Positions 1-64,000 of a stretch of 64,000 bases of DNA are shown here, one piece after another. The stretch is taken from the NCBI RefSeq assembly GCF_055900595.2, contig NZ_CM148325.1, one strand, 5' to 3'. The position numbers were made by a program, and so were the translations under genes. The notes beneath the pieces are model-generated. The model made no database searches, was not told the DNA's origin, and was given only the letters and a program-made list of their open reading frames with translations. How positions within the stretch are numbered: position 1 is the first letter of the stretch; each line of letters starts with the position of its first letter.

Positions 1-254
1 GTAGGATCGCACACCACATGCGTGGATGCCACAGCCATTGGCGTGATGTTAGCGCCAAACAGAAATGCTTCTCCATCACGTAGAAGGACGTAGCTGTCGC
101 TGATATTGGCTTTTCCTGCGCGCAGGGATTTAACCTCCCAGCCTTGCAGGGCAAGTCCCGCTTCGAACTCTTCTTCGATAAAGTATTCGTGACGGGCGCG
201 CTTGTTAAGCGCGATGGTCGCTGAACCAGGTTTATGTGCTTTTTTCTTCGTCAT
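1..254 (-). CDS. smpB: SsrA-binding protein SmpB, partial (N-terminal part only; gene runs off the window start)
   Basis: Minus-strand reading from ATG at 254-252 gives [24 protein letters not shown]..., the SmpB N-terminus; no stop before position 1. Confidence 0.85.
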
Positions 255-385
255 AAGCGTCGTGAATCATCGGTAATCTGAAATCGAAAACACCCCATAT
301 CAATCCTGCGGGGGACAAGGCTCTATCTTAGCATGAACCCGATGTTACCCAGCGCCGGGATAGCGTTTTTTTTACAGCAGGATAA

Positions 386-862
386 ATGATATTATTTGTT
401 GGATTTTTGTTGATGGAAATTGTTATGCCTCAGATTAGCCGGACCGCACTGGTACCCTACAGCGCGGAGCAAATGTATCAGTTAGTGAATGACGTTCAGT
501 CTTATCCTCAGTTTTTGCCGGGTTGTACCGGAAGTCGGATTCTGGAGTCCACTCCTGGGCAGATGACCGCGGCGGTAGATGTCTCTAAGGCTGGGATCAG
601 CAAAACGTTTACTACCCGCAACCAGTTGACCAGTAACCAAAGTATTCTTATGAATCTGGTGGATGGGCCGTTCAAGAAATTGATCGGTGGATGGAAGTTT
701 ACGCCGCTGAGCCAGGAGGCGTGTCGTATCGAGTTTCATCTCGACTTTGAGTTTACCAATAAGTTGATTGAACTCGCCTTTGGCCGCGTGTTTAAAGAGC
801 TGGCGGCTAATATGGTCCAGGCTTTTACGGTTCGTGCGAAAGAGGTTTACAGTGCCAGGTAA
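386..862 (+). CDS. ratA: Ribosome association toxin RatA (SRPBCC/polyketide cyclase-like)
   Basis: ORF track 158 aa matches RatA/YfjG; an alternative internal start (MPQISRT, ~pos 425) is possible. Confidence 0.9.
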
Positions 863-1142
863 AATTGCCGTTGAGGTGGCTTATGCTCTACCTGAGAAGC
901 AGTACCTGCAGCGCGTGACGCTGCAGGAGGGCGCGACGGTTGAAGAAGCTATTCGCACCAGTGGCTTGCTGGAATTGCGTACCGATATCGATTTAACTAA
1001 AAACAAAGTCGGCATTTACAGCCGTCCGGCAAAACTGAGCGATACCGTGCATGATGGCGATCGGGTGGAGATTTATCGTCCTCTCATTGCCGATCCGAAA
1101 GAGCTTCGCAGGCAACGAGCAGAAAAATCAGCGAATAAATAA
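852..1142 (+). CDS. ratB: RatB (YfjF), small protein downstream of ratA
   Basis: In-frame GTG at 852 gives [16 protein letters not shown]... (96 aa); overlaps ratA 3' end by 11 nt; the ORF-track 768 start is an upstream extension. Confidence 0.8.
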
Positions 1143-1203
1143 CAGACAGAAAAAAGGTGCTCATTGAGCACCTTTTTTAACGTCTTTGAGAGCAACTTTA
1201 TTA

Positions 1204-1545
1204 TTAGTTACCACTCAGCGCAGGTTTGTTATCAATGTTGGTCAACACCCCGCTACTGTTAAAGGTCAGCGTCAGCGTTTGCTGCGTTACACCTTCATGA
1301 CCTGGTTGCTGGCGGAAGACATAGAACCAGGTATTCGTACCAAATGGATCGGACATCAGCGGTGTACCCAATGCGTACGCAACTTGTTGTTGCGTCATGC
1401 CAACACGTATTTTGGATACGTCGTTAGCGGTCAGATAGTTCCCCTGGTTGATGTCAGGACGGTAAACCACTCGCTCCAGAGTGGAACAGCCTGCGGTCAA
1501 CATCAATAGTACTGCTGCTGCAGCAGTCAGCGTTTTACAGCGCAT
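1204..1545 (-). CDS. bamE: Outer membrane protein assembly factor BamE (SmpA) lipoprotein
   Basis: 113-aa ORF with lipobox (LTAGC) and BamE sequence. Confidence 0.93.
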
Positions 1546-1693
1546 AGTGATTTGATTCCTTTTCGGGCCCGAGCAGTACGTGGCTCATCTGTAATATGCC
1601 GATGATAATAGACCTTTCATCACTTTAAAACCTTTTGCTTTCCGGTCTTACGGCGTTTTGCTGTTTACTCTGACCGTGAAGCAGGAAAAAAGT

Positions 1694-3355
1694 TTACGCC
1701 GCAAGCAGTTCTTTCGCATTCGCCAGTGTGTTACGTGTGACTTCACTGCCACCAAGCAGGCGCGCCAGCTCTTGTAACCGCGCTTTTTTGTCCAGCGACT
1801 CCATATGCGTTTCTGTCATCGCACCATCGGTTTCTTTGCTGACAAAATAGTGTTGATGACCACATCCCGCGACTTGTGGCAGGTGGGTAACACACATCAC
1901 CTGAGTTGATTCGCCGAGTTGACGCAGCAGTTTGCCGACAACTGCCGCTGTTGGACCGCTAATCCCTACATCCACTTCATCAAAAATCAGTGCCGGGGTT
2001 TCCATTTTACGCGCTGTGATGACCTGAATTGCCAATGCGATGCGGGACAATTCACCACCAGATGCGACTTTGGCAATAGGCTGCATTGGCTGACCTGGGT
2101 TGGTGGTTACCCGAAACTCAATACGATCAGCGCCGTCAGCGCCCAGGTGATGCTCGTCAAATTTAACATCAATCGTAAACTGCCCATGCGGCATAGAGAG
2201 TGCATGCATACTGTCGGTGATCAGCTGTGCCAACTCATTTGCATAATGCTGGCGTTGCTGGTGTAACGCGCGCGCCGTTTCCAGTGCCTGCTGATGATGT
2301 TTCGTTACCGCCAGCGCGAGCGTTTCTTGTGAGTCGGCCTGATCGTCCAGTTGCTGCTGCTCTTCCAGTAGCGACTGGTAATACTGTGGCAATACCTCAG
2401 GGCTGACGTGATGTTTACGTGCCAGCGAAATCTGTTTTGAGATGCGCTGTTCAAGTTCAAACAGTCGGTTGGGATCGAGATCCAGACGATCGCAGTAGTG
2501 GCGCAGTTCGTCGCTGGCTTCAACAATCTGGATGGTAGCTTCTTCCAGCATATCAAGTACGCCGGACAGTTTGCTGTCCATGCCAATCAATTCGCTCACC
2601 AGTTGTTTAGCCGTGTAAAGCTGGCTTTGCAGGTTTGCGTCTTCGCCGTCGGCCATTAATGCCAATGCATTCTGGCTGGTGGTCAGTAATTGACCGCTGT
2701 TCGCCAGACGTTTGTACTCTTCGTCGATTTGCTCAAACTCTCCGGGCTGCGGATTAAATTCGTTAAGTTCTTTTAATTGGTATTGCAGCAGCTCCGCACG
2801 AGCGGCGCGTTCCTGACTTAACTGTTGATGATGAGCGAGGTCGCGGCAGCTTTGATGCCACAACTGATAACGTGCGGTCATTTCCTGAAGCAGAGAGGTT
2901 TCATTAGCATAGCCATCAAGCAGGAATTTTTGGTGCTCGGGTTTGGTGAGTAATTGATGGGCGTGCTGACCATGGATCTGAATGAGCAACTGGCCCAGTT
3001 CGCGCAGTTGTGACAGTGGAACAGCTGTACCGTTGATAAAACCACGAGAGCGACCATCGCTACTGATTACGCGACGAAGCAGGCATTCACGGCCATCTTC
3101 CAGTTGGTTTTCTTCCAGCCAGCGCAGTGCTGCGGGTGTATCTTTCAGAGAAAAACGGGCGCACAGATCTGCGCGAGCAGCTCCGGTACGCACCATGTCG
3201 GCTTCAGCGCGACCGCCGAGACAAAGGCCCAGGGCATCTATTGCAATAGATTTACCCGCGCCAGTCTCGCCGGTGATTACGGTCATGCCGCTGTGAAAAT
3301 CAATCTCAAGCTCACGAACGATAGCAAAGTTGCTGATGGTCAGTTGTGCCAACAT
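1694..3355 (-). CDS. recN: DNA repair protein RecN (SMC-like ATPase)
   Basis: 553-aa ORF, Walker A GETGAGKS at N-terminus, RecN sequence. Confidence 0.95.
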
Positions 3356-3381
3356 AGTTGTTTTCCTGTATGAAAAACCAT

Positions 3382-3423
3382 TACTGTTATTGTGTACAGT
3401 ATAAACTGGTTTTATATACAGTA
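3382..3423 (-). promoter_or_regulatory. Two tandem LexA (SOS) boxes in the recN promoter
   Basis: tactgttattgtgtacagta (3382-3401) and actggttttatatacagta (3405-3423) fit CTGT-N8-ACAG, immediately upstream of recN start. Confidence 0.8.
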
Positions 3424-3440
3424 AAGAGGCTGGCGTAAAA

Positions 3441-5036
<1,596 letters not shown>

Positions 5037-5054
5037 TTTCTGCTTTCGTAATAA

Positions 5055-5085
5055 ATCACGGCCCAGCATGCGAATGCCGGGCCGT
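5055..5085. terminator. Bidirectional hairpin between convergent grpE and yfjD
   Basis: acggcccagcatgcgaatgccgggccgtttt: GC stem with flanking T-run. Confidence 0.6.
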
Positions 5086-5090
5086 TTTCG

Positions 5091-6353
5091 TTACTCCGCC
5101 ACACTCTCACGCAGCGGTTTCACAGGAAAAACTTTTACCTGCTTAATCATATTGTCCTGTACATCGAGAATATCGATATCGTACTCGCCAATACGCACGC
5201 GAGTTCCTGCGACAGGAATTTCTTCCAGTACTTCAAGAATGACGCCATTAACCGTGCGGGCATCATCTTCCGGTAGATGCCAGTTAAAGGCTTTGTTGAT
5301 TTCCCGCACGTTGGCAGTGCCATCGATAATCACCGAACCGTCGTTTTGCGGCGTGACCTCTTCGGCGAGCGTTGGCGACATCGACGTGGTGAAATCACCA
5401 ACAATCTCTTCGAGAATATCTTCGACCGTCACCAGCCCCTGAATGTCTCCATACTCGTTGACGACCAGGCCGACTTTCTTTTTGTTACGCTGAAACTTCA
5501 CCAACTGTGTGCTGAGCGGCGTACCCTCCGGGACAAAATAGATCTCGTCCGCGGCGCGTAGCATGGTTTCTTTGGTGAACTCTTTTTTCTCCGACATGAG
5601 TCGCCAGGCTTCACGCACACGCAGCATACTGATGGCGTCGTCCAGCGAGTCACGGTAGAGCACGATGCGTCCGTGAGGTGAGTGGGAGAGTTGGCGGAGA
5701 ATCGATTTCCAGTCATCGTTGATATCAATACCGATAATTTCACTACGTGGCACCATGATGTCATCGACGGTCATTTTTTCCAGATCGAGTACCGACAACA
5801 GCATATCCTGATTGCGACGGGAAATTTGTGACCGCGATTCGTGCACAATGGTGCGTAATTCTTCTTTGCTTAAAGAGCCACTGACCACGATATCGGTTTT
5901 GATGCCCATCATGCGCATTAACATGCGGGTAATAGCGTTTAGCAACCAGACCAGCGGCATCATCAAAATTTGCAGCGGTGCCAGCAGAAAACTACTTGGA
6001 TAGGCGACTTTTTCCGGGTACAGCGCGGCAATGGTTTTCGGCAATACTTCAGCAAAAACCAGTACGACAAAAGTAAGCACACCAGTCGCAATTGCCACGC
6101 CCGCATCCCCGTACAAACGCATCCCCACAATAGTGCCGAGCGCGGAGGCAAGAATATTGACCAGGTTATTGCCGATTAACACCAGGCTTATCAGGCGGTC
6201 TGGCTTACGCAGCAATTTTTCGACACGTTTGGCCGAGCGATTACCCTGTTTCGCCATATGCCGCAGACGATAGCGGTTGAGGGTCATCATTCCGGTTTCG
6301 GACCCGGAAAAATAGGCTGAAATGACCACCATGATGATCAGAATAATGATCAA
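5091..6353 (-). CDS. yfjD: Inner membrane protein YfjD (DUF21 transmembrane + CBS pair + CorC/HlyC transporter-associated domain)
   Basis: 420-aa ORF, hydrophobic N-terminus, recognised YfjD/CorB-like sequence. Confidence 0.88.
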   Translation of the reverse strand: MIIILIIMVVISAYFSGSETGMMTLNRYRLRHMAKQGNRSAKRVEKLLRKPDRLISLVLIGNNLVNILASALGTIVGMRLYGDAGVAIATGVLTFVVLVFAEVLPKTIAALYPEKVAYPSSFLLAPLQILMMPLVWLLNAITRMLMRMMGIKTDIVVSGSLSKEELRTIVHESRSQISRRNQDMLLSVLDLEKMTVDDIMVPRSEIIGIDINDDWKSILRQLSHSPHGRIVLYRDSLDDAISMLRVREAWRLMSEKKEFTKETMLRAADEIYFVPEGTPLSTQLVKFQRNKKKVGLVVNEYGDIQGLVTVEDILEEIVGDFTTSMSPTLAEEVTPQNDGSVIIDGTANVREINKAFNWHLPEDDARTVNGVILEVLEEIPVAGTRVRIGEYDIDILDVQDNMIKQVKVFPVKPLRESVAE

Positions 6354-6397
6354 CGTGGTAGTAGATATGTGTTCCAGGGGAAACTCCTTTTCTGGGG

Positions 6398-7189
6398 TTA
6401 GCTGATTAACTGCTGGACAATTCGGCTACCGAAGTAGGCCAGTGTCAGAATGACCGCTCCCGCAACGTTAAACCAGACGACGCGGCGTCCACGCCATCCT
6501 TCATGATAATGTCCCCACAGCAGCACAATATAGACAAACCACGCCACGATAGAGAGCACGGCCTTGTCGATATTTTCCATGCTAAATAAGTTGTGCATGT
6601 AGAAGAGACCAGTGCAAAGAGTGAGCGTTAACAGCACCACGCCAATCTGCGTGATGTGGAACATTTTACGCTCGATACTCATCAACGGCGGCATTTCTTG
6701 GTTAAACGCCAGCTTCTTGTTCTTCAGTTGGTAATCAATCCACGCCAGTTGTAATGCATACAGAGCGGCGATAATCAGCGTGGCATAGGAAAAGAGCGAT
6801 AAGCCAATGTGAACCAGCATCCCAGGCGTTGCTTCCAGATGGGTGATGTATTCATTGGGCATAAAGGTGGCCAGCGCCAGGTTGATAAGCGCAAAGGCAT
6901 AGACAATGGGTAGCAGTAACCAGCCACGATTGCGGGAAGCCACGATGGTCATTACCGTACAGATCATCAAACTGACCAGCGAACCAACGTTCAGTAAGCT
7001 GAGGTTTTGTCCGCTATCACCGTCGGGCAAGATACGGGCTTCCAGAGCGATTGCGTGGCAGACCAGCGCGATGACCGCAGAAATAATAGCCATGCGCCGC
7101 CAGCCGCCGTTTTTTTGCAGCAGACCGGGAACAATCAGCGCAAGACTGACGGAGTAGGCGACAAGCGCGAGCAGAGCAAAAACGGGCAT
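6398..7189 (-). CDS. ypjD: Inner membrane protein YpjD (cytochrome c assembly protein-like family)
   Basis: Polytopic membrane ORF; start taken at MPVFALLALV (263 aa); ORF track extends to 7264. Confidence 0.8.
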   Translation of the reverse strand: MPVFALLALVAYSVSLALIVPGLLQKNGGWRRMAIISAVIALVCHAIALEARILPDGDSGQNLSLLNVGSLVSLMICTVMTIVASRNRGWLLLPIVYAFALINLALATFMPNEYITHLEATPGMLVHIGLSLFSYATLIIAALYALQLAWIDYQLKNKKLAFNQEMPPLMSIERKMFHITQIGVVLLTLTLCTGLFYMHNLFSMENIDKAVLSIVAWFVYIVLLWGHYHEGWRGRRVVWFNVAGAVILTLAYFGSRIVQQLIS

Positions 7190-7355
7190 AGTAATGTCGA
7201 CAGTTTGAGCAATAAGAAAGAGAAGCAGTATAGCGTCAGGTGAACGCTGCTCCAACCGTTGCATAACAACAAAGACGCCTTCATGTTATACTGCGGCAAA
7301 ATACTGATGATGTGTCGCGATTGCGGCCAACCGTTTCCACCCCAGGCGAGAGACA

Positions 7356-8717
7356 ATGTTTGATAATTTAACCGATCGTTTGTCGCGCACGCTGCGCAAT
7401 ATCAGTGGCCGTGGACGCCTCACTGAAGACAACGTAAAAGATACGCTGCGCGAAGTGCGCATGGCGCTGCTGGAGGCGGACGTCGCCCTGCCGGTAGTGC
7501 GTGAGTTTATCAATCGCGTAAAAGAGAAAGCGGTTGGTCATGAAGTTAATAAGAGCCTGACGCCGGGGCAGGAGTTCGTCAAAATCGTCCGTAACGAACT
7601 GGTTGCGGCGATGGGCGAAGAGAACCAGACCCTGAATCTGGCTGCGCAACCGCCAGCGGTGGTACTGATGGCGGGCCTGCAAGGTGCCGGTAAAACAACC
7701 AGCGTGGGCAAGCTCGGTAAGTTCCTGCGTGAGAAGCACAAGAAAAAAGTGCTGGTGGTTTCTGCCGACGTTTATCGTCCGGCGGCAATCAAACAGCTGG
7801 AGACGCTGGCAGAGCAGGTGGGCGTTGATTTCTTCCCTTCTGATGTTGGTCAGAAGCCGGTTGATATCGTTAACGCGGCGCTGAAAGAAGCCAAACTGAA
7901 ATTCTACGACGTGCTGCTGGTGGATACCGCCGGTCGTCTGCACGTTGACGAAGCGATGATGGACGAGATCAAACAGGTCCATGCATCGATTAATCCGGTT
8001 GAAACCCTGTTTGTGGTTGATGCCATGACTGGTCAGGATGCGGCCAATACGGCAAAAGCATTCAATGAAGCGTTACCGCTGACCGGTGTGGTACTGACTA
8101 AAGTCGACGGCGATGCTCGTGGCGGTGCGGCGCTCTCGATTCGTCACATCACTGGCAAACCGATCAAATTCCTCGGTGTTGGCGAGAAAACCGAGGCGCT
8201 GGAGCCGTTCCATCCGGACCGCATCGCTTCCCGTATTCTCGGCATGGGCGACGTACTGTCGCTGATCGAAGATATCGAAAGCAAAGTTGACCGCGCGCAG
8301 GCAGAGAAATTAGCCAGCAAGCTGAAAAAAGGTGACGGCTTCGATCTCAACGATTTCCTTGAGCAACTGCGCCAGATGAAAAATATGGGCGGCATGGCTA
8401 GCCTGATGGGCAAACTGCCGGGCATGGGGCAGATCCCGGATAACGTCAAGTCGCAGATGGACGATAAAGTGCTGGTGCGTATGGAAGCCATCATCAACTC
8501 GATGACGATGAAAGAGCGCGCTAAGCCAGAAATCATCAAAGGTTCGCGTAAACGCCGTATCGCTGCCGGTTGCGGTATGCAGGTGCAGGACGTTAACCGT
8601 CTTCTGAAACAGTTCGACGACATGCAGCGCATGATGAAGAAAATGAAGAAGGGCGGGATGGCGAAGATGATGAGAAGTATGAAGGGGATGATGCCGCCGG
8701 GATTTCCTGGTCGCTAA
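7356..8717 (+). CDS. ffh: Signal recognition particle protein Ffh
   Basis: 453 aa, GTPase motifs (GLQGAGKTT, DTAGR, TKVDG) and Met-rich C-terminal M domain. Confidence 0.96.
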   Translation: MFDNLTDRLSRTLRNISGRGRLTEDNVKDTLREVRMALLEADVALPVVREFINRVKEKAVGHEVNKSLTPGQEFVKIVRNELVAAMGEENQTLNLAAQPPAVVLMAGLQGAGKTTSVGKLGKFLREKHKKKVLVVSADVYRPAAIKQLETLAEQVGVDFFPSDVGQKPVDIVNAALKEAKLKFYDVLLVDTAGRLHVDEAMMDEIKQVHASINPVETLFVVDAMTGQDAANTAKAFNEALPLTGVVLTKVDGDARGGAALSIRHITGKPIKFLGVGEKTEALEPFHPDRIASRILGMGDVLSLIEDIESKVDRAQAEKLASKLKKGDGFDLNDFLEQLRQMKNMGGMASLMGKLPGMGQIPDNVKSQMDDKVLVRMEAIINSMTMKERAKPEIIKGSRKRRIAAGCGMQVQDVNRLLKQFDDMQRMMKKMKKGGMAKMMRSMKGMMPPGFPGR

Positions 8718-8775
8718 ATGACCTTATGCGACAGAGTTATTAACTGCTGATTGCATTTTCTCCAGAAATCAGTAA

Positions 8776-9102
<327 letters not shown>

Positions 9103-9120
9103 TCTGTCACGGTGGTCATG

Positions 9121-9669
9121 ATGAGCAAACAACTCACCGCGCAAGCACCTGTTGATCCCATCGTTTTGGGAAAAATGGGTTCGTCTTACGGTATTCGTGG
9201 GTGGCTCAGAGTGTTTTCTTCCACCGAAGACGCCGAAAGCATTTTTGACTATCAGCCCTGGTTTATCCAGAAGGCGGGTCAGTGGCAGCAAGTCCAGCTG
9301 GAAAGCTGGAAGCACCACAATCAGGACATGATCATCAAGCTGAAAGGCGTTGACGATCGTGATGCGGCGAACCTGCTGACGAATTGTGAAATTGTCGTGG
9401 ATTCATCGCAGTTGCCTCAGCTTGAAGAGGGTGACTACTACTGGAAAGACCTGATGGGCTGCCAGGTAGTAACCACTGAAGGCTACGATCTCGGTAAAGT
9501 CGTCGATATGATGGAAACCGGATCTAATGACGTTCTCGTCATTAAGGCAAACCTGAAAGATGCGTTTGGTATCAAGGAACGTCTCGTACCGTTCCTCGAT
9601 GGGCAGGTTATCAAGAAAGTCGATCTCACTACTCGTTCAATCGAAGTAGATTGGGATCCTGGTTTTTAA
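9121..9669 (+). CDS. rimM: Ribosome maturation factor RimM
   Basis: [28 protein letters not shown]... 182 aa. Confidence 0.94.
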
Positions 9670-9699
9670 ACCACCGGATAAACGGTAAAAGACGGCGCT

Positions 9700-10467
9700 A
9701 TGTGGATTGGCATAATTAGCCTGTTTCCTGAAATGTTCCGCGCAATTACCGATTACGGGGTAACTGGCCGGGCAGTTAAAAATGGCCTGCTGAGCATCCA
9801 GAGCTGGAGTCCTCGTGACTTCACGCATGACCGGCACCGTACCGTGGACGATCGTCCTTACGGCGGCGGACCGGGGATGTTAATGATGGTGCAACCTTTA
9901 CGGGACGCCATTCATGCAGCAAAAGCCGCGGCGGGTGAAGGCGCAAAGGTGATTTATCTGTCACCGCAGGGGCGCAAGCTTGATCAAGCAGGCGTCAGCG
10001 AACTGGCAACGAATCAAAAATTGATTCTGGTGTGCGGTCGCTACGAAGGTATAGATGAGCGCGTGATCCAAACCGAAATTGACGAAGAATGGTCAATCGG
10101 CGATTACGTTCTCAGTGGTGGTGAGTTACCAGCAATGACGCTGATTGACTCCGTTTCCCGGTTTATTCCGGGAGTACTGGGACATGAAGCCTCGGCAACG
10201 GAAGATTCCTTTGCTGAAGGATTGCTGGATTGCCCGCACTATACGCGGCCTGAGGTGTTAGAAGGGATGGAAGTTCCGCCAGTGTTACTGTCGGGCAACC
10301 ATGCCGAGATACGTCGCTGGCGTTTGAAACAGTCGCTGGGCCGTACCTGGCTTAGAAGACCTGAACTTCTGGAAAACCTGGCTCTGACTGAAGAGCAAGC
10401 AAGGTTGCTGGCGGAGTTCAAAACGGAACACGCACAACAGCAACATAAACATGATGGGATGGCGTAA
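9700..10467 (+). CDS. trmD: tRNA (guanine37-N1)-methyltransferase TrmD
   Basis: [13 protein letters not shown]... 255 aa. Confidence 0.96.
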
Positions 10468-10505
10468 GCCCCCGAGATATCAGTTTACCCAGGATAAGAG
10501 ATTAA

Positions 10506-10856
<351 letters not shown>

Positions 10857-10884
10857 GATTTCGCTTAAGCGACATCCTGTTAAG

Positions 10885-10916
10885 AAGGGCTGGCCAATTG
10901 GCTGGCCCTTTTTTTA
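10885..10916 (+). terminator. Rho-independent terminator of the rpsP-rimM-trmD-rplS operon
   Basis: gggctggccaattggctggccc hairpin followed by ttttttt. Confidence 0.75.
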
Positions 10917-10932
10917 TCTGTTTGCTCGTGTT

Positions 10933-11415
10933 TTAAGGGGTAGTAATCACTACTGCGACGCGGCGGTTCTCGGCGCGGCCCTGGGCGGTCTTGTTACTGG
11001 CTATGGGATATTTTTTTCCTAAACCCTGTGTGGTGAGGTTGCTGCGCGAAATTTGTCCACCTATAGCCCATGCATCGGCCACAACATTCGCCCGTTTCAA
11101 TGATAAGGCTTCGTTGTAACTGTCTTCACCATAGTTGTCGGTGTGTCCATCCATACGGGCATGCGTTAGCCCTGTCGAGGCCAATTTGGCTGCCATGGTT
11201 TGGATCTGTTGCTGGCTTTCCGGGAGCAATTTGTAGTCATTTTTTGCGAACAGAATGGCATCTGATAATCCCAGCGACCAGTCGCCGGCGGATTCAGTAA
11301 ATCCATAAGATTGCATAGCGGCAACTTGCTCAGGAGTAAACTTTCCCTGAGGGGACTGGCAGCCAGTCAGTACTAGCGAGGTGAAAATCAGGGGTGCTAC
11401 CAGGTGCTTTATCAT
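10933..11415 (-). CDS. yfiB: OmpA-family outer membrane lipoprotein YfiB (activator of DgcN)
   Basis: 160 aa, lipobox LTGC, OmpA-like C-terminal domain (NRRVAVVI). Confidence 0.92.
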   Translation of the reverse strand: MIKHLVAPLIFTSLVLTGCQSPQGKFTPEQVAAMQSYGFTESAGDWSLGLSDAILFAKNDYKLLPESQQQIQTMAAKLASTGLTHARMDGHTDNYGEDSYNEALSLKRANVVADAWAIGGQISRSNLTTQGLGKKYPIASNKTAQGRAENRRVAVVITTP

Positions 11416-11430
11416 ATCGATATATCCTTG

Positions 11431-12657
11431 TTATCTCACCAGCTTTTCGGCACGCTGGTGTTTGGCCTGATACATATTGTGATCGGCCAGCTCTTGTAAT
11501 TTTTCCGCAGAGGCATGCTCAATGGTCATCGCGTAACCAATGCTTAATGTCATGGTGGTCTGATGACCATTATGAAGATCAAACGGGCGATTAAAGATTT
11601 GTGTCAGTGCTGAGCATATCCGCTGCACTTCAGATTCCGACTGTACACCATAGAGCACCATCGCGAATTCATCGCCGCCTATGCGGTATGCTTTATGTTG
11701 CAGCCCGCCAAATTCTGCTAACCGTTTTGCTACCTCAATCAAGACCCGATCGCCCGTCGCATGACCCCAGGTATCGTTGATATATTTAAAATTATCGCCA
11801 TCAAGAAACAGTAACGCCGACGTTTTTCTGGCGTCGGAACTGCTCATCAACGTGTTGATGCCGCTACGAAACGCAGCCCGGTTCGCCAGCCCGGTTAATG
11901 GGTCATGTAGCGCGGTACGTAGCAGCTGCGCATTTTTAGCCTGTAAGCGAAGCTGCCACTCTTCCATTTCATCCAGCAGACTGTTGAAGTCGAGAGCGAA
12001 GCGGTGAAACTCAGCGATACGTTCTTCCGAAACTCGTCGGGAAAAATTGCGGTTGGAACGCACATCATGTACGACATCGGTGATATTTTTCAGCGCTTCC
12101 ACCAGGCCATTGTGCAAATGGCGGGTGAGGGTAATTGCGATGCCTGATGCCAGCAGAATACAACCGGTCAGGACAGCGAGCGAAAACCAGATAAAATGGC
12201 TGATTGAACTGTCGCGAGCGGTTAAGCGTACTTCGCCAATGGTTTCACCATTGTGACGAATCGGCTGAGTGATGGGGGCAGGGAAGAGCCAGTGGCTTAT
12301 GAAATTGCTGAAAGTATCGCCTGGATCCTTACGGGTGTAATGCCAGGATGCCAGAATATTTTGCTGCTTATCACGCACTTCTGCAGTTGAAAATTGCCCT
12401 TGCTTCCCCAGCGCTGCCAGTGTTTGAGTTGCTGCAGGGCCATCGGCAAAAACGACCGCTGCTTCCAGACTGTAAGTCATTGTTGCTGCTGTCAGTGCCA
12501 GGTTTTTTTGCGCGTACTGTTTCAGGGTCAGCACCGAGGTCACGGAAAGCAGCAACCAGATCAGCATCATAGTGATAAATATGCTGGTCATACTGATGTT
12601 GCGTAATGCTCTTTTAAACGTGGGGCGCTTATTAAGAGAATTATCGTTATCCATCAT
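11431..12657 (-). CDS. dgcN: Diguanylate cyclase DgcN (YfiN), membrane-bound, HAMP + GGDEF
   Basis: 408 aa with RIGGDEF active-site motif. Confidence 0.93.
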
Positions 12658-13165
12658 TTTTCTTCCGTGCGAGCATTAAGACATCTGGGTTCACCTTTAC
12701 ACCGCTACGCGATAAGGCATCCAGGTTTACGGCAAATCTGACGTCATTATTGTGGATGATCAGACAAAAGGCGCTGCCAATAATGCACTCGGCATTTTGT
12801 TCGGCAATTAATAATAACGCCTTTGACGGATATTGTTCGGTTAATTCCATCTGGAATGTTGGTGACTCGTTGCCAAAATAAAAACCATTGCAGCCTGATA
12901 TCATCGCCTCTTGTTGAGAGTGAATGATGACAGGCAGATAAGGCAAAGATGTCGCGCCATTCTCTTGTAGGGCGGTACTAAAACGTGAAGATGAAAAGAT
13001 ACATAACTTTGGTAGGCCTGATAGCGCAGGCCAGCGAGTGTAACTGACAATACCGGAAACCATCGTACGCACGTTTTTCGCAACGTCTGAAGGTTCCTGA
13101 GCGAGTATTGGTGCTCCCGTCAGGAGGAGAATCAGCAGTAAGAACAGACGATGAGAAAAACGCAT
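12647..13165 (-). CDS. yfiR: Periplasmic repressor of DgcN, YfiR
   Basis: 172 aa with signal peptide; overlaps dgcN start by 11 nt (operon yfiR-dgcN-yfiB). Confidence 0.9.
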
Positions 13166-13315
13166 TCAGGGATCCTCACCATCTTCGCTTGCAATGCATC
13201 GATAATTTTTCAGAATGCTCATTAAAATATCATTTTTTTATGCAGTCGTCATCAGAGTGGGAAATAAAAAATAATAAGTAAAATCTCATGTTTAATTTAT
13301 TGTTGGGGGGGTTAA

Positions 13316-13681
13316 TTAATTTAATCGTATTGTGCTGGCATTCTCATCAGCCCCTTTTTGCCATACTTCATGCAGTTGGCTGGCATTTTCAACATTGTTG
13401 CAGCTGGCAGGAAAGCTTTTACCGGAAAGTCCTCGGGCATAAGTAAAATCGGTCTGGCAAGTTTTCTTTTGTCCTTCGGCATATCCTTTAAGGTATAGAC
13501 CGCGATCCGCCTGTGAATCGCTAAATGCATCGTCATCTTTTATGGCGTTGCCCGATATCGCATCTTCCATACCAACATCATACCAGTCGGTGCTGGTCAA
13601 GGTTGGCGCGTGAGTATAAGGATCAATCTGACATCCGCTAACCAGTAAAGCCAACAAGGGGGCGATAAACTTTTTCATCAT
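13316..13681 (-). CDS. yfiL: Lipoprotein YfiL
   Basis: MMKKFIAPLLALLVSGC lipobox; start taken at the MM pair (121 aa); ORF track extends to 13720. Confidence 0.8.
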   Translation of the reverse strand: MMKKFIAPLLALLVSGCQIDPYTHAPTLTSTDWYDVGMEDAISGNAIKDDDAFSDSQADRGLYLKGYAEGQKKTCQTDFTYARGLSGKSFPASCNNVENASQLHEVWQKGADENASTIRLN

Positions 13682-13726
13682 TTCTTTCTCCTTTTTCAAA
13701 GCATAGCGGATTGTTTTCAAAGGAGG

Positions 13727-13796
13727 TGTAAATTTATTTATACATAAACAAGGGTTAAAAGCGCGAATAAATTGCCTGTGTAAAGAAAAATGTACG
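13727..13796 (+). promoter_or_regulatory. TyrR boxes in the aroF promoter
   Basis: TGTAAATTTATTTATACA (13727-13744) and TGTAAAGAAAAATGTACG (13779-13796) fit TGTAAA-N6-TTTACA. Confidence 0.7.
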
Positions 13797-13890
13797 ATAT
13801 ATGGATTGAAAACTTTACTTTATGTGTTATCGTTACGTCATCCTCGCTGAGGATCAACTATCGCAAACGAGCATAAACAGGATCGCCATC

Positions 13891-14961
13891 ATGCAAAAAG
13901 ACGCGCTGAATAACGTACATATTACCGACGAACAAGTTTTAATGACTCCGGAACAACTGAAGGCCGCTTTTCCATTAAGCCTGCAACAGGAAGCCCAGAT
14001 TGCTGACTCGCGTAAAACCATTTCAGATATTATCGCCGGGCGGGATCCTCGTCTGTTGGTAGTATGTGGTCCTTGTTCCATTCATGATCCGGAAACTGCT
14101 CTGGAATATGCTCGTCGATTTAAAGCCCTTGCCGCAGAGGTCAGCGATAGCCTCTATCTGGTAATGCGCGTCTATTTTGAAAAACCCCGTACCACTGTCG
14201 GCTGGAAAGGGTTAATTAACGATCCCCATATGGATGGCTCTTTTGATGTAGAAGCCGGGCTGCAGATCGCGCGTAAATTGCTGCTTGAGCTGGTGAATAT
14301 GGGACTGCCACTGGCGACGGAAGCGTTAGATCCAAATAGCCCGCAATACCTGGGCGATCTGTTTAGCTGGTCAGCAATTGGTGCTCGTACAACGGAATCG
14401 CAAACACACCGTGAAATGGCCTCCGGGCTTTCCATGCCGGTTGGTTTTAAAAACGGCACCGACGGCAGCCTTGCAACGGCTATTAACGCTATGCGCGCCG
14501 CCGCCCAGCCGCACCGTTTTGTTGGCATTAACCAGGCAGGGCAGGTTGCGTTGCTACAAACTCAGGGGAATCCGGACGGGCATGTGATCCTGCGCGGTGG
14601 TAAAGCGCCAAACTATAGCCCTGCGGATGTTGCGCAATGTGAAAAAGAGATGGAACAGGCGGGACTGCGCCCGTCTCTGATGGTAGATTGCAGCCACGGT
14701 AATTCCAATAAAGATTATCGCCGTCAGCCTGCGGTGGCAGAATCCGTGGTTGCTCAAATCAAAGATGGCAATCGCTCAATTATTGGTCTGATGATCGAAA
14801 GTAATATCCACGAGGGCAATCAGTCTTCCGAGCAACCGCGCAGTGAAATGAAATACGGTGTATCCGTAACCGATGCCTGCATTAGTTGGGAAATGACCGA
14901 TGCCTTGCTGCGTGAAATTCATCAGGATCTGAACGGGCAGCTGACGGCTCGCGTGGCTTAA
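13891..14961 (+). CDS. aroF: DAHP synthase, Tyr-sensitive (AroF)
   Basis: [30 protein letters not shown]... 356 aa. Confidence 0.95.
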
Positions 14962-14971
14962 GAGGTTTATT

Positions 14972-16093
14972 ATGGTTGCTGAATTGACCGCATTACGCGA
15001 TCAAATTGATGAAGTCGATAAAGCGCTACTGAATTTATTAGCGAAGCGTCTGGAACTGGTTGCTGAAGTTGGCGAGGTGAAAAGCCGCTTTGGACTGCCT
15101 ATTTATGTTCCGGAGCGCGAGGCATCTATGCTGGCCTCGCGGCGTGCAGAGGCGGAAGCTCTGGGTGTACCGCCAGATCTGATTGAGGATGTTTTGCGTC
15201 GGGTGATGCGTGAATCTTACTCCAGTGAAAACGACAAAGGATTTAAAACGCTTTGTCCGTCTCTGCGTCCGGTGGTTATCGTCGGTGGTGGCGGTCAGAT
15301 GGGACGTCTGTTCGAGAAGATGCTGACGCTCTCGGGTTATCAGGTGCGGATTCTGGAGCAACATGACTGGGATCGAGCGGCTGATATTGTTGCCGATGCC
15401 GGAATGGTGATTGTTAGTGTGCCCATTCACGTTACTGAACAAGTTATTGGCAAATTACCGCCTTTACCGAAAGATTGTATTCTGGTCGATCTGGCATCGG
15501 TGAAAAATGGACCATTACAGGCCATGCTGGCGGCGCATGATGGTCCGGTGCTGGGGTTACACCCGATGTTCGGCCCGGACAGCGGTAGCCTGGCAAAGCA
15601 AGTTGTGGTCTGGTGTGATGGACGTAAGCCGGAAGCATACCAATGGTTTCTGGAGCAAATTCAGGTCTGGGGCGCTCGGCTGCATCGTATTAGCGCTGTC
15701 GAGCACGATCAGAATATGGCGTTTATTCAGGCACTGCGCCACTTTGCTACTTTTGCTTATGGGCTGCACCTGGCAGAAGAAAATGTTCAGCTTGAGCAAC
15801 TTCTGGCGCTTTCTTCGCCGATTTACCGCCTTGAGCTGGCGATGGTTGGGCGACTGTTTGCCCAGGATCCGCAACTGTATGCCGACATTATTATGTCGTC
15901 AGAGCGTAATCTGGCGTTAATCAAACGTTACTATAAGCGTTTCGGCGAGGCGATTGAGTTGCTGGAGCAGGGCGATAAGCAGGCGTTTATTGACAGTTTC
16001 CGCAAGGTGGAGCACTGGTTCGGCGATTACGCACAGCGTTTTCAGAGTGAAAGCCGCGTGTTATTGCGTCAGGCGAATGACAGTCGCCAGTAA
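14972..16093 (+). CDS. tyrA: Bifunctional chorismate mutase / prephenate dehydrogenase (T-protein)
   Basis: 373 aa TyrA sequence, 10 nt after aroF stop. Confidence 0.95.
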
Positions 16094-16100
16094 TAATCCA

Positions 16101-16133
16101 GTGCCGGGTGGCGTGTTTCACCCGGCACGATTT
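16101..16133. terminator. Bidirectional terminator between convergent tyrA and pheA
   Basis: gtgccgggtg ... cacccggcac hairpin with flanking T-runs. Confidence 0.75.
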
Positions 16134-16135
16134 CA

Positions 16136-17296
16136 TTATGCCGGATCGACTGGTACCACATTCTCGCTTGGGTAACAGCCCAGGACTTTCATCGAGCGAG
16201 TGATTTCACCTAGCTCTTTCAACGCCTGTTGCATTTCCGCTGATTCCAGATTGGCCTGAATATCCAGATAAAACATCTCTTCCCACGGGTTTCCGTGAAT
16301 CGGGCGTGATTCCAGACGGGTCATAATCAGACTGTGATTGCGCAGTACCAGCAACGCTTCAACCAGTGCACCAGCATGTTGTCCGGTCGCCATTAACAAC
16401 GTCGTTTTCGCCGGAACCTGGTCAGAAACGTTAATGGCTTTACGTGCCAACACCACAAATCGGGTGAAGTTTTGTCGCTGATTCGCTTCAATACGCTCCA
16501 GTACCTGCAAACCGTACAAAGTGCCGCCAGCTTCGCTTCCCAACGCAGCAACATGCGGTGATTTTGCCTGTGCAACCTTTTCCATTGCCGCAGACGTACT
16601 TTCGGTATATTCAATCTTCCAGTGCGGATAACGATTAAGGAATTTGCTGCATTGCTGGAATGGCTGCGGATGGCTGTAGACCGTATTGATGGCGGATAAA
16701 TCAGTAGTGCCGGAGACCAACAAACAATGATCGATAGTTAACGTCATCTCGCCAACAATCGACAAACTGGTATGTTGCAGCAGATCGTAAACGTCGTTTA
16801 TGGCACCGGAGCTGGTATTTTCAATCGGTACGACGGCATAGTCGGCCTGGCCGGTTTCCACCTGATTAAAAATATCGGCAAATTTGGCGCAGCCACTTTC
16901 AATGAATTGCTCAAAGTGACGCGCAGCGTACTGACGAGCGGCAAGATGTGAATAGGAGCCTTTGGGGCCGAGAAAAGCGATGCGTGCTGAGTGCGGATTA
17001 ATTTGATTGAGATGTTGCTGGAGCAGTGCCTGCTGAGTTAATACGGAATCTTCAATGATGAGCTGGAACAGGCGAGTAATGTAATGGGCGTCCAGATGGT
17101 GCGCTTTACCGAGCGTAATTAATCTTTCCAGCAAATCGCGTTCGCGATCAATATCACGTACCGGGCGATGAGAGAGCAGTTTGGCTTTTCCCACCTCGAC
17201 GGCCAGTTCGCGCCGCTCTGCCAGTAATGCTAATAATTTTTCATCCAGCGCGCTGATTTTCTCTCGCAGCGCCAGTAACGGGTTTTCCGATGTCAT
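16136..17296 (-). CDS. pheA: Bifunctional chorismate mutase / prephenate dehydratase (P-protein)
   Basis: [22 protein letters not shown]... 386 aa. Confidence 0.95.
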
Positions 17297-17318
17297 AGTG
17301 TTGCCTTTTTGTTATCAA

Positions 17319-17349
17319 TAAAAAAGGCCCCCCGGTTTGGGAGGCCTTA
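17319..17349 (-). terminator. pheA attenuator terminator
   Basis: Minus-strand RNA AAGGCCTCCCAAACCGGGGGGCCTTTTTT between pheL and pheA. Confidence 0.8.
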
Positions 17350-17394
17350 TTGTTCGTCTTCGCATTCTGTTTCACACGACGAAACGCCTCCCAT

Positions 17395-17442
17395 TCAGGG
17401 GAAGGTAAAAAAGAATGCGAAGAAAAACGGTGTGTGTTTCAT
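17395..17442 (-). CDS. pheL: pheA leader peptide PheL (15 aa, Phe-rich)
   Basis: Minus-strand ATG at 17442 encodes [15 protein letters not shown]; not in ORF track because it is under 60 aa. Confidence 0.85.
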   Translation of the reverse strand: [15 protein letters not shown]

Positions 17443-17497
17443 GTTTGTTTCCTTAAGTGACTTCAGTACAGTACCCGTACTGTTTTCACGCTGTCAA

Positions 17498-17522
17498 CAA
17501 AAAACGCGCCCGAAGGCGCGTT
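17498..17522 (-). terminator. Rho-independent terminator downstream of raiA
   Basis: cgcgcccgaaggcgcg hairpin with U-run on the minus-strand transcript. Confidence 0.7.
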
Positions 17523-17545
17523 GGCGATACACTCAATATAAAGGA

Positions 17546-17941
<396 letters not shown>

Positions 17942-18120
17942 TCAAAATGTGTGATGGAAATCTCATAATTTTGTCACTTTTTGTCAACGAATCTTTTTTG
18001 TGAGAAATCGCAGGAAGAGGTGTTTTTTTACTTGAGGAATATCTCAAAGCGAGCCATATTTGATGAGATCGATAGTGACTAAATCGCTTCAGTTTCACAA
18101 CTAACAGAATAAAAAAACGG

Positions 18121-18133
18121 CAGCTCAAGGCTG
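18121..18133. repeat. Left copy of the direct repeat flanking the IS4 element (putative target-site duplication)
   Basis: cagctcaaggctg here versus cagctcaagggctg at 19655-19668 (one G difference). Confidence 0.6.
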
Positions 18134-18146
18134 TAATGCCAGTCAG

Positions 18147-18858
18147 TTAAGCAACTGACTGGCTCTTTTTCGGGGCTGTGGGGTATTTCCAGGGCCTCTC
18201 CTTTACCACTCTCGGGAAGGCCCTTTCCCTTCTTGTCGGTAATTTCACTGGTTGTCCCATACTTGCAAGATCGCGCATCAGCTCCGGTATACGTCCCGGT
18301 GAAGCGCATGGCGTCCGTCATCGACGTCAGCAGATGGCTGGTCAGTTCCATCTGGCAGACCATTTTGACCTGCGGGTAGAGCGCCGGGTTCTCGGCATGT
18401 GTCTGGCGGGGGAAGGCTGCATCGTTCTCTGGTGTATCCGGTGTGCGCCAGAACACACCATCGATGGCCAGCAGGGTCAGGCCGCACCAGTGCGGATGCA
18501 GCGTGGCGTTATGCCAGAGCTGCGCTGTTTTCGTGAACACGCGTCGGACAGCCTCACTTCCCAGGCGCTGGCGGGCCTGAATAACGGCACTGGGGGCAAC
18601 GAAGGGGCGATTGCCTGGCAGCATGATGTCCAGGCGATTCACAATCTGGTGAAGAGGTTCTTTACGCTCAAGCGCCATGCCAACAATACACCAGACCATC
18701 ATTTCGAGGGGAAGACGGCGCTTGCGTAGCGTTACAGTACCTGATTCGGCAAGGCAACGAGAGATGAGTTCGGGGTCGAGGTAATCCCCCAGAAAAGTCA
18801 GTGGGTTACGCAGAGAATCGTAACGGGATACCAAATCAAGGGCCTGTCCAATGAGCAT
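18147..18858 (-). pseudogene. IS4 transposase (InsG-like) pseudogene: N-terminal ~175 aa intact, then internal deletions and frameshift
   Basis: MLIGQALDLVSRYDSLRNPL...HLLT then jumps to SMTDAMRF and loses frame; 259-aa ORF versus 442 aa for intact IS4 transposase (length recalled from memory). Confidence 0.75.
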
Positions 18859-18894
18859 AAATAAATATCCTCCGGCATAGCCGGAGGTTTTTCA

Positions 18895-19607
18895 AATGCG
18901 CCTGTAAGGCTCTGTTACCAGCCGCGCCCTAACAGGCGCATACGATCTGACATTTGCATTCAACTTCGTTACTTACGGCCCGTAAACGGGCTGCCCGGAT
19001 ATGGAATCGATAACTGCTCCCCCATTTTATCCTCTTCAAGCTGGTGCTTTATGTAGTCCTGTATCTTCGCCGTGTTCTTACCCACCGTATCGACATAGTA
19101 CCCTCGGCACCAGAACTCCCTGTTTCTGTATTTGAATTTCAAATCCCCAAACTGCTCGTAAAGCATCAGACTGCTTTTCCCTTTCAGATATCCCATAAAG
19201 CCGGATACGCTCATTTTGGGTGGGATTTCCACAAGCATATGGATATGATCTGCGCAGCACTCTGCTTCCAGAATCCGTACGCTTTTCCACTCACACAGCT
19301 TTCTCAAAATACTGCCTATCGCCCTACGCTTCTCTCCGTAAAACGCCAGTCTTCGGTATTTCGGCGCAAAAACTATGTGATATTTACAGTTCCAGCGGGT
19401 GTGCGCTAAGCTCTTTTCGTCCCCCATTGGGACCCCCTTTTGATTTCTTGTTTGACACTTGCAGTTGCCAGACCGCAAGGTGTTTTAACAAATCAAAAGG
19501 GGTTTTAATAACTGGCTCAAAGCTGAAAGCTTTCCGGAACCCCCAGCCTAGCTGGGGGTTTTCTGTGCACAAAAAAATCCGGAAACGAGTGAGCGTTTCC
19601 GGATTCT
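18895..19607 (-). mobile_element. IS200-like element (IS200/IS605 family), approx. 0.71 kb, boundaries +/- ~20 bp
   Basis: Contains Y1/HUH transposase tnpA, a terminator-like perfect palindrome near the left end (19577-19603), a 5'-UTR palindrome (19540-19558) and a 10-bp inverted repeat after the stop (18896-18905 / 18932-18941); extent inferred from expected IS4 leader length. Confidence 0.7.
18969..19427 (-). CDS. tnpA: IS200 transposase TnpA (Y1 HUH single-strand transposase)
   Basis: MGDEKSLAHTRWNCKYHIVFAPKYRR...HIHMLVEIPPK... 152 aa; the HxH (HIHML) motif is directly visible; ORF-track start at 19478 is an upstream extension. Confidence 0.9.
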   Translation of the reverse strand: MGDEKSLAHTRWNCKYHIVFAPKYRRLAFYGEKRRAIGSILRKLCEWKSVRILEAECCADHIHMLVEIPPKMSVSGFMGYLKGKSSLMLYEQFGDLKFKYRNREFWCRGYYVDTVGKNTAKIQDYIKHQLEEDKMGEQLSIPYPGSPFTGRK

Positions 19608-19654
19608 TACACAGCCACTGAATCGGTCAACTGATCCTTAACTGATCGGCATTA

Positions 19655-19668
19655 CAGCTCAAGGGCTG
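19655..19668. repeat. Right copy of the direct repeat flanking the IS4 element
   Basis: cagctcaagggctg; with the left copy reconstructs an uninterrupted aaaaaaacggcagctcaagggctgccgttttttt terminator hairpin. Confidence 0.6.
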
Positions 19669-19692
19669 CCGTTTTTTTATTTCAATCTTCTG

Positions 19693-20430
19693 TTATGTAT
19701 TGCTGCTGTTAGCAGCGATAATCTTCGCTACCTTTTCAGCTTGCGCATTCATCTGCATCTGACGGTATGCATTTTCCATCAGCGGCAGCGCATCACGCGT
19801 AGCCTGGGTATCCGGATAGTCGCGCAACATGCCTTCTACGCGGTTAACGACAGCAACCCATGCACCACGTTCTGTATAATACTCGGCAACGGAGTATTCA
19901 TATTTCGCCAGACGATCTTTCAGGAATACCAGACGTTTGGTGGCATCGGTGGTGTACTGACTGTTCGGATAGCCGCGCACCAGTTTGGAAAAGTCACTAA
20001 ACGCAGCTCGTGCATGTTGAGGATCGCGATCGCTACGGTCAACGCCAAAGAACCCTTGCAGCGCACTGTCATCCAGCGCCATATTGGTCAGGCCACGCAT
20101 GTACATGACATAATCGATATTCGGATGGGTCGGGTTAAGGCGAATAAAACGATCGATGGCAGCCTGTGCTAACGGCAAATCGGCGTTTTTATAGTAGGCG
20201 TAGATGAGATCCAGCTGCACCTGCTGCGAATACGGACCAAACGGATAGCGATTATCTAACGCTTCCAGTTGCGTTATTGCCTGTCTCCAGTTACCGTCCT
20301 GCAGCTTTTGTTGTGCAGTCGCGTAAATTTCATTTGGCGGATTATCAGGTACTTCTTCCTTTGACCCCGAGCAACCCGCCAAAAACAGGCTTAGTGTGGC
20401 GGCTGCCACCAGATATTTCATGCGCGTCAT
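19693..20430 (-). CDS. bamD: Outer membrane protein assembly factor BamD (YfiO) lipoprotein
   Basis: [22 protein letters not shown]... 245 aa, TPR-like. Confidence 0.95.
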
Positions 20431-20564
20431 GACGTTTTGACTTTCCTCAAAATGTAATACGGGAGATTCTCTGTTCCTGCTCCCGGTTAAGACCAGCTAC
20501 AATAGCACACTATATTAAACGGCAAAGCCGTAAAACCCCAACGATAAACGAAGAAGCAGTATAT

Positions 20565-21545
20565 ATGGCACAACGAGTACAGCTCACTGCAACGGTGTCC
20601 GAAAACCAACTCGGTCAACGCTTAGATCAGGCTTTGGCCGAAATGTTCCCGGATTATTCACGTTCGCGAATAAAAGAATGGATCCTCGACCAGCGCGTGC
20701 TGGTTAACGGCAAAGTTTGTGATAAGCCGAAAGAAAAAGTATTGGGTGGCGAGCAGGTGGCCATCAACGCTGAGATTGAAGAAGAAGCGCGTTTTGAACC
20801 GCAGGATATCCCGCTGGATATCGTCTATGAAGATGAAGATATCATCGTCATTAATAAACCACGCGACCTGGTGGTACATCCTGGCGCGGGTAACCCGGAT
20901 GGCACGGTACTGAATGCGTTGCTTCATTATTATCCGCCCATTGCCGATGTACCGCGTGCGGGCATCGTCCATCGTCTGGATAAAGACACCACCGGCCTGA
21001 TGGTTGTGGCAAAAACCGTTCCGGCTCAGACGCGTTTAGTCGAATCTTTGCAACGGCGTGAAATTACTCGTGAGTATGAAGCGGTGGCAATTGGTCATAT
21101 GACCGCTGGCGGTACAGTAGATGAACCAATCAGCCGCCACCCGACCAAACGTACTCACATGGCGGTGCATCCGATGGGTAAACCGGCGGTCACTCACTAT
21201 CGCATCATGGAACACTTCCGTGTGCACACGCGTCTGCGGTTGCGTCTGGAAACCGGACGTACGCACCAGATCCGCGTGCATATGGCCCATATCACTCATC
21301 CGCTGGTGGGCGATCCGGTTTATGGCGGCCGTCCGCGTCCGCCAAAAGGTGCTTCGGAAGCGTTTATCTCCACGCTGCGTAAGTTTGACCGCCAGGCGCT
21401 TCATGCAACCATGCTGCGTCTTTATCACCCGATCTCCGGCATCGAAATGGAATGGCATGCGCCTATTCCACAAGATATGGTGGAGCTGATTGAGGTGATG
21501 CGCGCCGATTTCGAAGAGCATAAGGATGAAGTGGACTGGTTATGA
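20565..21545 (+). CDS. rluD: 23S rRNA pseudouridine synthase RluD
   Basis: 326 aa, S4 domain plus HRLDKDTTG catalytic motif. Confidence 0.95.
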   Translation: MAQRVQLTATVSENQLGQRLDQALAEMFPDYSRSRIKEWILDQRVLVNGKVCDKPKEKVLGGEQVAINAEIEEEARFEPQDIPLDIVYEDEDIIVINKPRDLVVHPGAGNPDGTVLNALLHYYPPIADVPRAGIVHRLDKDTTGLMVVAKTVPAQTRLVESLQRREITREYEAVAIGHMTAGGTVDEPISRHPTKRTHMAVHPMGKPAVTHYRIMEHFRVHTRLRLRLETGRTHQIRVHMAHITHPLVGDPVYGGRPRPPKGASEAFISTLRKFDRQALHATMLRLYHPISGIEMEWHAPIPQDMVELIEVMRADFEEHKDEVDWL

Positions 21546-22273
21546 GTAAGCTGATTGTCCCGCAGTGGCCGCTGCCAAAAGGTGTTGCGGCCTGTAGCTC
21601 TACCCGTATCGGCGGCGTGAGCTTGCCGCCGTATGACTCGCTCAACCTCGGTGCCCATTGTGGCGATAACCCGGATCACGTCGAGGAAAATCGTAAGCGA
21701 CTTTTTGCTGCGGGCAATTTGCCTTCAAAACCGGTCTGGCTTGAGCAGGTACACGGCAAAGATGTGCTTAATCTTACTGGCGAACCTTATGCCTCAAAAC
21801 GAGCGGATGCCTCTTATAGCAATACGCCCGGCACGGTTTGCGCCGTGATGACGGCTGACTGCCTCCCTGTGCTGTTTTGCAATCGAGCGGGAACGGAAGT
21901 CGCCGCCGCTCATGCTGGCTGGCGTGGACTGTGCGCAGGCGTGCTGGAAGAGACGGTTTCCTGTTTTGCTGATAATCCCGAAAACATTCTCGCCTGGTTA
22001 GGGCCGGCAATTGGTCCACGCGCGTTTGAAGTGGGAGCGGAGGTTCGCGAGGCGTTTATGGCAGTAGACGCCAAAGCGAGTGCAGCTTTCATTCAGCATG
22101 GAGATAAATATCTGGCGGATATTTATCAGCTTGCCCGGCAGCGTCTGGCGAACGTTGGTGTTGAGCAAATTTTCGGCGGCGACCGTTGTACATATACGGA
22201 AAATGAGACATTCTTCTCTTATCGTCGCGACAAGACCACCGGTCGTATGGCAAGTTTCATTTGGCTGATATAA
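21542..22273 (+). CDS. yfiH: YfiH/PgeF (DUF152, purine nucleoside phosphorylase / peptidoglycan editing factor family)
   Basis: 243 aa; overlaps rluD stop by 4 nt. Confidence 0.9.
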   Translation: MSKLIVPQWPLPKGVAACSSTRIGGVSLPPYDSLNLGAHCGDNPDHVEENRKRLFAAGNLPSKPVWLEQVHGKDVLNLTGEPYASKRADASYSNTPGTVCAVMTADCLPVLFCNRAGTEVAAAHAGWRGLCAGVLEETVSCFADNPENILAWLGPAIGPRAFEVGAEVREAFMAVDAKASAAFIQHGDKYLADIYQLARQRLANVGVEQIFGGDRCTYTENETFFSYRRDKTTGRMASFIWLI

Positions 22274-22334
22274 CCTAAAGAATCAAGACGATCCGGTACG
22301 CGTGATTTTCTTTTCACATTAATCTGGTCAATAA

Positions 22335-22364
22335 CCTTGAATAATTGAGGGATGACCTCATTTA
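22335..22364 (+). promoter_or_regulatory. Sigma-32 promoter of clpB
   Basis: ccttgaa (-35, 22335-22341) and cctcattta (-10, 22356-22364). Confidence 0.75.
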
Positions 22365-22402
22365 ATCTCCAGTAGCAACTTTGATCCGTTATGGGAGGAG
22401 TT

Positions 22403-24976
22403 ATGCGTCTGGATCGTCTTACTAATAAATTCCAGCTTGCTCTTGCCGATGCCCAATCACTTGCACTCGGGCACGACAACCAATTCATCGAACCACTTCA
22501 TTTAATGAGCGCCCTGCTGAATCAGGAAGGGGGTTCGGTTAGTCCTTTATTAACATCCGCCGGCATCAATGCTGGTCAGTTGCGCACAGATATCAATCAG
22601 GCATTAAATCGTTTACCGCAGGTTGAAGGCACTGGCGGCGATGTCCAGCCCTCACAGGATCTGGTGCGCGTTCTTAATCTTTGCGACAAGCTGGCGCAAA
22701 AACGTGGTGATAACTTTATCTCGTCAGAACTGTTCGTTCTGGCGGCACTTGAGTCTCGCGGCACGCTGGCCGACATCCTGAAAGCAGCAGGGGCGACCAC
22801 CGCCAACATTACTCAAGCGATTGAACAAATGCGTGGAGGTGAAAGCGTGAACGATCAAGGAGCTGAAGACCAACGTCAGGCTTTGAAAAAATACACTATC
22901 GACCTCACCGAACGAGCCGAACAAGGCAAACTCGATCCGGTGATTGGCCGTGATGAAGAAATTCGCCGTACCATTCAGGTACTGCAACGTCGTACTAAAA
23001 ATAACCCGGTGCTGATTGGTGAACCAGGCGTTGGTAAAACAGCCATCGTTGAAGGTCTGGCTCAGCGTATTATCAATGGCGAAGTGCCGGAAGGGTTGAA
23101 AGGCCGCCGCGTACTGGCGCTGGATATGGGCGCGCTGGTGGCTGGGGCGAAATATCGCGGTGAGTTTGAAGAGCGTTTAAAAGGCGTGCTTAACGATCTT
23201 GCCAAACAGGAAGGCAACGTCATCCTGTTTATCGACGAATTACATACCATGGTCGGCGCGGGTAAAGCCGATGGCGCAATGGATGCCGGCAACATGCTGA
23301 AACCGGCGCTGGCGCGTGGTGAATTGCACTGCGTAGGTGCCACGACACTGGACGAATATCGCCAGTACATCGAAAAAGATGCTGCGCTGGAACGTCGTTT
23401 CCAGAAAGTGTTTGTTGCCGAGCCAACCGTGGAAGACACCATTGCTATTCTGCGTGGCCTGAAAGAACGTTACGAACTGCACCACCATGTGCAAATTACT
23501 GACCCGGCAATTGTTGCAGCTGCGACATTATCTCATCGCTACATTGCTGACCGTCAGCTGCCGGATAAAGCCATCGACCTGATCGATGAAGCAGCATCCA
23601 GCATTCGTATGCAGATTGACTCAAAACCAGAAGAACTCGACCGACTCGATCGTCGTATCATCCAGCTCAAACTGGAACAACAGGCGTTAATGAAAGAGTC
23701 TGATGAAGCCAGTAAAAAACGCCTGGATATGCTCAACGAAGAACTGAGCGACAAAGAACGTCAGTATTCCGAGTTAGAAGAAGAGTGGAAAGCTGAGAAA
23801 GCGTCGCTTTCTGGTACGCAGACCATTAAAGCGGAACTGGAACAGGCGAAAATCGCCATTGAACAGGCTCGCCGTGTGGGTGATCTGGCGCGGATGTCTG
23901 AACTGCAATATGGCAAAATTCCAGAACTGGAAAAGCAACTGGAAGCCGCAACGCAGCTCGAAGGCAAAACTATGCGTCTCTTGCGTAATAAAGTGACCGA
24001 CGCCGAAATTGCTGAAGTGCTGGCGCGTTGGACGGGGATTCCGGTTTCTCGCATGATGGAAAGCGAGCGCGAAAAACTGCTGCGTATGGAGCAAGAGCTG
24101 CACCATCGCGTTATTGGTCAGAACGAAGCGGTTGATGCGGTATCTAACGCTATTCGTCGTAGCCGTGCGGGGCTTGCTGACCCGAATCGCCCGATTGGTT
24201 CATTCCTGTTCCTCGGCCCAACGGGTGTGGGGAAAACTGAGCTTTGTAAGGCGCTGGCGAACTTTATGTTTGATAGCGACGAGGCGATGGTCCGTATCGA
24301 TATGTCCGAGTTTATGGAGAAACACTCGGTGTCTCGTCTGGTTGGTGCGCCTCCGGGATATGTCGGTTATGAAGAAGGTGGCTACCTGACCGAAGCGGTG
24401 CGTCGTCGTCCGTATTCCGTCATCCTGCTGGATGAAGTGGAAAAAGCGCATCCGGATGTCTTCAACATTCTGTTGCAGGTACTGGATGATGGGCGTCTGA
24501 CTGACGGGCAGGGGAGAACGGTCGACTTCCGTAATACGGTTGTCATTATGACCTCTAACCTCGGTTCCGATTTGATTCAGGAACGCTTCGGTGAACTGGA
24601 TTATGCGCACATGAAAGAGCTGGTACTCGGTGTGGTAAGCCATAACTTCCGTCCGGAATTCATTAACCGTATCGATGAAGTGGTGGTCTTCCATCCGCTG
24701 GGTGAACAGCACATTGCGTCGATTGCGCAGATTCAGTTGAAACGTCTGTACAAACGTCTGGAAGAACGTGGTTATGAAATCCACATTTCTGACGAGGCGC
24801 TGAAACTGCTGAGCGAGAACGGTTACGATCCGGTCTATGGTGCACGTCCTCTGAAACGTGCTATCCAGCAGCAGATCGAAAACCCGCTGGCACAGCAAAT
24901 ACTGTCTGGTGAATTGGTTCCGGGTAAAGTTATTCGCCTGGAAGTTAATGAAGACAGGATTGTCGCCGTCCAGTAA
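22403..24976 (+). CDS. clpB: Chaperone ClpB (Hsp100 disaggregase)
   Basis: [27 protein letters not shown]... 857 aa, two AAA+ modules; ORF-track 22391 start is 4 codons upstream. Confidence 0.96.
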
Positions 24977-24981
24977 TGATA

Positions 24982-25008
24982 AAACGAGTCCTTCGGGGCT
25001 CGTTTTTG
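24982..25008 (+). terminator. clpB terminator
   Basis: aaacgagtccttcggggctcgttttt hairpin plus T-run. Confidence 0.7.
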
Positions 25009-25090
25009 TCTATAAATTAGACGGAAAAGACTATATTCAAGATGTTTTGCCTGAAAAATGAGCGAACGATAAAGTTTTTATATTTTTCGC

Positions 25091-25118
25091 TTGTCAGGCC
25101 GGAATAACTCCCTATAAT
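25091..25118 (+). promoter_or_regulatory. rRNA operon promoter P1
   Basis: ttgtca -N16- tataat followed by GC-rich discriminator gcgccacc; AT-rich UP-element-like sequence upstream. Confidence 0.8.
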
Positions 25119-25208
25119 GCGCCACCACTGACACGGAACAACGGCAAACACGCCGCCGGGTCAGCGAGATTCTCCTGAGAATCTCGACAGAGAAAAGCAA
25201 AAAAATGC

Positions 25209-25236
25209 TTGACTCTGAAGCGGGAAAGCGTATTAT
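25209..25236 (+). promoter_or_regulatory. rRNA operon promoter P2
   Basis: ttgact -N16- tattat followed by GC-rich discriminator. Confidence 0.8.
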
Positions 25237-25273
25237 GCACACCCCGCGCCGCTGAGAAAAAGCGAAGCGGCAC

Positions 25274-25286
25274 TGCTCTTTAACAA
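25274..25286 (+). promoter_or_regulatory. rrn leader boxA antitermination element
   Basis: tgctctttaacaa matches boxA consensus TGCTCTTTAACAA. Confidence 0.8.
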
Positions 25287-25417
25287 TTTATCAGACAATC
25301 TGTGTGGGCACTCGAAGATACGGATTCTTAACGTCGCAAGACGAAAAATGAATACCAAGTCTCAAGAGTGAACACGTAATTCATTACGAAGTTTAATTCT
25401 TTGAGCATCAAACTTTT

Positions 25418-26959
<1,542 letters not shown>

Positions 26960-27044
26960 CCTTAAAGAACTGTTCTTTGCAGTGCTCACACAGATTGTCT
27001 GATAGAAAGTGAAAAGCAAGGCGTCTTGCGAAGCAGACTGATAC

Positions 27045-27120
27045 GTCCCCTTCGTCTAGAGGCCCAGGACACCGCCCTTTCACGGCGGTAACAGGGGTTC
27101 GAATCCCCTAGGGGACGCCA
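27045..27120 (+). tRNA. gltW: tRNA-Glu (UUC) in the 16S-23S spacer
   Basis: GTCCCCTTCGTCTAGAGGCCCAGGACACCGCCCTTTCACGGCGGTAACAGGGGTTCGAATCCCCTAGGGGACGCCA. Confidence 0.97.
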
Positions 27121-27314
27121 CTTGCTGGTTTGTGAGTGAAAGTCGCCGACCTTAATATCGTTAAAGATGACTTACGAGTCATGTTTAAGATATTTGCTCT
27201 TTAAAAATCTGGATCAAGCTGAAAATTGAAACACTGAACAATGAAAGTTGTTCGTGAGTCTCTCAAATTTTCGCAACACGATGATGAATCGAAAGAAACA
27301 TCTTCGGGTTGTGA

Positions 27315-30219
<2,905 letters not shown>

Positions 30220-30312
30220 ACAACGCCGAAGATGTTTTGGCGGATTGAGAGAAGATTTTCAGCCTGATACAGATTAAATCAGAACGCAGAAGCGGTCTGA
30301 TGAAACAGAATT

Positions 30313-30432
30313 TGCCTGGCGGCCTTAGCGCGGTGGTCCCACCTGACCCCATGCCGAACTCAGAAGTGAAACGCCGTAGCGCCGATGGTAGTGTGGGGTC
30401 TCCCCATGCGAGAGTAGGGAACTGCCAGGCAT
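30313..30432 (+). rRNA. rrfG: 5S ribosomal RNA
   Basis: TGCCTGGCGGC...GGAACTGCCAGGCAT, 120 nt. Confidence 0.97.
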
Positions 30433-30446
30433 CAAATTAAGCAGAA

Positions 30447-30474
30447 GGCCCAGTCGGAAGACTGGGCCTTTTTG
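30447..30474 (+). terminator. rRNA operon terminator
   Basis: ggcccagtc ggaa gactgggcc hairpin followed by ttttt. Confidence 0.85.
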
Positions 30475-30492
30475 CATGGTGCAGAAAACCAT

Positions 30493-30528
30493 GCCGGATG
30501 CGACGCTGGTGCGTCTTATCCAGCCTAC
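30493..30528. repeat. REP (repetitive extragenic palindromic) element
   Basis: gccggatgcgacgctggtgcgtcttatccagcctac matches REP consensus GCCGGATGCGGCG...CTTATCCGGCCTAC. Confidence 0.75.
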
Positions 30529-30762
30529 GCTCCCACATAAGCTAGATTCAACAGCGAATACGGCTTCCCCAAATTGCCCACTTAAATACTTCCTCCTTAC
30601 CAGAAATCTATCCTTAAGCTCCTTAATAACCATTTTCCTGCTAACTAAATTCATGGTTAAGGTTGCATAATGATACGCAACAAATGTATAACATTTTCTT
30701 TACCAAAAAATAAACAACAGCGACCGACAAAAGCATCGGATTACGGCAGGAGACATAATGGC

Positions 30763-32061
30763 ATGGCTGAAAGTACTGTAACGGCAGACAGCAAACTGAC
30801 AAGTAGTGATACTCGTCGCCGCATTTGGGCAATTGTGGGGGCCTCTTCAGGTAATTTGGTCGAGTGGTTCGATTTCTATGTCTACTCGTTCTGTTCACTC
30901 TACTTCGCCCACATCTTCTTCCCTTCCGGAAACACGACGACTCAACTACTGCAAACAGCAGGTGTTTTTGCTGCGGGATTTCTGATGCGCCCAATAGGCG
31001 GTTGGCTATTTGGCCGCATAGCCGATAAACATGGTCGCAAAAAATCGATGCTATTATCGGTGTGTATGATGTGTTTCGGCTCACTGGTTATCGCCTGTTT
31101 GCCAGGCTACGAAACAATCGGTACCTGGGCTCCGGCATTATTGCTTCTCGCTCGTTTATTCCAGGGATTATCCGTTGGCGGAGAATATGGCACCAGCGCC
31201 ACCTATATGAGTGAAGTTGCCGTTGAAGGGCGCAAAGGTTTTTACGCATCATTTCAGTATGTGACGTTGATCGGCGGGCAACTGCTAGCTCTACTGGTTG
31301 TCGTGGTTTTACAACACACCATGGAAGACGCTGCACTCAGAGAGTGGGGATGGCGTATTCCTTTCGCGTTAGGAGCTGTGTTAGCTGTTGTGGCGTTGTG
31401 GTTACGTCGTCAGTTAGATGAAACTTCACAACAAGAAACACGCGCTTTAAAAGAAGCTGGATCTCTGAAAGGATTATGGCGCAATCGCCGTGCATTCATC
31501 ATGGTTCTCGGTTTTACCGCTGCGGGCTCCCTTTGTTTCTATACCTTCACCACTTATATGCAGAAGTATCTGGTAAATACTGCGGGAATGCATGCCAACG
31601 TGGCGAGTGGCATTATGACTGCCGCATTGTTTGTATTCATGCTTATTCAACCACTTATTGGCGCGCTGTCGGATAAGATTGGTCGTCGTACCTCAATGTT
31701 ATGTTTCGGTTCTTTGGCAACCATTTTTACCGTTCCTATTCTCTCAGCATTGCAGAACGTATCTTCGCCTTATGCCGCTTTTGGTCTAGTGATGTGCGCC
31801 CTGCTGATAGTGAGTTTTTATACTTCAATCAGTGGAATACTGAAGGCTGAAATGTTCCCGGCCCAGGTTCGCGCATTAGGTGTTGGTCTGTCGTATGCCG
31901 TCGCTAATGCGATATTTGGTGGCTCAGCAGAGTACGTAGCGTTGTCGCTGAAATCAATAGGAATGGAAACAGCCTTCTTCTGGTATGTGACCTTGATGGC
32001 CGTGGTGGCGTTTCTGGTTTCTTTGATGCTACATCGCAAAGGGAAGGGGATGCGCCTTTAA
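30763..32061 (+). CDS. kgtP: Alpha-ketoglutarate permease (MFS transporter)
   Basis: [28 protein letters not shown]... 432 aa; ORF-track 30670 start is an upstream extension. Confidence 0.93.
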
Positions 32062-32381
32062 TTATGCGCCAACTGCCAGACGGTATAGCCAGTAGTTGCA
32101 CCGGCGACATCCCAGGTAAAATCTTTCCAGCTCCAGCCGCTCCCCTCGGGGCGGCTATCCCAAAGTTCTTTTGACGCGCCCAGCCCAACAGAGAACATTA
32201 GCCCGAAAGTGGCACTGCGATCGCGACTCATCCCCTGATGCTGTGAATATTCATTTCCGGCAGCGGAAAGCATCGCCGAGGCGATAAAGTGTTGAGCTTT
32301 ATCCTGCCCGCTCCAGCTATCGTTAGCCATATGGCTGCATCCAGAAAGTAACAATAGCGAACAGACAAAAAGAATACGCAA
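32058..32381 (-). CDS. yfiM: Lipoprotein YfiM
   Basis: [18 protein letters not shown]... 107 aa; 3' end overlaps kgtP stop by 4 nt (convergent). Confidence 0.88.
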
Positions 32382-32425
32382 AACGTGGCCTCCAAAAACA
32401 AACCCCGTACAGGACGGGGTTGTGA

Positions 32426-33781
32426 TTACAGGATGCGGCTAATTAATCGGTCGATGCGGATACGGCGCAAACGGCGAATGAGTTTACGAACCTTCACCGG
32501 ATAATCGGCAATACTTTGCAGATCGCGATAGTGCTTAACGATGGTGGTATGCTCGCGGATCAGCTCCAGTTCTTTCTCTCGCTGTGGCGCAAGCTCCAGT
32601 TGCGGATCGTGAATCAAAATGGCGTTTTCCAGATCCAGACGCCAGGCGCGTGGGTTCAGGTTATTGCCGGTGATCAGCATCCACTTATCATCAACCCACA
32701 TCCCTTTCAGGTGATAGGTGTTGTCGTCGTCTTTCCATAACCGAACCACTAACTGGTCAGTGTTGACGTAATACTGTAAACGGCTCAGGAAACGACGCAG
32801 ATTGATCTCATAGAGATAAGGCAATGCGCCAATTATCTTGAAAGGTTCATCTTCCGGAATGTAGAAGTCATTCGCGGTTTTATCACCAACAATAATTTCG
32901 ACCTTTTTCCCTTCGCGCAGCAACTGGATGATATTGCGCACAAGGATTGCTGGCAGGTTGAAGTATGGCGTACAGATGGTTAGTTTCTGCTCGGCACAAG
33001 GCATAAGGTGGAAAATGGTCTTGTTCAACAGACTCGATTTCCCCAGACCTACCAACGGCGTTACGGAAAGCTGATCGTTGTCAGCATCGCCCTGGAAATG
33101 ATAAGCGGCATCACGCAGCTCCTGGCGGAACAGACGAATATCGTTCTTGATTTCCGGGCTTTTTGGCCGATTAACATCATCCAGACGATTAACGCCGCGG
33201 CCATTCATAATATTCTGTGTAACCCATTCAAACATAATGTCTGACATCTTACGGTTACGGATCAGATGATAACGGTCGTAGCGATATTTATCGTGCTGAT
33301 GCAGGTAAACATCGTTCAGGCTGGCACCGCTATAAAGTACGCTATCGTCGATGATAAAGCCTTTAAAGTGCAGAACACCAAGGGCCTCACGGGTATTGAT
33401 TGGAACGCCATAAACTGGAACATCTACGCCCGGATTTTCCTGTGCCATGCGGCAGTACCAGTCAGCGTTAGTGTTAGATGCCGCAGCGCCAATGCGTCCA
33501 CGTTGTGCACGATGCCAGTCGACCAGCACCCGTACATCCAGTTCCGGACGCTGCCTTTTAGCCTCATACAACGCGTTCAGAATGCCTTTGCCACCGTCAT
33601 CCTGTTCGAGATACAGGGCGACAATGCAAATGCGCTGCTTCGCGCTGGCTATTTTTTCCAGCAGCGTCTCCCGGAAGTCGGCGGGAGCGTAAAAGAAATC
33701 GACATCATCAACTGATTGAGAAATCTTGGGTAGTTGGGCAAGGTGTTGTTGATGTTTATTACGCTTAAATTTTGACAACAT
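32426..33781 (-). CDS. pssA: CDP-diacylglycerol--serine O-phosphatidyltransferase (phosphatidylserine synthase)
   Basis: [19 protein letters not shown]... 451 aa, PLD-like. Confidence 0.94.
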
Positions 33782-33894
33782 CACAGTGCATTTCTTCTCT
33801 GTTCATTGAAGGGTCCTCTGTGCAATGCAGACGACATAAGCGGGCAATAATAACACCAGTCCCGATTAAGTGGTCAACATTTCCAGTACCTTAC

Positions 33895-36555
33895 TCATGA
33901 TTCCTCGCGCTGGGCAAGATTTAGCGTAAGCCCAACGATCCCCTCTTCGAGCTGGATATCAACGTTAAACCCGAGCTTGCGGGCCAGCGCCACCATGCCA
34001 CGATTGTTTGGCATCGTAATACCATTCAGACGTTGCAGTCCGTGATCTCGCGTATAGGTAATCAACTTTTCCATTAAGCGTCGACCTAAGCCTAACCCTT
34101 TGAGATCCGAGCGAACCAGCACGGCAAATTCGGCATCGATGTTATCAGGATCGGAGATCGCACGCGTGACGCCGAGGATCTCTTCCGTTTGATCAATACG
34201 TCGTACCGCTACAAACGCCATTTCCCGATCGTAGTCGATCTGCGTCATGTTGGCTAAATCTTCATGGGTAAATTCGTTGATCTCGCTAAAGTAGCGGTAA
34301 TAAAGATCTTCTTTGGTGACTCGCGAAATGAATTGCTGAAGCTGTGGCTCATCTTCCGGCAAAATCGGGCGGAACAAGCAACGTTCGCCGTTTTTCAATT
34401 CTACCCATTCTTCCAGCTGATGAGGATAAGGGCGCACAGCCAGGCGACTCTCGTTATCGCCTTCAAACGGAGCGATATCCAGCGTGACATCAAGCGCGGT
34501 AAATTCATTGCCGGAAGCCAGCAAAGGATGAATATCCAGCCTCTGAATCTCCGGACAATCAACAATCAAGTTAGAAACCTGCACCAGTAACTGGCTTAAT
34601 CCCGCCACATCCAGCGGGCGTAGCGCACTACGCGCACGAATCTTTTTACTTTTGATCCCCTGAATGACCAGATAACGTGCCAGGTTCATGTTCAGCGGCG
34701 GTAGTGCGACGACGGCTTGATCTTCAGGACGCCACTCCACACCGCCTTCGCCCAGCATGATCAACGGTCCGAAAACCGGATCGTGCTCAACCACTACTCG
34801 CAACTCCTGAGCGCCAGCACGGTTAGCCATACTTTGTACCAGCAGGCCGTGGATACTCGCCTGCGGCCAGGCCATTTTTACGCGATCGAAAATAGCATTT
34901 GCGGCTTGCTGGACTTCATTGGCTGTACGCAAGTAGAGCATGACGCCCTGAACTTCTGATTTATGTGGAATATCCGGCGAGCGTAATTTTAGTGCCACCG
35001 GATAACCAATCTGTTCGGCAATATGCACAGCCTCGGTGCTGTCAGTGGCAATCCAGGTGGGGAGTGTGTTCATGCCGTACGCTTGCAGGATAGGCTGAAC
35101 TTCATGGGTATCGAGCGACGTTGCCCCTTCGACAATGGCCTGTTGCAACAGAAGATGCGCTTCTGCGGTATTAGAGGTCAGATTGCTGGGCAACGCCGGC
35201 GTTTCGCGTAGTTGCTTCTGATTACGCCGGTACTCCACCATATGCATAAAAGCGGTGATGGTTCCTTCCGGGGTGCGGTAGGTCGGCAGCCCGGCTTCGC
35301 TGAATAAACGTCGTGCCTCTTGCGAGGAGTGCTCGCCGCACCAGTTCGTCAGCAGAGAAACATACTTGCTGCGGGGATGATGCTTTACCGCTTCAATTAA
35401 TGCATGTGCGCTTTCTGTTGCGGGGGCAGCGGCGCTGGGCGAATGAATAACCATCAGCGCATCAAAATCCTGACTGTGGAGCAGAATATCCAGCGTTTTA
35501 ATATAATGCTCACTACTGGCGTCATCACGAAGATCGAGCGGGTTAGAGATTGCCACATGTTCTGGCAGTGCATCGCGCAATTTTTGGCAGGTTTCTTCAC
35601 TGAGCGTAGCCAGCTTGCCATTGCGTGACCATAAGGCATCCAGCGCCAGTGCGGCAGGTGCTGCACCGTTGCTGATAATCATCAGCCGCTCTCCACGTAG
35701 CGGGCGCATATGGCTAAGGGTTTCGACTGCCGAAAACAGCTCGTGGGTATCCTGTACTCGCAACAAACCGGCGCGCTGAATAGCTGCATCCCAAGCAGGA
35801 TCCATTCCTGCCGTGGTGTTCAGTAGTCGTTGCGCCGCCGGGCTACGTCCACTTTTAATCACCAGAATCGGTTTATTACGTGAGGCGCTACGTGCAGCCG
35901 AAACAAAACGTCGCGCATCACTTAATTGTTCGAGGTAGAGCAGGATTGCACTGGTTTTGCTGTCGCGCGCCAGATAATCGAGCAATTCATCAACGTCGAT
36001 ATCCAGGCTGTCGCCGAGAGCAATAAAGTAGGAAAAGCCCATTTCCCGCTGTTGTGCCCAGTCGAGGATGGTATTGGAGACGGCGGCAGACTGCGAAATA
36101 AACGCCAGTTTGCCGCGTTTAATCGGTACCGGCGAAAAGCTGGCATTCAGGCCTTGCCAGGGGGCCAGTAATCCCAGACTGTTTGGCCCCAGCAGACGCA
36201 TGTTATGGCGCAGGGCGCAGGCACGGAGATCTTCGTGCTGCGATGCCGGGGCGGAAAGAATAATGCAGGTTTTACAGCCTTTCTCGCCGAGCTCTTCCAG
36301 AAGAGTAAGATTGCGGCTGGCATTGGTACATAAAACCGCAAGATCGGGTGTAAAGGGCAGGCTGGCAATATCCGGCCAGGCCAACACACCCAACACCGCT
36401 TTCCAGGCAGGCGTCACCGGGAGTACCGGCCCGTTAAATCCCCCCGCCAGCAGGTTACGCATCATCAGATAACCTGCGCGATTGGGTTTCATCGATGCGC
36501 CAATTACCGCAATCGATTTTGGTCGCAGTAATGCTTCCAGTCCTCGCTGACTCAT
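33895..36555 (-). CDS. patZ: Protein lysine acetyltransferase PatZ/Pka (YfiQ), CoA-binding + ATP-grasp + GNAT
   Basis: 886-aa ORF with C-terminal GNAT domain. Confidence 0.92.
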   Translation of the reverse strand: MSQRGLEALLRPKSIAVIGASMKPNRAGYLMMRNLLAGGFNGPVLPVTPAWKAVLGVLAWPDIASLPFTPDLAVLCTNASRNLTLLEELGEKGCKTCIILSAPASQHEDLRACALRHNMRLLGPNSLGLLAPWQGLNASFSPVPIKRGKLAFISQSAAVSNTILDWAQQREMGFSYFIALGDSLDIDVDELLDYLARDSKTSAILLYLEQLSDARRFVSAARSASRNKPILVIKSGRSPAAQRLLNTTAGMDPAWDAAIQRAGLLRVQDTHELFSAVETLSHMRPLRGERLMIISNGAAPAALALDALWSRNGKLATLSEETCQKLRDALPEHVAISNPLDLRDDASSEHYIKTLDILLHSQDFDALMVIHSPSAAAPATESAHALIEAVKHHPRSKYVSLLTNWCGEHSSQEARRLFSEAGLPTYRTPEGTITAFMHMVEYRRNQKQLRETPALPSNLTSNTAEAHLLLQQAIVEGATSLDTHEVQPILQAYGMNTLPTWIATDSTEAVHIAEQIGYPVALKLRSPDIPHKSEVQGVMLYLRTANEVQQAANAIFDRVKMAWPQASIHGLLVQSMANRAGAQELRVVVEHDPVFGPLIMLGEGGVEWRPEDQAVVALPPLNMNLARYLVIQGIKSKKIRARSALRPLDVAGLSQLLVQVSNLIVDCPEIQRLDIHPLLASGNEFTALDVTLDIAPFEGDNESRLAVRPYPHQLEEWVELKNGERCLFRPILPEDEPQLQQFISRVTKEDLYYRYFSEINEFTHEDLANMTQIDYDREMAFVAVRRIDQTEEILGVTRAISDPDNIDAEFAVLVRSDLKGLGLGRRLMEKLITYTRDHGLQRLNGITMPNNRGMVALARKLGFNVDIQLEEGIVGLTLNLAQREES

Positions 36556-36586
36556 ATCGGTCTCCCGCAGAAGTGACCGAATGATT

Positions 36587-37285
36587 TTAAACGCTTTCTA
36601 ACTGTTCTGCTGTGATGCTACCCAGATGTTGCGTTTTTCCTGCCAGATAGCGTGTTTTAAAGCGGGTGAAATGCTCGCCTAGACCTGCCGCCGCTTCGGT
36701 ATCGCCGGCCATATCTAACAGTGCGATGGCAACTTCGGCAGTGCAGTATTGGCCTTCAGCCTGGGCTTCACGCAGGCGATAGGCAGATAGCCGGGAAAGA
36801 TCGACGGAAATGACGGGAAGATTATCCAGATAAGGACTTTTACGAAACATCTTGCGAGCTTCCGGCCAGGTACCATCGAGCATGATAAACAGCGGTGGCT
36901 TACCAGCAGGTGGTGTAAAAATCACTTCCCGTTGTTCATTAGCATATGAGGCAGGGAAGACCACCATCGGTTGATAATCCGGGTTTTGTACCAGAGCTAG
37001 CAAATCCTGCGAGGGTTCGGTACGGGACCATTGAAACGCGACGGTATTTGGCAAGATATCGGCAATCAGACGCCCGGTGTTACTGGGCTTCATTGGCTCG
37101 GTGTCGAACATCAGCAAACAAAAGCGACTTTTAGCTTCCGCTGGAGTAATTGTCGAACAGAGACATAATTTCTCTGGCAAAAGACAGCGTTGGCAGCGAC
37201 GAACGCGATTACCGCGGGCAAGAAAAGGACGTGTTGCGCGCGCAATACGCTCGGCGCGTAACTGGAGAACAACGTTTTCGGTCAT
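36587..37285 (-). CDS. yfiP: DTW-domain protein YfiP (tRNA-uridine aminocarboxypropyltransferase family)
   Basis: MTENVVLQLRAERIAR... 232 aa with DGTW motif (FIMLDGTWPEA); ORF track extends to 37351. Confidence 0.85.
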   Translation of the reverse strand: MTENVVLQLRAERIARATRPFLARGNRVRRCQRCLLPEKLCLCSTITPAEAKSRFCLLMFDTEPMKPSNTGRLIADILPNTVAFQWSRTEPSQDLLALVQNPDYQPMVVFPASYANEQREVIFTPPAGKPPLFIMLDGTWPEARKMFRKSPYLDNLPVISVDLSRLSAYRLREAQAEGQYCTAEVAIALLDMAGDTEAAAGLGEHFTRFKTRYLAGKTQHLGSITAEQLESV

Positions 37286-37353
37286 AAGAGAGCGTCGAAA
37301 AAACGCCATTGTCGCAGAGGAGAAAACGGGGCACAAGATGCACCCCGACAAGA

Positions 37354-37773
37354 TTAAAGCGATTCGTTCAGCCAGCTATCGAAAGGTGCTTTTGGTACTG
37401 CGCCATTAAGCATGTCGACAACCTGACCGTTTTTGAAAATCATGATTGTCGGAATGCTACGAATACCAAAGCGGCTGCTTAATTCACGTTCAGCTTCGGT
37501 ATTCACTTTCACAAAGCGCACTTTACCGCTACGCTCTTGCGCAACATCTTCAAAAATTGGTGCGAAATTACGGCAGGGGCCGCACCACGGCGCCCAGAAG
37601 TCGATCACCACAGGCAGATCATCTTTCAGCAATTTGTCGAGCATTTCACCGGTCGCATTAATCACCTCTCCGTCAAACAAGTCGTGACCGCAGCGTCCGC
37701 ATTTTGCCGCATCTTCGAGCCGATCGTCGGGAATGCGATTGATGGCCTGACAATGGGTACAAACGGTATTCAT
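37354..37773 (-). CDS. trxC: Thioredoxin 2 (N-terminal zinc-finger extension + WCGPC active site)
   Basis: [15 protein letters not shown]...CGRCGH...FWAPWCGPC, 139 aa. Confidence 0.95.
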
Positions 37774-37979
37774 AACTAACCTCGGGATGAGTAAGGAGAC
37801 TTATCGGCAACGACGCCGGTATGTTTCTAATATGTTACATATTATCGGGGACATTGTTCCAGACAACAATCTGTTTTATTCAATAGGTATGATAGTCGCA
37901 GGCTTTGGTACGAAATCATGGCGAACCGCGCGCACTTCGGGTAATCTGCGCGCTTCGCGCAGCGCTGGTGGAGAAAAGC

Positions 37980-39017
37980 ATGAACGATGAGATGAAAGGT
38001 AAAAGCGGCAAGGTCAAAGTGATGTATGTCCGCAGTGATGATGATTCTGATAAACGTACCCATAACCCGCGTACCGGGAAAGGGGGCGGGCGTCCAGGAA
38101 AATCTCGTGCCGACGGTGGCCGTCGCCCCGCCCGCGATGACAAACAAAGTCAGCCCCGTGACCGCAAGTGGGAAGAGTCTCCGTGGCGCACGGTTTCCCG
38201 CGCGCCGGGTGATGAGACGCCGGAAAAGGCCGATCACGGTGGCATCAGTGGTAAAAGTTTTATTGATCCGGAAGTTTTGCGTCGTCAGCGTGCGGAAGAA
38301 ACCCGCGTCTACGGCGAAAACGCCTGTCAGGCACTGTTCCAGAGCCGCCCCGAAGCGATTGTTCGCGCTTGGTTTATTCAGAGCGTAACGCCACGTTTTA
38401 AAGAAGCATTGCGCTGGATGGCGGCAAACCGCAAAGCGTATCATGTGGTGGATGAAGCGGAACTGACCAAAGCGTCAGGCACGGAACATCACGGCGGCGT
38501 TTGCTTCCTGATCAAAAAGCGTAACGGTACAACCGTGCAGCAGTGGGTAAGTCAGGCAGGTGCGCAGGATTGTGTACTGGCACTGGAAAACGAATCTAAC
38601 CCGCATAACCTGGGCGGCATGATGCGCAGTTGCGCACACTTCGGCGTGAAAGGCGTTGTGGTGCAGGATGCGGCGTTGCTGGAATCCGGTGCGGCTATCC
38701 GTACCGCAGAAGGCGGTGCAGAGCATGTCCAGCCGATTACTGGCGACAACATTGTTAACGTGCTGGATGACTTCCGTCAGGCGGGTTACACCGTAGTGAC
38801 CACTTCCAGCGAGCAGGGTAAACCGCTGTTCAAAACCAGTCTGCCAGAGAAAATGGTGCTAGTGCTGGGTCAGGAATATGAAGGGTTACCGGATGCCGCA
38901 CGCGATCCGAACGATTTGCGCGTGAAGATTGACGGAACTGGCAATGTTGCCGGGCTGAATATCTCTGTTGCAACCGGCGTTTTGCTTGGCGAATGGTGGC
39001 GTCAGAACAAAGCCTGA
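37980..39017 (+). CDS. yfiF: SpoU/TrmH-family RNA methyltransferase YfiF
   Basis: [26 protein letters not shown]... 345 aa, basic N-terminus then SpoU methylase fold; ORF track begins 25 codons upstream. Confidence 0.88.
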
Positions 39018-39064
39018 TAAATCAGCCGGGTGGCAATTCTGCCATCCGGCGTTTTCCCTCAAAT

Positions 39065-39754
39065 TTACTCACTCTCTGCCGGTAATACTGGCATCCAGTC
39101 AATCGGTTTCTCGCCACGTTGTTCCAGCCACTGATTTGCCAGCACAAAATGATTGCAGCCAAAGAATCCACGATGTGCAGAAAGCGGCGATGGATGCGGC
39201 GCTTTCAGTACGTGATGGCGTTGCTTATCTATAATCGCTCCTTTCTTTTGCGCATGTGATCCCCACAACAAAAACACCACGCCTTCGCGGTGCTGGTTAA
39301 TCAGGCTGATGACTTTGTCGGTGAAGGTCTCCCAACCGAGGCTGGCGTGGGAATGCGCCTGACCTGCGCGAACCGTCAAGACGGTATTGAGCAGCAGAAC
39401 GCCCTGACGCGCCCAGCTTTCAAGATAACCATGATTAGGGCGGGTGAAGCCGGGAATAGTATTTTCGAGCTCTTTATACATATTCAGCAGTGACGGCGGT
39501 GTCGCAATGCCGGGGCGAACGGAAAATGCCAGACCATGCGCCTGTCCCGGTCCGTGATAAGGATCCTGACCGAGGATCACCACTTTAACGTCACCCAACT
39601 CTGTAAAGCGGAAGGCGTTAAAGACATCTTTTTGTGGTGGATAGATAGTGACGCCGGACTGCCGCTCGCTGGCGACGGTCTGAAGGGTATTAAGAAAATA
39701 GGGTTGCTGCTTCTCTTCAGCCAGCACATCATGCCAGGTTAATTCGTTAGCCAT
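39065..39754 (-). CDS. ung: Uracil-DNA glycosylase
   Basis: [20 protein letters not shown]...[18 protein letters not shown], 229 aa. Confidence 0.96.
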
Positions 39755-39884
39755 CTCGCTCTCCTGCGAATCTTCAATCCGCCTAGCTTAACTGCTTCTT
39801 TCTACAGAACAAAACCAAGCTCATTTTTTAGACTTTAATGAGTGCAAAAAAATGTAAATTGGTAAAATTTCACACCCGTATAAG

Positions 39885-39951
39885 TTGATGTAAAACAATA
39901 AAATCCATTTGCGAGCACACTTGATGCGTGGTTTTTATTGATTTAAATCAA
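39885..39951 (+). promoter_or_regulatory. Two FNR/CRP-family binding sites in the grcA (yfiD) promoter
   Basis: ttgatgtaaaacaa (39885-39898) and perfect ttgatttaaatcaa (39938-39951), TTGAT-N4-ATCAA, centres 53 bp apart. Confidence 0.75.
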
Positions 39952-40058
39952 AGAATCAAGGGTGTTTGAGGAGTATATATACACTCAAGCAACAATGGTT
40001 TTACCAATTGGCCGCGACAGGCTAAACAAATCAAATAATTTTGCCGGGGAGGCATCAC

Positions 40059-40442
40059 ATGATTACAGGTATCCAGATTACTAAAGCTGCTAATGACGAT
40101 CTGCTGAACTCTTTCTGGCTGCTGGACAGCGAAAAAGGCGAAGCGCGTTGCATCGTTGCGAAAGCAGGTTTTGCAGAAGACGAAGTGGTTGCAGTAAGCA
40201 AACTGGGTGACATTGAATACCGTGAAGTTCCAGTAGAAGTTAAACCAGAAGTTCGCGTTGAAGGTGGTCAGCACCTGAACGTAAACGTTCTGCGTCGTGA
40301 AACTCTGGAAGATGCAGTTAAGCATCCGGAAAAATATCCGCAGCTGACCATCCGTGTATCCGGTTATGCAGTTCGCTTTAACTCTCTGACTCCGGAACAG
40401 CAGCGCGATGTTATCGCTCGTACCTTTACTGAAAGCCTGTAA
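40059..40442 (+). CDS. grcA: Autonomous glycyl radical cofactor GrcA (YfiD)
   Basis: [28 protein letters not shown]...[13 protein letters not shown], 127 aa; ORF-track start at 40041 is a TTG upstream. Confidence 0.95.
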
Positions 40443-40497
40443 GGTTTAAGTAGCAAGTTACTAAGCGGAAGAGGGCGACCTCTTCCGCTTTTTTTCA

Positions 40498-41085
40498 TTA
40501 ACAGAAAATGCGCACCGCGCAATAGACCAGCAACAACGCCAGCACGATATTTAACTGGCGACCATACTGGCGAAACAATCGCTGAAACAGGTGCCCCGCC
40601 AGCGCCCAGCACACATTGCCAAAGGTCCCAATCATTGCCAGCAAAACGCTGACGCCAATCACCCAGCTTAACGCCTGCGTTTGTGGCAGGACAAATGTCG
40701 ACAGTGCTGTAATGCCGTACAAAATAATTTTGACGTTCACAAACTGCAAAGCAAAGCTGGCCCAAAAGCTGATCGGTTTGGCCTGAAGTCCGTCTTCCTT
40801 GGTTGGACTGGTAGCGATTTTCCACGCCAGCCAGACAATATATGCTGCTCCTGCCCAACTCAAAAGGTGCACCGCTGCCGGGTCGATAACAGCCAGTGAA
40901 AATGAAATTCCTGCACACAGTAACATCACAATCAAAAATCCCAGACTCATCCCTGCCAGCACGCGGGTACTCCGACGAAATCCATGCGACGTGGCAGAGC
41001 TAAGAGCGAGTATATTGTTTGGTCCTGGCGTCAGGGCGGTAATCAGGGTGTAGGTCCAAAAAGCACTTAAAAGGGTCGGTGTCAC
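40498..41085 (-). CDS. eamB: Cysteine/O-acetylserine efflux protein EamB (YfiK), LysE/RhtB family
   Basis: 195-aa polytopic membrane ORF. Confidence 0.9.
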   Translation of the reverse strand: MTPTLLSAFWTYTLITALTPGPNNILALSSATSHGFRRSTRVLAGMSLGFLIVMLLCAGISFSLAVIDPAAVHLLSWAGAAYIVWLAWKIATSPTKEDGLQAKPISFWASFALQFVNVKIILYGITALSTFVLPQTQALSWVIGVSVLLAMIGTFGNVCWALAGHLFQRLFRQYGRQLNIVLALLLVYCAVRIFC

Positions 41086-41187
41086 TTGTTATCTCCTCTG
41101 TTTTGGTAGACAGTACCCGACACGAAACATTTAAAAAAATGAATGTTTTCACATTCTAAATTCGATATTTTCGATAGGTTTGGAGTT

Positions 41188-42069
41188 ATGGATCTGCGCC
41201 GTTTTATTACGCTTAAAACCGTGGTGGAAGAGGGTTCCTTTTTGCGAGCTTCGCAAAAATTGTGTTGCACACAATCGACGGTGACTTTTCATATTCAGCA
41301 GCTTGAACAGGAGTTCTCAGTACAATTGTTTGAGAAAATTGGCCGACGGATGTGCCTCACTCGCGAAGGCAAAAAGTTGCTGCCGCACATCTATGAACTC
41401 ACCAGAGTGATGGATACGCTTCGTGAGGCTGCCAAAAAAGAGTCTGATCCGGACGGAGAACTGCGCGTTGTTTCAGGCGAAACGCTGCTCTCTTACCGAA
41501 TGCCGCAGGTGTTGCAGCGTTTTCGGCAACGTGCACCAAAAGTGCGTTTATCACTGCAGTCGCTGAACTGTTACGTGATCCGTGATGCTCTACTGAATGA
41601 TGAGGCCGATGTCGGTGTTTTTTATCGCGTAGGAAATGATGATGCTCTGAATCGACGAGAATTGGGTGAACAATCGCTGGTGCTGGTGGCTTCACCGCAA
41701 ATTGCAGATGTCGATTTTACTCAGCCTGGAAGACATAACGCCTGTAGCTTTATTATCAACGAACCACAATGTGTCTTCCGGCAGATATTTGAGAGCACGC
41801 TGCGCCAGCGGCGGATCACGGTGGAAAATACCATTGAGCTTATAAGCATTGAAAGCATCAAGCGTTGTGTCGCGGCGAATATCGGGGTCAGTTACCTGCC
41901 GCGCTTTGCAGTGGCAAATGAACTTGCGAGTGGCGAATTAATCGAATTGCCTTTTGGCGAACAGTCGCAGACCATTACGGCAATGTGCGCTCACCATGCC
42001 GGGAAAGCGGTTAGCCCGGCGATGCACACTTTTATTCAGTGTGTTGAAGAGTGTTTTTTGCCGGGATAA
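41188..42069 (+). CDS. yfiE: LysR-family transcriptional regulator YfiE
   Basis: MDLRRFITLKTVVEEGSFLRASQKL... HTH N-terminus, 293 aa; divergent from eamB. Confidence 0.88.
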   Translation: MDLRRFITLKTVVEEGSFLRASQKLCCTQSTVTFHIQQLEQEFSVQLFEKIGRRMCLTREGKKLLPHIYELTRVMDTLREAAKKESDPDGELRVVSGETLLSYRMPQVLQRFRQRAPKVRLSLQSLNCYVIRDALLNDEADVGVFYRVGNDDALNRRELGEQSLVLVASPQIADVDFTQPGRHNACSFIINEPQCVFRQIFESTLRQRRITVENTIELISIESIKRCVAANIGVSYLPRFAVANELASGELIELPFGEQSQTITAMCAHHAGKAVSPAMHTFIQCVEECFLPG

Positions 42070-42075
42070 AAATAA

Positions 42076-42272
42076 TGCCGGGCTTAAACCCGGCACCTAA
42101 CTTGTCGACGAAGTGCGTTTTGTTCATGCCGGATGCGGCGTGAACGCCTTATCCGGCCTACAAGATCGTGCAAATTCAATATATTGCATGAGCCATGTAG
42201 GCCTGATAAGCGTAGAGCATCAGGCAGTTTTGCGTTTGCCAGCACTTTTAATTCCGGGCTTAAACCCGGAAT
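42076..42272. repeat. BIME: two inverted REP elements flanked by near-identical ccgggcttaaacccgg palindromes
   Basis: REP gccggatgcggcgtgaacgccttatccggcctac (42128-42161), inverted REP gtaggcctgataagcgtagagcatcaggc (42197-42225), palindromes at 42078-42093 and 42255-42270. Confidence 0.75.
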
Positions 42273-42277
42273 TAAGA

Positions 42278-43612
42278 TCACTCTTCTGTCGTTTGCGGTG
42301 GCACGCCCGTTCCGCTTGGTTTACGGCGCTTACCAATATTTTTGGTGTCGCGATGGCGTTTTTTCACCCGCGGCTTCTCTTTCTCTTTAGCCTTTTTCTT
42401 CTCGGCGCGTTTTGCCAGTACTTTCTTCGATGGCTTGCCGGTCTGCTTCTCACTTGGCGCACGCGTTTTCGGGCGTAACTCATCAATTACGCGAGCTTTA
42501 ATTGGCTCTTCAATATAACGGCCTACTTTGCCCAGCAGCAGATGGTCATGAGCTTCAACCAGTGAAATCGCGGTTCCCTTACGACCAGCGCGAGCAGTAC
42601 GTCCGATACGGTGTAAATAAGTATCGCCACTGCGTGGCATATCGAAGTTAAAAACATGGCTGACATCCGGAATGTCGATACCGCGCGCGGCAACATCGGT
42701 GGCAACCAGTACGTTTACGCGACCTTCGGTCAGACGTTTAATCGCTTCGTTACGCTTACCTTGTACCATCTCGCCTTCGAGATAGCAGTTGTTGATGCCC
42801 GCTTCGCGCAGCCAGTTTGCCAGCTCATGCACACGCTCACGCTTACGCACAAATACGATTGAGCGAGTCGCTTCCGGCTGTTTTAACAGGTGCACCAGCA
42901 ACGCGGTTTTATGTTCCAGGTCATCGGCGCGGTAATACCACTGATGAATCTTTTTGCGCTCACGGGTGGATGGATTCGCAGAAACTTCCACCGGATCTTC
43001 AAGCAGACGCTCGGCAAAATCCTGAATGGCATCGCCTTCAAGCGTTGCCGAGAAGAGCAGGGTCTGTTTACGCCAGCGCGTTTCGCCTGCAATATGTTCG
43101 ATATCCTGAGCAAAACCCATATCCAGCATACGGTCTGCTTCGTCGAGGATCAGCGTTTCAACCGCGCGGCAATCGAAGTTCTCTTCTTTTATGTATTGCA
43201 GCAGACGTCCGGTCGTGGCAACCACGATATCCTGGTTTTCGCTGAATACTTCCGCGTGGTTCATATAGGCTACGCCGCCGGTGATGGTGGCGATATCCAG
43301 ATGCGTATGTTTCGCCAGTTCGCGGGCATGATCGGCCACCTGCATCGCCAGTTCGCGAGTCGGGGTGAGGATCAAAATACGCGGCGGACCGGATTTCTTA
43401 CGGGGGAAATCGAGCAGGTGCTGCAACGCTGGCAGCAGATACGCCGCCGTTTTACCGGTGCCTGTCGGCGCAGAACCGAGTACATCACGGCCATCGAGCG
43501 CAGGCGGAATGGCGGCAGCCTGAATGGCGGTCGGGCGAGTGAAACCTTTATCCTGGAGGGCTTCCAGCAGGCTTTCGTCGAGTTCAAGTTCGGAAAAAGT
43601 CGTTACAGTCAT
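42278..43612 (-). CDS. srmB: ATP-dependent DEAD-box RNA helicase SrmB
   Basis: 444 aa with [17 protein letters not shown] motifs and basic C-terminal tail. Confidence 0.95.
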
Positions 43613-43743
43613 GTTCTACCTCTGTGTGGGGCGCTGATTATAGACGTTACGGCTGCAATCTTCATCTGTTTGTATGGATATCGCTTCTCGGGTATTGTTC
43701 TCACCCGGTGCTATCGCCGTTTTTCCTGCAAGGTTTTATTTTC

Positions 43744-46130
<2,387 letters not shown>

Positions 46131-46384
46131 TCATGTTGTGCGATTAAACACCTGCTATTTTAATTTTTGTTACAGAGGCTAAACAGACCGAATCACGGCG
46201 ACGAGAAAACGAGAAGTTACTGGCTGGCGAAGGATTATGTGGTGAAATAAAAAGGCCGTTGGGTTACTCTTCAGGCAGTTAAATGGGCATTTCTACACAG
46301 ATAATGCGATGTTCAGATTCTGTAGACTTATAATGATAGATAATGATCCGTCTACAGCATGACAAACAAAAACAGATGCGTTAC

Positions 46385-46412
46385 GGAACTTTACAAAAAC
46401 GAGACACTCTAA
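46385..46412 (+). promoter_or_regulatory. Sigma-E-dependent promoter (rpoE P2, autoregulated)
   Basis: ggaactt (46385-46391) -N16- tctaa (46408-46412) matches sigma-E consensus GGAACTT / TCnAA. Confidence 0.75.
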
Positions 46413-46494
46413 CCCTTTGCTTGCTCAAATTGCAGCTAATGGAGTGGCGTTTCGATAGCGCGTGGAAATTTGGTTTGGGGAGACTTTACCTCGG

Positions 46495-47070
46495 ATGAGC
46501 GAGCAGTTAACGGACCAGGTCCTGGTTGAACGGGTCCAGAAGGGAGATCAGAAAGCCTTTAACTTACTGGTAGTGCGCTATCAGCATAAAGTGGCGAGTC
46601 TGGTTTCCCGCTATGTGCCGTCGGGTGATGTTCCCGATGTGGTACAAGAAGCTTTTATTAAAGCCTATCGTGCGCTGGATTCGTTCCGGGGAGATAGCGC
46701 TTTTTATACATGGCTGTATCGGATTGCTGTAAATACAGCGAAAAATTACCTGGTTGCTCAGGGACGCCGTCCACCTTCCAGTGATGTGGATGCCATTGAA
46801 GCTGAAAACTTCGAAAGTGGCGGCGCGTTGAAAGAAATTTCGAACCCTGAGAACTTAATGTTGTCAGAAGAACTGAGACAGATAGTTTTCCGAACTATTG
46901 AGTCCCTCCCGGAAGATTTACGCATGGCAATAACCTTGCGGGAGCTGGATGGCCTGAGCTATGAAGAGATAGCCGCTATCATGGATTGTCCGGTAGGTAC
47001 GGTGCGTTCACGTATCTTCCGAGCGAGGGAAGCTATTGATAACAAAGTTCAACCGCTTATCAGGCGTTGA
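46495..47070 (+). CDS. rpoE: RNA polymerase sigma-E factor (ECF, sigma-24)
   Basis: MSEQLTDQVLVERVQKGDQKAFNLLVVRYQHKV... 191 aa. Confidence 0.96.
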   Translation: MSEQLTDQVLVERVQKGDQKAFNLLVVRYQHKVASLVSRYVPSGDVPDVVQEAFIKAYRALDSFRGDSAFYTWLYRIAVNTAKNYLVAQGRRPPSSDVDAIEAENFESGGALKEISNPENLMLSEELRQIVFRTIESLPEDLRMAITLRELDGLSYEEIAAIMDCPVGTVRSRIFRAREAIDNKVQPLIRR

Positions 47071-47102
47071 CGATAGCGGGATACTGGATAAGGGTATTAG
47101 GC

Positions 47103-47753
47103 ATGCAGAAAGAACAACTTTCCGCTTTAATGGATGGCGAAACGCTGGATAGTGAGCTGCTTAACGAACTGGCTCATAACCCAGAAATGCAGAAAACCTG
47201 GGAAAGCTATCACTTAATCCGTGACTCAATGCGGGGTGATACTCCCGAGGTGCTCCATTTCGATATCTCTTCACGCGTAATGGCCGCCATTGAAGAAGAG
47301 CCAGTACGTCAACCGGCGACACTGATCCCAGAGGCCCAGCCTGCGCCGCATCAATGGCAGAAAATGCCATTCTGGCAGAAAGTACGTCCATGGGCAGCAC
47401 AGCTTACCCAAATGGGCGTAGCAGCATGCGTATCGCTTGCAGTTATCGTTGGCGTCCAGCACTATAATGGGCAATCTGAAACGTCCCAGCAGCCCGAAAC
47501 GCCAGTATTTAATACACTGCCGATGATGGGTAAAGCCAGCCCGGTTAGCCTGGGAGTACCTTCTGAAGCGACTGCAAATAATGGTCAACAGCAGCAGGTA
47601 CAGGAGCAGCGTCGTCGCATTAATGCAATGTTGCAGGATTACGAACTGCAACGTCGACTCCACTCTGAACAGCTTCAGTTTGAGCAGGCCCAAACACAGC
47701 AAGCCGCTGTACAGGTGCCAGGAATTCAAACTTTAGGAACGCAATCGCAGTAA
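47103..47753 (+). CDS. rseA: Anti-sigma-E factor RseA
   Basis: MQKEQLSALMDGETLDSELL... 216 aa with single transmembrane segment. Confidence 0.95.
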   Translation: MQKEQLSALMDGETLDSELLNELAHNPEMQKTWESYHLIRDSMRGDTPEVLHFDISSRVMAAIEEEPVRQPATLIPEAQPAPHQWQKMPFWQKVRPWAAQLTQMGVAACVSLAVIVGVQHYNGQSETSQQPETPVFNTLPMMGKASPVSLGVPSEATANNGQQQQVQEQRRRINAMLQDYELQRRLHSEQLQFEQAQTQQAAVQVPGIQTLGTQSQ

Positions 47754-48709
47754 TGAAGCAACTTTGGTTTGCCATGTCATTAGTGACAGGTAGCCTGTTA
47801 TTCTCTGCTAACGCCTCGGCCACTCCCGCGTCCGGGGCGTTATTACAGCAGATGAACCTGGCCAGTCAGTCACTGAATTACGAGCTGTCATTCATCAGCA
47901 TCAATAAACAGGGTGTTGAGTCTCTGCGTTATCGACATGCACGCCTCGATAACCGTCCTCTTGCACAATTGTTGCAAATGGATGGCCCGCGCCGGGAAGT
48001 GGTACAGCGCGGCAATGAAATCAGCTACTTTGAACCGGGCCTTGAACCGTTCACGCTTAATGGCGATTACATTGTTGATTCTCTGCCATCGCTCATCTAT
48101 ACCGATTTCAAACGCCTTTCTCCTTACTACGACTTTATCTCCGTGGGACGCACGCGTATTGCTGATCGTCTTTGCGAAGTCATTCGCGTGGTGGCCCGTG
48201 ATGGCACACGCTACAGCTACATCGTGTGGATGGACACCGAATCGAAATTACCGATGCGGGTTGATCTCCTTGATCGCGATGGTGAAACGCTGGAACAATT
48301 TCGCGTGATTGCTTTTAACGTTAATCAGGATATCAGCAGCAGTATGCAGACGCTGGCGAAAGCAAATCTGCCGCCGCTGCTTTCTGTTCCTGTAGGTGAA
48401 AAAGCTAAATTCAGCTGGACGCCAACCTGGTTGCCACAGGGGTTTAGTGAAGTTTCCAGCAGCCGACGTCCGTTACCGACGATGGACAACATGCCTATCG
48501 AATCACGTCTCTATTCCGACGGATTATTCAGCTTCTCGGTAAACGTTAACCGCGCTACGCCATCGAGCACCGATCAGATGTTGCGCACCGGACGCAGAAC
48601 CGTCAGTACAAGCGTACGTGATAACGCCGAAATCACCATTGTCGGCGAACTGCCGCCGCAAACGGCGAAACGCATTGCCGAGAATATTAAGTTCGGGGCA
48701 GCGCAATGA
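47753..48709 (+). CDS. rseB: Sigma-E regulatory protein RseB
   Basis: 318 aa with signal peptide. Confidence 0.95.
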   Translation: MKQLWFAMSLVTGSLLFSANASATPASGALLQQMNLASQSLNYELSFISINKQGVESLRYRHARLDNRPLAQLLQMDGPRREVVQRGNEISYFEPGLEPFTLNGDYIVDSLPSLIYTDFKRLSPYYDFISVGRTRIADRLCEVIRVVARDGTRYSYIVWMDTESKLPMRVDLLDRDGETLEQFRVIAFNVNQDISSSMQTLAKANLPPLLSVPVGEKAKFSWTPTWLPQGFSEVSSSRRPLPTMDNMPIESRLYSDGLFSFSVNVNRATPSSTDQMLRTGRRTVSTSVRDNAEITIVGELPPQTAKRIAENIKFGAAQ

Positions 48710-49185
48710 TCAAAGAGTGGGCTACGGTCGTCTCCTGGCAAAACGGGCAGGCGCTGGTCAGTTGTGATGTTAAAGCCTCATGCAGCAGCTGTGCTTCCCG
48801 TGTCGGTTGCGGTAGCCGCGTGCTGAATAAACTTGGCCCACAAACCACGCATACCATTGTCGTACCCTGTGATGAACCGTTAGTACCGGGGCAAAAAGTG
48901 GAATTAGGAATCACCGAAGGCAGCCTGCTTAGCTCCGCATTACTGGTTTATATGTCGCCGTTGGTGGGATTATTCCTCATCGCTTCGTTATTTCAGCTAC
49001 TCTTTGCTTCAGATCTTGCAGCATTATGCGGTGCGATTCTCGGCGGCGTTGGTGGATTCCTGATTGCACGCAGCTACTCGCGAAAGTTTGCTGCCCGGGC
49101 AGAATGGCAACCGATCATCTTAAGCGTGGCATTGCCGCCAGGCCTTGTGCGATTTGAAACATCTTCGGAAGACGCGAGCCAGTGA
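48706..49185 (+). CDS. rseC: Sigma-E regulatory protein RseC
   Basis: 159 aa membrane protein; overlaps rseB stop by 4 nt. Confidence 0.93.
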   Translation: MIKEWATVVSWQNGQALVSCDVKASCSSCASRVGCGSRVLNKLGPQTTHTIVVPCDEPLVPGQKVELGITEGSLLSSALLVYMSPLVGLFLIASLFQLLFASDLAALCGAILGGVGGFLIARSYSRKFAARAEWQPIILSVALPPGLVRFETSSEDASQ

Positions 49186-49382
49186 TTTCACTGGCTTTGT
49201 TGCATTTTGCATAACAAATGCGAGGACGTTTCCAGATACCACAATCCATACCGTATGAACATTTCCTCGCCTCAATGTTGTAGTGTAGAATGCGGCGTTT
49301 CTATTAATACAGACGTTAAGCTCAGAACAGCGACTTCTAAAAGCCTGGTTAACCGGGCATTAAGGCACAATAATCATACTTT

Positions 49383-51182
<1,800 letters not shown>

Positions 51183-51197
51183 CCCTTAGGAGTTGGC

Positions 51198-52172
51198 ATG
51201 GCGAATATGTTTGCCCTCATTCTGGTGATTGCCACACTGGTGACGGGCATTTTATGGTGCGTGGATAAATTCTTTTTCGCACCTAAGCGACGGGAACGTC
51301 AGGCAGCGGCTCAAGCGGCTGCTGGTGACTCACTGGATAAAGCAACGCTGAAAAAAGTTGCACCGAAGCCAGGTTGGCTGGAAACCGGGGCTTCTGTTTT
51401 TCCAGTGCTGGCTATTGTATTGATTGTGCGTTCGTTTATTTATGAACCGTTCCAGATCCCGTCAGGTTCGATGATGCCGACTCTGTTAATCGGTGACTTT
51501 ATTCTGGTAGAAAAGTTTGCTTACGGCATTAAAGATCCTATCTACCAGAAAACGCTGATCGAAACCGGTCATCCGAAGCGTGGCGATATCGTGGTCTTTA
51601 AATACCCGGAAGATCCAAAGCTTGATTACATCAAGCGTGCGGTGGGTTTACCGGGCGATAAAGTCACTTACGATCCGGTTTCAAAAGAGCTGACGATTCA
51701 GCCGGGATGCAGTTCCGGTCAGGCGTGTGAAAACGCGCTGCCGGTCACCTACTCAAACGTGGAACCGAGCGATTTCGTTCAGACCTTCTCGCGCCGTAAT
51801 GGTGGGGAAGCAACCAGCGGATTCTTTGAAGTGCCGAAAAACGAAACCAAAGAAAATGGAATTCGTCTTTCCGAGCGTAAAGAGACTCTGGGTGATGTGA
51901 CGCACCGTATTTTGACAGTGCCGATTGCGCAGGATCAGGTGGGGATGTATTACCAGCAGCCAGGGCAACAACTGGCAACCTGGATTGTTCCACCGGGCCA
52001 ATACTTCATGATGGGTGACAACCGTGACAACAGCGCGGACAGCCGTTACTGGGGCTTTGTGCCGGAAGCGAATCTGGTAGGTCGGGCAACGGCTATCTGG
52101 ATGAGTTTCGATAAGCAAGAAGGCGAATGGCCGACTGGTGTGCGCTTAAGTCGTATTGGCGGCATCCATTAA
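51198..52172 (+). CDS. lepB: Signal peptidase I
   Basis: 324 aa; catalytic serine (SGSMMPTL) is directly visible. Confidence 0.96.
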   Translation: MANMFALILVIATLVTGILWCVDKFFFAPKRRERQAAAQAAAGDSLDKATLKKVAPKPGWLETGASVFPVLAIVLIVRSFIYEPFQIPSGSMMPTLLIGDFILVEKFAYGIKDPIYQKTLIETGHPKRGDIVVFKYPEDPKLDYIKRAVGLPGDKVTYDPVSKELTIQPGCSSGQACENALPVTYSNVEPSDFVQTFSRRNGGEATSGFFEVPKNETKENGIRLSERKETLGDVTHRILTVPIAQDQVGMYYQQPGQQLATWIVPPGQYFMMGDNRDNSADSRYWGFVPEANLVGRATAIWMSFDKQEGEWPTGVRLSRIGGIH

Positions 52173-52318
52173 TAGCTTATCTTCGTTCACGTTGTCGCCG
52201 TTATGGCGACAACGTGAATTATTTATGAGATAAATCCCCCGTGGCTAACGACATCCCCCGTCGTTGTGTATAGAATATTCCCCCGAAGTTTAAGGTTGGC
52301 ACCTCCAGGTTGCCACGG

Positions 52319-52410
52319 CACACGAAACAGCGTTGGTCCCCATATACCGGTAAACTGAAACTGCAGCGAAGCAGTTAGCAGAGCCATGTATATCAGGTCT
52401 GTTTCGTGTG
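52319..52410 (+). promoter_or_regulatory. rnc leader long stem (RNase III autoregulatory processing structure)
   Basis: 12-bp perfect inverted repeat cacacgaaacag (52319-52330) / ctgtttcgtgtg (52399-52410) in the 5' UTR of rnc. Confidence 0.65.
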
Positions 52411-52414
52411 CTGA

Positions 52415-54027
<1,613 letters not shown>

Positions 54028-54158
54028 TTAGCATACTCTATGACTTTCGAGGTGCAGGAAGGCGGCAAGACCGTGAATCCCTGGGAGCTTACTAAAGTAA
54101 GTGACCAGGGTGAACGGGTGCAGCCAAGGCACCTGCAACTTGAAAGGCGACGAGTATG

Positions 54159-54887
54159 ATGGAAGGCTGGCAGCGCGCATTCGTATTGCATAGTCGCCCG
54201 TGGAGCGAAACCAGCCTGATGCTGGACGTCTTCACGGAGGAATCGGGTCGCGTGCGTCTGGTTGCCAAAGGCGCACGCTCTAAACGCTCTACTCTGAAAG
54301 GTGCATTACAGCCTTTCACCCCTCTCTTGCTACGTTTTGGCGGGCGTGGCGAAGTCAAAACGCTGCGCAGTGCCGAAGCTGTCTCGCTGGCGCTGCCATT
54401 AAGCGGTATCACCCTTTACAGTGGTTTGTACATTAACGAACTTCTCTCCCGCGTGCTGGAATACGAGACGCGCTTCTCTGAACTCTTTTTCGATTACTTG
54501 CACTGCATTCAGTCTCTTGCAGGTGCCACTGGTACGCCAGAACCCGCGCTGCGCCGCTTTGAACTGGCACTGCTCGGTCATCTGGGTTATGGCGTCAATT
54601 TTACCCATTGTGCGGGTAGCGGCGAGCCGGTAGATGACACCATGACGTATCGTTATCGCGAAGAAAAAGGGTTTATCGCAAGCGTCGTTATCGACAATAA
54701 AACGTTCACTGGAAGGCAGTTAAAAGCGTTAAACGCGCGGGAATTTCCTGACGCAGACACACTACGCGCCGCGAAACGCTTTACCCGTATGGCGCTTAAG
54801 CCGTATCTTGGCGGTAAACCATTAAAGAGCAGGGAACTGTTCCGGCAGTTTATGCCTAAGCGAACGGTGAAAACACATTATGAATGA
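54159..54887 (+). CDS. recO: DNA repair protein RecO
   Basis: [38 protein letters not shown]... 242 aa. Confidence 0.95.
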
Positions 54888-54898
54888 TGAGGATTGTC

Positions 54899-55630
54899 AT
54901 GGCTGAATTACTGTTAGGCGTCAACATTGACCATATTGCAACGCTGCGTAACGCACGTGGTACTGCTTACCCGGATCCGGTGCAGGCGGCGTTTATTGCT
55001 GAGCAGGCGGGGGCGGATGGCATTACCGTGCATCTACGTGAAGATCGTCGCCACATTACCGACCGCGACGTGCGCATCCTGCGTCAGACGCTGGATACCC
55101 GCATGAATCTGGAGATGGCGGTGACCGAAGAGATGCTGGCGATCGCCGTTGAAACAAAGCCGCATTTTTGCTGCCTGGTACCGGAAAAGCGTCAGGAAGT
55201 AACAACCGAAGGCGGCCTGGACGTCGCTGGACAGCGTGAAAAAATGCGCGATGCCTGCAAACGTCTGGCGGAGGCCGGGATCCTGGTTTCTCTGTTTATC
55301 GACGCCGATGAAGAGCAGATCAAAGCTGCGGCAGAGGTTGGCGCACCGTTTATCGAGATCCACACCGGTTGCTATGCTGATGCCAAAACTGACGCCGAAC
55401 AGGCGCAAGAGCTGGCGCGTATCGCCAAAGCCGCGGCCTTTGCCGCAAGTCTCGGTCTGAAAGTTAACGCTGGTCACGGTCTGACCTATCACAACGTGAA
55501 AGCCATTGCCGCCATTCCTGAGATGCACGAACTGAATATCGGTCATGCCATTATTGGTCGTGCAGTGATGACCGGACTGAAAGATGCGGTGGCAGAAATG
55601 AAGCGTTTGATGCTGGAAGCGCGTGGCTAA
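54899..55630 (+). CDS. pdxJ: Pyridoxine 5'-phosphate synthase
   Basis: [21 protein letters not shown]... 243 aa. Confidence 0.95.
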
Positions 55631-56010
55631 TGGCAATATTAGGTTTAGGCACGGATATCGTGGAGATCGCTCGCATAGAAGCGGTGATCGCCCGATCCGG
55701 TGAGCGCCTGGCTCGCCGCGTATTAAGCGATAACGAATGGGAAATCTGGAAAACGCACCACCAGCCAGTGCGTTTTCTGGCGAAGCGCTTTGCCGTAAAA
55801 GAAGCCGCAGCAAAAGCGTTTGGCACCGGGATCCGCAATGGTCTGGCGTTTAATCAGTTTGAAGTATTTAACGATGAGCTTGGTAAGCCACGGCTGCGAC
55901 TGTGGGGCGAGGCATTAAAACTGGCGGAAAAGCTCGGCGTTGTAAATATGCATGTAACGCTGGCAGATGAACGCCACTATGCTTGCGCCACGGTAATTAT
56001 CGAAAGTTAA
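55630..56010 (+). CDS. acpS: Holo-[acyl-carrier-protein] synthase
   Basis: [32 protein letters not shown]... 126 aa. Confidence 0.96.
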
Positions 56011-56029
56011 AATAATACCGTTCTCTTTA

Positions 56030-56072
56030 AAAAGTAAAACCCCCGAACTGGTAAGGAACGGGGGTTTTACTT
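56030..56072. terminator. Terminator hairpin downstream of acpS
   Basis: aaaacccccgaactggtaaggaacgggggtttt flanked by A/T runs. Confidence 0.7.
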
Positions 56073-56429
56073 TACAACTTTAATTTTGTGCAGCACACGA
56101 TTCCAACAAAAATGATTATGGATCAATTTAGTTATCCTGTACAAGCAACTTGCAATCTTTAGCATAAAAACTCGAGCCTTTACGAAGAAATCGATATTGA
56201 TGAAAAGATTAACGTGACCGCTTTTTGATAAGTACATTAGAATCGGCGTCGTTATTGGATATTTTGCTGTGTTCTACGCCATGCCACTGAATTCCCCCAT
56301 TGAAACGAGTGGTGTCGTCAAAGCTCTGGTGTGGAGTGCGGCACTCGATTCCAATAACTCGCACGTTCAGTTTTGGGGAGATGTAAGGGCTAATCTGAAC
56401 GGCTGCATTCCTTGTTTAAGGAAAAACGA

Positions 56430-56510
56430 ATGACTGATTGCCGATACCTGATTAAACGGGTCATTAAAGTCGTCATTGCTGTTTTACAGCTGATCCTTCT
56501 GTTCTTGTAA
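56430..56510 (+). CDS. shoB: Type I toxin ShoB (26-aa hydrophobic membrane peptide)
   Basis: atg...taa encodes MTDCRYLIKRVIKVVIAVLQLILLFL*, matching ShoB; absent from ORF track because it is under 60 aa. Confidence 0.8.
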   Translation: MTDCRYLIKRVIKVVIAVLQLILLFL

Positions 56511-56703
56511 CACCAGGAAACGTACTTAAGGCGCGTCAGGTTAACCAGCCAGGCGCGCCTTTAATAATTATAAATAAATGTCTGGGCAGATATTATATAA
56601 ATTCATTTGGTGAATAATTATGCTAATGTCATCAATTAAATAAATATAATGGCGTTAAGGCTTTCCTGTAAAATATTTAATACTCTACTTCCAGAGCAAA
56701 ATA

Positions 56704-57000
<297 letters not shown>

Positions 57001-57019
57001 TTATACGCGCATTCTTTAC

Positions 57020-57114
57020 TCAAACCAGTTTTTTCACCAACGCTTCACTATGACGAATACGTTCTGGTGCCAGCTCCAGATCCTGCTGAATCAGCGCAAT
57101 GAACAGTAAATCCG
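57020..57114 (-). pseudogene. yfhH: Displaced 3' end of yfhH (last ~28 codons) separated from the gene body by IS1
   Basis: Joining minus-strand sequence across the IS1 plus one TSD copy restores an in-frame tail ...LFIALIQQDLELAPERIRHSEALVKKLV*. Confidence 0.7.
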
Positions 57115-57129
57115 GGTAATGACTCCAAC

Positions 57130-57633
57130 TTATTGATAGTGTTTTATGTTCAGATAATGCCCGATGACTTTGTCATGCAGCTCCACCGATTTTGAGAACG
57201 ACAGCGACTTCCGTCCCAGCCGTGCCAGGTGCTGCCTCAGATTCAGGTTATGCCGCTCAATTCGCTGCGTATATCGCTTGCTGATTACGTGCAGCTTTCC
57301 CTTCAGGCGGGATTCATACAGCGGCCAGCCATCCGTCATCCATATCACCACGTCAAAGGGTGACAGCAGGCTCATAAGACGCCCCAGCGTCGCCATAGTG
57401 CGTTCACCGAATACGTGCGCAACAACCGTCTTCCGGAGCCTGTCATACGCGTAAAACAGCCAGCGCTGGCGCGATTTAGCCCCGACATAGCCCCACTGTT
57501 CGTCCATTTCCGCGCAGACGATGACGTCACTGCCCGGCTGTATGCGCGAGGTTACCGACTGCGGCCTGAGTTTTTTAAGTGACGTAAAATCGTGTTGAGG
57601 CCAACGCCCATAATGCGGGCAGTTGCCCGGCAT
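57130..57633 (-). CDS. insB: IS1 InsB reading frame (expressed as InsAB' transposase by -1 frameshift)
   Basis: 167-aa ORF overlapping insA 3' end in the -1 frame. Confidence 0.9.
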
Positions 57634-57827
57634 CCAACGCCATTCATGGCCATATCAATGATTTTCTGGTGCGTACCGGGTTGAGAAGCGGTGTAAGTGA
57701 ACTGCAGTTGCCATGTTTTACGGCAGTGAGAGCAGAGATAGCGCTGATGTCCGGCGGTGCTTTTGCCGTTACGCACCACCCCGTCAGTAGCTGAACAGGA
57801 GGGACAGCTGATAGAAACAGAAGCCAC
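57552..57827 (-). CDS. insA: IS1 protein InsA
   Basis: [43 protein letters not shown]... 91 aa. Confidence 0.93.
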
Positions 57828-57877
57828 TGGAGCACCTCAAAAACACCATCATACACTAAATCAGTAAGTTGGCAGCA

Positions 57878-58645
57878 TCACCGTAAATCCGTTAACATTC
57901 CCTGAGCGTGACAAGCAGAGATTGCAGCACTGTTTGTCGCTTGTTCTTCGGCAATGGTATACAGGCAATGAGAAGCACGCTGTTGCAGGGCATTGGGAGT
58001 AAAGCCGGTAATCGCCAGCACTTTTCCGCCCACTCGCAGCATCTCATCTGCCGCCAGGTTTAACTCGCGTCGTACACCGGTGTAGGAAATGGCTAATAAC
58101 AGATCGTCAGGGGACGACGCCTGTACTGTAGCGAGTAGCGCATGCATATCGCGCACTGCGGCAGCATTGAAGCCAATCTTCATCAGCTTCCAGGCAAAGT
58201 TTTGCGCCACCAGACCCGAAGCGCCAATACCGGTCAGAATTATCCGCCGTGCAGAGCGCAACATTGTTACGCATTCATGCAGTTTCTCTTCACTATTAAC
58301 ATTTAGCGTTGCGTACATAGCGGCAGTATTTTCTTTAATCAGTTTTTCGCCGACCAGCCGTAACGGATCATCACCGCGGATTTGGTTATGAATGGGCACG
58401 GAGGGAGATTCCGGCTGGCTTGCCAGCGCTTCACTCAACGCCAACTTAAGTGCCGGAAAACCTTTATAGCCGAGTTTTTGCGCGAACTTCACGACGCTGG
58501 ACTGACTGACTCCGGCTTCGTTGGCCAGTTGCTGAGAGCTTAAATGGCGCGCCGTATCAGGTTGTAGCAGCAGATAGTCCGCCAGTTTTTTATCACTCTG
58601 GGCAAGCCCCTGGTAACGCTGACGGATACGAAGTAAGCCGTTCAT
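57878..58645 (-). pseudogene. yfhH: RpiR-family (HTH + SIS domain) regulator YfhH, C-terminally truncated by IS1
   Basis: MNGLLRIRQRYQGLAQSDKKLADYLL... reads ...GMLTDL then enters IS1 and stops after one codon (R*). Confidence 0.8.
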
Positions 58646-58853
58646 ATCTTTCCTCGCGATGAAATAGTGGCGACAACAGGCAATATGAGACAAACGCGGG
58701 TGAATTTTATATTCCATTGCCGCTAATTGCCATGAATTAAAAATTCCAGTTAGCCATGATGCGGTCGATTGTTGCCGGAAAAGTGATGATCTATCTGTTA
58801 GGCTATGTAGTAGCGAAAATTAATCAGGATGTTTCAGTCCAGAGGAGTATGGT

Positions 58854-59489
58854 TTGGCAACTCACGAGCGTCGTGTGGTGTTTTTTGACTTAGATGGAAC
58901 ATTGCATCAGCAGGATATGTTCGGCAGTTTTATGCGTTATTTACTGCGTCGCCAACCGCTGAATGCATTACTTGTCCTGCCGTTGTTGCCGGTCATTGCC
59001 ATCGCGTTATTGATAAAAGGTCGTGCAGCACGATGGCCGATGAGTCTGCTTCTTTGGGGATGCACTTTTGGTCACAGTGAAGCGCGTTTACAGGCGTTGC
59101 AGGCCGATTTTGTGCACTGGTTTCGCGACAATGTTACCGCTTTTCCGCTTGTCCAGGAGCGTTTGACTACCTACCTGTTAAGTTCCGATGCGGATATTTG
59201 GTTGATCACAGGCTCTCCGCAGCCGCTGGTTGAAGCGGTTTATTATGATACGCCCTGGTTGCCGCGGGTTAATCTTATTGCCAGTCAGATCCAGCGGGGT
59301 TATGGCGGTTGGATATTGACGATGCGTTGTCTGGGACATGAAAAGGTCGCACAACTGGAGCGCAAAATTGGCACGCCGCTGCGGCTGTACAGTGGCTATA
59401 GCGACAGTAATCAGGACAACCCGCTGCTTTATTTCTGCCAGCATCGCTGGCGGGTAACCCCGCGTGGTGAACTCCAGCAACTGGAATAG
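58854..59489 (+). CDS. pgpC: Phosphatidylglycerophosphatase C (HAD-like), PgpC/YfhB
   Basis: MATHERRVVFFDLDGTLHQQD... HAD motif I, 211 aa. Confidence 0.92.
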   Translation: MATHERRVVFFDLDGTLHQQDMFGSFMRYLLRRQPLNALLVLPLLPVIAIALLIKGRAARWPMSLLLWGCTFGHSEARLQALQADFVHWFRDNVTAFPLVQERLTTYLLSSDADIWLITGSPQPLVEAVYYDTPWLPRVNLIASQIQRGYGGWILTMRCLGHEKVAQLERKIGTPLRLYSGYSDSNQDNPLLYFCQHRWRVTPRGELQQLE

Positions 59490-59501
59490 AGTAAAGCATA
59501 G

Positions 59502-61603
<2,102 letters not shown>

Positions 61604-61768
61604 TTAGTTAATTCTCTGTGTCGTGCGCATCCCAGCTTGAAAAAACGTAATAATAGTGAAAGGTTTACTCATAAATGAGCGGCATTTTGCGTAAACCAGC
61701 GCCAGTTGGCAACTTATTACAGCCATTGGCGGCACGCGTTGCTAATTCACAATGGTGATTTTATTTCC

Positions 61769-61784
61769 ACGCAAACGGTTTCGT
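61769..61784 (+). promoter_or_regulatory. PurR operator (PUR box) upstream of purL
   Basis: acgcaaacggtttcgt matches PurR box consensus ACGCAAACGTTTTCGT; tataat at 61802-61807 downstream. Confidence 0.8.
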
Positions 61785-61860
61785 CAGCGCATCAGATTCT
61801 TTATAATGACGCCCGTTTCCCCCCCTTGGGTACACCGAAAGCTTAGAAGACGAGAGACTT

Positions 61861-64000
61861 ATGATGGAAATTCTGCGTGGTTCGCCTGCATTGTCGGCAT
61901 TCCGAATCAACAAACTGCTGGCACGTTTTCAGGCTGCCAGGCTCCCGGTTCACAATATTTACGCCGAGTATGTCCATTTTGCTGACCTCAATGCGCCGTT
62001 AAACGATGATGAGCACGCACAACTTGAACGCCTGCTGAAATATGGCCCGGCACTCGCCAGCCACGCCCCGCAAGGCAAACTCCTGCTGGTGACTCCGCGT
62101 CCTGGTACCATCTCTCCCTGGTCTTCGAAAGCGACCGATATCGCCCATAACTGCGGGCTGCAACAGGTAAACCGCCTTGAGCGCGGCGTTGCTTACTATA
62201 TAGAAGCCGGTACGCTGACCCATCAACAATGGCAGCAGGTGACCGCTGAACTGCACGACCGCATGATGGAAACGGTCTTTTCTGCTTTAGATGATGCAGA
62301 GCAGCTGTTTGCACACCATCAACCGACTCCGGTCACCAGCGTTGATTTGCTGGGGCAGGGCCGTCAGGCGCTAATCGACGCTAACCTGCGTCTTGGCCTG
62401 GCACTGGCGGAAGATGAAATTGACTATCTGCAGGATGCGTTCACAAAGCTGGGTCGTAACCCGAACGACATCGAGCTGTATATGTTCGCCCAGGCGAATT
62501 CTGAGCACTGCCGCCACAAAATTTTTAACGCCGACTGGATTATCGACGGAGAACAACAGCCGAAATCGCTGTTCAAGATGATCAAAAACACCTTCGAAAC
62601 CACGCCGGATCACGTTCTCTCGGCTTATAAAGATAACGCCGCCGTAATGGAAGGTTCTGAAGTGGGCCGCTACTTTGCTGACCACGAAACGGGCCGCTAC
62701 GATTTCCATCAGGAACCGGCGCACATTCTGATGAAAGTCGAAACCCACAACCACCCAACGGCGATTTCTCCGTGGCCGGGCGCAGCTACCGGTTCCGGCG
62801 GTGAAATTCGCGATGAAGGTGCCACCGGCCGCGGCGCGAAGCCGAAAGCTGGCCTGGTCGGTTTCTCCGTATCCAACCTGCGTATTCCTGGCTTTGAACA
62901 ACCGTGGGAAGAAGATTTCGGTAAGCCTGAGCGCATTGTCACCGCGCTGGACATCATGACAGAAGGTCCGCTGGGCGGCGCGGCATTTAACAACGAATTT
63001 GGTCGTCCGGCACTGAACGGCTACTTCCGTACCTATGAAGAAAAAGTGAACAGCCACAACGGCGAAGAGCTGCGCGGGTATCACAAACCGATCATGCTGG
63101 CGGGTGGGATCGGCAACATTCGCGCCGATCACGTACAAAAAGGTGAGATCAACGTCGGTGCGAAACTGGTCGTTCTCGGCGGCCCGGCAATGAACATCGG
63201 TCTTGGCGGCGGCGCGGCGTCTTCCATGGCGTCTGGTCAGTCTGATGCCGACCTCGACTTTGCTTCCGTACAGCGCGATAACCCGGAGATGGAGCGTCGC
63301 TGTCAGGAAGTGATCGACCGTTGCTGGCAGCTTGGTGATGCTAACCCAATTCTGTTTATCCACGACGTCGGCGCAGGCGGTCTTTCTAACGCGATGCCGG
63401 AACTGGTGAGCGACGGCGGACGCGGCGGTAAATTCGAACTGCGCGATATTCTGAGCGACGAACCGGGCATGAGCCCGCTGGAAATCTGGTGTAACGAATC
63501 CCAGGAACGCTACGTGCTGGCGGTTGCTGCCGATCAGTTACCGCTGTTTGACGAACTGTGTAAGCGTGAACGCGCGCCCTACGCGGTGATTGGTGAAGCG
63601 ACCGAAGAACTGCATCTTTCTCTGCACGATCGTCATTTTGATAATCAGCCGATCGATCTGCCGCTGGACGTCCTGCTTGGTAAAACGCCGAAGATGACCC
63701 GCGATGTGCAAACGCTGAAAGCGAAAGGCGACGCGCTGGCCCGTGAAGGGATCACCATTGCAGACGCGGTGAAACGTGTGCTGCATCTGCCGACTGTGGC
63801 GGAAAAAACCTTCCTGGTGACCATTGGCGACCGCAGCGTAACCGGTATGGTGGCGCGCGATCAGATGGTGGGGCCGTGGCAGGTGCCGGTCGCTAACTGC
63901 GCGGTCACTACCGCCAGCCTCGACAGCTACTACGGCGAAGCGATGGCAATTGGCGAACGTGCGCCGGTTGCACTGCTGGATTTCGCCGCCTCTGCCCGTC
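61861..64000 (+). CDS. purL: Phosphoribosylformylglycinamidine synthase PurL, partial (runs off the window end)
   Basis: [30 protein letters not shown]...; open to the window end so absent from ORF track. Confidence 0.93.

Follow-up and report, generated by a model that had tools for sequence, protein, structure and literature searches.

The genes analysed here have been described in Escherichia coli under three pairs of names, ratA–ratB, pasT–pasI and yfjG–yfjF, and the closest described systems, K-12 RatA-delta14 (Fasnacht, Schratt & Moll 2025; PMC11988751) and UPEC PasT (Fino et al. 2020; PMC7424257), concern, in the portions of those reports drawn on here, the same gene as the ratA examined below. 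Within those portions of the former study, the sigma-70 −10 box of ratA sits inside the annotated open reading frame, and primer extension and dRNA-seq place the ratA 5' end downstream of both this box and Met1. Mutation of the box (ATATTA to ATCCTT at 389–394 in our numbering, primer IM_M86) abolished ratA mRNA and protein, and an M1S exchange (ATG to AGC), which destroys the TG of the element, lowered ratA mRNA. M14I abolished RatA protein as well as complementation, while M1S did not, and intact-mass MS of overexpressed RatA-Strep resolved two bands corresponding to Met1 and Met14 starts, the short form comprising residues 15–166. According to the same sections, long RatA went undetected across growth phases, anaerobiosis, starvation, oxidative stress and antibiotic stress, including in the CFT073 background; the 158-aa protein is presented as a toxic overexpression artefact, and the authors allow for an upstream alternative promoter under other conditions (PMC11988751). 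For RatA itself, ubiquinone binding and support of aerobic respiration have been reported (PMC7424257; bioRxiv 10.64898/2026.05.04.722385).

Here we compare this locus, as it occurs in one E. coli sequence, with its relatives across Enterobacteriaceae. Our overall account, which we hold to be very probably correct, is that ratAB forms a housekeeping operon with its promoter inside the supposed N-terminal extension of RatA, that RatA is made from position 425 and RatB from a GTG at 852, and that, as we infer, ribosomes may re-initiate at the junction between the two.

Identity and Conservation of the ratAB Locus

The window is a stretch of 64,000 nucleotides from NCBI RefSeq assembly GCF_055900595.2 (contig NZ_CM148325.1), and its ratAB locus matches E. 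coli 2013C-4282 at 100%. Positions 136–567, including the entire smpB–ratA intergenic region, are identical to K-12 MG1655, and the 145-aa RatA sequence is likewise the same in the window and in K-12 MG1655. The gene identities proposed by the initial annotation are borne out by Pfam and NCBIfam matches and by the PGAP annotation:

425..862, + strand: ratA (pasT, yfjG; proposed name ubiM) coding sequence, 145 aa, START/SRPBCC, Coq10-like (PGAP, Pfam, NCBIfam, published in vivo start)
852..1142, + strand: ratB (pasI, yfjF) coding sequence, 96 aa, GTG start, RnfH-family ubiquitin-like (Pfam, NCBIfam, PGAP, K-12)

The pair is present in single copy in 5425 of 5426 complete E. coli genomes and is syntenic in all 80 listed species, these being the best 80 loci from a search of genome contigs, all from Enterobacteriaceae and phylogenetically non-independent. 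Column entropies were calculated from 67 distinct Enterobacteriaceae sequences, and counts at the ratB junction from 81 sequences. The locus is a housekeeping operon, divergent from smpB.

A Promoter Inside the Annotated ratA Reading Frame

Read directly from the sequence, the ratA open reading frame extends from 386 to 862 (158 aa), in agreement with the initial annotation. The latter had also noted two candidate starts, at 386 and about 425; the ambiguity is real, although the frame in fact offers three ATGs (386, 413 and 425). RefSeq PGAP places the coding sequence at 425–862 (WP_001300750.1), and the K-12 reference record still annotates the 158-aa RatA. As had been observed, the 13-residue extension is hydrophobic (GRAVY 2.64, vs −0.10 for the other 145 aa), and the choice of start does alter RatA biology, toxicity being confined to the 158-aa form in the available part of PMC11988751. 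The following elements are relevant to this choice:

386..424, + strand: 13 "codons" of the long annotation, in which the ratA promoter's −10 element, its transcription start and its 5' leader lie (comparative tests and literature)
367..373, + strand: conserved T-run where the −35 would lie, matching TTGACA poorly (entropy 0–0.7 bits, vs 1.2–1.9 in the flanks)
387..395, + strand: extended −10 element TGaTATTAT of the sigma-70 ratA promoter, its TG being the last two bases of ATG 386 (conservation and published mutants)
401..403, + strand: probable ratA transcription start, 6–8 nt past the −10 hexamer (from promoter geometry)
415..419, + strand: weak Shine-Dalgarno sequence GGAAA for ATG 425, spacer 5–7 nt (conserved island, entropy 0.19–0.61 bits; anti-SD duplex −3.3 kcal/mol)

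Shine-Dalgarno strength did not distinguish the start at 386 from that at 425 (−4.1 vs −3.3 kcal/mol), the former being preceded immediately by AGGA at a spacing of merely 2–3 nt. RNA folding of the ratA leader (400–470) revealed no structure beyond that of shuffled sequences (z = +0.36), and a literature search returned no ribosome-profiling start-site data naming ratA.

Conservation of the 13 upstream codons across Enterobacteriaceae, which had been put forward as a check on the start, indicates that they are not coding. The frame that begins at ATG 386 is broken in 26 of the 80 species, lying out of frame in 12 and meeting a stop before Met14 in 14, and is thus open in 54; species in which it is broken include Citrobacter werkmanii, Salmonella arizonae and Kluyvera ascorbata. 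The upstream stretch as such is open in the ratA frame in 57/80 and in the −1 frame in 63/80. Upstream of 425 the three codon phases vary to a similar extent (entropy 0.88/1.12/0.88), in contrast to the downstream sequence (0.21/0.05/1.13), so that codon periodicity sets in exactly at 425, and amino-acid identity rises from 52% in the upstream 13 codons to 98.7% in the next 13. The extension is 54% T and 23% GC (vs 50% GC in the coding sequence), with T at 11 of its 13 second codon positions, and its hydrophobic translation follows from this T-rich promoter and leader DNA. By all these measures of sequence variation, the 13 upstream codons are to be regarded as non-coding.

What is conserved in this stretch is the promoter. 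TGnTAnnAT is kept in 80/80 listed species, and variation in the −10 hexamer is confined to positions 3–4 (TATTAT in 63, TACTAT in 12, TACAAT in 3 and TAGTAT in 2; n = 80), leaving the TG and hexamer positions 1, 2, 5 and 6 invariant at 387–395, as in an extended −10 sigma-70 promoter. ATG 386 is likewise retained in 80/80 as part of this element; its perfect conservation is misleading because its TG is the TG of the extended −10. Owing to its poor −35, the ratA promoter on the + strand escaped a sigma-70 consensus scan, and the element was identified via conservation and the published mutant primers. The same scan returned no + strand promoter-like site upstream of 386. A weak hairpin (a terminator-like match) lies at 351–367, just 5' of the T-run.

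Taken together with the published experiments, these observations support a mechanism in which a sigma-70 promoter drives ratAB from an extended −10 that contains the start ATG annotated in K-12. ATG 386 is absent from the mRNA (5' end about 402) because it lies inside this element, and translation begins at ATG 425, aided by the weak GGAAA, to yield a 145-aa soluble START-domain protein. The hydrophobic 13-residue peptide is made only from constructs that place the long frame under a foreign promoter and ribosome-binding site, and it then renders the protein toxic. The start had been presented as an open ambiguity; on the start-codon and promoter mutants and primer extension in the available part of PMC11988751, Met14, which corresponds to 425, is the sole start in vivo.

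An alternative is that the 158-aa RatA is a genuine conditional isoform, membrane-targeted or toxic, which is expressed from ATG 386 under an unseen upstream promoter. We consider this very improbable. It would draw on the presence of the ATG in all 80 species and on a frame open in 54, but the former is accounted for by the extended −10, and as for the latter, 26 frames are broken and another frame is open at least as often. The AGGA directly upstream of ATG 386 could serve as its ribosome-binding site, yet at a spacing of just 2–3 nt, and the signal peptide that SignalP assigns to the long form (in the sections of PMC11988751 cited here) falls in a segment devoid of coding periodicity and with 52% amino-acid identity. 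The alternative promoter left possible by the authors of that report would have to lie upstream of 386, where the scan found no candidate on the + strand, and although full-length pasT has been reported to be needed for ciprofloxacin persister rescue, the long form was undetected in all conditions assayed in those sections (PMC11988751). A narrower version, in which the 158-aa protein is a conditional isoform restricted to Escherichia and some relatives, acting as a membrane-tethered ubiquinone carrier or a stress toxin, appears to us extremely improbable; E. coli itself aside, the comparative data rule out long RatA as a conserved feature of the family.

Initiation at the middle ATG (413, Met10), which would give a 149-aa protein beginning MEIVMPQ, has in our estimation a practically negligible probability. 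This codon is found in many species and is probably in the mRNA if transcription starts at about 402, but it would lie only some 11 nt from the 5' end, with a GGA of marginal strength (−3.1 kcal/mol), 8 nt ahead of it, as its sole Shine-Dalgarno sequence, and its AT is not conserved (variants include GTG, CAG, GCA and GCG). Furthermore, M14I removes all detectable protein and complementation, and the short form has an intact mass corresponding to residues 15–166, both as given in the cited sections of PMC11988751. The preferred start thus remains ATG 425.

Since experiments published in 2025 fixed where ratA begins, and RefSeq annotation already carries both starts, the finding is correct, known and ordinary. 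Relative to the portions of Fasnacht et al. 2025 drawn on here, what is new is the cross-species test, namely the extended −10 in 80/80 species and the frame broken in 26/80. The case also bears on annotation hygiene, as the K-12 start and the names "toxin RatA" and "type II toxin-antitoxin system" have outlasted the experiments that overturned the start and the function, and it illustrates a trap: a spurious start codon may owe its perfect conservation to a role in the promoter, and promoter DNA rich in T reads as a hydrophobic, signal-peptide-like peptide.

RatA as a Coq10-Like Protein

RatA matches Pfam PF03364 (E=1.3e-38; 132.5 bits vs a cut-off of 23.4) and the NCBIfam equivalog NF007999, "RatA family toxin" (304.8 bits vs a cut-off of 258). 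Positions 1–144 of the latter profile align to residues 14–157 of the long form, profile position 1 coinciding with residue 14, and the 148-aa chain of PDB 1T17 is matched over nearly its full length (E=2e-19), with its residue 7 at long-form residue 20. In length and start the protein resembles bacterial Coq10/RatA members, which comprise about 145–150 aa and begin at the START domain. The designation of RatA as a toxin in the initial annotation does not hold for the native 145-aa form, which is non-toxic and supports respiration in the available parts of the published work (PMC7424257; PMC11988751; bioRxiv 10.64898/2026.05.04.722385), and in keeping with family membership native RatA is reported to act as a Coq10-like ubiquinone carrier.

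The names nevertheless imply a genuine type II toxin-antitoxin system, in which RatA would be a 50S-binding toxin and RatB its antitoxin. Besides the product names in the K-12 and PGAP annotations and the NCBIfam title, this reading can call on the growth arrest caused by overexpressing the annotated frame (PMC11988751, in its cited sections). In those sections, however, the protein is toxic only when it carries the artefactual 13-residue extension, a stretch that is non-coding in nature: the segment that bears the toxicity is not conserved coding sequence. The native protein is non-toxic and supports respiration in the parts of PMC7424257 and bioRxiv 10.64898/2026.05.04.722385 considered here. 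Relief of toxicity by pasI co-expression in one study (liquid culture) conflicts with the original study, which found no neutralisation, did not detect a RatA–RatB complex and reported a viable ratB deletion. A single-copy syntenic core locus (5425/5426 E. coli genomes, all 80 listed species) also fits a housekeeping operon rather than a mobile toxin-antitoxin system, and we judge the toxin-antitoxin reading to be exceedingly improbable.

The ratA–ratB Junction

At the 3' end of ratA, GTG 852–854 lies in the ratB frame and the ratA stop is TAA at 860–862, which confirms the 11-nt overlap described in the initial annotation; ratB ends at 1142 and encodes 96 aa. Two features define the junction:

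839..845, + strand: Shine-Dalgarno sequence AAAGAGG of ratB, within the ratA codons Lys-Glu-Val and 6 nt before the GTG (anti-SD duplex −6.5 kcal/mol)
852..862, + strand: ratA/ratB overlap from GTG to TAA (11 nt at the homologous position in 81/81 sequences)

It had further been stated that ratB can start only at GTG 852. This codon is indeed the start, and is annotated as such in PGAP genomes and in K-12, but "only" is too strong, as TTG 768, TTG 780, GTG 834 and GTG 876 are also contained in the ratB open reading frame, which has no in-frame ATG. GTG 852 alone combines a good Shine-Dalgarno sequence (−6.5 kcal/mol), conservation and a complete RnfH domain (Pfam match from residue 5). The duplex energy is the strongest of all candidate sites and falls in the top 8% or so of random 20-mers. 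Of the 81 sequences, 78 retain this GTG and three have one two codons upstream instead, and the Glu codon within the Shine-Dalgarno sequence is GAG in 81/81, compared with 58.5% for the remaining Glu codons of ratA. The G of the ratB GTG comes from a ratA codon that is AGT in 68 sequences and CGT in 13, such that the amino acid differs while GT is retained, and the ratA stop is TAA in 65, TGA in 15 and TAG in 1. Across species, the ratB start and its Shine-Dalgarno sequence lie inside ratA on the same strand, a geometry typical of coupled pairs, although 11-nt same-strand overlaps are of a common bacterial kind and statistically unremarkable.

Translational coupling between ratA and ratB, which the initial annotation took to be implied by this arrangement, is plausible. 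RatB is produced from GTG 852, served by the strong AAAGAGG within the ratA codons, and ribosomes finishing ratA at 860–862 might re-initiate at 852, alongside those that initiate de novo at the Shine-Dalgarno sequence of ratB. A model of coupling in which translating ribosomes open RNA structure was dropped, folding of junction and leader being no better than in shuffled sequences; the junction itself (800–900) is no more structured than shuffles (z = +1.40).

The same data could also be explained by independent translation of ratB from its own Shine-Dalgarno sequence, the overlap then reflecting compact gene packing with no functional coupling, a possibility that we take seriously but do not favour. 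The site is the strongest of the candidates (−6.5 kcal/mol) and is conserved at a synonymous position (GAG in 81/81), and with no stable structure over the initiation region (z = +1.4) ribosomes on ratA need not melt any. On the other hand, the overlap is fixed at 11 nt in 81 sequences while neighbouring residues vary, a stop codon 6 nt past a start equipped with a Shine-Dalgarno sequence is, from general knowledge, the geometry for efficient termination-reinitiation, and GTG is a weaker initiator that is often aided by coupling. Expression of ratB collapses in a ratA deletion (log2FC −6.75), an ambiguous observation that may reflect promoter loss or polarity. Coupled translation is retained here as a plausible reading.

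RatB and the Downstream Hairpin

RatB matches Pfam PF03658 with residues 5–87 aligned to profile positions 1–83 of 83 (E=3.7e-35, 120.5 bits), and a domain complete in this manner implies that ratB starts at or before residue 5. The match to NCBIfam NF002490 reaches 154.3 bits (cut-off 75), and sequence matches to PDB 2HJ1 (E=3.1e-28) and 8AHX_H (E=1.4e-13) predict a ubiquitin-like beta-grasp fold by similarity to these solved structures. In K-12 the protein is labelled "putative component of the Rsx system", and published work contains no experimental detection of RatB protein. Among the best 120 matches listed in a protein search, all are from Enterobacteriaceae. Longer RatB-like database proteins of 125–163 aa (P0004, P0007 and P0015) are frame fusions of RatA with RatB, found on single short contigs; errors of assembly or sequencing most likely account for them, not alternative starts.

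Beyond ratB, one further element was found:

1150..1178, strand unassigned: symmetric hairpin A6-GGTGCTC-ATT-GAGCACC-T6, 8 nt past the ratB stop (terminator scan on the − strand; + strand T6 seen directly)

This hairpin is likely to be a bidirectional intrinsic terminator common to ratAB (+) and bamE (−).

Comparison with Known Systems

The ratA of the window shares with K-12 RatA-delta14 and UPEC PasT the three ATGs, the −10 box within the annotated frame and the use of Met14, and on the portions of PMC11988751 and PMC7424257 available we see no biological difference between them. As in other longest-ORF annotation errors whose start codon lies upstream of the real transcription start, the K-12 ratA record keeps the longest frame although transcription begins inside it; it differs from the usual error of this class in that the false start codon doubles as promoter sequence. 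Caulobacter CC1736 (PDB 1T17) and Coq10 belong to the same Pfam family as RatA, PF03364; RatA and CC1736 both have about 145–148 aa, and the bacterial members are without an N-terminal extension. Mitochondrial Coq10 does carry an N-terminal targeting peptide, whereas what looks like an extension in E. coli RatA stems from its annotation and is no targeting sequence. RatB, for its part, matches the whole PF03658 profile and NF002490, as expected for a relative of RnfH (Azotobacter Rnf complex, 8AHX chain H; H. influenzae 2HJ1), but unlike RnfH it is encoded beside ratA and not in an rnf/rsx operon.

Overlapping pairs translated by termination-reinitiation, of which junctions in the trp operon are among the classic cases, resemble ratAB in that the downstream start and its Shine-Dalgarno sequence lie within the upstream frame and the stop falls a few nucleotides past the start. 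In ratAB the overlap spans 11 nt and begins with a GTG, in contrast to the common ATGA or TGATG arrangements with overlaps of 4 or 1 nt.

Layout of the ratA-ratB locus

Positions 1-3400 of the window carry smpB (- strand), ratA and ratB (+ strand) and then bamE and recN (- strand), and the coordinates in the initial annotation for the central pair, from the ORF at 386-862 to the 11-nt overlap between GTG 852 and the TAA and the ratB end at 1142, are all correct.

Features of the ratA-ratB locus
ends near 254, - strand: smpB
367-373, + strand: T-run, conserved block
381-397, + strand: GATAAATGnTAttATTT, conserved block, extended -10 element
386-862, + strand: ratA ORF, long reading, 158 aa
415-419, + strand: GGAAA, conserved block
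419->391, - strand: TTTCCA-17-AATAAT, sigma-70-like site
413->386, - strand: TCAACA-16-TATCAT, sigma-70-like site
425-862, + strand: ratA CDS of PGAP, 145 aa, WP_001300750.1
852-1142, + strand: ratB, from GTG
860-862, + strand: ratA stop, TAA
1150-1178: perfectly symmetric hairpin with A6 and T6 flanks, between convergent ratB and bamE
1204-1545, - strand: bamE
1694-3355, - strand: recN

Over 250-1250 the window matches E. coli 2013C-4282 at 100% identity, and 5425 of 5426 complete E. coli genomes carry this stretch in one copy; 136-567, which spans the smpB-ratA intergenic region, the 13 disputed codons and the 5' part of ratA, matches K-12 MG1655 without differences. The 145-aa RatA is identical to the K-12 protein and RatB differs from it at two residues. 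The comparison covers the best 80 of 515 confirmed matches, each the locus of a species-representative genome; all are Enterobacteriaceae and not independent of one another, and ratB comes after ratA in every one. Judged by its sequence, the hairpin at 1150-1178 is likely a bidirectional intrinsic terminator that would end the ratAB operon and be shared with bamE. Elsewhere the window holds the following RNA features, all known from E. coli.

Other RNA features of the window
17318-17443, - strand: pheL leader
19437-19560, - strand: STnc490
22284-22422, + strand: RyfD
25418-30430: complete rrn operon (16S 25418-26959, tRNA-Glu 27045-27120, 23S 27315-30219, 5S 30315-30430)
42162-42204: ES036
48670-49501, - strand: AsrC, antisense of rseC
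52285-52499: rncO
56031-56107, - strand: ohsC antitoxin sRNA

Translation of ratA starts at ATG 425

Two candidate ratA starts had been proposed, at 386 and 425; both are in frame, as is a third ATG at 413. The ambiguity is real but, according to Fasnacht, Schratt and Moll (Int J Mol Sci 2025, PMC11988751), who examined the same question, already solved in favour of 425. The 13 upstream codons, whose conservation across Enterobacteriaceae had been put forward as a check, do not behave as coding sequence: their translation averages 52% amino-acid identity to the window, against 98.7% for the next 13, and mean column entropy at codon positions 1/2/3, which follows the classic codon pattern downstream of 425 (0.21/0.05/1.13 bits), has no periodicity between the -10 element and 425 (0.88/1.12/0.88 bits). 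Among the 80 species, the ATG equivalent to 386 is out of frame with Met14 in 12 and separated from it by an in-frame stop in 14, broken frames being found for example in Citrobacter werkmanii, braakii and portucalensis, Salmonella enterica arizonae and Kluyvera ascorbata. The 12 upstream codons are free of stops in the ratA frame in 57 of 80 species versus 63 of 80 for the -1 frame, so that nothing holds the ratA frame open. The extension is indeed hydrophobic, as first described (GRAVY 2.64), T makes up 54% of its 39 nt, and its GC content is 23%, versus 50% in the CDS. Codons with T at the second position specify Phe, Leu, Ile, Val or Met, and since T occupies 11 of these 13 second positions, the hydrophobicity is a by-product of composition. 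The first of the 144 positions of NF007999, the curated NCBIfam equivalog model for RatA, falls on residue 14 of the long form, the Caulobacter homologue of solved structure (1T17, 148 aa) has no equivalent of the extension, and PGAP RefSeq genomes already place the CDS at 425-862; the hand-curated K-12 record still gives 158 aa. Taken together, these sequence comparisons show that the DNA upstream of ATG 425 behaves like regulatory sequence rather than like codons.

In PMC11988751, overexpression of the annotated ORF yields two Strep-tagged proteins with intact masses of residues 1-166 and 15-166; growth arrest comes from the long form alone (the toxic form remains in M14I and the harmless one in M1S), and the native promoter is described as giving the short form only. 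A follow-up preprint (bioRxiv 10.64898/2026.05.04.722385) did not detect the long form under starvation, oxidative or antibiotic stress or in the CFT073 background, and it is very improbable that long RatA is a conditional isoform in E. coli. The 145-aa RatA is the sole natural product.

An extended -10 promoter occupies the disputed codons

The ATG triplet at 386 is present in 80 of 80 sequences because its TG is the TG of an extended -10 element. This element, TGnTAnnAT at 387-395, is kept in all 80 species, and the hexamer (TATTAT in 63, TACTAT in 12, TACAAT in 3, TAGTAT in 2) varies only at its two least critical positions. PMC11988751 places the -10 box of a sigma-70 ratA promoter within the annotated ORF and, from primer extension and two sets of transcriptome data, the ratA 5' end downstream of Met1. 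Positioned on the window through that paper's primer table, the published -10 mutant carries ATCCTT in place of ATATTA at 389-394, converting TATTAT (390-395) to TCCTTT, and M1S changes ATG to AGC, destroying the TG at 387-388; M1S is reported there to lower ratA mRNA. Both mutants fit the extended -10 element derived independently here from conservation. A ratAB mRNA is transcribed from the sigma-70 extended -10 promoter at 387-395; its 5' end lies about 20-25 nt before ATG 425, and it excludes ATG 386. Transcription would start at 401-403, with GGAAA (415-419) as the putative ratA Shine-Dalgarno (SD) sequence. Further upstream, at 351-373 (+ strand), a weak terminator-like hairpin, AGCGCCGGGATAGCG, is followed by a T8 run and has no + strand gene before it; among 67 distinct sequences the T-run is highly conserved and the stem is not, and this T-run may serve as a -35 region, a UP-like element or a spacer.

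At 386-419, a pair of sigma-70-like sites faces smpB from the - strand. They are the only promoter-like sites found upstream of that gene in the smpB-ratA intergenic region, and together they overlap the ratA -10 block, which is near-palindromic (ATGATATTAT), and the conserved GGAAA. GATAAA at 381-386 is likewise conserved and is not accounted for by the ratA promoter alone. Given this overlap and the otherwise unexplained GATAAA, the -10 block may be a bidirectional promoter common to ratAB and smpB whose two -10 elements are shifted by 1 nt.

ratB start and its overlap with ratA

GTG 852, annotated as the ratB start by K-12 and PGAP alike, is preceded by the SD AAAGAGG (839-845) with a 6-nt spacer; its anti-SD duplex energy (-6.5 kcal/mol) is better than at any other candidate start and ranks within the top ~8% for random 20-mers drawn from the window. 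Fino et al. (2020, PMC7424257) cloned pasI (ratB) with its "original GTG start codon". The statement that ratB can start only here was too strict, since the frame also holds TTG 768, TTG 780, GTG 834 and GTG 876, but each of these is missing in many species and has a poor SD, and 876 would cut into the RnfH domain (Pfam match from residue 5). At the homologous position, 78 of 81 sequences have GTG and three, from Citrobacter species, have GCG; from the canonical start position through the ratA stop there are 11 nt in all 81, the stop itself varying between TAA, TGA and TAG. The Glu codon within the ratB SD is GAG in 81 of 81 versus 58.5% at other ratA Glu codons, and the ratA codon contributing the G of GTG is AGT (Ser) or CGT (Arg), its GT constant while the amino acid changes; these two synonymous-site signals reveal selection on the ratB initiation signals rather than on the RatA C-terminus.

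A Citrobacter clade (loci L006-L010 and L013-L015, about 1925-1945 in locus coordinates) carries a 6-nt duplication, AGTGTC, at the junction, which results in two GTGs in frame. The canonical codon has become GCG in C. werkmanii, C. portucalensis and C. braakii, so in these species ratB must start at the duplicated GTG two codons earlier; the overlap is then 17 nt and the protein 98 aa, in line with the annotation of database protein P0049. Citrobacter RatB proteins in the database are 98 aa and begin MSASAK. In three other database proteins, P0004 (163 aa), P0007 (149 aa) and P0015 (125 aa), small indels located at the overlap or ahead of it join a C-terminal portion of RatA and RatB in a single frame (one such sequence being ...AKEVYSAGKIAVEV); as each lies on one short contig, they are probably assembly or sequencing errors, not natural fusions.

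RatB initiation at 852 would be twofold, de novo through the strong SD and by re-initiation of ribosomes terminating 6 nt downstream at 860-862. The translational coupling proposed initially is favoured by the junction geometry and its strict conservation, and we judge it somewhere between roughly evenly balanced and moderately likely. Against it, folding of 800-900 revealed no RNA structure above shuffles at the junction (z = +1.40), and the only experimental hint, the published finding that ratB expression is lost when ratA is deleted, is accounted for equally well by loss of the promoter.

Relation to known families and annotation

RatA shows the tested features of the Coq10/PasT START family and RatB those of RnfH. 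The pair lacks the sole toxin-antitoxin (TA) feature tested, in that the extension that makes RatA toxic lacks conservation as coding sequence, and the literature, including PMC7424257, reports that other TA criteria do not hold. The label "toxin" in the initial annotation is outdated: the short native form is harmless in PMC11988751, Fino et al. showed PasT (RatA) to be a Coq10 homologue and not a toxin, and the preprint reports RatA to be a ubiquinone shuttle, proposing the name UbiM. K-12 MG1655 (NC_000913.3 2754288-2754764) still lists a 158-aa "ribosome association toxin RatA", and the PGAP records NZ_CP027579.1 and NZ_CP006834.2 a 145-aa CDS still named "type II toxin-antitoxin system toxin RatA". 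The K-12 ratA start, and the product names in K-12 and PGAP, lag behind the literature of 2020-2026. The GTG overlap, the start ambiguity and the effect of that ambiguity on toxicity were already known, and all reproduce published work and current RefSeq annotation.

Follow-up and report, generated by a model that had tools for sequence, protein, structure and literature searches.

How is recN controlled from the short spacer that separates it from nadK, and how many LexA-binding sites does that spacer hold? An initial annotation of this region had proposed tandem LexA boxes directly upstream of recN, and with them tight SOS repression of the gene. We therefore located the boxes, scored them against known LexA sites, placed them relative to the recN promoter and compared the arrangement with that of other species. 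In our reading, the segment 3364-3423 is almost certainly the SOS operator-promoter of recN, with three sites for LexA dimers.

The nadK-recN spacer and its three LexA boxes

The window, a 64-kb stretch of DNA that was analysed as a whole, comes from an E. coli chromosome. The 85-bp spacer under study (3356-3440, 32% G+C) lies between two minus-strand genes:

1694..3355, minus strand: recN, the regulated gene; 553 aa, ATG at 3355..3353
3441..4319, minus strand: nadK; NCBIfam NAD(+) kinase, 567 bits; stop codon 3441-3443

Downstream of recN is bamE, and grpE is divergent from nadK. The recN product matches the NCBIfam RecN equivalog profile NF008121 / PRK10869 over its full length with 1067 bits, and the annotation of E. 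coli genomes carries the same label. The nadK|recN junction is found in nearly every complete E. coli genome, a 201-bp query around the site matching 5425 of 5426. Alignment with K-12 MG1655 (NC_000913.3) over 141 bases around the spacer revealed one difference, outside all boxes, which identifies 3356-3440 as the E. coli recN control region. The differing base, window position 3359, is located between the Shine-Dalgarno sequence and the recN ATG and is A here and G in K-12. The position is polymorphic, with both alleles present among the sampled E. coli strains and A in E. albertii.

LexA-type palindromes are indeed present directly upstream of the recN start codon, at 3364-3423:

3423..3404, minus strand: LexA box 1 (distal), TACTGTATATAAAACCAGTT; core 3406-3421, CTGT-N8-CCAG
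3401..3382, minus strand: LexA box 2 (middle), TACTGTACACAATAACAGTA; core 3384-3399, exact CTGT-N8-ACAG
3383..3364, minus strand: LexA box 3 (proximal, weak), TAATGGTTTTTCATACAGGA; core 3366-3381, left arm ATGG, not CTGT

On the recN strand, with boxes 1 and 2 in square brackets and box 3 in parentheses, the spacer reads:

TAA(nadK stop) TTTTACGCCAGCCTC TT[TACTGTATATAAAACCAGTT]TA[TACTGTACACAATAACAG(TA]ATGGTTTTTCATACAGGA) AAACAACT ATG

This anatomy departs in part from the one first described, which had two strong CTGT-N8-ACAG palindromes 3 bp apart. Box 2 is such an exact palindrome; box 1 has CCAG as its right arm (CTGG-N8-ACAG on the plus strand). The distance of 3 bp does not hold: the 16-bp cores of boxes 1 and 2 are 6 bp apart, their 20-mers 2 bp apart and their centres 22 bp apart. 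The weaker third half-match is real, but it had been placed at 3366-3385, an interval that runs into box 2 since the 20-mer of box 3 is 3364-3383. Boxes 2 and 3 overlap by 2 nt with their centres 18 bp apart, and the three boxes end 48 (box 1), 26 (box 2) and 8 nt (box 3) before the recN ATG.

A strict consensus search with TACTGTATATATATACAGTA, allowing up to three mismatches, found no match anywhere in the window. Because real boxes depart from the idealised consensus at more positions than this, we scored the window with a symmetrised weight matrix built from 16 LexA sites of PMC3009722 Table 4, leaving out the recN entry. The three recN boxes obtained the three highest scores among 63,981 window positions: box 1 ranks first with 25.1 bits and a heterology index (HI) of 4.1, box 2 second with 17.6 bits (HI 9.2) and box 3 third with 13.5 bits (HI 12.2). 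Thus, the imperfect box 1 outscores the exact box 2. The best site elsewhere in the window ranks fourth with 12.3 bits. The training sites span 14.1-28.4 bits (HI 1.8-11.7), a range that includes boxes 1 and 2, with box 3 falling just under the weakest training site, polB.

The consensus of the gammaproteobacterial LexA operator is TACTG(TA)5CAGTA with an invariant CTG-N10-CAG (PMC11228462). This invariant element is present in box 1 (CTGTATATAAAACCAG) and box 2 (CTGTACACAATAACAG); box 3 (ATGGTTTTTCATACAG) is alone in lacking it, because it reads ATG-N10-CAG. The recN motif listed in PMC3009722 Table 4 is the same 20-mer as box 1, and PMC11228462 quotes an HI of 3.5 by Courcelle for recN.

Several further features of the window were noted in passing. 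A DUF6630-family gene located between grpE and yfjD in strain 2013C-4282 is absent from the window (5024-5089, against 5024-5792 in locus L125), and its presence or absence corresponds to an indel of ~700 bp between E. coli strains. In the raiA-bamD interval (about 18079-19564), an IS200-like element of ~695 bp adjoins a truncated IS4 transposase gene; strain 2013C-4282 lacks the IS200-like segment at the corresponding place. The features of this interval are:

18079..18858: truncated IS4 transposase gene, Nterm_IS4
18969..19478, minus strand: Y1 transposase ORF in the IS200-like element; Pfam Y1_Tnp, 126 bits
19437-19560, minus strand: STnc490 (Rfam) in the IS200-like element, 146 bits

The Phe leader upstream of pheA (17318-17443, 132 bits) and the RyfD sRNA upstream of clpB (22284-22422, 125 bits) are ordinary Rfam matches.

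Promoter geometry and the proposed mode of repression

A promoter scan of 3200-3650 returned a sole sigma-70-like site, on the recN strand, matching 9 of 12 consensus positions. Together with the Shine-Dalgarno sequence, which was read from the sequence, its elements are:

3425..3420, minus strand: predicted -35 TTTACT, 4/6 to TTGACA
3403..3398, minus strand: predicted -10 TATACT, 5/6 to TATAAT, after a 16-nt spacer
3364..3367, minus strand: Shine-Dalgarno AGGA, 8 nt before the recN ATG

The predicted -35 and -10 hexamers overlap boxes 1 and 2, as expected if the palindromes belong to the recN promoter. The last 4 nt of the predicted -35 are the first four bases (TACT) of box 1, which goes on to span the entire promoter spacer; likewise, the last 4 nt of the predicted -10 are the first four bases (TACT) of box 2, which also spans the predicted transcription start. 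Because each hexamer is made up of two bases plus the initial TACT of a box, the boxes are spaced by the same 22 bp as the hexamers (16 + 6). The two promoter-box units are identical at 16 of 22 bases, counted by eye. Judged from the -10 hexamer, transcription would start at about 3390-3392, within box 2. The Cappable-seq and Kim 2012 tables list no start-site entry for the recN locus. Box 3 is downstream of the predicted start, and the Shine-Dalgarno AGGA lies inside its right arm (ACAGGA).

LexA dimers bind SOS boxes and repress the genes behind them until a RecA-ssDNA filament brings about LexA self-cleavage and derepression (PMC11228462). At recN, both predicted hexamers, the spacer between them and the start point would lie under LexA bound to boxes 1 and 2, and RNA polymerase would be excluded by promoter occlusion. 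A third dimer, bound more weakly at box 3, would sit over the leader and the ribosome-binding site. The outcome would be a tight off state and a large induction, as reported for recN. We infer the occlusion, and likewise any cooperativity between the dimers and any contribution of box 3.

The recN -35 is only 15 nt downstream of the nadK stop codon (window 3426-3443). A terminator scan of 3200-3650 returned 0 sites, with no terminator-like hairpin between nadK and the recN promoter, and transcripts of nadK presumably run into the LexA-occupied recN operator. That nadK has no terminator ahead of the recN promoter is a mildly new observation.

Conservation of the operator across species

Of 5425 complete E. 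coli genomes, 5357 share the 62-bp operator-promoter (3364-3425) without a change, and the remaining 68 differ by 1-3 bases. The most divergent E. coli variant sampled, SI-NP020, has a single inner-spacer change in box 1 and another in box 2, with no change in the CTGT, CCAG and ACAG arms. Other differences in the sampled strains affect nadK codons, position 3359 or the bases ahead of the -35.

For a comparison between species, we collected recN loci by a pattern for the RecN N-terminus (MLAQLTI.NFAIV), taking one genome per species. The resulting set of at least 120 loci comprises Enterobacterales of several families, Aeromonas and Plesiomonas; 116 of the listed loci have enough upstream DNA. 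Among these listed matches, 105 of 116 species have two 20-mers of at least 10 bits at an offset of exactly 22 nt, and at 75 of the 116 loci both boxes of the pair reach at least 15 bits. Across the same 116 listed loci, box pairs occur at an offset of 23 in 6 and at an offset of 18, the distance between boxes 2 and 3, in 26; none occurs at offsets of 19-21 or 24-26. Both hexamers, TTTACT and TATACT, are invariant in all 105 listed species with the 22-nt pair.

The boxes themselves vary between species, with 30 distinct sequences for box 1 and 58 for box 2 among the matches listed. There, information content peaks in the TACTGT and CAG arms, and the interiors are variable. Among the matches listed, which give 111 distinct orthologous operators, box 1 scores at least 10 bits in 108, and ACAGGA or ACAGGT, the right arm of box 3 with the Shine-Dalgarno sequence, is kept across the listed species. 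The listed species show conserved arms around free interiors, the pattern of a LexA operator. This is the footprint expected of a protein-binding palindrome and not of recent common descent.

Individual lineages depart from this layout. In three Rosenbergiella species (L011, L028 and L109) box 1 is lost (TTTACTCAGTAAAAAAGA..., negative score); these species retain both the -35 TTTACT and the -10, as well as a box 2 that is very strong (23-25 bits). In Cedecea neteri (L068) and Enterobacter sp. Cy-643 (L076), a repeat of ~125 bp separates box 2 from the Shine-Dalgarno sequence of recN; it occupies roughly 20-145 nt before the recN ATG and replaces the left arm of box 3. We take this repeat to resemble the enterobacterial ERIC/IRU element. 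With no boxes within 130 nt of the ATG, these two loci could be mistaken for cases of box loss, an explanation that we rejected: the inserted repeat displaces boxes 1 and 2, which are intact together with the promoter hexamers. Since box 2 ends 148-149 nt from the ATG, recN would have a long structured leader in both species.

A further kind of variation concerns boxes 2 and 3. Many species of Pantoea, Erwinia, Winslowiella, Mixta and related genera (e.g. loci L013, L031, L048, L075 and L097) have a degenerate box 2 (TACTGTATGAAAAACCATAT, 11.8 bits). In Pantoea, Erwinia and related genera, where box 2 has decayed, the position of box 3 holds a canonical CTGT-N8-ACAG of 14-18 bits; elsewhere the reverse is found. 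Over the 111 distinct listed sequences the scores of the two boxes are anticorrelated (Spearman -0.42, phylogeny ignored). Exactly two boxes reach at least 12 bits in 89 of the 111 distinct operator sequences among the matches listed, and 7 of the 111, E. coli among them, have three strong boxes. The anticorrelation and the count of two strong boxes are mildly new, and concern other species only.

Alternative readings of the palindromes

Palindromes in a promoter of 32% G+C might be chance features of AT-rich DNA or the site of a different regulator, and the strict CTGT-N8-ACAG motif by itself shows just a mild excess in the window, where 3 matches occur, one of them near recN (3384-3399), and 0.63 would be expected by chance. 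The matrix separates the boxes from this background. In 300 dinucleotide-preserving shuffles of the window, we counted on average 0.22 sites of at least 13.5 bits and 0.013 of at least 17.5 bits; no site reached 25 bits and two sites never fell within 60 bp of each other. When the AT-rich spacer alone was shuffled 5000 times, 0.7% of the shuffles reached 13.5 bits at least once and none held three sites. The first three matrix ranks, these shuffles and the preservation of arms and spacing, with varied interiors, in more than 100 species among the matches listed refute chance or another regulator, to which we assign next to no probability. The palindromes could also act in RNA, as a hairpin in nadK read-through transcripts that terminates nadK or masks the recN ribosome-binding site. 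Folding the minus strand of 3340-3460 as RNA gives -25.2 kcal/mol (z = -2.98); box 1 forms a stem with box 3, box 2 pairs within itself, and the inner stems are followed by a U-run. The nadK-recN interval offers no terminator-like site. However, the z-score is explained by the self-complementarity inherent in any group of palindromic LexA boxes, and the stems are AT-rich. The 111 distinct listed orthologues show no covariation (7 two-sided pair changes, against 6-12 in controls with the partner slid by 1-3 columns), and RNAalifold found no consensus structure (-0.7 kcal/mol). We therefore rejected a hairpin or terminator role, which is very improbable, as a by-product of the DNA palindromes.

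More weight attaches to the possibility that only boxes 1 and 2 are functional and that box 3 is a chance half-match, formed by the conserved ribosome-binding site (ACAGGA) beside a T-rich leader. Box 3 has ATGG in place of a CTG-containing left arm, and its score of 13.5 bits here drops to just 9.2 bits in many listed species. Most distinct listed operators have two boxes of at least 12 bits and no third, as counted above, and FIMO missed box 3 in Salmonella (PMC8072944). The Shine-Dalgarno sequence, 8 nt before the ATG, is the AGGA of its right arm, and the ribosome-binding site thus confounds the conservation of this arm. Conversely, box 3 is still the third-best site in 64 kb, its score is attained in few of the spacer shuffles, published descriptions include it as the third SOS box (PMC10714372, PMC8072944), and the canonical palindromes of Pantoea, Erwinia and related genera occupy the same position. 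On balance, we consider a non-functional box 3 unlikely, though by far the most serious of these alternatives. Operator function of box 3 is the least secure part of the three-site reading, because its conserved half coincides with the Shine-Dalgarno sequence.

The trade-off between boxes 2 and 3 raises the further idea that selection across Enterobacterales acts on the LexA load of the whole recN operator and not on single sites. We put this forward tentatively, as a rather doubtful proposal. Linked to it, box 3, lying past the start site, may serve as a roadblock to read-through from the terminator-less nadK. The anticorrelation may also reflect only one or two ancestral events.

Two other exact CTGT-N8-ACAG matches occur in the window. 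The fourth-ranking site, 41096-41115 (CTCTGTTTTGGTAGACAGTA, 12.3 bits), is located between the divergent genes

40498..41085, minus strand: eamB, LysE-family exporter
41143..42069, plus strand: yfiE, LysR-family regulator

and is more plausibly explained as an operator of LysR type than as a LexA site. The match at 30774-30793 (9.6 bits) falls within kgtP, some 20-30 nt into the coding sequence as placed by mapping to strain 2013C-4282, and is probably due to chance.

Comparison with known SOS operators

The recN operator is an ordinary, textbook SOS operator that was already known. It was reportedly described by Rostas et al. in 1987 (cited in PMC10714372), said to be the primary footprinting paper. 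The finding at this locus accordingly carries little weight as a discovery, and it is useful as a positive control for the scan. What it adds is a corrected anatomy, with the perfect palindrome, the spacing and the strand set right, and the observation that the last four bases of either predicted promoter hexamer come from a LexA box, which ties the invariant 22-bp spacing to promoter geometry.

Published work agrees with this assignment. Three SOS boxes have been assigned to the E. coli recN promoter (PMC10714372), which is in use as a standard SOS reporter (PMC13076628). The gene is strongly induced by UV (PMC3009722), 19-fold by AZT with a 36-fold lexA dependence (PMC11228462), and in Salmonella 39-fold by nalidixic acid (PMC8072944). 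Reg-Seq mass-mutagenesis reporters of the K-12 recN promoter displayed a repressor footprint in glucose that was gone with H2O2 (PMC12133099). Taken together, the identity of RecN, the match to K-12, the matrix ranks, the predicted promoter overlap and the published SOS boxes and induction bear out LexA/SOS control of recN. The interpretation given in the initial annotation is thus supported, and its description of the sequence was partly inexact as regards the perfect palindrome and the spacing.

The closest relatives of this operator are those of recN itself. In K-12 MG1655 (b2616), the boxes, hexamers, Shine-Dalgarno sequence and all spacings are base-for-base the same as here, the single substitution being the G at window 3359 where the window has A. 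In Salmonella enterica serovar Typhimurium, the boxes lie 8, 26 and 48 bp from the recN ATG, the same distances as here, and the third is weak (PMC8072944 Table 1). S. enterica subsp. arizonae (L078) has boxes at the same three distances as E. coli; in contrast to E. coli, its highest-scoring box is the middle one (24.4 bits), and its box 3, at 9.2 bits, scores less than that of E. coli. The box interiors of Salmonella differ from those here.

Outside recN, the operators of the lexA gene resemble this one in having adjacent LexA boxes over a sigma-70 promoter, about two helical turns apart. We take the lexA spacing to be 21 bp, as read from the sequences of PMC3009722, against 22 bp in recN here. 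The number of boxes also differs, lexA having two (sequences in PMC3009722 Tables 4 and 7) and recN three, and so does the response: lexA is induced 1.8-fold whereas recN is induced 19-fold (PMC11228462).

Follow-up and report, generated by a model that had tools for sequence, protein, structure and literature searches.

The native yfiR-dgcN-yfiB operon of a rare E. coli lineage is intact and presumably functional

The locus under study comprises three adjacent genes, yfiR, dgcN (also called yfiN) and yfiB, which run from 13165 to 10933 on the minus strand of the window, by which we mean the whole stretch of 64,000 nucleotides that was analysed. Their order, R-N-B, is that of a YfiBNR-type tripartite operon (Table 1). 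The first-pass annotation, made from the sequence, had placed three complete reading frames between 10933 and 13165 and had yfiR overlapping dgcN by 11 nt. The first statement agrees with the list of open reading frames for positions 9500-14500, in which the yfiR, dgcN and yfiB frames contain no internal stop, and with the gene coordinates of an identical annotated genome described below. The overlap is seen at 12647-12657, where the minus strand reads ATGATGGATAA and the ATG of dgcN sits within the final codons of yfiR. Downstream, dgcN and yfiB are separated by a spacer of 15 nt that contains AAGGA, while the ribosome-binding site of yfiR, GAGGA, is located 7 nt 5' of its ATG.

Table 1. Features of the yfi locus, in window coordinates.
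Feature	Coordinates	Strand	Description and basis
yfiR	12647..13165	-	ORF, 172 aa; predicted periplasmic repressor of DgcN
dgcN (yfiN)	11431..12657	-	ORF, 408 aa; predicted inner-membrane diguanylate cyclase
yfiB	10933..11415	-	ORF, 160 aa; predicted OmpA-like outer-membrane lipoprotein
G+C-rich hairpin	10882..10913	unassigned (.)	between the convergent genes rplS and yfiB; terminator scan
yfiL-yfiR intergenic region, AT-rich	13166..13315	-	150 nt; contains the yfiR ribosome-binding site, read directly

The operon promoter presumably lies in the AT-rich intergenic region upstream of yfiR. A sigma-70 scan of the minus strand 5' of yfiR returned no site with at least 9 of 12 matches, and the number of hits in this region equals the expectation from shuffled sequence. 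By eye, we noted one candidate, an extended -10 element TGATATTTT with ATGACG 17 nt upstream, which reaches just 8 of 12 matches. At the other end of the operon, the terminator scan found a hairpin with a 14-pair stem and a T run on the plus strand only, and this is clearly an intrinsic terminator for rplS. On the minus strand the same hairpin has A7 on its 5' side and CTTAAC, a poor T-tract, on its 3' side; it may plausibly also mark the end of the yfi transcript, although this use is weaker than that for rplS. A search of the whole window against Rfam placed no RNA family within 10933-13165.

A megablast search with positions 10800-13300 gave a match in 5425 of the 5426 complete E. coli genomes, every time on the chromosome, and eight of these genomes are 100% identical across all 2,501 bases. 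In the identical genomes, annotation by the NCBI PGAP pipeline gives these three genes at matching coordinates. For example, window position 10800 lies at locus position 6001 of NZ_CP098223.1, and the PGAP genes yfiB, dgcN and yfiR of that genome convert exactly to 10933-11415, 11431-12657 and 12647-13165. The surrounding genes (ffh, rpsP, rimM, trmD, rplS, yfiB, dgcN, yfiR, yfiL, aroF, tyrA, pheA) are arranged as in E. coli K-12 b2593-b2611, and the K-12 operon itself (b2603-b2605) lies at the corresponding place in the chromosome, with yfiL/aroF on one side and rplS on the other. As judged from these matches, the window is E. coli chromosome.

We compared the three genes with their K-12 counterparts codon for codon. 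Both genomes have the same gene lengths, with yfiR and dgcN overlapping by 11 nt and dgcN and yfiB set 15 nt apart, and all three alignments are gapless. Nucleotide identity is 96.53% for yfiR, 96.74% for dgcN and 96.89% for yfiB, with 5, 11 and 5 amino acid differences, respectively; the proteins are approximately 97% identical and differ by 21 amino acid changes in total. The genes are collinear throughout, with no frameshift relative to K-12. The earlier claim that all three reading frames are complete therefore stands, each being of full length, gapless against K-12 and free of stops; a frameshift or a loss of the GGDEF motif, the two flaws that the first-pass annotation had considered, were both absent from the K-12 alignment.

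Disrupted copies of this region do occur in the species. In 55 of the 5425 genomes no contiguous match spans 80% or more of the region, and in one of them, NZ_CM129852.1, the yfi region is disrupted by an IS1 insertion with a deletion. In principle, the locus in the window could likewise be a decayed copy, a pseudogene or an operon interrupted by an insertion sequence. We give this reading virtually no credence, since no insertion interrupts the frames, which have their full length and are collinear with those of K-12; the list of open reading frames and the K-12 alignment together refute it.

The product of yfiR was assigned to the YfiR family by NCBIfam model NF053586 (sequest_YfiR; 165.1 bits against a cut-off of 85, E = 9.6e-49) and by Pfam PF13689 (DUF4154; 5.2e-30, 104.9 bits against 24.9). 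The latter family carries the name 'YfiR/HmsC-like' in Pfam. Among solved structures, the best match was P. aeruginosa YfiR (2e-16). The four cysteines of the window protein (Cys55, 92, 127 and 134) share alignment columns with Cys71, 110, 145 and 152 of the P. aeruginosa protein, where Cys71-Cys110 and Cys145-Cys152 form disulfide bonds, the latter being essential for folding (PMC4887326). A check of the conserved cysteines, proposed along with the original annotation, thus found all four of them present and aligned. Arg44 matches P. aeruginosa Arg60, whereas Lys157 and Asn159 stand in place of Arg175 and His177. According to a Kyte-Doolittle hydropathy rule, an N-terminal hydrophobic segment covers residues 3-25 and ends in ILA|QEP, and this signal-like segment suggests that YfiR is periplasmic. 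The family assignment, the signal segment and the four aligned cysteines fit the annotated identity of a periplasmic repressor, and the K-12 protein, 97% identical to that of the window, has been shown to bind and repress its cyclase (PMC4992967). One of the differences from K-12, P51L, lies four residues before Cys55.

For DgcN, the NCBIfam model NF007423 (DgcN/YfiN) matched residues 11-399 of 408 with 504.4 bits against a cut-off of 325 (E = 1.9e-151), and Pfam identified a CHASE8 domain at residues 45-146 (3.3e-33) and a GGDEF domain at residues 249-403 (8.2e-43). Two hydrophobic segments, at about 20-46 and 150-179 by Kyte-Doolittle analysis, bracket CHASE8, so that the domain order is hydrophobic segment 1, CHASE8, hydrophobic segment 2, linker and GGDEF domain. 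This arrangement points to a bitopic-loop sensor cyclase of the inner membrane. No HAMP domain was matched in the linker (approximately 180-245) by Pfam at E<=0.001; residues 169-243 gave weak NCBIfam matches to histidine-kinase models. The best match among solved structures was P. aeruginosa TpbB (YfiN) 7a7e (7.3e-29), with the catalytic region aligned throughout. The equivalog model, the position of CHASE8 between hydrophobic segments and the intact GGDEF motif (residues 327-331) agree with the annotated identity of a GGDEF diguanylate cyclase.

The primary I-site position of DgcN (residues 318-321), five residues before GGDEF, reads GLQH in the window versus GLRH in K-12 (R320Q), and the segment RLGGDEF of K-12 is RIGGDEF here (L326I). 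Both proteins share the intact GGDEF motif and the absence of an RxxD I-site; the GLQH of the window agrees with the published observation that E. coli YfiN is devoid of an RxxD I-site (PMC10127611). In contrast, P. aeruginosa YfiN has RESD, an RxxD sequence, at the corresponding position. The sole RxxD string in the window protein is RPFD at residue 357, which arises from the substitution L357R. We considered it as a hidden I-site and rejected it, since it is located 26 residues downstream of GGDEF, in the wrong position. Residue 280 is Ser in the 408-aa DgcN of both K-12 and the window, and the numbering of the published secondary I-site 'N280' (PMC10127611) is not reconciled with it.

The product of yfiB matched NCBIfam models NF007424 (PRK09967; 343.9 bits, cut-off 155, E = 1.3e-103) and NF053585 (OMP_LP_YfiB; 230.4 bits, cut-off 128), and contains a Pfam OmpA domain at residues 55-151 (9.4e-18). 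All three yfi products score above the curated NCBIfam equivalog cut-offs, at E-values well outside chance. The YfiB lipobox, LTGC at residues 16-19, pairs with LAGC in P. aeruginosa YfiB, so that Cys19 corresponds to Cys26 of the latter. Position +2 is Gln rather than Asp, and the +2 rule would predict sorting to the outer membrane; beyond the lipoprotein signal, Kyte-Doolittle analysis found no hydrophobic segments in YfiB. With P. aeruginosa YfiB 4zhv as the closest solved structure (8e-31), the lipobox and the OmpA domain support its annotation as an OmpA-like outer-membrane lipoprotein. Phe39 and Trp46 align with P. aeruginosa Phe48 and Trp55, which insert into YfiR as hydrophobic anchors (PMC4887326), and Asp93, Gly96 and Arg108 align with Asp102, Gly105 and Arg117, residues of the pocket that binds peptidoglycan. 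The window protein has Met34 where P. aeruginosa has Leu43.

The P. aeruginosa YfiBNR system (YfiR PA1121, YfiN/TpbB PA1120, YfiB PA1119) has the same three-protein architecture. The first-pass annotation had proposed an alignment to characterised YfiBNR/TpbB systems, and in this comparison P. aeruginosa YfiR, TpbB and YfiB proved to be the best solved-structure matches of the three proteins, with conservation of the key residues, namely the four YfiR cysteines, the lipobox cysteine, the Phe/Trp anchors and the Asp/Gly/Arg pocket of YfiB, and GGDEF. The sequences are nevertheless distant, with E-values from 2e-16 to 8e-31, and activation through YfiB has been demonstrated in P. aeruginosa but not clearly in E. 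coli. Salmonella enterica has the same pair of repressor and cyclase, yfiRN, although yfiB, present in the window, is absent there (PMC4992967). As far as the account in PMC5550408 goes, HmsCDE of Yersinia pestis is a homologous, redox-responsive system with three components, namely a periplasmic repressor resembling YfiR, a cyclase and an OmpA-like lipoprotein; it belongs to another genus, its reported output is the flea-blockage biofilm, and the likeness is one of description.

Taken together, the locus is almost certainly the chromosomal yfiR-dgcN-yfiB operon native to E. coli; it is complete and, as far as its sequence can tell, presumably functional. The operon is already known and already annotated in RefSeq; it is an intact and ordinary core locus of E. 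coli. Its significance here is low, as genetic and structural studies in E. coli and P. aeruginosa have already characterised the operon, and the sole use of the present case is that of a positive control, indicating that gene identities and coordinates were read accurately from raw sequence.

By analogy with the K-12 proteins (97% identical) and the P. aeruginosa homologues, we can outline how the module of the window might work; its binding, catalysis and physiology are transferred from these sources. YfiR would be exported to the periplasm and fold there with two disulfide bonds. In its folded, oxidised form it would bind the periplasmic CHASE8 domain of DgcN in the inner membrane and keep the cyclase off. 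Under reducing conditions, or upon loss of DsbA, YfiR would misfold and become inactive; in the alternative route of P. aeruginosa, activated YfiB would sequester YfiR at the peptidoglycan and the outer membrane. In either case, derepressed DgcN would synthesise c-di-GMP. The sequestration step was established in P. aeruginosa and is assumed here, because a yfiB knockout in E. coli had no effect on the stress-induced relocation of YfiN (PMC4992967).

Lower motility, more cellulose and biofilm, and this relocation are among the outputs reported for E. coli. Upon envelope stress, DgcN moves to the midcell Z ring via FtsZ and ZipA, and division is arrested (PMC4992967); in addition, on gluconeogenic carbon sources E. 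coli YfiN depletes GTP and thereby halts growth, an effect that depends on the absent I-sites (PMC10127611). The E. coli module could therefore be mainly a stress checkpoint, acting through midcell division arrest and GTP drain, rather than a switch between biofilm and motility, with YfiB in a minor role. The insensitivity of the FtsZ/ZipA-dependent relocation to the yfiB knockout speaks for this possibility, as does the window allele, which with its GLQH likewise has no RxxD at the primary I-site. On the other hand, these papers and their references report that E. coli without yfiR makes more cellulose and biofilm and is less motile (PMC4992967). Moreover, yfiB is intact in this lineage, nearly all of the listed E. 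coli genomes carry a yfiB annotation where they match, and its residues for anchoring YfiR and for binding peptidoglycan are conserved; this conservation argues for a role. On balance we consider a predominantly checkpoint function somewhat unlikely. The checkpoint and biofilm/motility readings are outputs of one mechanism and do not exclude each other.

Few E. coli genomes closely match the yfi region of the window: just 11 are at least 99% identical to it, and most are near 96%. We applied the same search to two flanking regions of 2.5 kb each. The aroF-tyrA-pheA flank was at least 99% identical in 15 genomes and the yfjD-ypjD-ffh flank in nine, and the same eight genomes were identical in both. 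A locus-specific import or a recombination hotspot as the source of the ~96% identity was rejected, since the flanking regions show the same distribution. Because both flanks share the pattern, the divergence extends across the lineage, and by these comparisons a rare lineage, and not the yfi locus in particular, accounts for the ~96% identity to most E. coli.

At the protein level, the yfi genes differ more from K-12 than most of their neighbours. Among the 12 flanking genes compared with K-12 over their full length, 10 carry no more than one amino acid change and tyrA carries two, compared with the 21 changes in the yfi proteins. Similarly, the nonsynonymous share of nucleotide differences is ~0.3 in the yfi genes versus 0-0.07 in the conserved flanking genes. 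These contrasts would fit an allele that is functionally altered in the rare lineage despite its intact frames, so that the cyclase or its repression is weakened or deregulated; candidate substitutions are L326I (beside GGDEF), R320Q, N272S/N273S, D337G and L357R in DgcN and P51L in YfiR. A raised nonsynonymous share is nevertheless expected for a dispensable signalling operon beside ribosomal and housekeeping genes. The 21 substitutions all fall outside the residues with assigned roles, leaving GGDEF unchanged along with all four cysteines of YfiR and the lipobox and peptidoglycan-binding residues of YfiB. Furthermore, the changed positions also vary between E. coli and P. aeruginosa, an identical version is kept in eight complete genomes, and there are no stops or frameshifts. 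We therefore regard a functionally altered allele as very improbable and retain the reading of an ordinary native operon.

There is also a small chance that the allele of the rare lineage tunes the switch differently from that of K-12, with respect to basal c-di-GMP, redox sensitivity or the growth arrest caused by GTP drain. If so, it would represent natural allelic variation in a known switch. The substitutions of interest in this respect are R320Q within the vestigial primary I-site, N272S/N273S, L326I adjoining GGDEF, and P51L near Cys55 of YfiR.

The yfiR-dgcN-yfiB operon is subject to occasional natural loss or interruption in E. coli. We compared the region holding it (window 10800-13300) with 5,426 E. 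coli genomes, requiring a contiguous match that covers at least 80% of the region, and no such match was found in 55 of 5,425 genomes. In contrast, only 0-1 genomes lacked a contiguous match at the same coverage for each of the two 2.5-kb flanking regions (aroF-tyrA-pheA and yfjD-ypjD-ffh). Two examples are NZ_CM129852.1, where the yfi region is disrupted by IS1 together with a deletion, and NZ_CP163448.1, where IS200C is inserted in it.

Throughout window 5200-16400, the sequence comes from a lineage with few representatives in the set of complete E. coli genomes. Depending on the 2.5-kb region compared, identity of at least 99% was observed in just 9-15 complete genomes, eight of them identical; most show about 96%. 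The diguanylate cyclase DgcN (window 11431-12657) carries several allele-specific changes close to functional sites, at residues 272, 273, 320, 326 and 357. Relative to K-12, these include N272S/N273S, R320Q within the vestigial I-site (GLRH to GLQH), and L326I, which adjoins the GGDEF motif. The L357R substitution yields an RPFD string that does not lie at the I-site position. A secondary I-site position of YfiN (DgcN) has been named 'N280' (PMC10127611); this numbering does not fit the 408-aa DgcN, in which residue 280 (window about 11818-11820) is a serine in both the K-12 and the window proteins.

Upstream of the operon, mechanical ORF calls at window 13316-13720 and 13822-14961 exceed the annotated yfiL and aroF in length. 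For yfiL, the call gives 134 aa with a TTG start and the annotation 121 aa (13681..13316); for aroF, the respective lengths are 379 aa and 356 aa (annotated start 13891). The longer frames are start-codon artefacts of the ORF lister rather than genuine extensions of the genes.

Comparison with K-12 also revealed two differences between genes. The raiA-bamD interval contains an insertion (window 18079-19560), around which collinearity breaks at window 18133/19655; its IS4-family transposase remnant is frameshifted according to the annotation of NZ_CP098223.1, a genome identical over the yfi region. Between ffh and rpsP, the window is without approximately 126 nt found in K-12 (site at window 8717-8732), a segment that may be a repetitive extragenic element. 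Elsewhere, the window holds a complete rRNA operon (25418-30430) and several known RNAs.

Coordinates of mobile-element, RNA and missing features (window positions unless stated)
Feature	Position	Location or remark
IS4-family transposase remnant (ORF)	18858..18079	raiA-bamD insertion; N-terminal domain only
IS200/IS605 tnpA	19478..18969	raiA-bamD insertion
STnc490 RNA (Rfam)	19437-19560	raiA-bamD insertion, with IS200/IS605 tnpA
Segment missing from window	11308-11435 of K-12 locus L001	between ffh and rpsP
16S	25418-26959	rRNA operon
tRNA	27045-27117	rRNA operon, between 16S and 23S
23S	27315-30219	rRNA operon
5S	30315-30430	rRNA operon
Phe leader	17318-17443	known RNA
RyfD	22284-22422	known RNA
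AsrC	48670-49501	known RNA
rncO	52285-52499	known RNA
ohsC	56031-56107	known RNA

What the first reader, a model, noticed from the sequence alone, without database searches (positions are those of the whole stretch)
13727..13830. TyrR boxes upstream of the aroF-tyrA operon
Two good matches to TGTAAA-N6-TTTACA (13727-13744, 13779-13796) and a weaker candidate near 13812-13829 lie within ~160 bp upstream of aroF, consistent with TyrR repression of this operon.
Basis: partly seen in the sequence, partly recalled or inferred. Interest (0 to 1): 0.2.

Follow-up and report, generated by a model that had tools for sequence, protein, structure and literature searches.

The report
Known TyrR operator of aroF-tyrA

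Summary
The window is E. coli. Positions 13682-13890 are the yfiL<->aroF intergenic region, co-linear with K-12 MG1655.

both are confirmed exactly. 13727-13744 is TGTAAATTTATTTATACA (11/12) and 13779-13796 is TGTAAAGAAAAATGTACG (10/12). Both keep the essential G-N14-C.
13812-13829 is wrong (no G-N14-C; PWM rank 9048). The real third box is 13802-13819, TGGATTGAAAACTTTACT (8/12, G-N14-C kept). It overlaps the -35 hexamer TTGAAA.
- **K-12 comparison:** all 36 half-site bases equal K-12.
- **Chance:** two boxes of at least 10/12 occur in 1e-4 of shuffles of the intergenic DNA.
- **PWM scan:** a PWM built from non-Escherichia aroF promoters ranks the three boxes 1, 2 and 4 of 63,979 window positions.
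- **Conservation:** the three-box layout (-164/-112/-89 from the ATG) is kept in all 18 Enterobacteriaceae sequences compared, while spacers and inter-box DNA diverge. Within E. coli, half-sites vary at 2/36 positions against 25/64 elsewhere.

Best explanation: tyrosine- and ATP-dependent TyrR hexamer binding to two strong boxes plus the weak box over -35, which excludes RNA polymerase. Already known; interest is low.

The parts
13727..13744 (.). TyrR box 3 (upstream strong box), TGTAAATTTATTTATACA, 11/12, G-N14-C present. Centre is 52 bp from the box 2 centre and about -104.5 from the inferred TSS.
   Evidence: PWM rank 1 of 63,979. Half-sites identical to K-12, with only one spacer base different. 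Conserved in 18/18 Enterobacteriaceae sequences.
13779..13796 (.). TyrR box 2 (strong box just upstream of the -35), TGTAAAGAAAAATGTACG, 10/12, G-N14-C present. Centre about -52.5 from the inferred TSS.
   Evidence: PWM rank 2. The left arm TGTAA is invariant and TAC of the right arm nearly so in 18 Enterobacteriaceae sequences.
13802..13819 (.). TyrR box 1 (weak box), TGGATTGAAAACTTTACT, 8/12, G-N14-C present. It is 23 bp centre-to-centre from box 2 and overlaps the -35 hexamer.
   Evidence: PWM rank 4. GGATTG...CTTTAC is almost invariant in 18 Enterobacteriaceae sequences, including the right arm, which lies in the promoter spacer where RNA polymerase imposes little constraint. Invariant in 9 diverse E. 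coli plus E. albertii.
13806..13833 (+). Predicted sigma-70 promoter of aroF: -35 TTGAAA (13806-13811), 16-bp spacer, TG at 13825-13826, -10 TATCGT (13828-13833). Inferred transcription start near 13840.
   Evidence: It is the only promoter-like site found on either strand in 13600-13950. TTGAAA and TGnTATnGT are conserved in the Enterobacteriaceae alignment. The TSS is inferred, not measured.
13891..14961 (+). aroF (Tyr-sensitive DAHP synthase), first gene of the regulated operon.
   Evidence: ORF listing. RefSeq annotation of the near-identical strain and of K-12.
14972..16093 (+). tyrA (chorismate mutase/prephenate dehydrogenase), second gene, 10 nt after aroF.

Best explanation
The region is the TyrR operator of the aroF-tyrA promoter, in the same three-box form as in E. 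coli K-12.

Layout:
- Two strong boxes: box 3 at 13727-13744 and box 2 at 13779-13796.
- One weak box: box 1 at 13802-13819, covering the -35 hexamer.

Mechanism (from the literature on K-12, inferred for this sequence):
1. TyrR dimers occupy the strong boxes.
2. When tyrosine and ATP are bound, TyrR becomes a hexamer. The hexamer also fills the adjacent weak box 1 and contacts box 3, which lies five helical turns upstream.
3. Occupancy of box 1 keeps RNA polymerase off the -35 region, so aroF-tyrA is repressed when tyrosine is plentiful.

Shown here: the sites, their quality, their geometry, their position over the predicted promoter, and their evolutionary conservation. Not shown here: TyrR binding, tyrosine dependence and the transcription start.
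For: - **Identity with the characterised locus:** gap-free alignment to K-12 MG1655, with all 36 half-site bases identical. The flanking genes are annotated yfiL, aroF, tyrA.
- **Site quality:** the boxes score 11/12, 10/12 and 8/12, each with G-N14-C. By the published rule (>=10/12 strong, fewer weak; G-N14-C essential; a weak box needs an adjacent strong box; PMC4374768) this gives strong, strong, weak.
- **Not chance:** probabilities of 1e-4 and 5e-5 in shuffles of the intergenic DNA, and 0.0075 for two sites within 100 bp in window shuffles.
- **PWM scan:** a PWM built from 97 boxes of non-Escherichia aroF promoters ranks the boxes 1, 2 and 4 in the window.
- **Geometry:** box 2 to box 1 is 23 bp in every Enterobacteriaceae sequence. 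Box 3 to box 2 is 51-53 bp in most, 61-62 bp in three genera and 107-108 bp in Erwinia/Pantoea. These are about 5, 6 and 10 helical turns, as expected if the boxes must lie on one face for a bridging oligomer.
- **Box 1 overlaps the only predicted promoter**.
- **Phylogenetic footprint:** half-sites are conserved while spacers and inter-box DNA diverge across 18 Enterobacteriaceae sequences. Within E. coli, 2/36 half-site positions vary against 25/64 other positions (Fisher p = 3e-4).
- **Box 3 follows aroF:** it is kept in the 10 sequences where yfiL is not the upstream neighbour.
- **Regulator present in the species:** tyrR is found in 5415 of 5426 complete E. coli genomes.
- **Literature:** Tyr-mediated repression of aroF-tyrA by hexameric TyrR that blocks RNA polymerase (PMC10170061). 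aroFtyrA is among the most conserved TyrR regulon members (PMC5343134). aroF is up 39.5-fold in a Y. pestis tyrR mutant (PMC4325908).
Against: - Nothing in the data contradicts it; the gaps are about what could be tested.
- No binding or expression data exist for this strain.
- The transcription start is inferred from a consensus promoter.
- The primary operator papers (Cobbett & Delbridge 1987; Cobbett 1988; Andrews et al. 1991; Pittard et al. 2005) are not in the held library. The statement that these exact K-12 nucleotides are boxes 1-3 therefore rests on my recollection plus the comparative evidence.
- This window carries a minority allele of the inter-box DNA: only 11 of 5421 genomes are >=99% identical over 13700-13860. 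It also has two spacer substitutions relative to K-12, whose effect on affinity is untested.
Confidence: 0.95

Rival explanations
1. The matches are chance AT-rich palindromes in an AT-rich intergenic region, or promoter/UP-element sequence with no repressor function.
For: - The intergenic DNA is 35% G+C.
- The window-wide count of consensus-like sites is no higher than chance: 20 against 24.7 at <=3 mismatches, and 3 against 2.4 at >=10/12.
- Box 1 contains the -35 hexamer, so part of its conservation is due to the promoter.
Against: - Shuffles that preserve the composition of the intergenic region give two strong boxes at 1e-4, and a strong box with an adjacent partner at 5e-5.
- Half-sites, but not spacers or flanks, are conserved across 18 Enterobacteriaceae sequences and within E. 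coli.
- The right arm of box 1 lies in the promoter spacer and is still invariant.
- The sequence equals the K-12 operator.
Confidence: 0.01
2. The conserved repeats are the operator of a different regulator, for example TrpR, which is predicted to control aroF-tyrA in Shewanella.
For: - A comparative study predicts aroFtyrA under TrpR in Shewanellaceae (PMC5343134).
- The Shewanella aroF upstream regions sampled here have no TyrR boxes.
Against: - There is no CTAG core, and the best match to the TrpR operator GTACTAGTTAACTAGTAC is only 10/18 in 13682-13890.
- The repeats fit TGTAAA-N6-TTTACA with G-N14-C.
- E. coli aroF-tyrA is described as TyrR-repressed.
Confidence: 0.01
3. Box 3, which lies 46 bp upstream of the divergent yfiL start codon (13681), also or mainly regulates yfiL rather than only assisting aroF repression.
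For: - Box 3 lies closer to yfiL than to aroF: it is 46 bp from the yfiL ATG.
- 13682-13722 is almost invariant in E. coli, so a yfiL promoter or leader must lie at or beyond box 3.
- TyrR controls divergent genes from shared boxes in Enterobacter cloacae akr-ipdC (PMC4374768).
Against: - Box 3 keeps its position relative to box 2 and aroF in the 10 Enterobacteriaceae sequences that lack yfiL within 350 bp upstream.
- No convincing minus-strand promoter was found near it.
- yfiL is not named among TyrR regulon members in the papers read.
Confidence: 0.06

Closest known systems
aroF-tyrA operator (TyrR boxes 1-3) of Escherichia coli K-12
   Same: - Same locus, with a gap-free alignment.
- All 36 half-site bases are identical, as are the -35 and -10 hexamers, the 5' UTR and the start codon.
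- Same spacing: 23 bp and 52 bp centre to centre.
   Different: - One base differs in the N6 spacer of box 3 (13738, T here and C in K-12).
- One base differs in the spacer of box 2 (13785, G here and T in K-12).
- There are 9 further substitutions flanking the boxes: 13723, 13724, 13745, 13747-13749, 13757, 13767 and 13798.
- The allele is rare within E. coli.
tyrP and mtr operators of E. coli (adjacent strong + weak TyrR box pair)
   Same: A strong box with an adjacent weak box whose occupancy depends on the strong one; tyrosine-dependent oligomerisation (PMC4374768; PMC9609185, for mtr).
   Different: - Those promoters have two boxes and can also be activated by TyrR.
- aroF has a third strong box five turns upstream and is only repressed. 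The statement about tyrP and mtr behaviour comes from the cited papers and my own knowledge; it was not tested here.
tpl promoter of Erwinia herbicola / Citrobacter freundii (three TyrR boxes bridged by a TyrR hexamer)
   Same: Three dispersed TyrR boxes that are proposed to be joined by one Tyr-induced hexamer through DNA looping (PMC10170061).
   Different: - The outcome there is activation.
- The boxes are about eleven turns apart, with CRP-induced bending between them.
- Here the boxes are 2 and 5 turns apart, and the proximal one occludes the -35.

Membership tests
TyrR box (TyrR operator site) | 18-bp palindrome matching TGTAAA-N6-TTTACA: >=10/12 is strong, fewer is weak (PMC4374768) | tested here: met
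   Scores are 11/12 (13727), 10/12 (13779) and 8/12 (13802). The PWM built from non-Escherichia sites ranks them 1, 2 and 4 in the window.
TyrR box (TyrR operator site) | Invariant G and C 14 bp apart (positions 2 and 17), essential for binding | tested here: met
Present in all three boxes: G13728/C13743, G13780/C13795 and G13803/C13818.
TyrR box (TyrR operator site) | A weak box lies next to a strong box | tested here: met
   Box 1 starts 6 bp after box 2 ends (5-bp gap) and is 23 bp centre to centre from it. The same 22-23 bp spacing is seen in nearly all Enterobacterales sampled.
TyrR box (TyrR operator site) | For repression, a box overlaps the core promoter | tested here: inconclusive
   Box 1 overlaps the -35 of the only predicted sigma-70 promoter, and that promoter is conserved. 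However, the transcription start was not measured here.
   The three-box layout is present in 18/18 Enterobacteriaceae sequences. Box pairs occur in other Enterobacterales and in Vibrionaceae. None occur in Shewanella, as published.
TyrR box (TyrR operator site) | The cognate regulator gene tyrR is present in the same genome | tested here: inconclusive
   tyrR is not in the window. It is present in 5415 of 5426 complete E. coli genomes. The genome that the window comes from could not be examined as such.
TyrR box (TyrR operator site) | Physical binding of TyrR and tyrosine/ATP-dependent repression | not testable with these tools
   This needs a footprint or EMSA, plus reporter assays.
aroF-tyrA operator of E. 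coli K-12 | Orthologous position (yfiL<->aroF intergenic region) and sequence identity of the boxes | tested here: met

The most novel reading that the evidence does not exclude
In Escherichia and the relatives that have yfiL as neighbour, the TyrR hexamer that loops box 3 to boxes 2 and 1 also shuts or modulates the divergent yfiL promoter. The whole 209-bp intergenic region lies inside or next to that loop. This would couple tyrosine status to the yfiL-yfiR-dgcN-yfiB (c-di-GMP) gene cluster.
Probability: 0.06. Interest if true: 0.4.

Novelty: already known. Interest (0 to 1): 0.07.

Why it matters
It matters little beyond correct annotation. The TyrR operator of aroF-tyrA is a classical, mutationally dissected regulatory region. 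It is routinely removed or replaced in strains engineered for tyrosine and phenylalanine production.

The useful outputs here are:
- The corrected coordinates of the weak box (13802-13819, over the -35).
- Evidence that this rare E. coli allele keeps every half-site base.
- A cross-genus picture showing that the distance from box 3 to box 2 changes only by about whole helical turns, which fits the published hexamer/looping model.

Tried and rejected
Neither has G-N14-C; they rank 9048 and 13 in the PWM scan, against rank 4 for 13802-13819.
- **A possible fourth box in the 5' UTR**, CGCAAACGAGCATAAACA at 13862-13879 (8/12, G-N14-C): rejected. It ranks 844 in the PWM scan, lacks T1 and T3, and its right arm is not conserved in register in other genera. 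Vibrionaceae do have a strong box about 29 nt before the ATG, but that is a different promoter layout.
- **Window-wide enrichment of the consensus**: none found. The significance comes from site quality, clustering, position and conservation.
- **Other good matches in the window**: 2614-2631 lies inside recN, and 56667-56684 lies in the yfhL/shoB/yfhH region. Both are judged to be chance.
- **TrpR operator**: no match.
- **Rfam scan of 13500-14100**: nothing found.
- **Literature**: the primary aroF operator papers and the 2005 TyrR regulon review are not in the held library. Searching the box sequences as text gave only an irrelevant hit. Searches for descriptions of the aroF promoter and its boxes gave general statements only.
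- **Minus-strand promoter for yfiL near box 3**: no convincing candidate.
- **Locus files**: the files from the search for related loci were not visible to run_python. The sequences were exported through DNA alignment instead.

Full report
**What is there.** The window is Escherichia coli. A 1-kb piece around the finding matches 5425 of 5426 complete E. coli genomes, and the match is annotated yfiL | aroF. In a strain that is 99.9% identical over this piece, the annotated order is yfiB, dgcN, yfiR, yfiL (all minus strand), aroF, tyrA (plus), then pheA, pheL (minus). In window coordinates:
- yfiL is 13316-13681 (-).
- aroF is 13891-14961 (+).
- tyrA is 14972-16093 (+).

The intergenic region is therefore 13682-13890 (209 bp). 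It aligns without gaps to K-12 MG1655, the strain in which the aroF operator was worked out.

**Check of the observation.** The two 'good matches' are exactly as stated:
- 13727-13744 is TGTAAATTTATTTATACA (11/12).
- 13779-13796 is TGTAAAGAAAAATGTACG (10/12).

By the published rule these are strong, strong and weak. That rule says:
- At least 10 of 12 matches makes a strong box, and fewer makes a weak box.
- G-N14-C is essential.
- A weak box needs an adjacent strong box (PMC4374768).

**More than chance?**
- A bare consensus count over 64 kb is not enriched. At <=3 mismatches there are 20 hits against 24.7 expected. At >=10/12 there are 3 hits against 2.4 +/- 1.6 expected.
- The signal lies in clustering and context. 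Two >=10/12 sites within 100 bp occur in 0.75% of window shuffles.
- In 20,000 dinucleotide shuffles of the AT-rich (35% G+C) intergenic DNA, two such boxes occur at 1e-4. A strong box with a second box 22-23 bp away occurs at 5e-5.
- I built a position weight matrix from 97 boxes upstream of aroF in genera other than Escherichia. It ranks the three boxes 1st, 2nd and 4th among 63,979 positions of the window.
- As a positive control, the only <=2-mismatch site in 5 kb around K-12 tyrR lies 71-88 bp upstream of the tyrR start codon.

**Relation to the promoter.** The only sigma-70-like promoter predicted on either strand of 13600-13950 is TTGAAA (13806-13811), a 16-bp spacer, then TG and TATCGT (13828-13833). 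Box 1 covers the -35 hexamer and most of the spacer, and box 2 ends 10 bp upstream of the -35. Taking 13840 as an inferred start, the box centres lie near -29.5, -52.5 and -104.5. Centre-to-centre distances are 23 bp (box 2 to box 1) and 52 bp (box 3 to box 2, about five helical turns).

**Comparative evidence.** One scan of GTDB species genomes with AroF returned 80 loci, ranging from E. albertii to Halomonas. Their upstream regions were exported and scanned.
- **Enterobacteriaceae.** All 18 sequences (the window, K-12 and 16 other species) have three boxes at about -164, -112 and -89 from the ATG.
- **Footprint pattern.** A MAFFT alignment shows the typical pattern. The half-sites GTGTAA...TTTAC, TGTAAAG...T(T/G)TACG and TGGATTGAAA(A/T)CTTTAC are conserved, while spacers and inter-box DNA are scrambled. 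The right arm of box 1 sits in the promoter spacer, where RNA polymerase demands little, yet it is invariant.
- **Spacing.** Box 2 to box 1 is always 23 bp in Enterobacteriaceae. Box 3 to box 2 is 51-53 bp in most, 61-62 bp in three genera and 107-108 bp in Erwinia/Pantoea. These are roughly 5, 6 and 10 helical turns.
- **More distant groups.** Yersinia, Serratia, Pectobacterium, Hafnia and Budvicia keep a box pair 22-23 bp apart. Vibrionaceae have a pair near -137/-114 and a strong box near -29. Shewanella has none, in line with the published prediction that aroFtyrA is under TrpR there (PMC5343134).
- **Link to aroF rather than yfiL.** yfiL is the upstream neighbour in only 8 of the 18 Enterobacteriaceae sequences, yet box 3 is present in all 18. 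Box 3 therefore goes with aroF.

**Variation inside E. coli.** Over 13700-13860, only 11 of 5421 genomes are >=99% identical to the window, and most are 90-95% identical. In nine diverse E. coli plus E. albertii, the differences pile up just upstream of box 3, between boxes 3 and 2, and in the N6 spacers. Within E. coli, 2 of 36 half-site positions vary against 25 of 64 other positions in 13720-13819 (Fisher p = 3e-4). One of the half-site variants (strain QA-1986 630) still leaves a 10/12 box with G-N14-C. Relative to K-12, the window differs at one spacer base in box 3 (13738) and one in box 2 (13785), and at no half-site base.

**Mechanism.** The literature held here states two things:
- Tyr-mediated repression of aroF-tyrA works through a Tyr/ATP-induced TyrR hexamer that blocks access of RNA polymerase (PMC10170061).
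- Weak boxes are filled only with help from an adjacent strong box (PMC4374768).

Applied to this anatomy, dimers sit on strong boxes 3 and 2. With tyrosine the hexamer also occupies weak box 1 over the -35 and bridges to box 3 on the same helical face, and transcription of aroF-tyrA stops.

The primary papers exist as citations in held papers but could not be read:
- Cobbett & Delbridge 1987
- Cobbett 1988
- Andrews et al. 1991
- Pittard et al. 2005

My recollection is that they define these very K-12 sequences as boxes 1-3. That is recollection, supported here by the comparative data. TyrR binding, tyrosine dependence and the transcription start are not shown by anything I could run. tyrR itself is not in the window, but it is present in 5415 of 5426 complete E. 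coli genomes. In Yersinia pestis, deleting tyrR raises aroF 39.5-fold (PMC4325908).

**Rivals.**
- **Chance or pure promoter sequence.** This is excluded by the shuffles and by the conservation pattern.
- **A different regulator such as TrpR.** This finds no operator-like sequence: there is no CTAG, and the best match is 10/18.
- **A second role of box 3 in controlling the divergent yfiL.** This is not excluded but has no positive support. I keep it as the 'novel reading', at about 6%.

**Verdict.** Novelty: already known. Interest: low.

Noticed in passing
window 13840-13854: Small hairpin ATCCTC-gct-GAGGAT at the inferred 5' end of the aroF mRNA. The stem (T)CCTC/GAGG(A) is kept in the 18 Enterobacteriaceae sequences, while the loop varies in sequence and length (3-4 nt). 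Two lineages carry a compensated C->T/G->A pair (TCTC/GAGA and TTCTC/GAGAA). It could be a 5'-terminal stabilising stem-loop. There is no Rfam match.
   Followed up: partly
window 13858-13871: The 14-nt block CTATCGCAAACGAG in the aroF 5' UTR is almost invariant across 18 Enterobacteriaceae sequences, although the flanking UTR diverges. Its function is unknown. A GcvB study lists a very strong in-silico GcvB-aroF pairing (-28.27 kcal/mol) but no regulation in its reporter (PMC11878033).
   Followed up: partly
window 13722-13725 and 13745-13778: The DNA just upstream of box 3, and between boxes 3 and 2, is a polymorphism hot spot within E. coli. The window carries a rare allele: 11 of 5421 genomes are >=99% identical over 13700-13860. 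It equals E. albertii at 13738-13752 and nearly so to 13757, which suggests an old polymorphism or recombination.
   Followed up: partly
L088 (E. coli ESDR8), aligned just upstream of window 13722: This strain has a 7-base expansion of a G run immediately upstream of box 3. The boxes themselves are intact.
   Followed up: no
window 2614-2631: TGTAAAGCTGGCTTTGCA matches the TyrR consensus 11/12 with G-N14-C, but it lies inside the recN coding sequence (553-aa ORF, 1694-3355, minus strand). It is probably a chance match.
   Followed up: partly
window 56667-56684: TGTAAAATATTTAATACT (9/12, G-N14-C) ranks third in the PWM scan. It lies in the AT-rich yfhL / shoB (type I toxin) / yfhH region. It is probably chance; conservation was not examined.
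   Followed up: no
loci L034-L052 (Vibrionaceae), about 26-33 nt upstream of aroF ATG: Vibrio, Photobacterium, Salinivibrio and Aliivibrio aroF genes have a strong TyrR box (10-11/12) about 29 nt before the start codon, in addition to an upstream pair. This is a different operator layout from Enterobacteriaceae.
   Followed up: no
loci L017, L018, L058 (Erwinia/Pantoea) and L014-L016: The distance from the upstream strong box to box 2 comes in discrete classes (51-53, 61-62, 107-108 bp), close to whole numbers of helical turns. This is consistent with a face-of-helix constraint.
   Followed up: partly
window 17296-17450 (pheA leader): The convergent pheA gene (16136-17296, minus strand) is preceded by the pheL leader peptide and attenuator. 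This is annotated in the near-identical strain and is an ordinary known feature.
   Followed up: no

Follow-up and report, generated by a model that had tools for sequence, protein, structure and literature searches.

The stretch of DNA analyzed here, referred to as the window, comprises 64,000 nucleotides of contig NZ_CM148325.1 (NCBI RefSeq assembly GCF_055900595.2) and carries pheA on its minus strand, with a short leader open reading frame (ORF) and an intrinsic terminator directly 5' of the gene (table 1). The neighboring genes encoding RaiA, TyrA, and AroF match those of the K-12 pheA locus. The interval 17297-17442 runs from the leader ATG to the last base before pheA. A preliminary description had placed a 15-codon leader with seven Phe codons in exactly this interval, and both the codon count and the coordinates (ATG at 17442, pheA start at 17296) are confirmed. 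The ORF reads ATG AAA CAC ACA CCG TTT TTC TTC GCA TTC TTT TTT ACC TTC CCC TGA, with Phe at codons 6-8, 10-12, and 14, that is, two runs of three plus one. The peptide as spelled in that description was, however, one residue off, giving the Ile4 of the K-12 allele (ATA) where the window has Thr4 (ACA). A search of the 64-kb window in all six frames for six or more Phe within 10 codons found pheL alone, and none of 100 block shuffles produced such a stretch. The GC-rich hairpin and U-run previously noted before pheA are also found as described, the terminator scan returning a 10-bp stem (17348-17324) with seven G-C pairs, followed by TTTTATT and located 28 nt before pheA. The same scan found six terminator-like sites in 16900-18000, where 1.6 were expected. 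Mechanically called plus-strand ORFs overlapping the region (17309-17968, 17350-17460, and others) have no support.

Table 1. Features of the pheL-pheA locus and further annotated elements of the window (positions are those of the window; nucleotides as read on the strand given).
Feature	Position	Strand	Basis and details
pheA	16136..17296	-	Bifunctional chorismate mutase/prephenate dehydratase; NF007910, 820 bits, residues 1-385/386
pheA Shine-Dalgarno AAGG	17307-17304	-	Sequence
3:4 intrinsic terminator (attenuator)	17320..17348	-	Stem AAGGCCUCCC / GGGGGGCCUU 17348-17324, loop AAACC, U-run 17325-17320
2:3 antiterminator stem-loop	17338..17393	-	GGGAGGC 17392-17386 with GCCUCCC 17345-17339; ribosome-masked folding
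1:2 pause/protector hairpin	17352..17428	-	5' strand 17428-17399 (Phe codons to CCC), 3' strand 17392-17352; minimum free energy (MFE) and Rfam consensus structure
UUC_CCC_UGA "shifty stop"	17395..17403	-	Known +1 frameshift site; TTC CCC TGA at 17403-17395
pheL leader ORF	17395..17442	-	ATG 17442-17440, stop TGA 17397-17395; pheL in identical E. coli records
pheL Phe codons	17427-17419, 17415-17407, 17403-17401	-	Sequence
pheL Shine-Dalgarno AAGGA	17450..17454	-	Putative, from sequence; 7 nt 5' of ATG
Differences from K-12	17464, 17432, 17335	-	Alignment; 5' UTR (G for A), codon 4, terminator loop (C for U)
Candidate -10 TACTGT	17473-17468	-	Putative; 18-nt spacer from TTGACA
Putative -35 hexamer TTGACA, pheL-pheA promoter	17492..17497	-	Read from sequence, same in K-12
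raiA terminator	17522-17503	-	Upstream of pheL promoter region
raiA	17887-17546	-	Upstream neighbor
RyfD	22284-22422		Rfam
rrn operon, complete	16S 25418-26959, tRNA 27045-27117, 23S 27315-30219, 5S 30315-30430		Rfam
ES036	42162-42204		Rfam
AsrC, antisense to rseC	48670-49501		Rfam
rncO	52285-52499		Rfam
ohsC	56031-56107		Rfam

Upstream of the leader ORF, the putative -35 and -10 elements listed in table 1 suggest a promoter between the raiA terminator and pheL. A consensus promoter scan of 16900-18000 called no sigma-70-like site, the TTGACA/TACTGT pair being missed because its -10 hexamer matches the consensus at only three of six positions; the promoter assignment is therefore a putative one.

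Family membership is clear. The Rfam model Phe_leader (RF01859) matches 17443-17318 of the minus strand over its full length (model positions 1-125/125) and scores 132.2 bits (gathering score, 55). Sub-threshold matches to other Rfam models over the region (Arrc14, ctRNA_p42d, STnc130, and sX6) were dismissed, all of them falling far short of the respective gathering scores. All but one of the 5426 complete E. coli genomes (5425) contain the 281-nt region, under the annotations pheL and Phe leader region, and it is 100% identical to that of strain Z0117EC0005; the RefSeq labels carried by the identical sequence are "pheA operon leader peptide PheL" and "Phe leader region." Alignment with MG1655 gives 278 identical positions out of 281, none of the three differences lying in a helix. 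The K-12 pheL/pheA attenuator (a "group 1" pheL; Gurvich et al. 2011, PMC3082878) has the same architecture, spacing, predicted fold energy, and UUC_CCC_UGA end as the one in the window, and its locus has the same neighbors (raiA upstream, pheA downstream, tyrA-aroF convergent); it differs in Ile4, one loop base, and one base of the 5' UTR, and the pairing is unaffected. At codon 4 (17431-17433), the exact 30-mer with ACA occurs in 3993 of the 5426 genomes and that with ATA, a rare codon, in 1383. Thr4 is therefore the majority allele of E. coli, and the oft-quoted Ile4 of K-12 a minority one. Since the leader of Escherichia albertii also has Thr at this position, the K-12 peptide is probably the derived form.

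To explore the alternative structures of the leader RNA, we combined plain folding with folding in which a simulated ribosome was represented as an unpaired block, covering the A-site codon together with the 15 nt before it and the 12 nt past it. The 146-nt stretch 17297-17442 is far more stable than dinucleotide shuffles of itself (MFE of -51.7 kcal/mol vs. -31.3 +/- 3.8; z = -5.4), and its predicted structure and energy are the same as in K-12. The preliminary description had proposed RNA folding as a check for mutually exclusive structures, and these are indeed predicted: GCCUCCC is common to the terminator and the antiterminator, and the position of the simulated ribosome decides between them. 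With the A-site on any of the Phe codons from 6 to 12 and the transcript extending to the terminator loop, GCCUCCC (segment 3) pairs with GGGAGGC (segment 2) with P = 1.00, the antiterminator contributing approximately -23 kcal/mol (-22.5 kcal/mol when folded in isolation). If the ribosome is absent, or its A-site has reached codon 15 or the stop, the same transcript gives a probability of 0.00 for this pairing, and once the full leader with its 3' arm is included the terminator (3:4) forms with P = 1.00. Nevertheless, a purely thermodynamic switch is rejected. When the transcript is allowed to reach the U-run and equilibrium is assumed, the terminator is still favored with a ribosome on the Phe codons (P(3:4) = 0.71-1.0). 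This calls for a kinetic switch, in which segment 2 pairs with segment 3 before segment 4 exists. Such an order-of-synthesis switch is the accepted model, and we assume the corresponding order of folding here.

An additional pairing appeared in the full-length folds, in which the antiterminator wins only alongside it. In 17304-17327 of the minus strand, the U-run GCCUUUUU pairs with the purine-rich Shine-Dalgarno region of pheA, AAAAAGGC, whenever the antiterminator forms. These positions are 87-100% paired in relatives, with zero compensatory changes, and the pairing probably represents the trivial complementarity of a U-rich and a purine-rich segment.

We examined the conservation of the element in 80 pheA loci from different Enterobacterales species, ranging from Escherichia albertii to Erwinia. 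A Phe-rich leader ORF is found in all 80, starting 145-165 nt upstream of pheA, except for approximately 214 nt in Raoultella terrigena (L043, 986-1200), where about 70 extra nucleotides lie between the attenuator and pheA. A core of 10 residues in the peptide is near-invariant, and residues 2-5, position 4 included, vary freely. All 17 relatives tested against the Phe_leader model, a sample chosen to include the oddest loci, score above its threshold (99-126 bits). The covariation alignment comprised 79 sequences, of which 76 are distinct. Among these, the pause hairpin and terminator are 95.7% paired, compared with 44-63% in slid controls, and six pairs have changed on both sides, a number reached by none of 500 shuffles. 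Five pairs with both-side changes lie in the pause hairpin, whose three helices are 98%, 81%, and 98% paired; in the terminator, 97% paired among relatives, one G-C pair is replaced by A-U through compensatory changes in seven sequences. For the antiterminator, measures of covariation among the 76 distinct relatives do not exceed those of shuffles, because its 7-bp core is itself near-invariant; the pairing potential is kept everywhere. Near-invariance of segments 2 and 3 across some 80 species is what is expected where each strand has two alternative partners.

Some of these relatives depart from the common arrangement. In Trabulsiella odontotermitis, Citrobacter amalonaticus (with a 1-nt insertion), and two Mangrovibacter species (L024, L030, L070, and L076; about 1050-1200 in each), the usual leader stop is missing and the ORF continues for eight codons into segment 2, ending in FVV or FVI; the Phe_leader scores are 99-119 bits. 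A ribosome finishing at the extended stop would still cover segment 2. The leader of Kosakonia cowanii (L062, 1053-1178) has only five Phe (MMKNTPFLFALFFTFPS).

The 3' end of pheL in the window, UUC_CCC_UGA, places it in group 1, which PMC3082878 defines by a conserved nucleotide sequence with this ending. Beyond this shifty stop, 51 codons can be read in the +1 frame, up to 17241, which ends 54-56 nt inside pheA, whereas PMC3082878 places the end for E. coli 80 nt past the start of pheA; read-through of the UGA in the 0 frame would add 15 codons. In K-12, +1 frameshifting amounts to about 15%, with no apparent effect on the expression of pheA (PMC3082878), and extended PheL products have been confirmed and attributed largely to the weak K-12 RF2 (PMC5373646). 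One might propose that in natural E. coli lineages with Thr4, presumably with a fully active RF2, frameshifting or UGA read-through is not incidental and either tunes basal pheA expression or yields a functional extended peptide, a proposal we regard as very unlikely.

Mobile elements are found near the locus. Between raiA and bamD, an interval that has no insertion in K-12, the minus strand of the window carries an IS4-family transposase ORF with an internal deletion or frameshift (18079-18858) and an IS200/IS605 tnpA (18969-19478), the latter overlapped by the IS200-associated Rfam RNA STnc490 (19437-19560). As this composite arrangement occurs in only 58 of the 5426 complete E. coli genomes, it marks a lineage. 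Such rare insertions, the nearest at least about 640 bp upstream, together with the three positions at which the window differs from K-12, could be taken to indicate an attenuator that has decayed or been altered in this strain to the point of losing function, whether through Thr4, the change in the terminator loop, or the insertions themselves. However, the changes at 17464, 17432, and 17335 affect no base pair and leave the MFE structure and its energy equal to those of K-12, and Thr4, as seen above, is the majority allele at a position free to vary among species. The insertion elements lie beyond raiA and its terminator and hence outside the pheL promoter. Loss of function thus appears extremely improbable. 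A reading that leaves the Phe-rich ORF untranslated and reduces the region to a constitutive partial terminator or small RNA-like transcript would draw on the stability of the short RNA left by attenuation and on the weak small-RNA matches overlapping the region (Arrc14, 27 bits vs. a gathering score of 99), but these matches lie far below threshold, the ORF has a Shine-Dalgarno sequence and an ATG, its 10-residue core is kept as amino acids with synonymous TTT/TTC variation across species, and both PheL products and ribosome density on pheL have been detected (PMC5373646, PMC3082878), so that we give this reading practically no weight.

Two further aspects of the window concern its annotation. 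The mechanical aroF ORF (13822-14961, plus strand) starts 23 codons upstream of the match to the DAHP-synthase profile, and translation probably begins instead at an ATG near 13891 (MQKDALNN...). The Rfam matches distributed over 22284-56107 (table 1) fit the 58-min region of E. coli.

Taken together, we conclude with a probability of roughly 97% that the element is an ordinary, intact pheL leader peptide and pheA transcription attenuator of Escherichia coli, acting through the ribosome. The intact, classic attenuation arrangement asserted in the preliminary description is thus upheld, by the full-length Phe_leader match, by the position of pheA downstream, by the RefSeq labels of the identical sequence, and by the predicted mutually exclusive structures. 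Observed or computed here are the leader ORF and terminator, the two competing pairings with the way they respond to the simulated footprint, membership in the Phe_leader family, and conservation. Other components of the regulatory mechanism (the promoter, pausing of the polymerase, the sequence of folding events, and the response to Phe itself) would follow by analogy with the K-12 literature; the 1:2 / 2:3 / 3:4 scheme is set out for the K-12 element in PMC3082878. Transcription would start downstream of the raiA terminator, and RNA polymerase would pause past the 1:2 hairpin, after which a ribosome would begin translation of pheL; in vitro measurements of a pause at pheL, enhanced by NusA, are given in PMC9291695. 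With plentiful Phe-tRNA(Phe), the ribosome would pass the seven Phe codons and reach the UGA, covering segment 2 and leaving segment 3 free for segment 4, so that the terminator would form and the transcript would end at the U-run before pheA. With charged tRNA(Phe) scarce, the ribosome would stall on Phe codons 6-12, masking segment 1 and exposing segment 2, which would capture segment 3 once transcribed; no terminator would then form and the polymerase would continue into pheA. For K-12, basal expression is about 10% of the Phe-starved level (PMC3082878), and read-through into pheA rises when charged tRNA(Phe) is limiting, according to literature cited in the same source.

The logic of the element is that of the trpL, hisL, leuL, thrL, and ilvL attenuators, each a short ORF rich in cognate codons with a pause hairpin (1:2), an antiterminator (2:3), and a terminator (3:4) (PMC3082878, PMC9291695), and within this group the 1:2 hairpin of pheL is unusually stable and has been classed as "hyperstable" (PMC9291695). 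These attenuators differ from the present one in their regulatory codons and sequences, pheL sensing Phe only. The pheM leader of pheST is likewise rich in Phe codons and senses the charging of tRNA(Phe). It belongs, however, to another locus and another gene (Phe-tRNA synthetase), has another sequence and Rfam family, and is absent from the window; pheM is mentioned in PMC9291695. The pheL-pheA attenuator described here is already known and is a standard member of a textbook family, and the value of its recognition lies mostly in correct annotation. In this strain, pheA is expected to be under the control of tRNA(Phe) charging, as in K-12.

What the first reader, a model, noticed from the sequence alone, without database searches (positions are those of the whole stretch)
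18121..19668. Degenerate IS4 with a nested IS200-like element, inserted in the loop of the bamD/raiA terminator hairpin
IS4-type inverted repeats (16/18 identical) bracket a 1.5-kb block containing an IS4 transposase remnant and a complete IS200-type tnpA. The flanks are direct repeats (cagctcaagg[g]ctg) and, joined, reconstruct a perfect bidirectional terminator aaaaaaacggcagc-tcaagg-gctgccgttttttt. The IS therefore split the intrinsic terminator between bamD (essential BAM subunit) and raiA. A nested IS-in-IS at this site is not recalled in K-12 MG1655, so it is a useful strain marker and may alter bamD 3'-end formation and read-through into raiA.
Basis: partly seen in the sequence, partly recalled or inferred. 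Interest (0 to 1): 0.55.

Follow-up and report, generated by a model that had tools for sequence, protein, structure and literature searches.

The report
Dead IS4 carrying IS200 in bamD terminator
Two well-known jumping genes sit one inside the other in the transcription stop signal after the E. coli bamD gene: ordinary in kind, but this stop signal proves to be a repeatedly used landing site for IS4 (about 7.5% of complete E. coli genomes).

Summary
Window 18134-19654 (1521 bp) is an IS4 with 18-bp terminal inverted repeats (16/18). It is flanked by a 13/14-bp target duplication (18121-18133, 19655-19668) centred on the loop of the bamD terminator hairpin. K-12 and about 5000 other E. coli genomes have the site empty.

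The IS4 is a fossil of 809 bp. Two internal deletions (281 and 336 bp), each between short direct repeats, destroyed the transposase. A complete 712-bp IS200 (18859-19570, minus strand, intact 152-aa TnpA) lies between IS4's own 5' hairpin plus T7 run and the IS4 start codon.

Three genomes carry the same 809-bp fossil without IS200. The likely order is therefore IS4 insertion, then the deletions, then IS200.

The nested form occurs in 8 of 5426 complete E. coli genomes. IS4 in this terminator is common, though: 336 genomes in this orientation and 70 in the other, with 12-, 13- and 14-bp duplications. It is a recurrent hot spot.

IS4 generally lands in a GC hairpin followed by a T tract (48 independent flanks). 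IS200 lands directly after a terminator's T tract (10 of 10 contexts). The families and mechanisms are known. Effects on bamD and raiA are predicted to be small and were not tested.

The parts
18111..18133 (.). raiA-side half of the split bamD terminator: A7 (18111-18117), cgg, then the left copy of the target duplication cagctcaaggctg (18121-18133, 13 bp, one G short)
   Evidence: empty-site comparison with K-12 (L005) and N1420 (L009)
18134..18858 (-). IS4 remnant, left segment (725 bp). It includes the 18-bp left inverted repeat (18134-18151), an inward-facing hairpin followed by TCTTTTT (18138-18163, plus strand), and the transposase pseudogene. The pseudogene's ATG is at 18858-18856; the N-terminal ~180 aa are kept and the frame is lost after that.
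   Evidence: 97-99% identity to K-12 IS4; NF033592, residues 25-180 only; PGAP: IS4 family transposase, frameshifted; terminator-like hairpin
18296..18307 (.). Deletion junction 1. 281 bp of IS4 were lost between the direct repeats CCGGTGAAGCGC (IS4 163-174) and CCGGGGAAGCGC (IS4 444-455). The deletion is not a multiple of three, so it shifts the frame.
18325..18338 (.). Deletion junction 2. 336 bp of IS4 were lost between two exact 14-bp direct repeats CGTCAGCAGATGGC (IS4 473-486 and 809-822).
18859..19570 (-). Complete IS200 (712 bp; on its own strand 5'-GTGCACAG...GGATATTTATTT-3'). It has no inverted repeats and made no target duplication. It sits exactly between IS4's T7 run and the IS4 transposase ATG.
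   Evidence: L007 reads CATAAAAAAATCCGG uninterrupted; the window has 712 extra bp; 99.7% identity to the copy in L017, 96% to IS200C copies
18969..19427 (-). IS200 tnpA, an intact 152-aa Y1 (HUH) transposase. HIH lies at residues 61-63 and tyrosines at 110, 111 and 125.
   Evidence: NF033573, 144 bits against cutoff 55; WP_000502112.1
18869..18887 (-). IS200 right-end hairpin CCTCCGGCTATGCCGGAGG followed by ATATTTATTT (terminator-like, downstream of tnpA)
   Evidence: -15.9 kcal/mol
19437..19560 (-). IS200 left-end regulatory region. It holds the Rfam STnc490 (art200 / tnpA 5'UTR) match and the left-end terminator hairpin cccccagc-cta-gctggggg (19539-19557).
   Evidence: 146 bits, E 5e-31; -18.7 kcal/mol; PMC4513863 (terminator at IS200 nt 12-34, 5'UTR stem-loop, art200)
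19571..19654 (-). IS4 remnant, right segment (84 bp). On the minus strand it holds the 18-bp right inverted repeat (19637-19654), a promoter-like TTGACC-16-AAGAAT (19630..19603), and the hairpin AATCCGGAAAC-8-GTTTCCGGATT (19605..19576) followed by the T7 run (19577..19571).
   Evidence: -24.1 kcal/mol
19655..19678 (.). bamD-side half of the split terminator: right copy of the target duplication cagctcaagggctg (19655-19668, 14 bp), then ccg and T7 (19672-19678). The bamD stop codon is at 19693-19695.

Best explanation
This is a three-step fossil record of transposition into transcription terminators.

Step 1 (shown). IS4, a DDE cut-and-paste element, inserted into the intrinsic terminator downstream of bamD. 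It cut 13-14 bp apart around the hairpin loop and duplicated CAGCTCAAGG(G)CTG. The site fits IS4's target preference, a GC-rich palindrome with A's about 3-5 bp to one side of the duplication and T's to the other (AAA-N20-TTT). That fit explains why the same terminator has been hit repeatedly in E. coli.

Step 2 (shown). Two slippage-type deletions between short direct repeats inside IS4 (281 and 336 bp) destroyed the transposase, leaving an 809-bp remnant with both ends intact. These genomes hold no other IS4 right end, so nothing can move the remnant.

Step 3 (insertion shown, order inferred). A resident IS200, a single-strand Y1/HUH transposon that makes no duplication, inserted exactly after the T7 run that follows IS4's own 5' hairpin. 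IS200 copies in general sit directly after the T tract of a co-oriented terminator, and IS4's 5' hairpin plus T7 looks like one.

Consequence (inferred, untested). bamD, IS200 tnpA, the IS4 pseudogene and raiA are all co-oriented. bamD transcripts should now end at the IS4 hairpin plus U7, whose U7 run ends about 85 nt past the old termination point, with the IS200 left-end terminator as a backup. The raiA promoter region (18134 down to 17888) is untouched. The insertion is therefore probably close to neutral.
For: Anatomy.

Empty site:
- K-12 and N1420 have the uninterrupted terminator.
- 5041 of 5426 genomes match the reconstructed site in one piece.

Recurrence at the bamD terminator:
- The junction of IS4 right end to the bamD flank is in 336 genomes.
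- The opposite orientation is in 70 genomes. L016 was checked and has a 1426-bp IS4 with a 14-bp duplication.
- Duplication variants are 14/14 bp (L010, L013), 12 bp (L011) and 13/13 bp (L012, L008).

IS4 target rule:
- Among 48 distinct right flanks from metagenome contigs, C is at +1 in 75% and at +4 in 79%, G dominates +9 to +14, and T is 58-90% at +16 to +21 against 23-31% in controls.
- TTTT starts at +10 to +22 in 32 of 48 flanks against 32 of 365 controls.
- The K-12 IS4 site, the fiu site and the bamD site all fit AAA-N20-TTT.

Order of events:
- The 809-bp remnant without IS200 is found in L007, H92 and L008.
- The remnants differ from each other at 5-10 of 809 positions, and from full-length copies at 5-13 of 809 (10-13 for the window and L007 copies, 5-10 for L008).

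No other IS4 right end: places_in_record is 1 for the eight genomes.

IS200 target:
- In 10 of 10 contexts the left end GTGCAC is directly preceded by a hairpin plus T run.
- There were three independent hits in the same IS4 T7 run: after T7 in the window (a different IS200 subtype), after T7 in L003, and after T5 in L002.

Replacement terminators. The IS200 left-end terminator is experimentally documented (PMC4513863).
Against: - The two copies of the duplication differ by one G (13 against 14 bp), so a later slippage or a recombination event has to be assumed.
- IS200/IS605-family elements excise precisely. The IS200-free remnants could in principle be excision products rather than the ancestral state.
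- Termination at the IS4 hairpin plus U7 is predicted only. The simple terminator scan did not list that hairpin on the minus strand, although folding gives -24.1 kcal/mol followed by U7.
- I did not show that the other roughly 16 IS200 copies in the same genome are of the same subtype.
- The AAA-N20-TTT rule for IS4 is recalled from Mayaux et al. 1984. I could not retrieve that paper. Support here comes from my own flank analysis.
Confidence: 0.88

Rival explanations
1. An already nested IS4::IS200 composite transposed as one unit into the bamD terminator, using the outer IS4 ends. The internal deletions came later, and the IS200-free remnants arose by precise IS200 excision.
For: - Full-length IS4 with IS200 at the same T7 run exists at other loci and is bounded by IS4 target duplications, for example in fiu (L003: 2137 bp, 12-bp duplication).
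- Y1 transposons excise precisely (family knowledge).
Against: - The IS200 in the window is a different subtype from the IS200C in those composites (96% identity, against 99.7% to a free-standing copy in L017).
- Only 11 genomes have IS200 at this position in IS4 at all.
- The same 809-bp remnant without IS200 occurs in three genomes, one of them with a clearly different right flank (L008).
- The eight genomes have no other IS4 right end.
Confidence: 0.07
2. The recurrent IS4 occupancy of this terminator reflects selection rather than target preference. In this view the insertion is kept because it changes bamD 3'-end processing or raiA expression to the cell's benefit.
For: - About 7.5% of complete genomes are occupied, in both orientations.
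- The insertion persists as a fossil with 0.6-1.6% divergence.
- All four reading frames in the window are co-oriented, so read-through into raiA is geometrically possible.
Against: - The site matches the general IS4 target profile very well: CAGC at +1 to +4 and the T run starting at +18, the profile's peak. Preference alone is a sufficient explanation.
- IS4 carries inward-facing terminator-like hairpins at both ends, and the raiA promoter region is intact.
- No expression data are available.
Confidence: 0.1
3. The block is an assembly or chimera artefact rather than a real genomic arrangement.
For: None beyond the general risk with repeated elements.
Against: - Eight independently sequenced complete genomes carry the identical 2001-bp stretch at 100% identity.
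- Intermediates without IS200 exist.
- The junctions show the expected target duplication.
Confidence: 0.01

Closest known systems
IS4 of E. coli K-12 (insG; 1426 bp; IS4 family, DDE transposase)
   Same: - 18-bp terminal inverted repeats, identical at the left end and 16/18 between the two ends.
- 97-99% nucleotide identity over all retained segments.
- A target duplication of IS4-like length.
- A target of the AAA-N20-TTT type.
   Different: - Only 809 of 1426 bp are retained.
- Two internal deletions leave the transposase reduced to its N-terminal ~180 aa and then out of frame.
- It carries a foreign IS between its 5' hairpin plus T7 run and its start codon.
- The duplication is 13/14 bp and imperfect, at or just above the 11-13 bp I recall for IS4.
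IS200 (Salmonella, 707 bp) and E. coli IS200C; IS200/IS605 family, Y1 HUH transposase
   Same: - Size 712 bp, with no inverted repeats and no target duplication.
- Left-end terminator hairpin at about nt 12-34.
- The 5'UTR region matches STnc490 (art200).
- TnpA is 152 aa with an HUH motif (PMC4513863).
   Different: - It is a subtype about 4% divergent from IS200C. PGAP names it only 'IS200/IS605 family transposase'.
- It is nested in another IS.
Elements that home to terminators or extragenic palindromes: group IIC introns inserting just after intrinsic terminators; IS1397, ISKpn1, ISPpu9 and ISPpu10 in REP sequences (recalled from the literature; ISPpu9 in REPs is stated in PMC8450116)
   Same: The target is recognised largely by a hairpin-forming sequence in an intergenic region. 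Insertions therefore avoid coding sequence and accumulate, sometimes nested, at the same sites.
   Different: IS4 is a DDE element that cuts on both sides of the loop and duplicates it. IS200 lands after the T tract. Neither is a retroelement or an IS110/IS3-family REP specialist.
[quoted passage not shown]
   Same: My 10 of 10 IS200 contexts and the IS4 hairpin plus T7 upstream of its start codon are instances of that pattern.
   Different: The preprint reads the pattern as limiting transposase expression. Here the point is that one IS's protective terminator serves as the landing site for another IS, in both directions: IS200 into the IS4 terminator, and IS4 into the IS200 hairpins.

Membership tests
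IS4 (IS4 family insertion sequence) | Terminal inverted repeats of the IS4 type (TAATGCC...) | tested here: met
   18134-18151 and 19637-19654 match at 16 of 18 positions. Both ends match the K-12 IS4 ends.
IS4 (IS4 family insertion sequence) | Direct target duplication of about one helical turn (11-13 bp recalled for IS4; 'about 10 bp' for the family in PMC2266710) | tested here: met
   The window has 13 and 14 bp copies differing by one G. The same site in other genomes shows clean 12-, 13- and 14-bp duplications.
IS4 (IS4 family insertion sequence) | Intact DDE transposase with the YREK motif | tested here: not met
   Only residues 25-180 match NF033592 (120.8 bits, cutoff 115). Deletions of 281 and 336 bp and a frameshift follow, and PGAP marks it 'frameshifted'. 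It is a dead derivative, not an autonomous member.
IS4 (IS4 family insertion sequence) | Nucleotide identity to the reference element | tested here: met
   97-99% identity over all four retained segments; 12 differences in 809 bp from K-12 IS4.
IS200 (IS200/IS605 family, IS200 group) | Y1 HUH transposase TnpA of about 150 aa as the only ORF | tested here: met
   152 aa; NF033573, 144.4 bits against cutoff 55; HIH at residues 61-63.
IS200 (IS200/IS605 family, IS200 group) | About 707 bp, with no terminal inverted repeats and no target duplication | tested here: met
   Comparing the occupied site (window) with the unoccupied site (L007) shows a clean 712-bp insertion with all seven T's of the run conserved.
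IS200 (IS200/IS605 family, IS200 group) | Left-end terminator hairpin and structured 5'UTR with the antisense sRNA art200/STnc490 | tested here: met
   Rfam RF01405, 146.4 bits against gathering score 56; hairpin -18.7 kcal/mol. The features are as described in PMC4513863.
IS200 (IS200/IS605 family, IS200 group) | Transposition activity | not testable with these tools
   There are about 17 matching places in the same genome against a median of 2 across genomes, which suggests past activity only.
Rho-independent (intrinsic) terminator of bamD | GC-rich stem-loop directly followed by a U tract on the sense strand, downstream of the stop codon | tested here: met
   The reconstructed site has an 8-bp stem, a 6-nt loop and U7, 24 nt after the bamD stop; -27.9 kcal/mol in context. 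The K-12 version gives -19.7.
Rho-independent (intrinsic) terminator of bamD | Measured transcript 3' ends at the U tract | not testable with these tools
   No expression data were available, and no paper in the library was found on it.

The most novel reading that the evidence does not exclude
Intrinsic terminators act as shared 'safe harbours' that IS4 and IS200 both seek. Because each element carries its own protective terminator, each is a preferred landing site for the other.

The counts behind this reading:
- IS200 in the T7 run of IS4: three independent events.
- IS4 in the IS200 left-end hairpin: 319 genomes.
- IS4 in an IS200-like right-end hairpin: 7 metagenome contigs.
- IS4 in the bamD terminator: roughly 7.5% of E. 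coli genomes, from at least three independent events.

If this holds, nesting is a predictable outcome of terminator-homing rather than an accident. IS4 would also replace the terminator it destroys with its own inward-facing ones, which would make such insertions nearly neutral. As far as I could find, neither point has been described for IS4.
Probability: 0.45. Interest if true: 0.45.

Novelty: new member of a known kind. Interest (0 to 1): 0.3.

Why it matters
For this window it matters little. Both elements are textbook insertion sequences, the IS4 is dead, and PGAP already annotates the arrangement in eight RefSeq genomes.

As a marker, the 809-bp remnant plus IS200 identifies a narrow E. 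coli lineage (8 of 5426 complete genomes). The remnant alone adds three more. A simple 'IS4 at bamD-raiA' PCR would not be lineage-specific, because the site is hit repeatedly.

The wider point could interest people who work on mobile elements. One terminator next to an essential gene is occupied by IS4 in about 7.5% of genomes, in both orientations. IS4 and IS200 also use each other's terminators as landing sites. That offers a concrete model for how insertion sequences persist at low cost and why nested IS structures form.

Tried and rejected
- **IS200 boundaries.** I first read a 17-bp IS4 stretch (nt 1336-1352) on both sides of IS200 as a duplication made by IS200. Comparison with the IS200-free remnant L007 and with free-standing IS200 copies showed it is only A/T-run ambiguity plus the IS200 ends. 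IS200 is 712 bp and made no duplication.
- **Composite transposition.** I considered that IS4::IS200 moved as a unit. This is unlikely for the reasons given under the rival explanations.
- **Literature.** Searches for IS4 target specificity (AAAN20TTT, Mayaux) and for IS4 at bamD, raiA, yfiO or yfiA found nothing relevant in the held library. The Mahillon and Chandler review is not held. The IS4 family paper PMC2266710 gives only family-level duplication lengths.
- **Rfam.** The Ysr202 hit at 18800-18892 scores 29.9 bits against a gathering score of 315 and is noise over the IS200 right-end hairpin.
- **Terminator scan.** The simple scan did not report the IS4 5' hairpin on the minus strand. 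I relied on folding instead.
- **Not attempted.**
  - A phylogeny of the 406 occupied genomes.
  - Typing of the window's lineage.
  - Listing all IS200 copies in the same genome, because the search tool returns one place per record.
Full report
**Setting.** The window is an E. coli core-genome segment (smpB to purL) in the reverse of K-12 orientation. It is 99.93% identical to strain Z0117EC0005. Around the finding, the genes are:
- pheA, 16136-17296, minus strand
- the Phe leader, 17318-17443
- raiA, 17546-17887, minus strand
- bamD, 19693-20430, minus strand
- rluD, 20565-21545, plus strand

bamD lies upstream of raiA and is co-oriented with it.

- The sequence from 18134 (TAATGCCAGTCAGTTAAG...) to 19654 (...CTTAACTGATCGGCATTA) is bounded by IS4-type 18-bp inverted repeats that match at 16 of 18 positions.
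- It is flanked by cagctcaaggctg (18121-18133) and cagctcaagggctg (19655-19668).
- Removing the element and one repeat copy gives aaaaaaacggcagctcaagggctgccgttttttt. K-12 and strain N1420 have exactly this hairpin uninterrupted between bamD and raiA.
- 5041 of 5426 complete E. coli genomes match the reconstructed empty site in one piece.
- The hairpin has an 8-bp GC-rich stem and a 6-nt loop, and on the bamD sense strand U7 follows it, 24 nt past the stop codon. Folding gives -27.9 kcal/mol for this lineage and -19.7 for the K-12 version.
- The 'perfectly bidirectional' A7/T7 form is peculiar to this lineage. Most E. coli read gccgttttgtgtttc on the bamD side.

**Anatomy of the insert (1521 bp).** Aligned to K-12 IS4 (1426 bp; L006 91-1516), the element keeps the following:
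- IS4 1-174
- a 31-bp island around IS4 456-486
- IS4 about 823-1344
- the last 84 bp

Two internal deletions removed the rest:
- 281 bp between CCGGTGAAGCGC and CCGGGGAAGCGC (junction at 18296-18307)
- 336 bp between two exact copies of CGTCAGCAGATGGC (junction at 18325-18338)

What remains of the transposase is its N-terminal ~180 residues followed by a frameshift (PGAP: 'frameshifted').

Between the IS4 start codon (CAT at 18856-18858 on the plus strand) and the A7 run (19571-19577) lies a 712-bp IS200 on the minus strand (18859-19570). Its features are:
- an intact 152-aa TnpA (18969-19427; NF033573, 144 bits; HIH motif)
- the left-end terminator hairpin (19539-19557)
- the structured 5'UTR, matched by Rfam STnc490 at 146 bits
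- a right-end hairpin (18869-18887)

These agree with the published description of IS200 (PMC4513863).

**Order of events.**
- Strains EC42405 (L007), 2020CK-00188 (H92) and RMDEC465 (L008) carry the same 809-bp doubly deleted IS4 at the same site without IS200. They read CATAAAAAAATCCGG where the window has the 712 extra bases.
- No bases were duplicated or lost at that point, as expected for a Y1 transposon.
- The window's IS200 is 99.7% identical to a free-standing copy elsewhere (L017) but only 96% identical to the IS200C copies found inside full-length IS4 elements at other loci.
- The eight genomes with the nested form have no second IS4 right end, but about 17 places match the IS200-containing query.
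- The remnants differ from one another at 5-10 of 809 positions. The window and L007 copies differ from full-length IS4 copies at 10-13 positions, and L008 at 5-10.
- The simplest history is an old IS4 insertion, then two deletions, then a later IS200 insertion from the resident IS200 population. Precise excision of IS200 from the three IS200-free genomes cannot be excluded without a phylogeny.

**The site is a hot spot and not a unique event.**
- The junction 'IS4 right end + bamD-side half terminator' is present in 336 of 5426 complete genomes.
- The opposite-orientation junction is present in 70. I verified this in strain ST866, which has a full 1426-bp IS4 with a 14-bp duplication.
- Most of these are full-length, intact IS4 copies.
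- The duplications differ between lineages: 14 bp (L010, L013, L016), 12 bp (VR50, L011) and 13 bp on both sides (L012, L008).
- Two orientations and different cut spacings mean at least three independent insertions into the same 20-bp target.
- Only the degenerate form (11 genomes), and within it the IS200-bearing form (8 genomes), is lineage-specific.

**Why this site.**
- I recalled that IS4 prefers AAA-N20-TTT targets (Mayaux et al. 1984, not retrievable here) and tested it independently.
- An exact search for the IS4 right end in metagenome contigs gave 89 loci and 48 distinct right flanks.
- Counting from the IS end, C dominates at +1 (75%) and +4 (79%), G at +9 to +14, and T reaches 58-90% at +16 to +21 against 23-31% in control positions from the same contigs.
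- A TTTT run starts at +10 to +22 in 32 of 48 flanks against 32 of 365 controls.
- Many flanks are evident terminator halves, for example cggcacctggtgccgttttttt and ccctcttcggaggggctttttttt.
- The bamD site (CAGC at +1 to +4, T run from +18), the K-12 IS4 site (duplication ATCTTGGTTCTG) and the fiu site all fit AAA-N20-TTT.
- IS4 therefore seeks a GC hairpin followed by a T tract, and the bamD terminator is a near-ideal example.

**Why IS200 sits where it does.**
- In ten independent contexts the IS200 left end (GTGCAC...) is directly preceded by a stable hairpin and a T run. This is the intrinsic terminator of a co-oriented upstream gene: cof, pta, tRNA-Asp, htpX, tkt and others.
- IS4's right end carries just such a structure on the transposase sense strand: AATCCGGAAAC-8-GTTTCCGGATT followed by T7 and then the ATG (-24.1 kcal/mol).
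- IS200 has entered that T run at least three separate times: after T7 in the window (a distinct subtype), after T7 in L003/H11 (IS200C, in an IS4 inside fiu), and after T5 in L002.
- This arrangement is rare overall, in 11 genomes.
- The reverse nesting is common. IS4 sits inside the IS200 left-end terminator hairpin (duplication CAGCCTAGCTG) in 319 genomes.
- Seven metagenome contigs show IS4 in an IS200-like right-end hairpin.
- L002 is a three-level nest: a truncated IS200 containing an IS4 that contains an IS200C.

**Likely consequences (inferred).**
- The original bamD terminator is split. Each half keeps only a 4-bp mini-stem.
- A bamD transcript entering the element meets the complete IS4 hairpin plus U7, whose U7 run ends about 85 nt further on, and then the IS200 left-end terminator. 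Both form in the predicted fold of the 181-nt read-through RNA (z-score -4.9).
- A promoter-like TTGACC-16-AAGAAT in the IS4 right end (19630..19603) would start transcription inside the 5' arm of that hairpin. Only read-through transcripts would then carry the whole terminator. This is a reading of the sequence and is not tested.
- In the other orientation, transcripts would meet the IS4 left-end hairpin followed by TCTTTTT.
- IS200 tnpA is followed by its own right-end hairpin. The raiA promoter region, 246 bp between the IS and the raiA ATG, is unchanged.
- The insertion is therefore probably close to neutral, which fits its frequency. No expression data were available.

**Comparison with what is known, and novelty.**
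- Both elements are members, one of them dead, of thoroughly described families (see the membership table). The arrangement is already annotated by PGAP in RefSeq genomes.
- I found no description in the searchable literature of the bamD terminator as a recurrent IS4 site, or of the reciprocal use of each other's terminators by IS4 and IS200.
- I rate the finding a new instance of a known kind, with modest interest (0.3).

Noticed in passing
window 57115-57882 (duplication 57106-57114 and 57883-57891): A 768-bp IS1 (InsA and InsB ORFs, ends GGTAATGACTCC...GCATCACC) with a 9-bp duplication gtaaatccg interrupts the 3' end of yfhH, a MurR/RpiR-family regulator. It is absent from the otherwise 99.93%-identical strain Z0117EC0005.
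   Followed up: partly
L004 3197-4622; L002 2667-4802; 319 genomes: IS4 is frequently inserted in the left-end terminator hairpin of IS200, with an 11-bp duplication CAGCCTAGCTG. This is the reverse of the nesting seen in the window. L002 is a three-level nest: truncated IS200 > IS4 > IS200C.
   Followed up: partly
metagenome loci L027, L033, L036 and four others: The IS4 right end abuts cggctataccggagg-tatatttatt, which looks like the right-end hairpin of an IS200-like element. IS4 may therefore target both IS200 hairpins.
   Followed up: no
L017-L022, L002-L004, window: In 10 of 10 contexts examined, the IS200 left end lies directly after the hairpin plus T run of a co-oriented upstream terminator (after cof, pta, tRNA-Asp, htpX, tkt and others). 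This suggests IS200 homes to the 3' edge of intrinsic terminators.
   Followed up: partly
window 19669-19692: The spacer between the terminator and the bamD stop codon (ccgtttttttatttcaatcttctg) differs at several positions and by one indel from the form in K-12, B2 strains and nearly all other genomes (ccgttttgtgtttcaggtttctg). I saw this variant only in genomes that also carry the IS4 remnant (the 8 nested genomes, EC42405 and probably 2020CK-00188).
   Followed up: partly
window 19603-19630, minus strand: A promoter-like TTGACC-16-(TG)-AAGAAT sits in the IS4 right end. Its predicted start falls inside the 5' arm of the IS4 hairpin, so IS4's own mRNA would escape the hairpin plus U7 that would stop read-through transcripts.
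   Followed up: no
window 25419-30431, plus strand (coordinates converted): A complete rRNA operon (16S, tRNA-Glu, 23S, 5S) lies between clpB and kgtP, as in the K-12 rrnG region. Nothing unusual was seen.
   Followed up: no
window 18800-18892, plus strand: A weak Rfam hit to Yersinia sRNA Ysr202 (29.9 bits against a gathering score of 315) overlaps the IS200 right-end hairpin. It is most likely noise, or reflects IS1541/IS200-derived sequence in that family's seed.
   Followed up: no

What the first reader, a model, noticed from the sequence alone, without database searches (positions are those of the whole stretch)
18147..18894. IS4 transposase inactivated by internal deletions; SD-sequestering hairpin retained
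The ORF tracks IS4 transposase for ~175 residues to ...ELTSHLLT, then continues with SMTDAMRF (normally ~115 residues downstream, directly after another HLLT), which implies deletion between short direct repeats. After MRF the frame is lost and the ORF reads through the right inverted repeat. Upstream, cctccggcatagccggagg (18869-18887) contains the GGAGG Shine-Dalgarno 10 nt before the ATG, a likely translational control stem. The IS4 part is therefore probably non-autonomous.
Basis: partly seen in the sequence, partly recalled or inferred. Interest (0 to 1): 0.3.

Follow-up and report, generated by a model that had tools for sequence, protein, structure and literature searches.

The report
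Decayed IS4 copy split by IS200
This is an ordinary dead copy of the E. coli insertion sequence IS4, crippled by two internal deletions and then split by a second mobile element (IS200), and the "control hairpin" in front of its gene belongs to IS200, not to IS4.

Summary
The ORF at 18079-18858 (- strand) follows the IS4 transposase InsG for 178 residues, jumps 112 residues, then loses frame and runs through the right inverted repeat.

Alignment to an intact 1426-bp IS4 shows two clean deletions between short direct repeats:
- 336 bp, in frame, between perfect 14-bp repeats GCCATCTGCTGACG.
- 281 bp, frameshifting, between imperfect 12-bp repeats GCGCTTC(C/A)CCGG.

Together they remove the second catalytic Asp and the Y(2)R(3)E(6)K/Glu motif.

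The IS4 copy spans 18134-19654. Its first 84 bp (left inverted repeat, promoter-like site, native hairpin plus T7) lie 712 bp upstream, because an IS200 (18859-19570) is inserted just before the InsG ATG. The stem CCTCCGGCTATGCCGGAGG (18869-18887) is the IS200 right-end hairpin. It occurs in IS200 copies at unrelated loci and is absent from intact IS4.

Related genomes give the order of events: IS4 inserted into the bamD terminator, then the 336-bp deletion, then the 281-bp deletion, then IS200. RefSeq already annotates this as a frameshifted IS4 pseudogene. The eight complete genomes sharing this IS200-bearing locus have no other IS4 copy. Low interest.

The parts
19655..19668 (-). Left copy of the IS4 target-site duplication (cagcccttgagctg; carries one extra C relative to the right copy). 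It is part of the bamD terminator hairpin.
   Evidence: Flank comparison. L006 and L008 have a perfect 13-bp duplication.
19571..19654 (-). IS4 nt 1-84: left inverted repeat (19637-19654), promoter-like TTGACC-16-AAGAAT (19603-19630), and the native IS4 leader hairpin plus T7 run (about 19573-19608).
   Evidence: BLAST to intact IS4; inverted-repeat search; promoter scan; fold at -20.1 kcal/mol, z = -5.9.
18859..19570 (-). Nested IS200 (712 bp; the last T is ambiguous between IS200 and the IS4 T-run), inserted between the IS4 T7 run and the InsG ATG.
   Evidence: Boundaries from comparison with intact IS4 and with IS200 copies at other loci. Absent from L006-L008.
19437..19560 (-). IS200 left-end / tnpA 5'UTR region matching Rfam STnc490 (art200 locus). 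Includes the left-end terminator hairpin at about 19538-19560.
   Evidence: Rfam hit at 146 bits, E = 2.7e-31; fold; IS200 architecture as described in PMC4513863.
18969..19427 (-). IS200 tnpA (152 aa Y1/HUH transposase; HUH at residues 61-63, Tyr125), apparently intact.
   Evidence: Pfam PF01797; NCBIfam NF033573; RefSeq annotation of the identical locus; motif positions.
18869..18887 (-). IS200 right-end subterminal hairpin CCTCCGGCTATGCCGGAGG. It is terminator-like on both strands.
   Evidence: Fold; terminator scan; identical hairpin at the same distance from the right end in IS200 copies next to hypT and in other contexts.
18147..18858 (-). insG pseudogene as RefSeq annotates it (native ATG to native stop), carrying both deletions. 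The mechanical ORF from the same ATG runs on to 18079 in the wrong frame.
18325..18338 (-). Junction of deletion 1: the single surviving copy of the 14-bp direct repeat GCCATCTGCTGACG. 336 bp (112 codons, IS4 nt 619-954 equivalent) are lost.
   Evidence: Base-by-base mapping; gap blocks in the multiple alignment.
18296..18307 (-). Junction of deletion 2: the surviving copy of GCGCTTC(C/A)CCGG (the A variant). 281 bp are lost, causing a frameshift.
18134..18151 (-). IS4 right inverted repeat (TAATGCCAGTCAGTTAAG read on the + strand). It forms an 11-bp hairpin with adjacent IS4 sequence (18138-18163).
18121..18133 (-). Right copy of the 13-bp target-site duplication (cagccttgagctg), followed by the 3' half of the bamD terminator stem and its T-run.

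Best explanation
The locus is a fossil IS4 insertion in the bamD-raiA intergenic terminator that has decayed in steps and cannot move on its own.

1. Shown: an IS4 inserted into the loop of the bamD terminator hairpin and made a 13-bp target duplication.
2. Shown as to structure, inferred as to mechanism: a 336-bp in-frame deletion arose between perfect 14-bp direct repeats, most likely by replication slippage or RecA-independent recombination. It removed the region holding the second catalytic Asp.
3. Shown: a 281-bp deletion arose between imperfect 12-bp repeats. It removed the Y(2)R(3)E(6)K motif with the catalytic Glu and shifted the frame.
4. Shown: an IS200 then inserted immediately 3' of the IS4 leader hairpin and T-run, exactly in front of the InsG ATG. 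This separates the ORF from its own promoter-like site and leader.

The stem-loop holding GGAGG is the IS200 right-end hairpin. By analogy with the IS200/IS605 family it serves IS200 (TnpA recognition of the right end, possibly tnpA termination). That role is inferred. Its position before the insG' ATG is an accident of where IS200 landed.

Both IS4 inverted repeats and the duplication survive. The 1.5-kb IS4-delta::IS200 unit could therefore in principle be moved by InsG supplied in trans (inferred). The closest complete genomes hold no other IS4 copy.
For: - IS4 identity and segment map. About 98% identity; IS4 nt 1-84 / IS200 / 85-618 / 941-983 / 1253-1426.
- Inverted repeats and duplication.
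- Protein: only PF13006 (N-terminal domain) remains. Intact InsG has PF13006 plus PF01609 at residues 126-352.
- Catalytic motifs: LMDKGY lies at IS4 nt 703-720 and YSHRWEIELGYREIK at nt 1003-1047, both inside the deletions.
- IS200 identity.
- IS200 right-end hairpin in unrelated contexts.
- Order of events: E2348/69-type genomes have only the 336-bp deletion at this same site. L006-L008 have both deletions and no IS200. Eight genomes match the window with IS200.
- Prevalence: the 336-bp junction occurs in 31 of 5426 complete genomes.
- No helper: one IS4-like place per genome in the matching genomes, and no other IS4 or IS200 in the window.
- RefSeq annotates the identical locus as 'IS4 family transposase, frameshifted'.
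Against: - Nothing contradicts the structural account.
- It is not shown whether insG' is transcribed or translated at all.
- The deletion mechanism is not shown.
- Whether the 281-bp deletion here arose independently or by gene conversion is open. The same deletion exists in about 1000 genomes in a different IS4 remnant at adhE-tdk.
- The source genome beyond the 64-kb window was not available. Absence of an intact IS4 is inferred from the closest complete genomes, which match at 99.9-100% over the locus.
Confidence: 0.95

Rival explanations
1. One reading: the GGAGG-containing stem-loop is an IS4 translational control element (SD sequestration) that the defective IS4 has kept.
For: The stem is stable and contains GGAGG 10 nt before the ATG. 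Other transposase mRNAs use SD-sequestering stems, for example the IS200 5'UTR itself (PMC4513863).
Against: - Intact IS4 has a different leader: GAATCCGGAAACGCTCACTTGTTTCCGGATTTTTTT followed by ATG.
- The same doubly deleted IS4 without IS200 has that native leader.
- The stem is found at the right end of IS200 copies next to hypT and elsewhere.
Confidence: 0.02
2. A different IS4-family member whose transposase is natively about 240-260 aa.
For: None beyond the existence of an open 259-codon frame.
Against: - About 98% nucleotide identity to IS4 in every retained block, with breakpoints exactly at short repeats present in intact IS4.
- The last 73 codons are out of frame relative to InsG and run beyond the inverted repeat.
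- Intermediate forms with one deletion exist at the same site.
Confidence: 0.01
3. The truncated product (InsG N-terminal domain, residues 1-178, plus a junk tail) is expressed, using the IS200-supplied GGAGG, and acts as a trans-acting inhibitor of IS4 by occupying IS4 ends. This would be analogous to truncated transposase regulators in other elements.
For: - The N-terminal IS4 domain is intact (PF13006).
- No stop occurs in the first 178 codons in any of the eight remnant copies examined.
- A strong SD lies at proper spacing.
Against: - The ORF is cut off from the IS4 promoter-like site by 712 bp of IS200, whose right-end hairpin is terminator-like in this orientation and would occlude the SD.
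- Half of the few substitutions are non-synonymous: 4 of 8 in the window copy.
- The matching genomes hold no other IS4 to regulate.
- With 1 to 11 substitutions per copy, absence of stops is expected by chance.
Confidence: 0.03
4. The 281-bp deletion was not made at this locus. It was copied in by gene conversion from the adhE-tdk IS4 remnant (UTI89 type), or the deleted element was mobilised in trans.
For: - The identical junction (A variant) is present at adhE-tdk in about 1000 genomes.
- E2348/69-type genomes hold two IS4-like places. In SC477 both were read: the adhE-tdk copy with the 281-bp deletion and the bamD-raiA copy with the 336-bp deletion.
- All remnants share variants at IS4 nt 68, and all but L010 share those at nt 1310-1311.
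Against: - Trans-mobilisation is unlikely. The bamD-raiA copies share one insertion site, and the 336-bp deletion predates the 281-bp one there.
- Only two junction outcomes are possible, so identity of the junction is weak evidence.
- The shared variants also occur in the copy with the 336-bp deletion only, so they mark an old IS4 lineage, not the 281-bp deletion.
Confidence: 0.25

Closest known systems
IS4 (E. coli K-12 insG; 1426 bp; IS4 family, IS4 subgroup)
   Same: - 18-bp terminal inverted repeats.
- 13-bp target duplication.
- About 98% nucleotide identity in all retained blocks.
- Same start codon and N-terminal domain.
   Different: - Lacks 336 + 281 bp, so there is no second Asp, no YREK/Glu motif, and the C-terminus is frameshifted.
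- It is interrupted by IS200 between the leader and the ATG.
IS200 (Salmonella/E. coli; IS200/IS605 family, tnpA-only group)
   Same: The nested element has:
- about 711-bp length;
- a left-end terminator hairpin;
- the STnc490/art200 region;
- a 152-aa HUH/Tyr125 TnpA;
- a right-end hairpin (architecture per PMC4513863).
   Different: Nothing notable. It is 95-96% identical to the other E. coli IS200 copies fetched. Whether this copy is active was not tested.
IS4 remnant between adhE and tdk in UTI89/CFT073-type strains (RefSeq 'IS4 family transposase, frameshifted')
   Same: - Same 281-bp deletion junction.
- Same old IS4 sequence variants.
- Also inserted in the loop of a terminator hairpin with a 12-bp duplication.
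   Different: - Different locus.
- Retains the 336-bp segment.
- No IS200.
ISZ / insZ pseudogene of E. coli K-12 (adhE-tdk)
   Same: An IS4-like, non-transposing remnant in a terminator hairpin. PMC5009759 lists ISZ as IS4-like with zero transpositions.
   Different: Only the first 35 nt resemble IS4. It is a different family member, not the element studied here.

Membership tests
IS4 (element IS4, IS4 family) | Terminal 18-bp inverted repeats TAATGCC(GA/AG)TCAGTTAAG at both ends | tested here: met
   19637-19654 (0 mismatches) and 18134-18151 (2 mismatches, the same as the native right repeat). Zero of 100 shuffles gave two matches.
IS4 (element IS4, IS4 family) | Target-site duplication of about one helical turn (11-13 bp) | tested here: met
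   13-bp cagccttgagctg on both sides. The left copy has one extra C in the window and is perfect in L006 and L008.
IS4 (element IS4, IS4 family) | Nucleotide homology to the reference element along its length | tested here: met
   96.7-98.9% identity over IS4 nt 1-84, 85-618, 941-983 and 1253-1426.
IS4 (element IS4, IS4 family) | Single ORF encoding a DDE transposase with D..D..E and Y(2)R(3)E(6)K | tested here: not met
   Only PF13006 is detected in the window ORF. Intact InsG has PF01609 at residues 126-352. The second-Asp region and the YREK motif map inside the deletions. It is therefore a defective (pseudogene) copy of IS4, not a functional member.
IS200 (IS200/IS605 family), for the nested element and the hairpin | Y1/HUH transposase TnpA | tested here: met
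   PF01797, E = 1e-36. NF033573 at 144 bits against a cutoff of 55. HUH at 61-63 and Tyr125.
IS200 (IS200/IS605 family), for the nested element and the hairpin | About 707-bp element with a left-end terminator hairpin and a structured tnpA 5'UTR / art200 | tested here: met
   711-712 bp. Rfam STnc490 at 146 bits against a cutoff of 56. Left-end hairpin fold. Published architecture in PMC4513863.
IS200 (IS200/IS605 family), for the nested element and the hairpin | The 18869-18887 stem belongs to the IS200 right end (present in independent IS200 copies, absent from IS4) | tested here: met
   The identical stem ends 9 nt before the right end in IS200 copies in L002 (hypT flank), L003 and L004. 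It is absent from intact IS4.
IS200 (IS200/IS605 family), for the nested element and the hairpin | TnpA binds the subterminal right-end hairpin on single-stranded DNA | not testable with these tools
   Inferred from the IS200/IS605 family mechanism. No binding data were obtained here.
SD-sequestering translational control stem of a transposase mRNA | The stem is part of the transposase's own leader and is conserved with the gene it controls | tested here: not met
   insG copies, intact or deleted, that lack IS200 have a different leader. The stem came in with IS200.

The most novel reading that the evidence does not exclude
IS4 and IS200 may be reciprocal landing pads for each other, because each seeks terminator-like hairpins.

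- IS200 has entered the T-run after the IS4 leader hairpin at least three separate times: in the window, in L003, and in L004 at a 2-nt offset. The IS200 variants involved are only 96% identical.
- IS4 is found in the loop of the IS200 left-end hairpin at two loci, L002 and L004, with the same 11-bp duplication.

If general, this mutual nesting would be a built-in route by which these two elements silence each other. IS200 uncouples insG from its promoter-like site, and IS4 splits the IS200 left end.
Probability: 0.5. Interest if true: 0.3.

Novelty: already known. Interest (0 to 1): 0.1.

Why it matters
It matters little beyond correct annotation. The value is in getting the anatomy right:
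- The IS4 copy is 1521 bp (18134-19654), not the 748 bp flagged.
- It contains a nested IS200.
- A hairpin that looks like a translational control for the transposase gene belongs to the neighbouring element.

The locus is a tidy, datable example of stepwise IS decay. Intermediates with one deletion, two deletions, and two deletions plus IS200 all survive in different E. coli lineages. It could serve as a lineage marker: the 336-bp junction is in 31 of 5426 complete genomes, and the IS200-bearing form is in 8.

Tried and rejected
- I first read the shared 281-bp deletion at two loci (bamD-raiA and adhE-tdk), plus shared SNPs, as evidence that a deleted IS4 had been mobilised in trans. I rejected this after finding E2348/69-type genomes with only the 336-bp deletion at the bamD-raiA site. 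The 281-bp deletion is therefore secondary there, and the shared SNPs mark an old IS4 lineage rather than that deletion.
- The first E. coli hits showing 'IS4 + IS200' side by side (H9-H25) turned out to be a different arrangement: IS4 inserted into the IS200 left-end hairpin (L002). They are not relatives of this locus.
- I tried to confirm from the literature my recollection of an IS4 target consensus, AAA-N20-TTT. The string was not found in the library. PMC2266710 says only that some IS4-subgroup elements show marked specificity in the target arms. The consensus is therefore not used as evidence.
- A weak Rfam hit to Yersinia Ysr202 over the hairpin (29.9 bits against a cutoff of 315) was dismissed as sub-threshold. 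It probably reflects IS200/IS1541-like sequence in that model.
- A check for purifying selection on the N-terminal 178 codons was uninformative because there are too few substitutions.

Full report
**Where the locus is.** The window region is the E. coli bamD-raiA intergenic region. bamD lies at 19693-20430 (-), raiA at 17546-17887 (-), and pheL/pheA lie downstream. Everything described below is on the - strand.

**Checking the observation.**
- The ORF at 18079-18858 (259 aa) exists.
- BLASTP against an intact InsG from strain UK_Dog_Liverpool (L002) gives 174/179 identities over residues 1-179. A second stretch aligns residues 175-188 to InsG 287-300, HLLTSMTDAMRF.
The jump is 112 residues.
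- The 19-nt stem-loop at 18869-18887 is also real and stable: 8-bp stem, -19.6 kcal/mol in context, z = -4.2, and no shuffle folds as well. GGAGG ends 10 nt before the ATG at 18858.

**True anatomy.** I aligned the window to the 1426-bp intact IS4 taken from L002. It resolves into four IS4 blocks:
- IS4 nt 1-84 at 19654-19571.
- IS4 nt 85-618 at 18858-18325.
- IS4 nt 941-983 at 18338-18296.
- IS4 nt 1253-1426 at 18307-18134.

Identity is 96.7-98.9%. Adjacent blocks overlap on the window because each breakpoint lies in a short direct repeat.

- Deletion 1 is 336 bp (112 codons, in frame). It lies between perfect 14-bp repeats GCCATCTGCTGACG at IS4 nt 605-618 and 941-954.
- Deletion 2 is 281 bp (not a multiple of three). 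It lies between GCGCTTC(C/A)CCGG at IS4 nt 972-983 and 1253-1264. The window keeps the A variant, so the crossover was in GCGCTTC.

The IS4 inverted repeats sit at 19637-19654 and 18134-18151. They are flanked by a 13-bp target duplication, cagccttgagctg, which is the loop and 3' stem of the bamD terminator hairpin AAAAAAACGGCAGC-CTTGA-GCTGCCGTTTTTTT. The IS4 copy therefore spans 18134-19654 (1521 bp), not 18147-18894.

**The nested IS200 and the hairpin.**
- A 712-bp IS200 lies at 19570-18859, between IS4 nt 84 and 85, that is, between the T7 run of the IS4 leader and the InsG ATG.
- It encodes a 152-aa Y1/HUH transposase: PF01797, NF033573, HUH at 61-63 and Tyr125.
- Its left end matches Rfam STnc490, the art200 region, at 146 bits.
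- It has the published IS200 layout of a left-end terminator hairpin and a structured 5'UTR (PMC4513863).
- The same stem, at the same distance from the end, is present in IS200 copies flanked by hypT (L002) and in L003 and L004.
- Intact IS4 has instead GAATCCGGAAACGCTCACTTGTTTCCGGATTTTTTT directly before the ATG. In the window this native hairpin (-20.1 kcal/mol, z = -5.9), together with a promoter-like TTGACC-16-AAGAAT, now sits on the far side of IS200.
- The hairpin is therefore IS200's, not a retained IS4 control element.

**Loss of function.**
- Pfam finds only the N-terminal IS4 domain in the window ORF.
- Intact InsG has in addition PF01609 (DDE_Tnp_1) at residues 126-352.
- The first Asp region (LLAIDG, IS4 nt 469-486) is retained.
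- LMDKGY (nt 703-720) lies in deletion 1.
- YSHRWEIELGYREIK (nt 1003-1047) lies in deletion 2. It fits the IS4-family signature Y(2)R(3)E(6)K described in PMC2266710.
- The assignment of these residues as catalytic rests on that family signature, not on an experiment here.

**History from other genomes.**
- RefSeq annotates the identical locus in strain Z0117EC0005 as 'IS4 family transposase, frameshifted', next to an IS200/IS605 tnpA.
- Eight complete genomes share the window structure. Seven are collinear at 100% identity, and E200086 has the IS200 left side rearranged.
- The deletion-1 junction is present in 31 of 5426 complete genomes.
- Eighteen of these match the junction query at 100% identity. 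The three without IS200 that I read in full (L006-L008) carry both deletions and the native IS4 leader before the ATG.
- Thirteen match at 98%. The two that I read (E2348/69 and SC477) carry deletion 1 only, plus a 1-bp deletion, at the same insertion site with the same duplication.
- The most parsimonious order is: IS4 insertion, then deletion 1, then deletion 2, then IS200 insertion.

**The second deletion elsewhere.** About 1000 genomes (UTI89 and CFT073 type) carry an IS4 remnant with the same deletion-2 junction at a different place. It sits in the adhE terminator hairpin between adhE and tdk, with its own 12-bp duplication. I first took this as evidence of trans-mobilisation of a deleted element. 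The E2348/69 intermediates argue instead for either recurrence of the same repeat-mediated deletion or gene conversion between copies. The data here cannot separate those two.

**Helpers.** A query made only of IS4 sequence plus the raiA-side flank finds one IS4-like place per genome in each of the eight matching genomes, and in five of the six further collinear carriers listed. RMDEC465, with 31 places, is the exception. The 64-kb window has no other IS4 or IS200 sequence. The remnant keeps both ends, so it could in principle be moved by InsG in trans. In its closest sequenced relatives there is no source of InsG.

**Mechanism.**
- Shown: the structure, the breakpoints at short repeats, the order of events, and the origin of the hairpin.
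- Inferred: the deletions arose by slippage or illegitimate recombination between the repeats.
- Inferred: the IS200 hairpin functions for IS200, in right-end recognition by TnpA as in the IS200/IS605 family, and possibly in termination, since it scores as terminator-like on both strands.
- Inferred: insG' is silent, being cut off from its promoter-like site by IS200.

**Comparison with the known.** This is IS4 itself, in a defective form, carrying an ordinary IS200. Neither the elements, nor repeat-mediated internal deletion, nor IS-in-IS nesting is new. A recent preprint reports that terminator-like sequences are strongly over-represented just upstream of IS200/IS605 elements (10.1101/2025.07.22.666184). 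That agrees with the IS200 flanks seen here.

**Verdict.** The sequence observation is largely right. The inactivation and non-autonomy reading is right. The hairpin reading and the element boundaries are wrong. The feature is ordinary and already annotated as a pseudogene.

Noticed in passing
window 19571-19580 / 18859; L002 2850-2915; L003 1560-1590; L004 1440-1600; L005 2450-2510: Every IS200 left end examined, in four distinct sequence contexts, abuts a hairpin followed by a T-run, like an intrinsic terminator. The contexts are the IS4 leader hairpin (three loci), an unnamed hairpin in L002, a hairpin downstream of glcA, and the hairpin downstream of rpoS. IS200 entered the IS4 T-run independently at least three times: the window copy is 96% identical to the L003 and L004 copies, and the L004 junction is offset by 2 nt.
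   Followed up: partly
L002 2900-2930 and 4350-4365; L004 1478-1505 and 3640-3655: IS4 is inserted in the loop of the IS200 left-end terminator hairpin, with the same 11-bp duplication cagctaggctg at two different chromosomal loci. In L004 the inserted IS4 itself carries a nested IS200. Together with the bamD and adhE terminator insertions, this suggests IS4 prefers hairpin loops flanked by A- and T-runs.
   Followed up: partly
L003 1502-3638: An intact IS4 (442-aa InsG ORF open) with an IS200 nested at the same leader position interrupts fiu, flanked by a 12-bp duplication (cccacgccgggg). Either the 2.1-kb IS4::IS200 composite transposed as a unit, or IS200 entered after IS4 inserted.
   Followed up: no
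L009/L010 1561-2705 (UTI89, SC477) and L011 (K-12 1294426-1295405): The adhE terminator hairpin holds an IS4 remnant with the 281-bp deletion in about 1000 genomes. In K-12 it holds ISZ/insZ, which shares only its first 35 nt with IS4. Two different IS4-like elements therefore occupy the same terminator.
   Followed up: partly
L005 2400-2520 (strain E200086): In this strain the IS200 of the locus is joined on its left to the rpoS terminator instead of to the IS4 left end. This implies a chromosomal rearrangement through IS200 copies.
   Followed up: no
window 19655-19668 vs 18121-18133: The left copy of the target duplication has an extra C (cagcccttgagctg against cagccttgagctg) in the window and in L007, but not in L006, L008 or L012. 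This is a post-insertion 1-nt indel that subdivides the carriers.
   Followed up: no
L013 644-1382 (isolate SC477): bamD, an essential gene, is annotated as frameshifted in this assembly. This is probably a sequencing or assembly error.
   Followed up: no
window 18138-18163 (+): The IS4 right inverted repeat forms a perfect 11-bp hairpin with adjacent internal sequence (GCCAGTCAGTT-AAGC-AACTGACTGGC), followed by TCTTTTT on the + strand. It is terminator-like for transcription entering IS4 from the raiA side.
   Followed up: no
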